Positions 1-35,449 of a stretch of DNA of 35,449 nt are shown here, piece after piece. The notes beneath the pieces are model-generated. The model made no database searches. It saw only the letters and a program-made list of their open reading frames with translations, and was not told where the DNA came from. How positions within the stretch are numbered: the first letter of the stretch is position 1; each line of letters starts with the position of its first letter. The DNA is from Chiloscyllium plagiosum (Eukaryota): the NCBI RefSeq assembly GCF_004010195.1, contig NC_057718.1, positions 87,916,957-87,952,405 on the forward strand. Direction: 5' to 3'. Position numbers and translations under genes: made by a program.

Positions 1-82
1 TAGTCCAGGTAGCTGTGTGAGTCGGTCGGTTTGTAGTAGATGTCAGTGTTGATTCGGTCGCCTGAGATAGAAATAGAAATAG
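1..82 (-). mobile_element. Penelope-like element reverse transcriptase fragment
   Basis: Reverse complement translates ISISISGDRINTDIYYKPTDSHSYLD, the typical PLE RT C-terminal motif (D-I-Y-x-K-P-T-x-S-x-x-Y-L); abuts an oppositely oriented PLE terminus. Confidence 0.85.
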
Positions 83-288
83 TCTGACCTATCACCCTCA
101 CCTTGACCTCTTTCCACCTATCACATTTCCGACGCCCCTCCCCCAAGTCCCTCCTCCCTACCTTTTATCTTAGCCTGCTGGACAAACTTTCCCCATTCCT
201 GAAGAAGGGCTTATGCCCGAAACGTCGATTCTCCTGTTCCCTGGATGCTGCCTGACCTGCTGCGCTTTTCCTGCAACACATTTCCAGC
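83..288 (+). mobile_element. PLE terminal repeat (inverted arm) with hammerhead core
   Basis: Near-identical to 3114-3297 and to the reverse complement of 2550-2755; contains CTGAAGA-A-GGGC-TTAT-GCCC-GAAACGTC. Confidence 0.85.
199..226 (+). ncRNA. Minimal type I hammerhead ribozyme core (PLE-associated)
   Basis: CUGANGA box, stem II GGGC/GCCC with 4-nt loop, GAAA, palindromic ACGT in place of helix III, GUC triplet; stem I weak. Confidence 0.65.
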
Positions 289-557
289 AAATGTCCACAG
301 CACACCATGATCAGGAAAAACAAGGGGCTTAATGCCAACCCAGAGTAGCTGCCCTATGTTCTTCCAGCCTGAGCAGTAGCCACTAACTGTTACTCTCTCT
401 TTCCTATCCCATGGCTAATTTTGTATTCATGTTACTATTATCCTCTTTATCCCACAACCTATAACTTTCCCTACACGTATGTTGTGTGACAGTATCGAAT
501 GCCCTTTAGAATAAATTGACTGCCTTCCCCTTATTAAAAAAACTTCAGCAAAGACGC

Positions 558-675
558 AAGGGGCAACGTTTTCGTGCACAAGGTATGTAGGTATGTAGAA
601 CGAGCTGCCAGAGGAAGTGCTGGAGGCTGATACAATTGCAACATTTAAAAGGCATCTGATGGGTATATGAATTGA
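558..675 (+). mobile_element. CR1/HER1-type LINE 3' fragment
   Basis: gagctgccagaggaagtg..gaggctg.tacaattgcaacatttaa.aggcat matches CR1 copy at 17221-17292. Confidence 0.85.
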
Positions 676-749
676 ATTCCATTCTGACGCTTCAGAATCA
701 ATCCACATTATTCCATGCTACAATTAATTCCGTCCTGAATTATCTAATT

Positions 750-885
750 TTTATTTATGAGATGTTGTCATGTGCAAATTGGCTACCGCGTTTTTCACGT
801 TACAACATTGAACACGCTTCAAAAATACCTCCGCTATAAAGTGCATTATTTCATGTGCCTATGAACGGTGCTACGTAAATCCACA
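750..885 (+). mobile_element. Deu-domain SINE 3' part (SacSINE/AmnSINE-like), degraded
   Basis: tgtgcaaattggctaccgcgttt..cattacaaca-like..cttcaaaa motif, shared with 3311-3350 and 12195-12290 (minus). Confidence 0.65.
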
Positions 886-1299
886 TTTTTTCTGCCACCC
901 TCCGTTTGCACAAACAAAACGGTTGTTAAATCCCTTTCCATAAGGACGTTGCTCCCTTACACAACTGGCTCAGATTTTGCAATGACTATCAGACCTGGAA
1001 TGTTAACAGATTCCTTCTAACCGGAGATTTGATGCTTGTTCACTCGCCCCTTCTAGTGGTCAATGGATTAGTAATGGTGTAGTAGTCGTAGGGGAGCAGG
1101 GAAGGAATCTTCCTCGGCTTCGGAGAGACGTACGCACTCGCGAACTGAATGGGCAGCAACTTTACTACCCATAGGAAGCATAACAAATCTGGAACTTTGG
1201 CGATTTTGATGCAACCAACCAAGGCTGTGGCAATCATTATTCACTCAGCTTGAGAAAATAAGTTTTTAAATAAATCTGGATCCTTGGAGATAATTGAGG

Positions 1300-1598
1300 A
1301 AAAAGAGCCCAGACAGCATCCAGTGACACTGTTTATGCGGCTTTCTGAACAATGCAGTGATATTAGTGTAGCTCAGCTGTACAGCTGGCTGACAGCCAGA
1401 GAGCTCGATTCAGTCCATTTGAGTAACTGAGAAGCTCTAGCCAGAGGCTGTGCTGTAGCTAGGGAGTGGCGTCAGCAGACTGGAGGATATGCAGTCTGTA
1501 TCAGAGTTCAGCTCTCTCACCATTCAGAAGTACCTCATTGTTAAACCGCTGTGTGAGTACCGCAAGGCTGTGGATATACCTTAAAGAGCTGGGTAAGT
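1300..1598 (+). other. Possible first exon / 5' region of an unidentified host gene
   Basis: Unique, relatively CpG-rich sequence upstream (1040-1240); ATG at 1489 opens a 31-aa ORF (stop 1582-1584); consensus splice donors GTGAGT (1553) and GTAAGT (1593). Confidence 0.3.
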
Positions 1599-2516
1599 TG
1601 TAGCAACTTTTTCACTGAACCACCATTTGTAAAGTAAGAGAAGAAAACTTGGCAAATGAATTGCTTGTAAGAGAACAAGAAAGTGCAGTTTCAGCAGTAA
1701 TGGAGAAGCTATTGCAGACGATTCTGTACTATCTAGGGAGTTGGTGCACATGCAGTGAGAGAGCTTTGGTTGATGTCTGTGCTTCCATGCAGTGGTTATC
1801 CTGACCGAGAGAGAACATGTCCTGCAGTAGTTTTTAATACATATTGTTATTTTTGCATTAAATGTTGACAGCTTTTACATGAATCAGTTTTCTCCCCCAC
1901 GAAATCATGCGCAGTCTGACTTCTCACGCTGCTATTTGTTTATTCACAAGTCGGTAAGCTCAGCTATAAAGTTTTTGAGTTCACCACTTGATGGACAGAG
2001 GCTGGGCCACAAACATAATTGCCCAAAACCAGTAGCGGACTTTATTTGTTTTGTCACCTCGATACTGAGAATGAGCAACTCCTGACTCTTTTAAATGGCT
2101 ATTTGGAGATAAAATGCTCGCACTGATTCATCTGAATTTAAAGATCCGAATCACTTTCCAAACATCTCGGATCTCTTCAATTTTGTTTTCTGATCGAAAA
2201 TGCCATTTGACTTCCCACTGGAGCTAATTGACAGCCATAATGGTCACCCTCTTGCGTCTGAGGCAGTAGGTTGTGGATTCAATCCCTGCTCCAGAAGCCT
2301 GAACACAACATTTAGATTGACATTGCATTGTTGTACTGGCAGAGAGCCATACTGTCAGCGTTGCAGTCTATCAGGTGAGAAGTTAAACCAGTCCCATAAA
2401 TTTTCTCAACATGGAAAAGAAAATTCCATGAGACTATTTTATAAAGGATGGGAGTTCCCTAGTGTTCTGGCCAATATTTATCTCTTAATATCTGACATCA
2501 ATTGTTATTTGTGGGA

Positions 2517-3297
2517 AAGTGAGGTCTGCAGATGCTGGAGATCAGAGCTGGAAATGTGTTGCTGGAAAAGCGCAGCAGGTCAGGCAGCATCCAGGGAACA
2601 GGAGAATCGACGTTTCGGGCATAAGCCCTTCTTCAGGAATGGGGAAAGTTTGTCCAGCAGGCTAAGAAAAAAGGTAGGGAGGAGGGACATGGGGGAGGGG
2701 CGTCGGAAATGTGATAGGTGGAAAGAGGACAAGGTGAGGGTGATAGGTCAGACTGGAGTGGGGGCGGAGANNNNNNNNNNNNNNNNNNNNNNNNNNNNNN
2801 NNNNNNNNNNNNNNNNNNNNNNNNNNNNNNNNNNNNNNNNNNNNNNNNNNNNNNNNNNNNNNNNNNNNNNNNNNNNNNNNNNNNNNNNNNNNNNNNNNNN
2901 NNNNNNNNNNNNNNNNNNNNNNNNNNNNNNNNNNNNNNNNNNNNNNNNNNNNNNNNNNNNNNNNNNNNNNNNNNNNNNNNNNNNNNNNNNNNNNNNNNNN
3001 NNNNNNNNNNNNNNNNNNNNNNNNNNNNNNNNNNNNNNNNNNNNNNNNNNNNNNNNNNNNNNNNNNNNNNNNNNNNNNNNNNNNNNNNNNNNNNNNNNNN
3101 NNNNNNNNNNNNNCCTCTTTCCACCTATCACATTTCCGACGCCCCTCTCCCAAGTCCCTCCTCCCTACCTTTTATCTTAGCCTGCTGGACAAACTTTCCC
3201 CATTCCTGAAGAAGGGCTTATGCCCGAAACGTCGATTCTCCTGTTCCCTGGATGCTGCCTGACCTGCTGCGCTTTTCCAGCAACACATTTCCAGCTC
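2517..3297. mobile_element. Young PLE insertion with inverted termini and 14-bp TSD
   Basis: Left arm 2517-2770 is the reverse complement of right arm 3114-3297; TSD TGTTATTTGTGGGA at 2503-2516 and 3298-3311; hammerhead cores at 2609-2636 (-) and 3206-3233 (+). Confidence 0.85.
2771..3113. other. Assembly gap (343 N)
   Basis: Run of N between the two inverted arms. Confidence 1.
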
Positions 3298-3354
3298 TGT
3301 TATTTGTGGGAGCTTGCTGTGTACAAATTGGCAGCCCCATTTACAACACAAATT

Positions 3355-3455
3355 AAAGACGAAAATGGAAATTCCTCGGAAAACTCAGCAGGTCTGGCAG
3401 CATCTGTGGAGAGGAAGCAGAGTTGACGTTTCTGGTCCAGCGACCCTTCTTCAGT
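3355..3455 (-). mobile_element. PLE terminal fragment, second family
   Basis: Reverse complement CTGAAGAAGGGTCGCTGGACCAGAAACGTCAACTCTGCTTCCTCTCCACAGATGCTGCCAGACCTGCTGAG. Confidence 0.75.
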
Positions 3456-3691
3456 TTATTTTCAAATTTCCCGTGGAAATGAAAGATGCTCTATAAATGC
3501 AAGCTCACTATTTATTAATTAGCAACCTCTGCTTTTTAATGTGCCTTGGCCAAATTTACCAAAGCATATTTCCGTCTATCCATCAGGGGCAAAGGTTCTC
3601 ACATAGAATCTTAGCAGTCAACTTGTACAATATATAGAGTGTTCCCATAAATGGCAACAAGGTAATGACCAGATCATTTTTTTTTGTGAGA

Positions 3692-4303
3692 GGACTGCAA
3701 AGTACTGCAGATCTTGGTGATCTAAAATGAATACAGAAAATGGTGGAGAAATAGAGTAGACCTGGCAGCATCCGTTGAGAGGGAAATGTTTCAAGTCCAA
3801 TATTTCTTAAGAATGAAAGGGACCAGAAAAGTAATGGGCTTAAACTGTAGAAAATGAGAGGAGGAGGAATAAGTGAAAGTATGGTGAAGGAGTCCCAGAA
3901 CAAAAGGCAAAGGGTAGTCGAGGATAGATACAGATGAAGAATGGATGTTAATGGAATGTGTTAATAGGTCAGCAGTACTGAGAGCAAATCCATGGAAACA
4001 AGTTACTGGGAGGTGGGGAACCAGAGTGGTGGAATCAAAATGTGGACAGAATTCATGGCCTGAGGTTGTTGAAATCAATGTTGAGTCCTGAAGACAGTAA
4101 GTGTATTGGTTGAAAATGAGGTGCTGTTTCTCCAGCTAGTGATAAGTTTCCTTGGACACTGCAGCTGGCCTTGGATAAAAATGTAAGCCCAACACAAAAT
4201 GGAGAAACAGTCTTGTTCTCTTGCTAATGTTTCACCACAGATATGGCCAGAACTGCTGGTTTTCTCTCACGCTCTGCTTCTATTTCAGATCTCCAGCATC
4301 TAT
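3692..4303 (-). mobile_element. Old PLE 3' region with inverted terminal arm
   Basis: Minus strand at ~4055-4137 gives LEKQHLIF...GLNIDFNN (end of PLE GIY-YIG ORF); degenerate inverted arms ~3692-3780 and ~4225-4303. Confidence 0.7.
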
Positions 4304-5679
4304 CTATCTTTGCTGTATCTTAGTGAATCCTTTCAATATTTTAAGCACCTTGATCAGATTACATCACGATCCACTTTACTCAAGAGGATACAAATCAAGA
4401 TTATGGCACTAAGATTTAACCCTTTGAATTCCAGTATTTAGGAGCAATTGAATAGATTCTGCACACAGCAAAAATGGTATCACGGAACTGAACATGATTG
4501 TACGAATCATACTCAACTGCAATGTTAGAATCAGACTGCAGAGCCTACAAATTTTGTAGTAATTATTTATCAAAGTAAAGCCACAAGCTGAGCTTTTGAT
4601 CCTGAACTCTTTCCAAACTTAAATTGTAACATCTGATTTCAGGTATAATTCTAAGGCTGTTTGAAAACACTGCATCTTGTATGCTGAAAATAGTGTAATT
4701 TAGAAGCTTTGTTAAATGTTTCTTCAGTGCAAAAATGTTTTTGATGAACTTATCCTCATCCATGATGAGAATAATAAATTACAATACAAAGTTTTGAAGT
4801 GCTGCTACACTCAAGCAATAGCTCATTACGGATGCTGACGTTATATTTAATGTATCGCTAGATGATTTCCAGTGGCATTCCAATGAGGATACCTTCTTGC
4901 ATAGTTATGGGGTGTTGTTAACAAAATATGATAGGGAATATGTAACAGGAAGTAATTGTAGCACCAAGGAAATGAATGTTATGCATGTGACTTATAATAT
5001 TTTGCTAGCACATCTCATTGCTTATAGTGAGTCAGAGGATGCAGCTTTTTGGATGCAATGGGATAGGATGACAAGTAGTCAGTGGGATCCTTGCAGGAAA
5101 TGGTCACTAGCAGAAGACCTTTCAAAAAATAAACATTATAGCTGTATTTTTGCCCCTTGTCCATTTATTTTTTCTCATTTTAGTCTCCTCCTCTGTCCAG
5201 TCCCATCCATCCCCTAGGCTGTATAACGTTGGAATGGATGTTATTTGGCTCGAGGTCTCTGCCAATAATGTTAAGATAAAGAGTGCTAGGATGAATAAGT
5301 TTCTCTCTCTCTTTGCTAAGAAGTTTTCATGTTGTTTGGGGAACGATAGTCACAATCCAGTTATACTGCTACATGACTTGAAGAGAAGGTAAAAAGACAT
5401 CCCTTTAAACAGAAAGCAATAACATTGTGGAATTCTCTGCCATGAACCTTTTTAAAAATGAGAAATAATAGTTTCTTGAGTAAAAATGAGAGAAAAAGTA
5501 TTGTGACTGTGATTATGATGTAGTTTTCTTCTTTATCTTCTTCAATCACTGTGGCCTATAACACAGTGGTGACATCCTTTTGCTCCAGCATTACTCTTCA
5601 GTTATACAGCTCAATTGTACTATCCTCATCCATTTCCAATTTTACTGATCCTATTGCTCATCTCTGAAAATAGTTTCTC

Positions 5680-6415
5680 TTCGCAGTTCAATGTCCTTGC
5701 CCACCTTTATATCCTCATTTACTTGCAGATTATCAACAACATCCAGGATGTTACATTTTCCACAAGATATTAACTAGCCCCAGCTCACCTTGACACCATT
5801 TTCTTGACACCTCCATTGCCATTTTGTTTTCACATTTTTGGTCTAATATTTTTTCTTCAATGAGCTGCACTTTGTTCAAAGTAAACATTGGGTAAACCAA
5901 AGTTGTTGTTTTCAGTCACATATCTGTGGCATATGACCATCTTCTACTGAATCATTGAAGATGCTTTTGATTAAGCCAACCTTAATTATCCAAGTATTCT
6001 CTGGCCTGTCTCACATCTTCCACCCTTCATAACTTTGGTTCTGTAATGTAATCCATGCTCCAGAAGTCTTATCACTCATCGCATGTGTCTTTGCTGGCCT
6101 GATTGCTGATTTTCCAATGCTCCAAACCTAAACTTATCATCATCATGGTAGCTTTATGGTAGCCTTATCCGGTCTTTCATTTCACGTTAGAACTCTCTAT
6201 TAAATATATCCAGGCCTCTCATGCATGCCTTCTCTTTTCATGTCATCCCTCACTGGGAGCTATGCCTCCTTCAAGACCATCCTCAAACATCTAGCTCTTT
6301 TGATCATCACCTTCTACTTTGGCTGGGTCATCAATTTTTTTCTGCTTACATTCCTGCAAAGTACCCTGGACCATTTTCATACATTAAAATATATAACTAG
6401 AGGTTGTTGCTGTTC
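5680..6415 (+). mobile_element. Old L2-like LINE 3' fragment
   Basis: Degraded RT-end and 3' tail similarity (cctccttcaagacc.tcctcaaa...gttgttgctgtt), also seen at 9885-10245 and 19340-19690. Confidence 0.55.
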
Positions 6416-8611
6416 ACATAGAGTGAAATAATGAGGTTTGTATCTGGGCTAGGGCTGCAGTATTCTGTGACTCTATATATTTAATTTATGTTAGAGACAT
6501 CGCTACAGTTAGACTGCATACTGTTGGGATAATTTTATGAAGCATGCAAGAGCATCAAATGTGGCAGGCAGGGTGACTGAATTATGAAGGAGCCTGAACT
6601 TTGATTTCCTGATGGCAGGTTGAGATATAGAGTTTGAATTAACAGCATGTTGTGCATCAGGACATGCTGTGGTGGATTCTCCCTTGTGGTATATTTGCAT
6701 GTCATGAATTATGCATTAACATGGATCTTATTTTCTTTGTATATCCTACCTTCAAATGAAGTCAGTGACACAAGAGAATTTCTTGGCACCTGGTCTGTGA
6801 TCATTTAAATATGATTTCCAACAGTTGGCGTGTCTGAGGTTAATAGGTTTCCTTGTTAACTCAGTGGCTCAAAGGAAGGGAGCAGGAGAATGGCAGCTTA
6901 CAGGAAGGCCTGGCACTTGTAAAAGCAAATCACTTGTGAGGAGTGAGGATATGAAGTGGGGTCAAAGGTATGGCAAAGTGGAAGAAGGATCCAGTGGATA
7001 ACAGTGAATGAGGAATGGACCTGGACAGTCAGTCAAGATAAGAAAATTAGAGGTCTGAAGTACAGTGTCAGTACTGTCCACATGAGCTCTGTTTGAAAAT
7101 TGGTTGGCAGATTCCTTAGCTGGCTCTGCATTCACCTACAATATTTCAGTTATGCATTCAAGAAGTGGTCTTGGACAACACCCTTTGCATAAAAGGGAGG
7201 GCCAGCTGAAATTGCAAGTTCAACCATGCCCCATAGAATGGCGAGTATCACACAAGACTTAAAAATGAGCATTTAATCAGGTAAATGCAAAATACATAAT
7301 TGTTTCTTTCACAATAAAGGATTGTCCCTAACTACCCTTTAACCATCAATTCATGCCAACTATGAAGCATGCTAGTACATTTAGGTCTGTGACTAAGCTA
7401 GTTTCAACAAATAAAGATGATGCACACATGAATAAAGTGAAACCAACGTGGGATGAAATATATATCTGTGTCATTGTTGTGCTCTTGTTTAGTCATATGT
7501 TAATAACAGTGGGGTTGGTCAGGAAAGTTTGACCAACATGCAGAATTTCCCTATTTGTCTAGAAGACTCTCTTATGGTTTGCCTGTGTCTGCTTCGCTAG
7601 TGAAATATACCATCAGCAAGTAATGAAAATCTTCACTGCCATATTATTACACTGCCTCCCATGCTTGCTGCAAATTTTACATTTTAATTATAATCGTGTG
7701 GGAGCCAGCAAACAACAAGATTGTGGAAATGGTGCCCACTTCCTGTTATGCCATCAGGAACATACACCAAATTAAAATTATACCCTGTAGCTTTTCTAGT
7801 GAACAAACATTTTTTTACAAAATGTTGAAATAGAACAAATGGATTTGTTTGTAATGTTTTCTGACTTGGAGATTCAATATTTGATAGTTTTGTCCTGATC
7901 TGGATTGCCAGCTTTGCTAGGACATAGATCTAGAGACGTCAGTGCAAGAGCTTCTGCCGTTATAGTCCTGCCACTGGTCACAGCACCTGCCAATATTTGC
8001 AGTATCCTGCCTTCCCTCACCAATTGGAAAAGAAGTAGACATTTCATTACTAAATTAGATACTTCCTGGACTGTTAGTCAAACAACTATTGTTTTTCCAC
8101 CTTCAACATTTTTATAATTAATAAACACATACCTTCAGAGAACTTTCATTAAAAATGTCTACATGACTTTTTTTTCTCTCCCAGGTTTGTAGCTATGTTC
8201 TGGAAATTAATTTTTAATTCTTAATACTCCAATGCAATCCAGGATGTTTGGCTGGTCTAGTGCTGATAGATCAAGAGCGGTTGCTCTTTTCTCACCTAGA
8301 AAAGTCACAAACCAATATTATTTCAGTTGAACTTAACCTCTGATGGAATAGAGGTTGTTGGCCAGCCCGGTAGGTGGTAATTGATGAAATATTAAAACCT
8401 GGTATCTTGAGTATGTGATCTGCCTGACCCTGTTCATGCTATCCCATTTAGAAGACACTCCTATCGGAGAGAAATGAGAGAATTATCTTAATTTGAGATC
8501 AAAAGAAATCTCTGTTTGCCGCATTCATATCGGTTACATTTTGTAGTTAGATGGCAGACAAGCATAGGAAAATAATCAGCAAAGTTGCAAAATTGCATCC
8601 ATTTTCTTGAA

Positions 8612-8975
8612 AGAAAGAACTTGCATTTAGTTGTAGCTTTTTTATGCCCTTAGGACAACACAAAGAATTTAACGGCTGGTACAGCAATGTTAAATTGAAG
8701 TTACTGTTGTAATGCAGTGAATGCAACAGCGTAGATTCCACAAACAGTTGATGAGATATATTAATCTGTTTAAATGATATTGTTTGTAGGATAAGAACTA
8801 CTCAACTTCATCCATCTGATAAGGCAGACTGGGTCTTGATTCACCAATTCTTTGAAGGACAGTATCTCTGACGATAAAGCACATTATAATACTGCACAGA
8901 AGTATTAGTTTATGTGTTCAAGTCCCTGTAGTGGGGCTTGAACACACAGCGTCTGACTCAAAAGCAGTGCTGTAT
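8612..8975 (-). mobile_element. Deu-domain SINE
   Basis: Tail aagaacttgcattta at left; B-box GGGGCTTGAAC (rc GTTCAAGCCCC) at ~8933-8943. Confidence 0.7.
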
Positions 8976-9299
8976 CAGATCATTGTATAAGTCCACAGCT
9001 TTAAAGTGATTCTGTAACCTGATTTTGAATCTACATCATCTGACCTCAGAATAAAGTGGAACCAACTGTACCAAGATGATACCTGGATTAATGGTTGAAA
9101 TTCCAGTGAAGGGAGGGAGTATGGAAAACTACCTAAATTCATTCAAATTTTGAGGAGGGACACTTTGAGAATTTCAATTAGCATCCAGATGTTTTAACCG
9201 CATTTCATTTATGCTGTTGTAAAATTCAAGTCTTGAATATATTTTGTACTTTTGGCTTATTCTCATTATTTTGGGGTGGGCAGGACATGGAAGTAATAT

Positions 9300-9432
9300 C
9301 TTTCCTAATGAAGGGCTTTTGCCTAAAACATCCATTTTCCTGCTCCTCGGATGCTGTCTGTCTGCTGTGCTTTTCCATCACCACTCTAATATTGACTGTA
9401 ATCTCCAGCATCTGCAGTACCCACTTCTGCCA
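9300..9432 (+). mobile_element. PLE terminal fragment with decayed hammerhead core
   Basis: cctaatgaagggcttttgcctaaaacatc...ctgctcctcggatgctg...ctccagcatctgcagt, homologous to 31816-31945. Confidence 0.8.
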
Positions 9433-9884
9433 TTGAGTAATACTTAGGGGCAATATTTCCATTTCTATCCACATTTAATCAAATAGAACTTATATCACCT
9501 GAGGTTGGATACCCAGTCAAGGTCCCGAAAATAAGCAAGGCAAAGATAATCCATATCTGATTGTGTTTGTCAATATGAGCATTAACTTCCTTCACAAAAC
9601 AAAAAAATTATCCTTGTCCCTTCCAAGATCTTACAGTCTCCATAATGCTGCGTGCTGCTAATAGATGCCAATGGAATGGGGCAAGTATCTGTGAAGTGTC
9701 TTGATGGAAATGAAACCTGATCATGTCAATGGGACCCTCTTACTGAGATTTGACACTGGGCCTGTGTCAATTGCTGTCAACAGCAGCTGAGAATCTTACT
9801 GCATCATATGCCTGCTGTCAGACATGAATCTCTGAGGTTAAGACCAGTCAATTTCTAACATCAATAATATTTAATTCTCAACCT

Positions 9885-10245
9885 CATACCAACTCCCATC
9901 AGCCCATCACTCTATCAAGCATTGCCTTGTTTTTAAAGATTCTTGCCCACGTGTTCAAATTCCTTCGTAGCCTCACCCCACCCACCCGCAATTTTCTCCA
10001 GCCATACAACCTTCCAAGAACTCTCCTCCAATTTGGGCCAGTATGTCTTCAGCTGTCTCAGACCTCAGCTCTGGAACTACCTCCCTATCTCTCTTTCCTT
10101 GTTCAAGACCCTCCTTAAACCCTACCACTTTGAGAAAGATTTTAGTCATCTGGCTTAATATCTCTGTGATTTGGTATCATATCTTGTGAGATTACTTCTC
10201 TGCAGCCTCTTTGGCCATTTTATAACATTAAAGTATAAAAACAGG
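9885..10245 (+). mobile_element. L2-like LINE 3' fragment
   Basis: FLKILAHVFKFLRSLTP..LQPYNLPRTL resembles L2 ORF2 C-terminus; 3' tail shared with other copies. Confidence 0.65.
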
Positions 10246-10524
10246 TCATTATTGTCATGCCATTGTTGTTTTAAATGCTAATATTAAGTATTGTCTTCAG
10301 AACATTAAAAAATAGCATCAGAGTAACTGAAACAGTACTTTTTAGATCAGATCCTGGTGACATTTTTTCTATAACAATAGGTTGAGTTATGAATTGTGAT
10401 GGGGAAAATGTAAAAGAATGGAAGTGTAATAAAAGTGTGTGTAAAATGCATTATGTATTTAGAATGTAAAACAATTTTCCCCCCACCTTTTGTTCAAATG
10501 AGCCTTTATTTTGTGACAATTCAT

Positions 10525-10890
10525 GTTTGCCTCTTCATACATGTTCATAAATTCAAGTCCCAGTCCAAAGATTTGAGCATATAATCTGTGGTGCTGTTCC
10601 TATGCAGTACGCAGGGAATTTTGCTGTGAAGGAATTGCTTTCATCAAGAAGAGACACCAAGCATCTCTGATGGATATAAGAGACCACATGGTGATGATTA
10701 AGAGTAGAGGGTTAGCCCTAGTGTCCTGTTTAATATGTGTTCCTCAATCAATGTGACTAAAATATATGTCCCAATAATTTATCATATTACTGTTTGTACT
10801 GTATTTCTTACAATAGTGGCTGCATTTAATAAGGAATTTCATTAGCTATAAAGCATTGTGGGGAACCCTGAAGATTTGAAAGGAGTTCTG
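10525..10890 (+). mobile_element. Deu-domain SINE
   Basis: ttcaagtcccagtcca..ttgagcatataatct head and core; cattagctataaagcattgtgggg..ctgaag..tgaaagg tail. Confidence 0.65.
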
Positions 10891-11034
10891 TTTATTTTTT
10901 GTATTGTCCTTTTCTTTCTATTTGTTTGTCAATCTATCTACCTCTTACTGCCACTTTTTCTGTTTGTAACTATTTGTCCTTCCTGCTGTCATCCAGTCTT
11001 ACTTCCTTTCTTTTGCTGCTTCCTTCCTTCTTCG

Positions 11035-11395
11035 TAATGGAGGTGGAAATGACATGGGTGGAGGGGGATGACATATGGTAGGCAGGAAGCTGGGGTGAGA
11101 TGGGAGGGTGGGTTTAGAATGGAGGGCGAGAGGAGGACAAGCAGTTTTAGGGAAGATGCGAGAGGCAGCCAAGCATGGAAGAAAGAAGGGCAGAACCTCC
11201 AAGAAGGGGTGGAACTACCTGGGGATTATGGAAATGGGGTGGTATGGGAAGGATGGATGTGAGATAGCATAGAAGGAAGAGATACAATGAAAGTTGATGT
11301 TGAGATTGGGATGATTGGAGAAGGATTAAAGGAACAGATGGAAATGGGATGAGAAGGATATGAGAAGGATGGAATAGCATAGAAGATGGATTTAA
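11035..11395 (+). repeat. Purine-rich (GA) low-complexity tract
   Basis: Strong G/A bias (ggaag, gaagg, gggag); preceded by pyrimidine-rich 10890-11033. Confidence 0.75.
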
Positions 11396-12197
11396 GATCT
11401 ATTGTTTCAACAAAGAAATTAATTTCTCTGCAAATATTTTGCAGGCATCTCAGTTTTATTTAATACCAACTACTGTTAGTGGAGAGGATAACTGCAATTC
11501 ATGTATGATGAATGATGTTGTTGCATATTAGGCTTCAGTGTGCTGGCAAGTCTGGAGTCCTTGAAATGAAAGTTTACCTGATGTAAGACTCCATAGCTGA
11601 CATTTAAGAATAGAAACTGAGCTTGTGGGACACATCTCGAAAACACTGATATTTATTTAGATGTTTGGCATCTCTTTTCAGAATGGGAAGTCAGTACAGC
11701 CGACACAGACACACAGGGGAGCCCGTTCAAAAACTGGCTTCTTTCTTAGTGCATTCTTGACAATCATCCAGATGCAGTTTCTCTCTCCCCTCTGCTAATT
11801 AAAGTCAGTAATATAGGGTTGACTGGCTTGAAAGCAGATCTGTGGTTCCAAGTTTTACCAAGTTCCAAATTTAAAAAAACTCAGATTATATTCATTTGTG
11901 AAATAGAAGAACTGACAGGGCCTCATGTAACCCGCAGCCGTATGAATCAAGTATGTCGTAGCTAATCGCCAGAATCCCTGTAGGGATCAGAGGCTAGGAT
12001 TCTGTGTGAGTTCTTACATCGTTGTTTAGGAATTTGCAGTTTGAATCTGCAGACACAAAACATAATGCACTTGACCTGGGAAACTCTTCGATGATATTCA
12101 AAGAGATTAAGTTCAGAGGTCACCTTTCATTTCTGATAATTTGATATTAAAAGAGAAAATAAAATCTTGAAATAATTTTTTTCTTTAATCAAAAAAC

Positions 12198-12575
12198 AAA
12201 GACTTGCAATTGTATGAAGTACTTTTGAATTATAGTCACTATTGTAATGTCAGAAATGCAGCAGCCAACTTGCACACAGCAGACTTCCACAAATATCAGT
12301 TAGATAATGACCAGATAATCTGAGTGATTCCTGTTGAGAGAGAAATGTTGACCAGAATATGAGGAAGACATATTCTGCTCCCTTTTGAAAATAGTATATT
12401 GGTATATTTATGGGTTGATGGGGCCTTAATTGAACATCCCACCCAAAATGCAGCACCTTCAAGAGTGCTGCAACTTCTTGGCATTATATGGTAAGTGCAG
12501 CACAGATTTTCAGCTCTTCAACATACAACCTTCTGCCTCAGAGTCAAGACTTTGAATCAGAGCCACGGCTGGTGC
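12198..12575 (-). mobile_element. Deu-domain SINE
   Basis: aaagacttgca..gaagtacttttgaa..tagtcactattgtaatg..gcagccaacttgcacacagcagacttccacaaa; head caaccttctgcctcagag. Confidence 0.75.
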
Positions 12576-13350
12576 TGAAATAATTGCGGGGGCTGATGCA
12601 AAAATTTTACTGAGATCAGCATAGCGATGCTTTGTGTGAGTAGGTGAGCTATATAAACTTTCTTCATCACATATGTCTCTGGCTGATATGGTAAAAGGGA
12701 TGACAACTTTTTAAAAATGTGAGCAAGAGAAAGCATTTACTTTGATTGGAAGGTCTGAGTTGCCTGTATTTACCCTGGCACAGGAACAAGTATCAGGCAG
12801 TGTTTTCTGGTCTCATAGATGCTATAAGCCTTCCTGGCCTGTTGAAACAGCCAAGCAGGAAATCAATTGCAGCTGAATGGGCATGGTTTCCATATAGAAT
12901 ATAAACAAATCTCCCTGCTTTGAACAAATGCTTGCTTTTGGTCATCGAACCATTATCTTGCAAGTGCTTAGTTTTCAGAACTCACAATTAATTGGTTGAT
13001 TATCATTCCAACACTCTCTCCCATATTTTCAAGTAGAAGGAAATTTTACTCTGCTTTAAATGTGTCTGTTGCTTGTCTCTAGTCACGGGGTGTCATGCTC
13101 ACCTTTCATCTGAGCAACAATGCCAATACACGCAAACCCAAGACTTACTGATCTGTCATGCTCATATCCAAGTTCATGAGTAACCTGGTACATTCCGCAC
13201 AAAGTGACAATCACCTAACCTCCTAGCCACATGACTGTGACTGACATCACAAGACTTTGTAATATATTCCCTAATGTCGGTTGGAAAGGAATTTACAAGA
13301 CAGCTATACAGATTGGGGAAATCTGTAAAAATAACTTTGTCTGTTTGGCA

Positions 13351-14895
13351 CTGGTGGTGATCAAGTTGTTGGAGAGAATCCTAAGGGATAGGATTTACAT
13401 GTAATTGGAAAAGCAAGGACTGATTAAGGATAGTCAATATGGCATTGTGCATGGGAAATCATGTCTCACTAACTTAATTGAGTTTTGAAAAAATAACGAA
13501 GAGGATTGAAGAGGGCAGAGTGGTGGACATGATCTATATGGACTTCAGTAAGGCGTTTGGCAAGGTTCCTCATGGTAGACGATTTAGCAAGGTTAGATCA
13601 CATGGAATACAGGGAGAACCAGCCATTTGGATACAGAGGCTAGTTCAGAGGGTGATAGTGGAAGGTTGCATTTCAGACTGGAGGCCTTTGACCAGTGGTA
13701 TGGCACAAAGATTGGTGATGGGTCCACTGCATTTCATCATTTATATAAAAGATTTGGATGTGAACACAGGAAGTATGGTTAGTAAGTTTGAAAATGACAT
13801 CAAAATTGGAGATGTATTGGACAGTGAAGAAGGTTACCCGAGAGTACAATCGAATCTTGATTAGATGGGCCAATGGGCTGAGGAGTGTCAGATGAATTTT
13901 AATTTAGATAAATGTGAGGTACCGCATTTTGGAAAGGCAAATCAAGGCAGAACGTATACACTTAATGATAAGGTCATGGGGAGTGTTGCTGAACAAAGAG
14001 ACCTTGGAGTGCAGGTTCATCATTCCTTGAAAGTGGAATCGCAGGTAGGCAGGATAGTGAAGAAGGTGATTGGTATGCTTTCCTTTATTGGTCGGTTCTT
14101 TGAGTATAGGAGTTGGGAGGTCATATTGCGGCTGTACAGGACATTGATTAGGCCACTTTTGGAATACTGCATGCAGTTCTGGTCTCCTAAAGGGTTCAGA
14201 AAAGATTTACCAGGATGTTGTCAGGAGGATTTGAGCTATAGGGAGAGGCTGAGTAGGCTGGGGCTATATTCCCTGGAGCATCGAAGGCTGAGGGGTGACC
14301 TCATAGAGGTTTCTAAAATATGAGGAGCATGGATAGGGTAATTAGACAAGGTCTTCTTCCTGGGGTAGGGGAGTCCAAACCTTGGAGGCATAGGTTTAAG
14401 GTGAGAGGGGAAAGATTTAAAAGGTACCTAAAGGGCAACATTTTCACGCAGAGGGTGGTGTGTGTATGGAATGAGCTGCCACGGAAGTGGTGGAGTCTGC
14501 TGCAGTTACAGTCAATTCTGCTGTAATGTGGTAGTTCCGTTCTCATGCAATCCCATGTTATAAGAAAATCATGTTCCAGCAGCACCATTTAAACCAATGG
14601 GGTTGAAATTGCATTATAACCAATACTCGCTTTAAAAGTCCGCACTGTAGAAACAGTGTCCCAATTCATCAATCGTTTTGTAATGAATTCACATTAATGA
14701 AACGTGCATTATAGCAGAACAACCTGTACAACATTTTAAAGGCATTTGGATGGGTATATGAATTGGAAGGGTATAGAAGGATATGGGTCATGTATTGACA
14801 AATGGGACTAGATTAATTTAAGATATCTAATCAGCATGGATAAGTTGGACCGAAGGATCTATTTCCGTGCTGTACATCTCTATGACTCTATGACT
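13351..14895 (+). mobile_element. CR1/HER1-type LINE, 5'-truncated, RT pseudogene
   Basis: VDMIYMDFSKAFGKVPH, SKFENDIKIG (decayed FADD), WQMNFNLDKCEV-like, YRERLSRLGLYSLEHRRLRGDLIE; ends in (TCTATGAC)n. Confidence 0.95.
14509..14726. mobile_element. Tc1/mariner (Tigger-like) MITE inserted in CR1
   Basis: TA TSD (14507-14508, 14727-14728); TIRs CAGTCAATTCTGCTGTAATG / CATTATAGCAGAACAACCTG; CR1 sequence resumes on both sides. Confidence 0.85.
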
Positions 14896-14909
14896 TTTAA
14901 TCCAGTGAA

Positions 14910-16815
14910 CATTCTAAAGCCTCCCACAGGAGCTTGATCAGATAAAATAATTGGCTTGTGTCAAGGAAAGGATGTTCCTCAAAAGCTCAGTTCTAAGGAT
15001 CATCTGGAACATAAGACCTATTTGATGTTCTGACTTATAATGGAAGGAAGGTGCTTGATAAAGTAATGAAGGATGGTTGTACAAAGGCACTGTCAGGAAT
15101 ATCTGCAACAATGACCTTGGATTAGGATGATTGGCCTCCAACAGTCACAGCTATTGTTCGTTCTGCTGTGCCTGAGCAGTATTCAGCTTTCCCCTGATCC
15201 CTATCGATTTAAATTTTGGCAGAGTTCTTTCAAGCCATATTCTGCCAAATGTTGCTTTGTTGTCAAGGACATTCACTATCATCTCACCTCTTGAATTCAG
15301 TTCTTTTGTCTATGTTCTGAGGAAGGCCAGGAGATTAGGAGTTGAGTATTCCTGGCTGAAGCCAAACTGAATGTCAGTGAGTAGATTATTGCTGAATGAA
15401 TGCCACTTGAGAAGACCCCTTCCATCACTTTGCATCAGATCTAGAGGAGGATGGTTGTTTGGTATTTGGCCAGGTTAAATTTGCCCTATTTATTGTGGTA
15501 GTACATGGTAATTTTCCGCATTGTTGGATGAATGCAGTGTTGTAGCTATATTTGAATAACTTGGCATAAAATATGCTACTTAGCTAGTTCTGGATCACAA
15601 GCCTTCATTACTGTTGTTGTAAGGAGCTTTGCAGCATCTCTAGTCATTTTTTATTAATACATGGAGCCAAGTGGCCTTGTGTTGTAGTTTGATATCACAT
15701 TTGTAAGTATACCTGGGTGCTCTTGCCCTCCCGCAGTCTTCATTGAAGGGTTGATCACTTGGCTTGATGATAATGGTAGAATGAGGAATTTGTCAGGGTG
15801 ATGAGTTTAAACATTGTGGTTGAATACATTTCTGCTTCTGTTGATGGTCCATCTCAACTCTCATGGATGTTCAGTTTTGAGCTGTTTTACATCTGTTCCA
15901 AATGTATCTTATTTCAACATTGGTAGTGCGACACAATATGGTGAGTGCTACCCTCAGAAAGAAGATGAGACTCCCTGTTTATTAGTCACTTTTATCAACG
16001 CTACAGTGAATCGATGTGACAGGTAGATTGTTGAGGATAAGAGCTAGTAAGACTTTTATCCCTTCTATTTGTTTCCTCATAACCTACAACATGCCTAATT
16101 TGGGAATATATTCTTTTGGACTCAGCCAGTTCTGTTGGTTGTAGTGCTACTGAGGGAAGTTTGATAATGGACATTGTCTGCACCCAGATTACATTCTGTG
16201 CCCTTGCTCCCCTCAATGCTGCATCCATGTGGCATTTGACATGAAGTTGTGCTGATTATTCAGCTGAGGTAGAGCAGATGGTGGTAATCAGTAGGAAATT
16301 TCTTTTCCCAAGTTTGACCTAATGCCATGAGACTTCATGGGGTCTGGAGTCAATGTTGAGGACTCCCAGGCTAACTCAGTCCTGAATGTATCCAATTGTA
16401 CTGTACCACTGCTGAGTCTGCCCTATTTGTAAGGACAGGGATTATCAGATGATGTCAGTGTCTAGGATATTGGAAGAATATAATTACAGGGAGTCCCCCT
16501 ACTTATGAATGTCCATGCTTACAAATGTGATCCCGTACAGAGGTGTAATTTTAAAGAGCTGACAAACAAATATTTCTTGTACTTAGGAATGACTAGTTTA
16601 TATTGTCCTGCATTGTGTTCCAACTTGTGCATAAATCACCTTGTGAATGGATTCCATAATGGAACTTTTTTGCAACCTGGGGACTGTGTGTATGTTAGGC
16701 TGCTGCCTGACTAGTTTATGGGACAGTTGCCCCAAAATTTGCACAATATGCTTGTAAGGAGCACCTTTCAGGTCAATATAGCTGAGTTTGCTGTCGTTGC
16801 TTCCATTGTATTAAG
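14910..16815 (-). mobile_element. Old APE-RT non-LTR retrotransposon, clade unassigned, heavily decayed
   Basis: Minus strand: SNNLLTDIQFGFSQ (~15350-15395) and VLDNKATFGRIW (~15235-15271, RT motif); 16280-16390 homologous to 23085-23250 (+). Confidence 0.7.
16487..16690. mobile_element. Tigger-like MITE
   Basis: TA flanks (16485-16486, 16691-16692); imperfect TIRs CAGGGAGTCCCC / GGGGACTGTGTG. Confidence 0.7.
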
Positions 16816-16826
16816 ATAATTGATTC

Positions 16827-17409
16827 AAGTTGGGAGGTCATGTTGCAGCTGTATAGGACATTGGTTAGGCCATTGGTTGGAATATTGCGTGCAATTCTGG
16901 TCTCCTAGAGGAAAGATGTTGTGAAACTTGAAAGGGTTCAGAAAAGATTGACAAGGATGTTGCCAGTGTTGGAGGATTTGAGCTATAGGGAGAGGCTGAA
17001 CAGGCTGGGGCTGTTTTCCCTGGAGCGTCGGAGGCTGAGGGGTGACCTTATAGAGGTTTACAAAATTTTGAGGGGCATGGATATGGTAAATAGGCAAAGT
17101 CTTTTCCCTGGGGTCGAGGAGTCCAGAACTAGAGGGCATAGGTTTAGGGTGAAAGGGGAAAGATATAAAGGAGACCTACGGGACAACTTTTTCACCCAGA
17201 GGGTGGTACATGTATGGAATGAGCTGCCAGAGGAAGTGGTGGAGGCTGGTACAATTGCAACATTTAAGAGGCATTTGGATGGGTATATGAATAGGAAGGT
17301 TTTGGAGGGATATGGGTGGGTGCTGGGAGGTGGGACTAGATTGGGTTGGGATATCTGGTCGGCATGGATGGGTTGGACCGAAGGGTCTGTTTCATCTCTA
17401 TGACTCTAT
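16827..17409 (+). mobile_element. Young CR1/HER1-type LINE 3' portion
   Basis: KLERVQKRLTRMLP..YRERLNRLGLFSLERRRLRGDLIEVYKI..FFTQRVVHVWNELPEEVV; TCTATGACTCTAT tail. Confidence 0.95.
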
Positions 17410-17414
17410 TAGCT

Positions 17415-17535
17415 TTCCATTCCAAATTTTAAAAATCAATCAGTTGAATTTAAATGCCACTAACTGCCATGGTGCCAAGATATAAGCTGGGGACTCTGGA
17501 TTAGTGGTCCAATGAACTTACCAGTCCAACACCAA
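17415..17535 (-). mobile_element. tRNA-SINE-like 5' head, degraded
   Basis: rc tggtaagttcattggaccactaatccagag...caccatggcagttagtggcatttaaattcaa resembles a recalled shark SINE/LINE head; B-box missing. Confidence 0.45.
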
Positions 17536-17629
17536 CTCGACATGCAGGTTAGTTCTGCTAAAGTTGAGTTCAGTCAGATAACTGATGAGAGATACTTATC
17601 GGTCACCGGACCAGGAAAAGTTCTCCTGG

Positions 17630-17800
17630 TCTTCTTTAAGATAGTTCCACCCAAGATGGCAGGCAGGGACTTGGTTTAATGTCTTATCTGAAAGACATAA
17701 CCTAAGGACAATGTAGTACTCCCTACGTAATGGACTGGATTGGTAGCCTAGATTACTTGCTCAAATCTGATGAAGGGGGTTTGAACATAACCAAATTCAT
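17630..17800 (-). mobile_element. Deu-domain SINE 5' half
   Basis: ttggtttaatgtcttatctgaaagac..gtactccct..agcctagatt..tgctcaa..gggggtttgaac (B-box rc). Confidence 0.65.
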
Positions 17801-17969
17801 AGACAGAAATACTACTTTCTAAATAAAACCAACACACATAATACAATGACAATAGGTATATTGCAAGAACGAGTTTCCATGAGCTAATATTTCACCTCTC
17901 CATCTCTTTGCAATATTTTGGTGCATAACCAAAGGTGTAGAAAGATGTAAATGGCCTCCAAATGATTAT

Positions 17970-18050
17970 TATGTCATTTAGTTGGATGTGATTTTGTGAA
18001 GAACAATGTCAACAGCATGGGTTCAATCCCTGTATCGATGGATGTAGTTC
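17970..18050 (+). mobile_element. tRNA-derived SINE head fragment
   Basis: A-box-like tttagttgg and B-box GGGTTCAATCCC at 18019-18030. Confidence 0.5.
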
Positions 18051-19339
18051 TTGGAGTGTGTCTTTCTGCCTTTCCCCATAGGGGTGTTGTGAGAAAGATT
18101 TTAAAAGAGGAGAAACAGGCAGCAAGATGTAGGAAGGCATTTCCAAAGTTGAGGATCTCGGTAGCTGAAAGCCAGTGGCAGGGTGAAGGGAGTCCAGGAT
18201 ATGCAAAATCTGGTATGCAGTGATCATGGAGGTTTGTTGTGTTGGAATGAGTTACAAAGATAGACGCTGTGGACCGTATAAATGCAAGTATGAGTTTAAA
18301 TGTCGTCTGCAATTAGATTCAAAACTTGCAGAGGATACAAATATTAAATCCATCACTTTTAGGTCTGTTTCTCATTAAACTATTTGACTATGAAACTTAT
18401 AATGTGAATGGATCCACTTTAAGAATGTCAGCTAAAGAATTATCTCTCTGGTTTTTATTTTAAGAGCCTTCTGGTTCAACTTATTTTTTTCTGAAGTTTT
18501 TGTCCCAACCCTGATGATAGTGAATCCATCATCTGGTAGCATGTCTTAGATTGTTTGCTGATTACCTTGTGCACTATTTCCTCAGCTATATCAGTTAGTA
18601 AGCTACCCGTAAATTAGACTTTGTTTCAATCAGATTGATTGCATTAATTTGCTTGAACTTAATTGTTGCCTAATTTACTTGGCTGAATTTACTAATTTTA
18701 GGCCAATGTATTCGTGTGAGCAATGCATAGCAAAAATGGTGCATTCTAAACAAAAGTGGACAAGTGTAAGCTAAGTGTGTTGCAGGTAATGGAGGAGGCC
18801 TTCTTTGACATTATTCTGTGCACCCTGACTGGCTGCTAGAAGCTACTAATTTCAGATTCTTCATGTTCTGTCATCTGATTCTAAATCTGGTACAGGAAAT
18901 CCTGAAGACCTATTAACTTTCAGTACAACTTCGTTACATCTCTTGGGAACACTTCAATGTGAGGCAAAGCAGGCATGGAGTATTCTTGTGATTTCTTTCA
19001 TTACCTGAATGGTCGATGGCATGTAGGATCCTGACAGAGCTTCAGCGCCAGTCTGCCAGTTTGGGTTGTCAGATTACCCTATTTCAGGCAATTGGGATGG
19101 AATGAAAATTACTTACTGATCATATCCATCCAAACCCGCTTCCAAGTGCCAATCTGTACCTACACCATAGGACTGGAATGAATTAGAAAACCGGTTACTA
19201 CCACCTGCTTAAAGCAATCAGCAAAAGACACTAAATGCTGGCCGAGCCAGAAATGCCTGTAAAATTTGAATGAATGAAAAGTTAGTCTGTCAGCCTTAGG
19301 AAGTCAGAAACAAAGTCAATTCAAATCTCAGACAAGACC

Positions 19340-19690
19340 CACCTTAGGCCTGAAATGCCTTGAATTTAAATTTCTCATCCTTGTTTTCAAGTTCCTCCAT
19401 GATGTCATAATTCCTATCTCAGTAACCACCTCCTGCTGTACAGCTCTTCAACATGTCTTGATTTTGTTTGCTGGACTGCTGGTGGCCCAGCCGTTAGCTC
19501 TGAAATTATCTCCCTCAACTTCTGTATCCTCCTTTAAAAACCCTCCTTAAAACTATTGCCTTTGATCAAGCTTTTGGCCAACTGTTCTAATATTTCCTTG
19601 CATGGCTTGGTGCCTAATTTTGTTTGCTTGTTTGCGAAGCCTCTTGGACCATACATTCAAGGCAACAGGATGTTGTTATATTTACTATAG
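19340..19690 (+). mobile_element. L2-like LINE 3' fragment
   Basis: tttaaatttctcatccttgttttcaagttcctccatg...cctccttaaaac..tttgatcaagcttttggcca, homologous to 9925-10160. Confidence 0.65.
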
Positions 19691-20087
19691 CAGGAGGATG
19701 CAATGTTGTAAGGCAAATGAGACTGAGAAAAAATTAATAACCAGGAAGAGCAAAGAGAAAGGACTGGCAATCATAGTTGGGAATAAGTGTCATGTACTAT
19801 GACCGTCTGTGCGGCGGAGTAACATTCAGAAACTATACTGAAGTTTGTTGGCTAAAAAAAAACAAAGCACGTGGAAATAAAGGGAAATACTTTACATAGA
19901 GATTAGGGAATGGTGCCAATAGCAGGATTCTATCAACTGTTCCCTACAATGACTGTGGCATCATTATCTTCCAGTCATATCATACATCAAATATGTTTGT
20001 TAATTCAACAGGCCTGGGAAACAAAATAATTGTTTCTTTTTAATTCAGAATGTTATTTACCTTCACTTATTCCCAGGGAGATGTGGT

Positions 20088-20312
20088 TGTCATAGAGGTT
20101 TCCAGCACAGAATAAAGGCTTTTCAGCCCATAGAGTATACATCAGTCAGAAACACCTATACTTATCACATTTTCCAGCACTTGGCCTATAGCCTTGTATT
20201 CCTTGGCATAGCAAGTATACTTACATAGTCATAAACTCATACAGCACAGAAACAGGCCCTGCAGCCCACCATGTCCATACCAATCAACAAACACCAAACT
20301 AATCCCATTTAC
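20088..20312 (-). mobile_element. Two tandem CR1 3' tails
   Basis: tcatagag..cagcacagaa..aggc..ttcagccca and catag..tacagcacagaaacaggccctgcagcccaccatgtcc. Confidence 0.7.
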
Positions 20313-20545
20313 CATAGATTTAGGGTGAGAGGGGAAAGATATAAAATGGACCTAAGGACAACTTTTTCACGCAGAGGGTGATGCAAGTACGGAATGAGCT
20401 GCCAGAGAAGTAGCAGACACTGGTATATGAATAGGGGCCAAGTGCTGGCAAATGGGACTAGATTAGGTTGGGATATCTGGACAGCATGGACAAGTTGGAC
20501 CGAAGGGTCTGTTTCTGTGCTGTACATCTCTATGACTCTCTATGG
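20313..20545 (+). mobile_element. CR1 3' fragment with internal deletions
   Basis: Matches 17137-17409 with gaps; tctctatgactctctatg tail. Confidence 0.9.
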
Positions 20546-20804
20546 TTTAGATCATTTATGGAAAAAAATAAGAAGCAAATGTGAGTCACTTAAGGAAATC
20601 CAGTTTCAGTGGCATCAGAATGGATCTGTCCTGGATAAACTGGAATCAACACTTGGTAGGCCAACCCACAATAGAACATTGGACTGTCTTTATTTAAAGA
20701 GGAGATAGTTTGGGTGAAATTAGGTATTTTCCATTTTTTTTGGAAGGGAGGATGCAAAGAGAGAGAAGAGAGATAAAGAAGGCAACCCCTACAGAACTTT
20801 ATTG

Positions 20805-22085
20805 ATGTCCAGTGACATACACATCCCTTGATCATCAACCTCTGCTTCCTGCCACTCAGTCAATTCTTTATCCAATTTGCCAAATTTCCTTGGTTCCCAT
20901 GAGCTATTATTATCTTTGCTATCAATTTCCCAAGCATAACTTTATCAAAGGCTTTGCTAAAGTCAAATTAGACTGCATTGAATACATTGCCCTTATATAG
21001 ATACGAGATTACCTCTTTGAAAAATTGAATTCTGTCCCTCAGAATTGCTTCCAATTGTTTCTCAACCACTGAGGTGAGACTGACTGGCCTATAGTTTCCT
21101 CGTTTATCACTTAACTTCCTCCATGAATAGCGGTACCATGTTAGCTGTGCTCCAGTCCTCTGCACTACTTCTTTGGCCAGGGAGGAATTGAAAATTATTG
21201 CCATCACCCCTGCTATTTCCCCCTGTGTTTCACTCAACAGCCTGGGATACATTTCATCTGACACTGGAGATTTGTCTACATTTAAGCCTGCCAAACCACT
21301 CAGAATTTCCTCTCTGCCTATGCTCACTTCTTTAAGTATATCACAGTCTTTCCCCCTGATTTCTATACCCACATCATCCCTCTCACTAGTGACCAGTGAT
21401 ACCACAGTATTCATTTAGTCATGTCCCCTGATCACCGTGATCCTTAATGAGCCTTACTCTTTGCCTGGTTATCCTTTTATCCTTAATATAGTTATTGAAT
21501 AACTTTATTTTACATGCCATTACTTTTTCATGCCCCCTTTTTGCACTTCTGATTTCCTTTATAAGTTTCCCCTCGCATATTCTGTACTCCTACATGGCTT
21601 CTGCTGTTTTCAGCCCCATAAGTCTCCCTTCATTTCCTCATTATCCAATCCTGTACATCCCGTGATATCCAAAGTTTACAGAATTTGTTGACCTTTGTCT
21701 TTATTGGAACATGTTGGCCCTGTACTCTCCCTATTTCCTTTTTGAATGCATCCCACCACACTGACACAAATTTACATAAAATATTGGGTTCCTATCTAGC
21801 CGAGTCATGTCTGATGCTCCGCCATTTCAGGACTTTGATTAAATCCCCTATTATCACTATCCTATTACTTTTACACTTCTCTGAAATTTAAATACATATC
21901 TGCTTTCTATTTCTCTTTGATTATTAGAGAGGGGCTATAGGACACTCCTTGCAACATGATTGTTCCTTTTGGTTTTTAAAGTTTTATCCATACAGCTTCA
22001 TTTGAGAAGCCTTCTCAAATGTTATCCCTCCTTACTGCTGTAATTGATTCCCTGAACAAAATTGTAACACACCCTCCTCCCTCTT
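20805..22085 (-). mobile_element. CR1-type LINE internal ORF2 fragment
   Basis: LNVDKSPVSDEMYPRLL, GNYRPVSLTSVVEKQLEAILRDRI, DFSKAFDKV (~20938-20970). Confidence 0.9.
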
Positions 22086-22104
22086 GTCAGTTGGGAACTT
22101 TGTG

Positions 22105-22535
22105 GGTTTAGGTTTCATCCCAGTGAGCTGAACACAAAATGTAAGGTGAGGCTCTAGTACAGTGCCACAATGTTAGAAAAACTTTTCTATAGTAAACATA
22201 AAAATCCCATACCTGAAAATGTGTTGCTGGAAAAGCACAGCAGGTCAGGCAGCATTCAAGGAGCAGGAGAATCGACGTTTCGGGCATGAGCCCTTCTTTT
22301 GGCATTATTCTGAAGAACCAGGAAGATTCCCTGCTGTATCTCTCAATATTTATCCTCCTACTAACATCATTTAAACAAATAATCTGATCATTACCTCACC
22401 ATTGGTAGTTTGCTACTTGTAAATTAACTGCTAAGTTTCCGACATTACAACAGTGATTGAACTTTCAAGAGTGACTAGTGTTTGAGCTGATTTGAACTCT
22501 TGAAAGGTGTTATATTTAAAGTATATCTTTCTTTT
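22105..22535 (+). mobile_element. Deu-domain SINE interrupted by a PLE fragment
   Basis: caatatttatcctc..aatctgatcatta..tttccgacattacaacagtga..tgaaaggtgttatat tail. Confidence 0.6.
22213..22298 (-). mobile_element. PLE terminal fragment
   Basis: aaatgtgttgctggaaaagcacagcaggtcaggcagcat..gagaatcgacgtttcgggcatgagcccttct; truncated inside the CUGA box. Confidence 0.85.
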
Positions 22536-22684
22536 TAATCTGACTGCTCATTAGAATGATAAATTTTCATTTTTATGAACCTACTCCTGCAGTTTCAGTG
22601 CTCAAGAAATCAAGGTGAAATTTGCAACTGGAGATTTGGGTATATCCACCCCAACCCAAAATCAGAGTAGTGTGTTTTTTCCAT

Positions 22685-24010
22685 TCACAAGTGAAATTGC
22701 CTACCAAACCACTCAGTTGTAGCAACCTACTAATAAGTCTAAAAAGAATTCAATTGAATGGATCATCTTGCATCAATTTAGGTACTGGAAACAACAATAG
22801 CAAACTCACCTTTTCATCCTCACAAAGTTGGAGTGCCCATATGGTCTTGTCTGGTTTTGGATTATAGTTGGATTGATCCAATTGGAGTGAAGGATCTATT
22901 TCCATGCTATATGACTCTATAAACATGTCCTTACTAACCTCTGGAACCTGTGCCAAAATTGGGACAGCTGTCCCACACACTAATCAAGCACAACCTGATT
23001 TAGTCACACTCACCAAATTACATCTTACAATACCCCTGTCCTCACCAATAGCACTCGCAGGTATATCCCTCCTACTGGCAGAACAGACCCCCTGGCATCA
23101 AATCAAAGTTGGGCAGGAAATGGAAGGATATGGGCCAAGTGCCCATATGGTCTTGTCTGGTTTTGGATTATAGTTGGATTGATCCAATTGGAGTGAAGGA
23201 TCTATTTCCATGCTATATGACTCTATAAACATCCTTCTGATTATCATCTACTACTTCACTATGAGTATGACTCCAAGAAATGTATTGATATGATCTCCCC
23301 ATTGTTCAGATGGGGGATAATTATGGAGCCTCCTCTGCCAGCATTCTTCTTATTTGGGTATAGCAAGACAGCAGAGTTTAAATATGATTCAGAAGGTGGA
23401 ATTGTTTAGCTCTGACTATCACATGCCACTTCTCCAATACTCCTCCATACTGTATGCCGATTGAAAGAGATAGCAAGGGTACAGGATGTAATGCTTGTCA
23501 ATATCCATTTCCAAAAGTGGTTCAGTGGCATCAATGCTAGCCAAGACCTAGATCACATAGTTGATAAACTGATGTGTGGCAGATGGCGAGAAAACATACA
23601 GGAAAGAACACTTAGTAGATGTCATCCTCACCAATCAACCTGTCACAGTTGCATTTGTCCATGACAGTGTTGGTAGGAGTGAACACCACAAGGTCTTTGT
23701 GGAGCCAATGCCCATCTTTCATGATAAAAATTCTTTCACTTGTGTGGTGCCACTACCACTGTATTAAATTAAAAAGATTTTGAACGGATCTTGCAATTCA
23801 AAGCTGGCCATCCTTCATGTGTTATGGACCATCTACAACAACAGAATTGTATTCAGCATACCTGTGACCTCTGCCCATCATATCCTCCAATTTACCATTA
23901 CCAATAAACCAAGGTATCAATTCTGGTTCACGAGTGCAAGAGGCATACTAGAAGTTACACCAGACACACATAAAAATGAGGTGTCAACCTGGTGAAACTA
24001 CGAATCAGGA
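22685..24010 (+). mobile_element. Old non-LTR retrotransposon 5'/APE region (same family as 14910-16815)
   Basis: LVDVILTNQPV..DSVGRSEHHKV (decayed LDLILTN...SDH of AP endonuclease); cut at right by the L1. Confidence 0.7.
22832..23232 (+). repeat. Perfect 95-bp direct duplication of a CR1 tail
   Basis: 22832-22926 identical to 23138-23232. Confidence 0.95.
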
Positions 24011-24011
24011 T

Positions 24012-24702
24012 GACTTGCTGCGATTGAGGAAATCCGTGGGGAGATTCGTGCCCAGGTCCAACCTATCGCATCCATGCTGTAGAAGCATGAGCAGGAGATC
24101 CAGGGTCTTGGGGAGAGGCTGGAGGAGGCGGAGGGTCGAACTAAGACCTCGGAAGCTGTGATGGAATCCTCGTCCAGTCGGATGCAGGTGCTGGAGCGAG
24201 AGGTGCGGGCCTTGAGAAACCATATCGATGACCCCGAATTGTCGGGCTCCCTGAAGGTGAGGAAGGTGAGCAGACAGTCAGCTTCTTTGAAAGCTGGCTA
24301 CCGAAATTTTTGGGCCTTCACATCCAGTCCAGCAGATTGCAGATTGAAAGGGCGTATCGGTTTACAGTGCACAGGTCAGGCCCAGTGCTGCACCCCCGCT
24401 CAATCCTAGTGCAATTCCACTCATATAAGGACAAGCAAAAAGTCATAGAAGCTTCCAGATCCCTGGGAAAAGATCCACAGGCACTGCTGTACGAGGGGTC
24501 AAAAATCATGTTTTTCCAGGATTTCTCTGCAGTTGTAATTCGAAAGAGGAAGTCCTTCGATTAAGTTAAAAAGAGGCTGAGGAACCTGGGCATCCAGTAC
24601 TCCATGAGATACCCCGCAGTACTTCATTTCAGCCACGAGGACTCAGTTTATACATTTGACTCGGCGGATAAGGCTAAAAACTTTGTGGACACTTTAAAGT
24701 AG
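24012..24702 (+). pseudogene. L1 ORF1p (coiled coil-RRM-CTD), frameshifted
   Basis: RIVGLPEGEEG, QIERAYR, PRSILVQFHSYKDKQKV, KIMFFQDFS, YSMRYPAVL; premature stop at 24562. Confidence 0.9.
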
Positions 24703-25320
24703 ACAGATTGGCCTGAAGAATACGGTTAATGTTTGTCCTCTTTTCTATCTTTTCCCGTTTTTTGTTTTCCCTTTTTTTATTCCTTTCTGTCTCCCTAATA
24801 ATTTCCTTTTTGGAAAGGGGGAAAAAGCTTTGGAATAAGTTGTTCCTTTTTTTTTTAATAACTGGATTTTCTGATGGGAAATTTTGTGGATGTTTTTTGT
24901 TGATTCTCTCCCTTTGTTTTCTGTTTGTCCTGCATCTCTTTTAGTCACAAGTAGGGTGACATGAAGCCAGGGATGGGTGGAGTGCTCATCCTGACTTTGT
25001 CTTTTTTTCTGTTGATTTAAGGATCATTTCCTTGTTTTTTTTCTGGCCTAAGCCTGGGGCACAGTCCGAGTTTGAAGGAGCTGTGAAGGAGGGGATGGGT
25101 AGGATGTGTGCCCCCTATGGGCAGGGGGAAGAGTCTTCCATTCAAGGTTCTATAGTTGGTTTTCTTTGTAGTTTTTTGGTAGCAATAGTTGTTTATAGTT
25201 ATGATAGAGTAGTTTTTGTATTAATAGTTTTTCGATTCTATGAGTCTTTATTTACTTATGTTCAACGCTTCGTATGCAGGGTTCTCCCTCCGAGGGGTTC
25301 AAGAGTGTCTGAAAGGGGAT

Positions 25321-28300
25321 ATGGCTAAGTGTGTTATTAAATGGTGCACCTGGAACATTAAGGGAAGTCATTCGCCTGTTAAAAGGAAAAAAGTGCTTTT
25401 TAGCCTTAAGAGGGAAAGGGTTGATATTGCTTTGTTACAGGAAACCCATCTTGATGATGGGGAACACCTTAAATTACAACAGGGGGGTTATGACCGGGTA
25501 TTCTTTTCATCCTTTACTACTAAAAGTAGGGGAGTGGTGGAACTTATCCAGAAAAATCTTCTGTTCACATTATTAGAACAGGTGAAAAATGAGCAGGGAC
25601 AGTTTGTGATACTTAAAGCCCTGATACATGGGGAGGGATATGGCATTTTAAATGTCTACTATCCTCCGACGCATCCCCTCAAATGTTTGATTAGTGCTTT
25701 CTCTAAGTTGAGTGCTTTTGGAACATGGCACATTATTATAGGGGGGGATTTTAATTGTCTTTTGGATCCGACAGTGGACAGGATGCCTTGTGGGCCCCCA
25801 ACTATTTCTTCGCAGGCCAAGCAGGTGGTTGACTTATGCGAGGAGTTGGGGCTGGTGGATATTTGGAGATGTCTTCACTCTACCAGCAGGGACTTTACCT
25901 TTTTTTCAAACCCACATAAATGTCACACGAGGATTGACCTCTTTCTGGTTCCCTCGGCCCCTCTGGATTCGATTATGAGTTATAAAATTGGGAATATAAC
26001 TATCTCTGATCACGCGGCAATATATTTGGAGGTTAAGGCCAAGAGTGAAGGGCTAAGTTTGCGGCACTGGCGTTTGGAACCTTTTCTCCTTAAGGATTCC
26101 AAAATTGTGGAATACGTTTTGAAGGAGTTTCAAGAATTCTTGACTATCAACTCAGTAATCCGTCCATGCTATGGGAGACTACTGAGGCCTTTGCTAGGGG
26201 ATTAGCTATTTCCTATTCGACTAGCCAGAAACGACAGAAGGAGGAACAGCAGCGTCAACTTGAGAAACGGTTGAAAGCCGCGGAGGCAGCACATTTTGCA
26301 TGGCCTTCGGTGACTAAGCTACAGCGGATCACGGCCCTTTGGGCTGCCTTGAATTCAATACTGACACAAGACGCAAAGAAAGACGCTTTTGCTAGACAGA
26401 GGCTGTTTGAATATGGGGATAGGTCAGGGAAATATTTAGCATACCTGACTAGGAAAAAGCGTGCTCCCCAATCCATTACTGCAGTCAGAGACAGTGCCGG
26501 GGTCCTTACATACGATGCTAAAAAGATTAATCAGGCTTTTCGGAGATTTTACTCTGAATTGTATCGGTCTGAAGGTTATGAAGACAGGAGGGCTAAAATG
26601 GATACCTTTTTTAAGAACCTGGAACTCCCAGGGGTAACCTTGGAACAGGCTTCTCTCCTTAATGCCCCCTTGACAGTTCAGGAAATACAGGAAGCAGCGA
26701 GGCAACTTCAGAGTGGGAAAGCACCTGGCCCTGATGGTCTTCTGGGTGAGTTTTATAAGGAGTTTATAGGGATTCTGTCAGGGCTGATGTTGGAGATGTA
26801 CAATCACTCCCATATGCATGAATGCTACCACCATCTTTGAGAGAAGCTAATATTTCCTTAATGCTTAAGAAGAGGAAGGTTCCTGAGGATTGTGCCTCAT
26901 ACAGGCCCATCTCTCTATTAAATTCAGATTTCAAGATTCTGTCCAAGATCCTGGCGCTGAGATTGGAAAGGGTGTTGCCCCATATTATTAAAGAGGACCA
27001 GACAGGCTTTATAAGGGGCCATAGGTCCTCTAATAATATTAGAAGGTTGCTGAATGTATTCCAAGTTTGTCAGCAATGATCGATTCAGAGGTTGGTGATT
27101 TCCTTAGATGCAGAGAAAGCATTTGACCGGGTGAAATGGCCATATCTTTTTTATGTCTTAGAACAGTTTGGTTTGGGTGGAGTCTTTGCTAGGTGGGTGG
27201 AGGTTTTATATCACTACCCTCTGGCCGCGGTCATCGCCAGCAGGGTGAAGTGTGGGAATTTTACGATTGGTAGGGGTAGTCGGCAAGGCTGCCCCCTCTT
27301 GCCGTTGTTGTTTACATTGGTGATAGAGCCGTTGGCAGAGGCCATTCATCAGAACGTCCACATAACCACTCCGGAAGTGGGATCGAGGGCACACAAGATT
27401 ACACTGTCCACGGATGATGTCCCTCTGTTTTTATCGAACTTGATGACCTCCGCATCCCATTTGATACAATGTATCAATTCATTTGGGGCAATTTCAGGAT
27501 GTAAGACTAACTTTGCAAAATCAGAGGCTCTGCCTTTGGGGAACCTTAAGGATGTGCCAGAAGTTGAAGGTGGCTCTAAGTTCCTTTTAAGTGGTCACGG
27601 GCAGAGTTCCAGTACCTAGGTATTTTTATTACCCCCAAGTTTGATCTGTTATTTCGGACTAACTTTGCTCACTTGCTCAACAACATTAGGCGAGATCTCC
27701 AGAGATGGGAGGCTCTTCCAATTTCATGGCTGGGCCAAATATCTCTCATTAAGCTGAATGTTCTTCCTCGTTTGCTTTATCCCATGAGTATGCTCCCTAT
27801 AATGTTTCCCGGGTCAATGCTGTGGAAGCTTATGGGGTGGTTTGGTTCCTTTGTTTGACAACGTGGGTGGCCCCTCATCAAACTTACTAAATTGCAATTG
27901 CCTCAAGGGGGGGAAGAGTTGATTTCCCAGACATCAGAAGGTATCAATTGAGTTCCCTGCTGCCCTTTGTCTGCAATTGGGTAGATAACGATTCAAACTC
28001 AATATGGCTGGATATTGAGGCCTCCCAAGCAAAGTGCCCTCTTATTAACCTATTGTTCATGGATAAGATGGGGACAGTTATGGACCACTGCCAGAACCCC
28101 ATTGTCATTAGTACAGTCAAGGCATGGAGGACAATGTGTCAGAGTGAGGGTTGTTTGTCCAAGACTCCGCCGCTTACACCTATAGTTGGCATACCAGGGT
28201 TCCAACCAGGGATAATGGACTCAGGGTTCAAACTATGAGCAGCGAGAGGAATTTCTGGTTTGGGAGACTTGTTTGAGGGGGCGGTTATGATGTGTTTTGA

Positions 28301-29111
28301 GCAATTGAGCTGCAAATACGGGTTGCCCAGCAGAGATCTTTTCCGTTTTTTTCATGTTAGGGATTTCATCCAGAAGAAGACTATGCTTCTCACTAAGCCC
28401 TATAAGCCCAATACAGAGCAGTTGTTGCTACGCTCCACAAGCACCCTTTCGGTTAGTGCCCTCTATCGCCTGTTGGGTGGCAGGGCCTGGCAGAATATTA
28501 ACCAGTTATGTGAGGTCTGGGATCAAGAGCTGGGAGTGGAGATCTCTTCTGAAACATGGGAGAACATATGGGAGCATACTCAAAAGATCTCAATCTGTAA
28601 TAGGACATGCACTACGCAGTTAAAAGTTCTACACAGGGCTCATCTGGCACCAGACTGTCTGGCGAAGTTTAAAAAGGGGGCATCTTCAGTGTGCCCCAAA
28701 TGTAAAATAAGTGTAGGTACTCTTACCCATTGCTTCCTAGACATGCCACAGGCTCCATGTTTATTGGAGAGCTGTGGCGGGAGAGGTAGGGAGGGTATTG
28801 AGAACTGAAATCAAAGTAGTCCCGATATCTCTCCTCTTAGATCCACCGAATTTACCATCTTTAGATGGGCTTGGGAAGAAACCATTTAATATTGTTGCAT
28901 ATTGCGCACGGAAGAATATTCTGATGAACTGGGTGTCTGAGAACTCGCCGGGCTTGCTGGGATGGCAGAAATTAATTGTGGAGCACATCCCCTTGGATTT
29001 TTTTACAAACATGGTACACCACACAACAGACAATTTTTAAAAGACATGGCAGCTTTACTTGAGTATTTGGATATAGATTTGACAGTTACCTTAACTAGGG
29101 CGCTTGTTTAA
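25321..29111 (+). pseudogene. L1 ORF2p (AP endonuclease, RT, CCHC), multiple frameshifts and stops
   Basis: TWNIKG, LQETH, GGDFN, RIDLFL, SDH; KAPGPDG, YRPISLLN, DQTGF, SLDAEKAFDRV, RQGCPL, LSTDD (YADD mutated); CPKC..LTHC. Confidence 0.95.
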
Positions 29112-29636
29112 CCAGGATGATTAGATTTGTCAAGCCCTGGGCCCTGGAGGGGGTCTCCCGAGTTAACACGAGTATGTATACAATGCTCCTGTTCCTTTGT
29201 TTGGGAGCTTTGTGCTCAGCATAGCTGTTCTGTATTTTGTGTTTTTTTGGGGTTTTTTTTGCTTTTCTTTCTTTTTTTGGTGTTGCTTTGCACAGTTTTA
29301 GGGTTTGCTTTGTATTATAGGGTAGGTTAGTAGTTAGTAGATAGTAGTTGTATTGTAATTTGTGTTTTTTTTATTACACTGATATTTGTTATTGATTGTT
29401 TTTTCAAATAATTTTATATGTTTGTAAAGTTAAAAAAATTTGCTAATAAATATATATTTTTTAAACTTTAACTTTTATGACGACTCCAGGGATAGCTGGG
29501 TTTAATTTCCAGTGTGCTACGCCAGTCAGGTGTACTGCAATGATGAAACAAATCCATTCAACCAGAACCAAACGTTTCGGAAGTAAAGTGACTTTATCAC
29601 TGTAAAGATCATTATTGCTTTAAGAAGACAGTCAGT

Positions 29637-30394
29637 CAGTTAACATCTGGAAGTGGATAAACTGACAAGCAGTCAGGAGTACGCAAGGCAACAGGGCAAA
29701 AAGCAGCACTCCAGAAGAAAACCTTCACCTTGGAACTGATAAAAGGTGAAGGAGAAATGTGCTAGGAAAGGATTAAAACAAAGTCACAAGGGGAAGGCAG
29801 AAGTACAATCTGTGGGATTAGTTTGGAACTCTGAATAAAGTCAGAAATTCCTAGGGGCAAGGGGTTATAAACCTAACAGAATGGTGCAAAACACCAGTCT
29901 GGGAAGGAAGTGAATTGGACCCATCAAAACGTGTCTTACCACCATTGTTAGCAGGCTCCATGATGCATAGCTATAGTAGCTAGATCAAGGGACAGAGCAT
30001 CTGACATCAAGATAGCATTGAAGCCAACATCTAATGAATAAATTTTTAAAATGACAGCCATACATGCTTTAGTCCCCTTAAGATGTTGGCAAGGCTACAT
30101 TTTTTATCCATCCCTAGTTTTCCTGAATGCATTCAGAGAGAATAATGTGTTGGGCTGGAGGCAAATGAAGGCCAAGCCAGATAGACTTAGCTGGGCTCAT
30201 TCACAGTTGGCTTTCATGGCAGTCACACTGTACCAAATACCAGCTCTTCAGGCTCAGAAAATCCTCTCTGAAGTTAATTTATATGCCTTGACACTGCCAC
30301 TCTTGACCATTAGATATAAAAAGCAAGAAACAGCAGTTAACATCTGGAAGTGGATAAACCGACAAGCGGTCAGCAGTACTCATGGTAACAGGGC
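29637..30394 (+). repeat. Dispersed 61-bp direct repeat pair
   Basis: 29637-29697 vs 30334-30394, ungapped, 55/61 identical. Confidence 0.9.
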
Positions 30395-31099
30395 TGGTCC
30401 TCACTTTGATATATGCAAATATGTCTGATGAGAACTTATTGTTTGGACTTGGGCCTAAACCAAAAAGCATAGAGAGAAAATTCAGGGGCATTGACTTTAG
30501 CGATTGGAAGAATGACATCTGCCCATTTTGCTGCTAGAGACAAAATGTCAACTAACAAAATGTCAACTTCCACTTCTCCTCTCACCTTCAGGACACCAGT
30601 TTATGTTTGACGTCTCAAGTGGTTGACTCTCTAGCCTGGTAAAATCCCCCTCTTGGAAATATGTGAAATACTTTTGGATAACGTTACATGGGTTGTTTCG
30701 CATTTGATTTCCTGTTAGTAAGAGAAACATTGCATTTGGCTGTCTTTTGAATAGAGAGTAATTAGTTCGCCTATGAACTGACATTTCCTAAAGCAATGTT
30801 TCTTTTCCTCAAGGATGGAAGCTTGCTGGGAAAACAAAAGGTTTGGTCAGGGCTTGCAGGGAAGTTTGTGCTTTTGAATAATTAACAATTGTTGACTAAA
30901 CAGTTGACAAGCTTATCACGAGTCAAGGTTGAGAATCCTTTAGCTGGTATGGTTGCTGGGTGTATGTGTAAATTTTTTTCTGATCGGTATCAAGTGCTTT
31001 CATGGCTCTTGTCAATAGTGGCTTCTCTTTTTTAACTCTTTCAGATTCTCTATCAATTTAAGAAAATAAAGCAATGATCATCAGTTAGGTGTGGATCAA

Positions 31100-31312
31100 A
31101 GCATGAGGAACAGGAGCAGGAGGAGACCATTGAGTTCAATCTTACCACCAGTAAGATCATAGTTGATCTGATGCAACCTTAAGCTCCATTTTCCTGCCTG
31201 TTCCCCTTATACTTGTTAATGAAAGTCAATGTAATCCAGCCTTGAGTATATTCAATGACCCAGCATCTGCTGCTTGTTGAGGAAGAAAAGTCCAAACTCT
31301 ATGACTCTATGA
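31100..31312 (-). mobile_element. Old CR1 3' tail, followed by a short plus-strand (TCTATGAC)n remnant
   Basis: catgaggaacaggagcaggag..accatt..taagatcatagttgatctg..ccagccttgagtatattcaatgacccagc; ctctatgactctatga at 31297-31312. Confidence 0.6.
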
Positions 31313-31763
31313 TAACACCTTACATCATGTTGTGTAGGACTATCACCATGTTAAATGGAATAGACTTCAAACATATCCAGGAACAGTGGACCATAGCAAG
31401 TAAATTAGGGGAGGACTCTGTGAAACAGAGAATGTCTTTTCTACTTTTTCAAGATATAATTAAAAGAATGACCTTTGCTACCCAGCCACTATTGTGGCAC
31501 ACCTTCTGCAGTGAGGAAATCACCTTCAGGAACTTCAGTCGTCCACTGCCACTTCCAGGAACCTGAAGGCTAACTGAAAAATTACAGTCATCCCCTTTTA
31601 AGCGACCATTATCAAGCTGAATTGCAGCAATGTGCAGGTGGGTTACCGTGTGGTATCCACTCACGACCAACCCTCTCATCCATCCCATCTCCAGGAGAAT
31701 TGTTCAGGAATGGGAAGGAGTAGGGGTACACTAACATGCACCAGCCAACATTGCTTCATTAGT

Positions 31764-31947
31764 TGAGAGTGTGGTGCTGGAAAAGCACAGCAGATCAGGC
31801 AGCATCTGAGGAGCATCCTGATGAAGGGCTTATGCCCAAAACGTCGATTCTCCTGCACCTCGGATGCTGCCTGACCTGCTGTGCTTTTCCAGCATCACAC
31901 TCTCGACACTCTGATCTCCAGCATCTGCAGTCCTCACTTTCTCCTAG
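31764..31947 (+). mobile_element. 184-bp PLE-derived hairpin element with 12-bp TSD
   Basis: Inverted arms 31765-31815 / 31854-31904; hammerhead-like core 31818-31845 in the loop (GAAA mutated to AAAA); TSD TGCTTCATTAGT at 31752-31763 and 31948-31959. Confidence 0.9.
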
Positions 31948-32406
31948 TGCTTCATTAGTGCCTGCATGCCTCTGATCGTGGCTCTGATTGGGGCTAAATG
32001 TTCAGCCGCACATGTGGATAGTTTGTATTGATGATGGCCAGAAGCACAGGGTTTTGTATGCTTTTCCCCCTTGTTTGTGCGAACTATTTCTTTCGGGAAG
32101 TGCCAGCAAATACTGACCTATCATTTGGTTCACTATTTTATTACTTATTGACATTTTATTACTTTTTTTGGCAGTGTAGCACCAAGTACAGTATTTACTT
32201 GAGAGACTAAATAATTGTCAACGTTTGGAAGTTTATCCAGATAATTTGTGTATTTGTTTGCAATGCATTCCATTAAACTTTGATTGCTTTCCGAATGATT
32301 TCAACAGCCTTCTCATCTTTCTTGGACCATGGAATTTTTTATAAGTTCTTTCTTTTAACTAGAATGCTTCTTGCAAATTTACCTCCCGGCAAGCATTTCC
32401 TGTGTC

Positions 32407-32439
32407 TGTTTACATCTGGCGCCTTGTAACCTTGGCAAC
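32407..32439 (+). promoter_or_regulatory. Forkhead site plus RFX X-box
   Basis: TGTTTAC (32407-32413) and GTAACCTTGGCAAC (32426-32439), matching GTNRCC-N0-3-RGYAAC, in non-repeat sequence. Confidence 0.5.
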
Positions 32440-33245
32440 GCATCTGTACTCTAACCCTGAAGTTATAGAAAATACTTCAGGTCCAGCTGTGTTTGAGTAA
32501 AGGTAGTTTATTTTCCAACCAGGTTCTCGAAAGTTTGTAAAACAAAAAATGACAAGCATACTTAAAATATGTTGATTGTTAGAGTATATGAACTGGCTGT
32601 GGTCAGTAAAAGTTGACACATGATTAATGTTCTAAGACACGGTTTCTAATATCAAGAGTTGCTTCAGTGAAGATTTGTGATAGTGAATAGATGTTTTGTT
32701 CCGAGCAGTATGCTACAGTCACACAGTTTTTAGGTGCTTGTTCACTCATTATTCTTGGAGCCAAGAACAGCTACTGGACTGTTTGCAGCCTCATCCAAAG
32801 TGGCAGAAATCGACAAAAATGTTTGCAACGAGAAAGAAAATATCGGAACATCTGGTTTCTGTCTGCTGCCAAGAAAAGGAAGGAAGGGGGTGGGGAAGGG
32901 AGAGAAGCTTGTTAAATTATACAAGTTGACTTACTAAAATGTTGTGCACAAAGGAAGAAGCAAGGAAACCTTCTAGAAGGTTGTGAGAAGACTTTTTTGA
33001 TTTAACGGATGTGTGGCAAAGTGATGAGGTAGGAGAATTCAGAGGGAACCTGAGCAAAGACTTCCCAGTTGGGGGTTCCAAGATGGCAGTGACTCAGCAA
33101 ATCTGAGTCTATAGTGCTCCTCCCAAGACCTAGGCAAAGTGGGCCACCCTCCTCCACCACACTCACCAAATCAATTAAAAATAGTTTTTACTTAATGTAA
33201 TTAGTGGTTTAGTACTAAATTTATACAGTTCAGTCTCATGTAAAA

Positions 33246-34095
33246 ATGACTAGGGGGAAAGGAGCCCGCAGTTCTCAGCAGGCAGGAGCCCCTCCCCCAC
33301 CCTCCCCAGCTGCAGCAGAGGCGTCCGCAGCCACCCCAGGGGACTTACCTGCGGTGGCGAGCCTCACGGAAATAATCTCCAAACTCAACGCGAAGATCGA
33401 TGCTTTCATAGAAGAGTCCCGAAGTCGGTGGAATTCATTCTCAGCTGCGCTACGAAAGCACGGCCGAGACATCGAAGAAATTGAATGCCGAGTCGGAGGG
33501 GTGGAGCTAAAGGCCGCGACCTCCGAGGCCATTGCAAAATCGGCCGTGGATCGGGTCCGGACTCTCAAGCAGCAAGTCCAGACCTTAGAGAATCACATTG
33601 ATGACCTCGAGAATCGCTGGGCCTTCCCGAATGGGAAGAAGAAGCCAGCTTACAAGGTTCCTTGAACAGTGGCTTCCACAGTTATTGAATCTGGAGGCTG
33701 GATCAGGCCAGGTAAGGGTAGAATGGGCCTACCGAATTGCAATACGCGGGCCCAGCTCGAACCAGCGCTCCCGCCCGGTCCTGTTCCGGCTGCAGAGCTA
33801 TAAGGTGAGGCAGATGCTCTTGGAAGCTTCCAGAAATCTTGGGAAAGATCCCCAAACCATGACTTATAAAGGATCCAAAATTATGTTATTTCAGGGCTTT
33901 TCCTCAGCTTTGGTCCAAAAGAGGAAGGCGTTTGATGAAGCAAAGAAGTGTTTAAGGGATTTAAACATTCAATACTCCTTGCGCTACCCAGCTATACTAC
34001 GCTTTAGCCATGAAGGGTCAGTGTATAACTTCGGATCACCGGAGAAGGCCAAGGAACTTTTGGACTCTCTTAGACAAATTATAAGAGTTAATTGA
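33246..34095 (+). pseudogene. L1 ORF1p, frameshifted near 33618-33645
   Basis: Coiled coil ending IDDLENR, then LGLPE, FLEQWLP, RPVLFRLQSYK, KIMLFQGFS, YSLRYPAILR. Confidence 0.9.
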
Positions 34096-34141
34096 TGTTG
34101 TTTTGCCCTACCCCCACCCCAGTTTACCCCCCTTTTTTTAC

Positions 34142-34249
34142 GGGGGAAAGGAGCCCGCAGTTCTCAGCAGGCAGGAGCCCCGCACCCACCCTCCCCAGCT
34201 GCAGCAGAGGCGTCCGCAGCTGCCCCGGGGGACTTACCTACGGTGGCGA
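34142..34249 (+). repeat. Internal duplicate of ORF1 5' end
   Basis: 108 bp, 102/108 identical to 33253-33360. Confidence 0.95.
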
Positions 34250-35134
34250 ACGATTGTGGGGTGCCTGGGTCAAGGGTGGGGCACTGGTTGGGAGAGGTTA
34301 TGATGGGTTTTTTGGAAAGGAAGTGATGCCCCCTGGGAATAAGGGGGAAGATCTCCATTTAAATACGTTTTATACTTTTTTTTACTATTTAGAAATAGTT
34401 TATTTTATTATCTTGATCTGAATGCACTAAAGAGCTTTTATTTTTGTGAATTTTATATGCTCTATGCTCGGGATGTTTTGGATAAATATGGGTTTTGTTG
34501 TGATCTGATGTTAACACATTCCGAGCATGTATATCACTGCTCAATTTATGTGTTATCCGTTGGATTTTTTATTTTCTCTCTTGAATAATGTAAGAATTTT
34601 AATGATACACTCTGGTTAGTTGTAAGTTAGATGAGTAGTTAGTTGAGTTTTGTTTTTATTTCTCTTGGTATTTCTGTTTTCTTGTTTGATAGATTTTGGT
34701 TATCATTTATTTAAGATTTAACTGTATATCAATGTTTATATTTGGGTTTTTTTTAGTTTTCTTTTGTAAACTTGTTAAAACATGTTAAAATTTTCAATAA
34801 AAATATTAAAAAAAAGACTTCCCAGTTAAACATCTGGGTCTGCTTGATTTTCACATGCAAGAATGCCATCCTACTACTGGTAGATATATTGTTGCAATGA
34901 TCTAAGTGACAGTATGTTTGTTTTTAGTTTAATTGGGAGTGCTGAACCAGTCTGACTTGGAGTCTAGTAAAGTCTGTCTCTTAATCTGGCTGAAACACTT
35001 CATTTCCTACGAAGAATAGTGAATCAGTTGATGGAACACTTGAGGTTTTAAGCGTGAAACTGAAACTTCAACATGATGGATTAACAGGCAAATCTTGTTA
35101 GACTTTGTTCTATTAGTGAGGAGCAGGCAGGTAA

Positions 35135-35235
35135 AAGTGTTCTACATTGGAACAGCGCTAGGCCATTCAGCCCCTTGAGCCTGATCTGTGTCAAATTAAA
35201 TCAAGGCTGAACTGTACCTCAATTTCATTTATACA
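35135..35235 (-). mobile_element. CR1 3' tail fragment
   Basis: taggccattcagccccttgagcctg..aatcaaggctga.ctgtacctcaa. Confidence 0.6.
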
Positions 35236-35449
35236 TTTCGGCTTCATATGCCTTAATGTGTTGTTGTGGTTCTGTTCACCGAGCTGGAAGTTTTTGTTGC
35301 AAACGTTTCATCCCCTGGCTAGGTGACATCATCAGTGCTTGGGAGCCTCCTGCGAAGCACTTCTTTGATGTTTCCTCCGGTGTTTATAGTGGTCTGTCCC
35401 TGCCGCTTCCGGTTGTCAGTTTCAGCTGTCCGCTGTAGTGGTTGGTATG
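35236..35449 (-). mobile_element. PLE (third family) 3' terminus with hammerhead core, runs off window
   Basis: rc: YQPLQRTAETDNRKRQG (ORF end) then GCA-CTGATGA-TGTCACCT-AGCC-AGGGGAT-GAAACGTT-TGC (35298-35338). Confidence 0.8.

What the first reader, a model, noticed from the sequence alone, without database searches (positions are those of the whole stretch)
33056..34827. Complete, TSD-flanked ORF1-only L1 element: candidate shark 'Half-L1' family
Seen: intact 5' end (G-run, CAAGATGGC), 5' UTR, ORF1, inter-ORF spacer, then a jump at ~34470-34505 into 3' UTR-like sequence (gttaacac..gag.atgtata, compare 29162-29181), AATAAA, A tail and a perfect 15-bp TSD. No APE or RT codons remain. Known: HAL1 elements are non-autonomous L1 derivatives that encode only ORF1p and use ORF2p in trans. 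Inference: this may be an independently arisen HAL1-type family, with a related autonomous-type L1 about 4 kb upstream. I cannot tell from one copy whether ORF2 was lost before or after insertion.
Basis: partly seen in the sequence, partly recalled or inferred. Interest (0 to 1): 0.7.

Follow-up and report, generated by a model that had tools for sequence, protein, structure and literature searches.

The report
Decayed shark LINE-1 copy lacking ORF2
This is an old, broken copy of a common shark jumping gene that has lost its copying-enzyme gene, most likely by a one-off deletion, though a small mobile family built this way is not ruled out.

Summary
The anatomy is real: exact 15-bp TSD, fish-type L1 5' end, ORF1, spacer, a jump at 34484/34485 into the 3' end, and no ORF2 domain. 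Four public runs laid on 33365-35000 show a very abundant family. At 34484 relatives run on into sequence like the ORF2-proximal spacer of the upstream L1 (15 and 28 contigs, 32 reads), and two listed records enter the 3' end from other sequence. No listed record bridges the junction, but the output was heavily cut, so a minority junction-sharing subfamily is not excluded. ORF1 differences from relatives look neutral (10 synonymous, 15 not). Best reading (0.57): a single rearranged, decayed copy of an ORF2-bearing L1 family. A mobilised ORF1-only (HAL1-type) subfamily or family remains at about 0.38, favoured by the neat removal of ORF2 and by similar ORF1 and 3' UTR depth. Even if true, it is a new member of a known kind.

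The parts
33056..33070 (.). 5' copy of the 15-bp target site duplication
   Evidence: exact match to 34813-34827; chance control
33071..33245 (+). 175-nt 5' UTR with G-run and CAAGATGGC (33079-33087)
   Evidence: motif and short fish-type 5' UTR described in PMC5381506 (passages); not covered by the read lay
33246..34077 (+). ORF1 pseudogene (coiled coil, RRM, CTD); relatives stop at 34075-34077, this copy reads on to 34095
   Evidence: stop in relatives table 3
33617..33644 (+). ORF1 break: about 25 nt missing from the conserved LENR..RR.N.R linker, plus a second frame change
   Evidence: tblastn with P0003 and P0004, frames, loose ends before 33644 in 11 and 19 contigs
34078..34141 (+). left remnant of the T-rich inter-ORF spacer
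   Evidence: 3 X16 contigs run on with other sequence behind 34139
34142..34249 (+). 108-nt copy of the ORF1 start (33253-33360), 102 of 108 identical, standing where relatives have spacer
   Evidence: loose ends before 34253-34263 in X13 (7), X21 (40), X16 (6 and 4)
34250..34484 (+). right part of the inter-ORF spacer, ending about 40 nt before where ORF2 would start
   Evidence: aligns to 25043-25263; relatives' continuation matches 25279-25298, ORF2 ATG at 25321
34484..34485 (+). deletion junction, 0-1 nt overlap; about 3.8 kb missing if colinear with the upstream L1
   Evidence: tables 7 and 8; size (inferred)
34485..34812 (+). 3' end: possibly the last five ORF2 codons, then T-rich 3' UTR, AATAAA (34796-34801) and short A tail
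   Evidence: 10 of 15 nt like 29094-29108 (suggestive only)
34813..34827 (.). 3' copy of the target site duplication
   Evidence: X1 record 8 crosses it with no difference
24000..29465 (+). comparator, not part of the finding: decayed ORF1+ORF2 L1 of another family (5' edge approximate)
   Evidence: APE and RT Pfam hits, colinear with full-length ORF2 P0197; no TSD found

Best explanation
One old copy of an abundant, ORF2-bearing, fish-type L1 family of carpet sharks. It inserted by target-primed reverse transcription (shown by the TSD, A tail and 5' end). It lost ORF2 in a single-locus event (inferred), either by a reverse-transcriptase jump during insertion or by a later deletion. A similar event replaced part of the spacer with 108 nt of the ORF1 start. 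It has since decayed neutrally and cannot move or make ORF1p. I lean to rearrangement at or soon after insertion, because the 108-nt copy has diverged as much as expected for the element's age; a later patch from another family copy would look the same.
For:: behind 34484 relatives continue with other sequence in X1 (15 contigs), X13 (28, plus 9 at 34477) and X21 (32 raw reads). That sequence matches the upstream L1 spacer 42 nt before its ORF2 ATG, its best match in the window. X1 record 7 enters at 34485 after 18 unlike letters. X16 record 21 enters at 34484 after 162 unlike letters (my reading of minus-strand record coordinates). None of the 24 listed piece rows bridges the junction. In X21 at most 17 reads (depth at 34502) could span it, against 32 that do not. 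Single-contig internal deletions occur in this family, for example 33506 to 34752 at depth 38 against flank depth 37 in X13. The copy has three other lesions absent from the relatives seen. ORF1: 10 synonymous and 15 non-synonymous differences, neutral expectation 33% synonymous, p 0.28 for excess. At 12 sites picked for the check, the window letter holds under 4% of depth at 11 sites in X1 and 9 in X13. Large deletions dominate LINE decay in stickleback (PMC3381678, passages). Template switches and templated insertions occur during L1 insertion (PMC11702581; 10.1101/2024.08.27.596794; passages).
Against: ORF2 was never seen attached to this family: loose ends are printed to 30 letters only. 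The deletion is unusually neat (about 40 nt before the start, about 15-20 nt before the stop). No loose end 'before 34485' is among the six listed per run, though 21-31% of the left-side depth persists right of the junction. Depth of 3' UTR over ORF1 is only 1.0-1.3 by mean and 1.2-2.1 by median, low for a 6-kb element with heavy 5' truncation; the tool warns that depth is not copy number. The internal deletions in the cited tumour study are short and tied to inversions, so they are not a direct precedent for a 3.8-kb skip.
Confidence: 0.57

Rival explanations
1. A minority HAL1-type subfamily: the junction arose once in a master copy that kept the promoter, ORF1, spacer and 3' end, and was then copied to many sites using ORF2p from the parent L1. 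This locus is a decayed member with further private damage.
For: Neat removal of ORF2 with both flanking signals kept. Depth right of the junction leaves room for up to about a quarter to a third of records. No listed 'before 34485' loose end. HAL1 arose several times in mammals (PMC5753468, passages). A family multiplies its junction, so family members are over-sampled among ORF2-less copies (inference).
Against: No bridging record is listed. Relatives that are seen leave the junction on both sides. There is no synonymous excess that would mark a separately selected ORF1 lineage. No look-alike window among the scan's notes.
Confidence: 0.28
2. The whole abundant family is ORF2-less or nearly so (about 2-2.5 kb, keeping scraps of both ORF2 ends), and this copy lost only a shorter middle piece.
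For: Near-equal depth over ORF1, spacer and 3' UTR in X1, X13 and X16. The missing piece is shown only to exceed roughly 130-160 nt (record 21).
Against: Both break flanks match the sequence bordering ORF2 in an autonomous-type L1. It needs two deletions. Summed contig depth is a poor measure, and the T-rich 3' UTR is probably under-counted.
Confidence: 0.1
3. Assembly collapse joined two family copies, or dropped ORF2.
For: High-copy repeat; the window has an N gap elsewhere (2771-3113); no listed record spans the whole stretch.
Against: The exact TSD ties both ends to one insertion. A junction with 0-1 nt overlap is not what overlap-based collapse gives (inference). X1 has depth in all 30 bins and an identical 3' flank record.
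Confidence: 0.03

Closest known systems
Fish-type vertebrate L1 families (zebrafish, frog; PMC5381506, passages)
   Same: Short 5' UTR (175 nt here, about 0.16 kb in fish), ORF1 about 0.85 kb, long T-rich inter-ORF spacer, T-rich 3' UTR, AATAAA and A tail, TSD.
   Different: ORF2 absent, ORF1 broken, spacer partly replaced by a copy of the ORF1 start. Sharks are not mentioned in that paper (0 occurrences).
HAL1 (half-L1) of mammals (PMC5753468, PMC3627910, PMC5786205, passages; Bao and Jurka 2010 not held, seen only as a citation)
   Same: L1 5' part with ORF1 joined to an L1 3' end, with no ORF2.
   Different: HAL1s are multi-copy families with maintained ORF1 coding capacity. Here the ORF1 is dead with neutral-looking changes, and a shared junction was not seen.
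Other internally deleted non-autonomous LINEs: HeT-A, Ag-Sponge, R2 SIDEs (PMC5786205; PMC3414825; passages)
   Same: Bipartite layout: 5' and 3' parts of an autonomous LINE.
   Different: Derived from other clades (Jockey, CR1, R2) and described as families; not shown for this copy.

Membership tests
Vertebrate L1 clade element (copy) | L1-type ORF1p (coiled coil, RRM, CTD) | tested here: met
   PDB hits to human ORF1p, E 5.6e-6; 870 relatives at E<=0.001; no Pfam L1 hit for the window piece itself
Vertebrate L1 clade element (copy) | TPRT hallmarks: TSD, polyadenylation signal, A tail | tested here: met
Vertebrate L1 clade element (copy) | ORF2 with APE and RT in the family | tested here: inconclusive
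   absent in this copy; relatives run towards the ORF2 start, but only 30 letters are printed
HAL1-type non-autonomous family | ORF1 present, ORF2 absent | tested here: met
   for this one copy
HAL1-type non-autonomous family | Same junction at several loci with different TSDs | tested here: inconclusive
   no bridging record among 24 of 10,618 piece rows; relatives seen leave the junction; no genome held
HAL1-type non-autonomous family | ORF1 coding capacity maintained by selection in the ORF2-less lineage | tested here: not met
   for this copy only: two frame changes, and 10 synonymous to 15 non-synonymous differences against relatives; dead copies of true HAL1 families exist, so this does not exclude the family
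HAL1-type non-autonomous family | Mobilised in trans by ORF2p of an autonomous L1 | not testable with these tools
   needs a retrotransposition assay or dated co-amplification
Named Repbase/Dfam shark L1 or HAL1 family | Sequence match to a library entry | not testable with these tools
   no repeat library on hand

The most novel reading that the evidence does not exclude
Carpet sharks carry an independently born HAL1-type retroposon (a subfamily, or the whole abundant family) that cut out ORF2 almost exactly, kept the promoter, ORF1, most of the spacer and the 3' end, and spread by borrowing ORF2p. It would extend HAL1 beyond mammals among vertebrates and suggest that the spacer carries needed signals.
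Probability: 0.38. Interest if true: 0.45.

Novelty: new member of a known kind. Interest (0 to 1): 0.22.

Why it matters
If private, it is an ordinary fossil. It is mildly useful as an example of two rearrangements inside one full-length L1 insertion, and as a probable presence marker shared by two labelled organisms. If the junction is shared, it would be a HAL1-type family in cartilaginous fish, for which my searches found no report (Bao and Jurka 2010 and Repbase could not be read). That would add an independent case to the idea that ORF1p in cis helps a non-autonomous RNA recruit ORF2p. The kind itself is known from mammals, flies and mosquitoes.

Tried and rejected
No whole genome is held, so the direct junction count was impossible. 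ORF1-related loci: none in metagenome, genome or viral contigs; a spacer motif scan of metagenomes found 0. Protein searches: ORF1 C-terminal piece against longer proteins, 0 of 500 candidates; upstream ORF2 C-terminal piece, 0 of 5; upstream APE gave 42 hits of 69 candidates, none with an N-terminal extension matching the family's spacer, so ORF2 could not be tied to this family that way. Splicing of ORF2 as an intron: rejected, because the skipped part begins GG, not GT, and the window lacks the bases a shifted cut would leave. Long microhomology at the junction: not seen (0-1 nt). The upstream L1 as parent or partner: rejected (67% identity, broken). A recent origin of the 108-nt copy from this element's own ORF1: disfavoured (6 of 108 differences; 7.6 expected if as old as the insertion). 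Expression: one search listed no holder on record as RNA. In the laid raw RNA run 0 of 467 reads were 99+% alike and about 2% of the run was read, so the reads come from other copies; this says nothing on this locus. Earlier scan notes held no look-alike stretch. Bao and Jurka 2010 is not held. No supplementary files were read; repeat tables in shark genome supplements could already list this family.

Full report
Observation. The element runs from 33071 to 34812 between two exact 15-bp repeats. Among 3000 random window pairs at similar spacing, 2 reached 15 nt (most likely this same pair, not checked) and all others had 11 or fewer. It starts with five G and CAAGATGGC, has a 175-nt 5' UTR, and ends with AATAAA and five A. 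The ORF is an L1 ORF1p: its C-terminal half hits human ORF1p structures at E 5.6e-6 and 870 cluster representatives at E<=0.001. The closest named relatives are from Chiloscyllium punctatum (74%) and Hemiscyllium ocellatum (67%) (10 of 150 listed hits looked up). Pfam gave no L1 family for the window pieces. No APE or RT remnant was found with 48 ORF2-type or fused proteins or the upstream ORF2 frames (best E 0.064 in the printed, truncated output).

ORF1 is broken: about 25 nt of the conserved linker are missing near 33617 and there is a second frame change near 33643. Positions 34142-34249 are a 102-of-108 copy of the ORF1 start. The upstream L1 is only 67% identical over 287 nt of ORF1 and is itself broken, so it serves as a ruler, not a parent.

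Relatives. No genome is held. A run search listed 24 runs from four coded organisms, 20 of them holding part of the stretch. I laid 4 of the 24 on 33365-35000 at 80% likeness; the 5' end and 5' flank were not covered. The family is abundant: 4941 and 5060 contigs were laid in the two DNA runs, with summed depth in the thousands to over 100,000 against 3.8 and 37 on the flank. Depth is not a copy number. The largest class of records in the DNA runs is 90-95% alike. The output shows only 40 of 501 letter differences, 24 of 942 loose ends and 24 of 10,618 piece rows.

The junction. Behind 34484 relatives go on with other letters in X1 (15 contigs), X13 (28, plus 9 behind 34477) and X21 (32 reads); X16 does not list it. 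These letters match 25279-25298 of the upstream L1, their best match in the window, 42 nt before its ORF2 ATG. On the other side X1 record 7 begins at 34485 after 18 unlike letters, and X16 record 21 begins at 34484 after 162 unlike letters. The second figure rests on reading minus-strand record coordinates on the record's own strand, which I infer from two records sharing the same end at 34721. The first 15 nt after the junction match the last five codons of the upstream ORF2 at 10 of 15, the only such match among 261 nearby positions but one of 76 in 35,433 window positions, so this is suggestive only. The full-length relative P0197 ends in a similar peptide. If colinear, about 3.8 kb is missing, with 0-1 nt overlap. 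No listed piece bridges the junction. In X21 at most 17 reads could span it. ORF2 itself was never read attached to this family.

Other lesions are absent from the relatives seen. They have different sequence behind 34139 and before 34253-34263, so the 108-nt copy replaces spacer here. Of the 26 listed ORF1 differences I used 25 (33632, inside the break, was dropped): 10 are synonymous and 15 are not, against a neutral expectation of 33% synonymous (p 0.28 for excess); 23 are transitions and 9 sit in CpG context. These are the best-supported rows, not all differences. One removes the stop that relatives have at 34075. The two versions of the 108-nt piece differ at 6 sites, close to the 7.6 expected if the duplication is as old as the insertion. 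X13 also shows other single-contig internal deletions, including 33506 to 34752 at about single-copy depth.

Mechanism. Shown: insertion by TPRT, loss of ORF2-sized sequence relative to the ruler, and a dead ORF1. Inferred: the family carries ORF2; the loss happened in this copy; and a polymerase jump during or soon after insertion made both the skip and the 108-nt patch. Template switching and templated insertions during L1 integration are described (PMC11702581; 10.1101/2024.08.27.596794; passages only), though the deletions there are short. Large post-insertion deletions dominate LINE decay in stickleback (PMC3381678, passages). An unchecked note from this genome (e1-7858584) reports a similar local template switch in a Penelope copy; I did not test it.

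Against this reading. The deletion removes ORF2 almost exactly. Depth right of the junction is still 21-31% of the estimated left-side depth, and no 'before 34485' loose end is among the six listed per run. Depth of 3' UTR over ORF1 is 0.98-1.26 by mean and 1.2-2.1 by median, lower than heavy 5' truncation of a 6-kb element would give. These points keep alive a minority HAL1-type subfamily (0.28) and an ORF2-less family (0.10).

Comparison with what is known. The layout fits fish-type L1 (PMC5381506, passages). HAL1s are ORF1-only L1 derivatives that arose several times in mammals and kept ORF1 coding (PMC5753468; PMC3627910; PMC4161310; passages). HeT-A, Ag-Sponge and R2 SIDEs are parallel cases (PMC5786205; PMC3414825; passages). 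The copy looks like a HAL1, but membership is not shown: the shared-junction test is inconclusive and maintained ORF1 is not met for this copy. Searches for a shark HAL1 gave only unrelated listings (listings only). Bao and Jurka 2010 was not held, and Repbase, Dfam and supplements were not seen. Unchecked scan notes list several ORF1-only families in other genomes (e1-7856012, e1-7826379), so the kind is not rare.

Verdict. A real but probably ordinary object: a decayed, internally rearranged copy of an abundant shark L1 family (0.57). The HAL1-family reading stays open at about 0.38 and can be settled by one junction count in the assembly. Interest 0.22, or 0.45 if the family is real.

Noticed in passing
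window 24225-24240 and 33617-33620: Both L1 copies, of different families, have lost a short piece at the same conserved ORF1 linker between coiled coil and RRM. Coincidence or a deletion-prone spot.
   Followed up: partly
window 34530-34605, 34647-34694: Relatives show 3' UTR length variants: a joint 34530 to 34605 at depth 318 in X13, and a 46-nt skip in X16, suggesting subfamilies.
   Followed up: no
window 33506-34752: One X13 contig at about single-copy depth joins ORF1 straight to the far 3' UTR: another internally deleted copy with its own junction.
   Followed up: partly
window 34791-35000: X13 (organism B) record 16 holds the tail, TSD and 3' flank with 3 differences and 5 gaps, so the insertion is probably shared by organisms A and B. 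Only 22 nt lie on the element side of the TSD, below the tool's bridging rule.
   Followed up: partly
window 81-288, 2547-2754, 3114-3295: Near-identical (98-99%) inverted and direct repeats around the N gap 2771-3113; possible assembly trouble or a recent fold-back.
   Followed up: no
window 31762-31907: Palindromic element of about 150 nt (54-nt arms, 91% complementary), with related pieces at 197-280, 2543-2640, 9303-9386 and 22208-22305.
   Followed up: no
window 22832-22926 and 23138-23232: Perfect 95-nt direct repeat, 306 nt apart.
   Followed up: no
window 13478-14500, 16909-17403, 20313-21414: Several decayed LINE fragments alike to each other; they look like CR1-group reverse transcriptase ends (recalled, not tested).
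   Followed up: no
window 17652: A second CAAGATGGC with no G-run before it and no evident ORF1 behind it; probably chance.
   Followed up: yes
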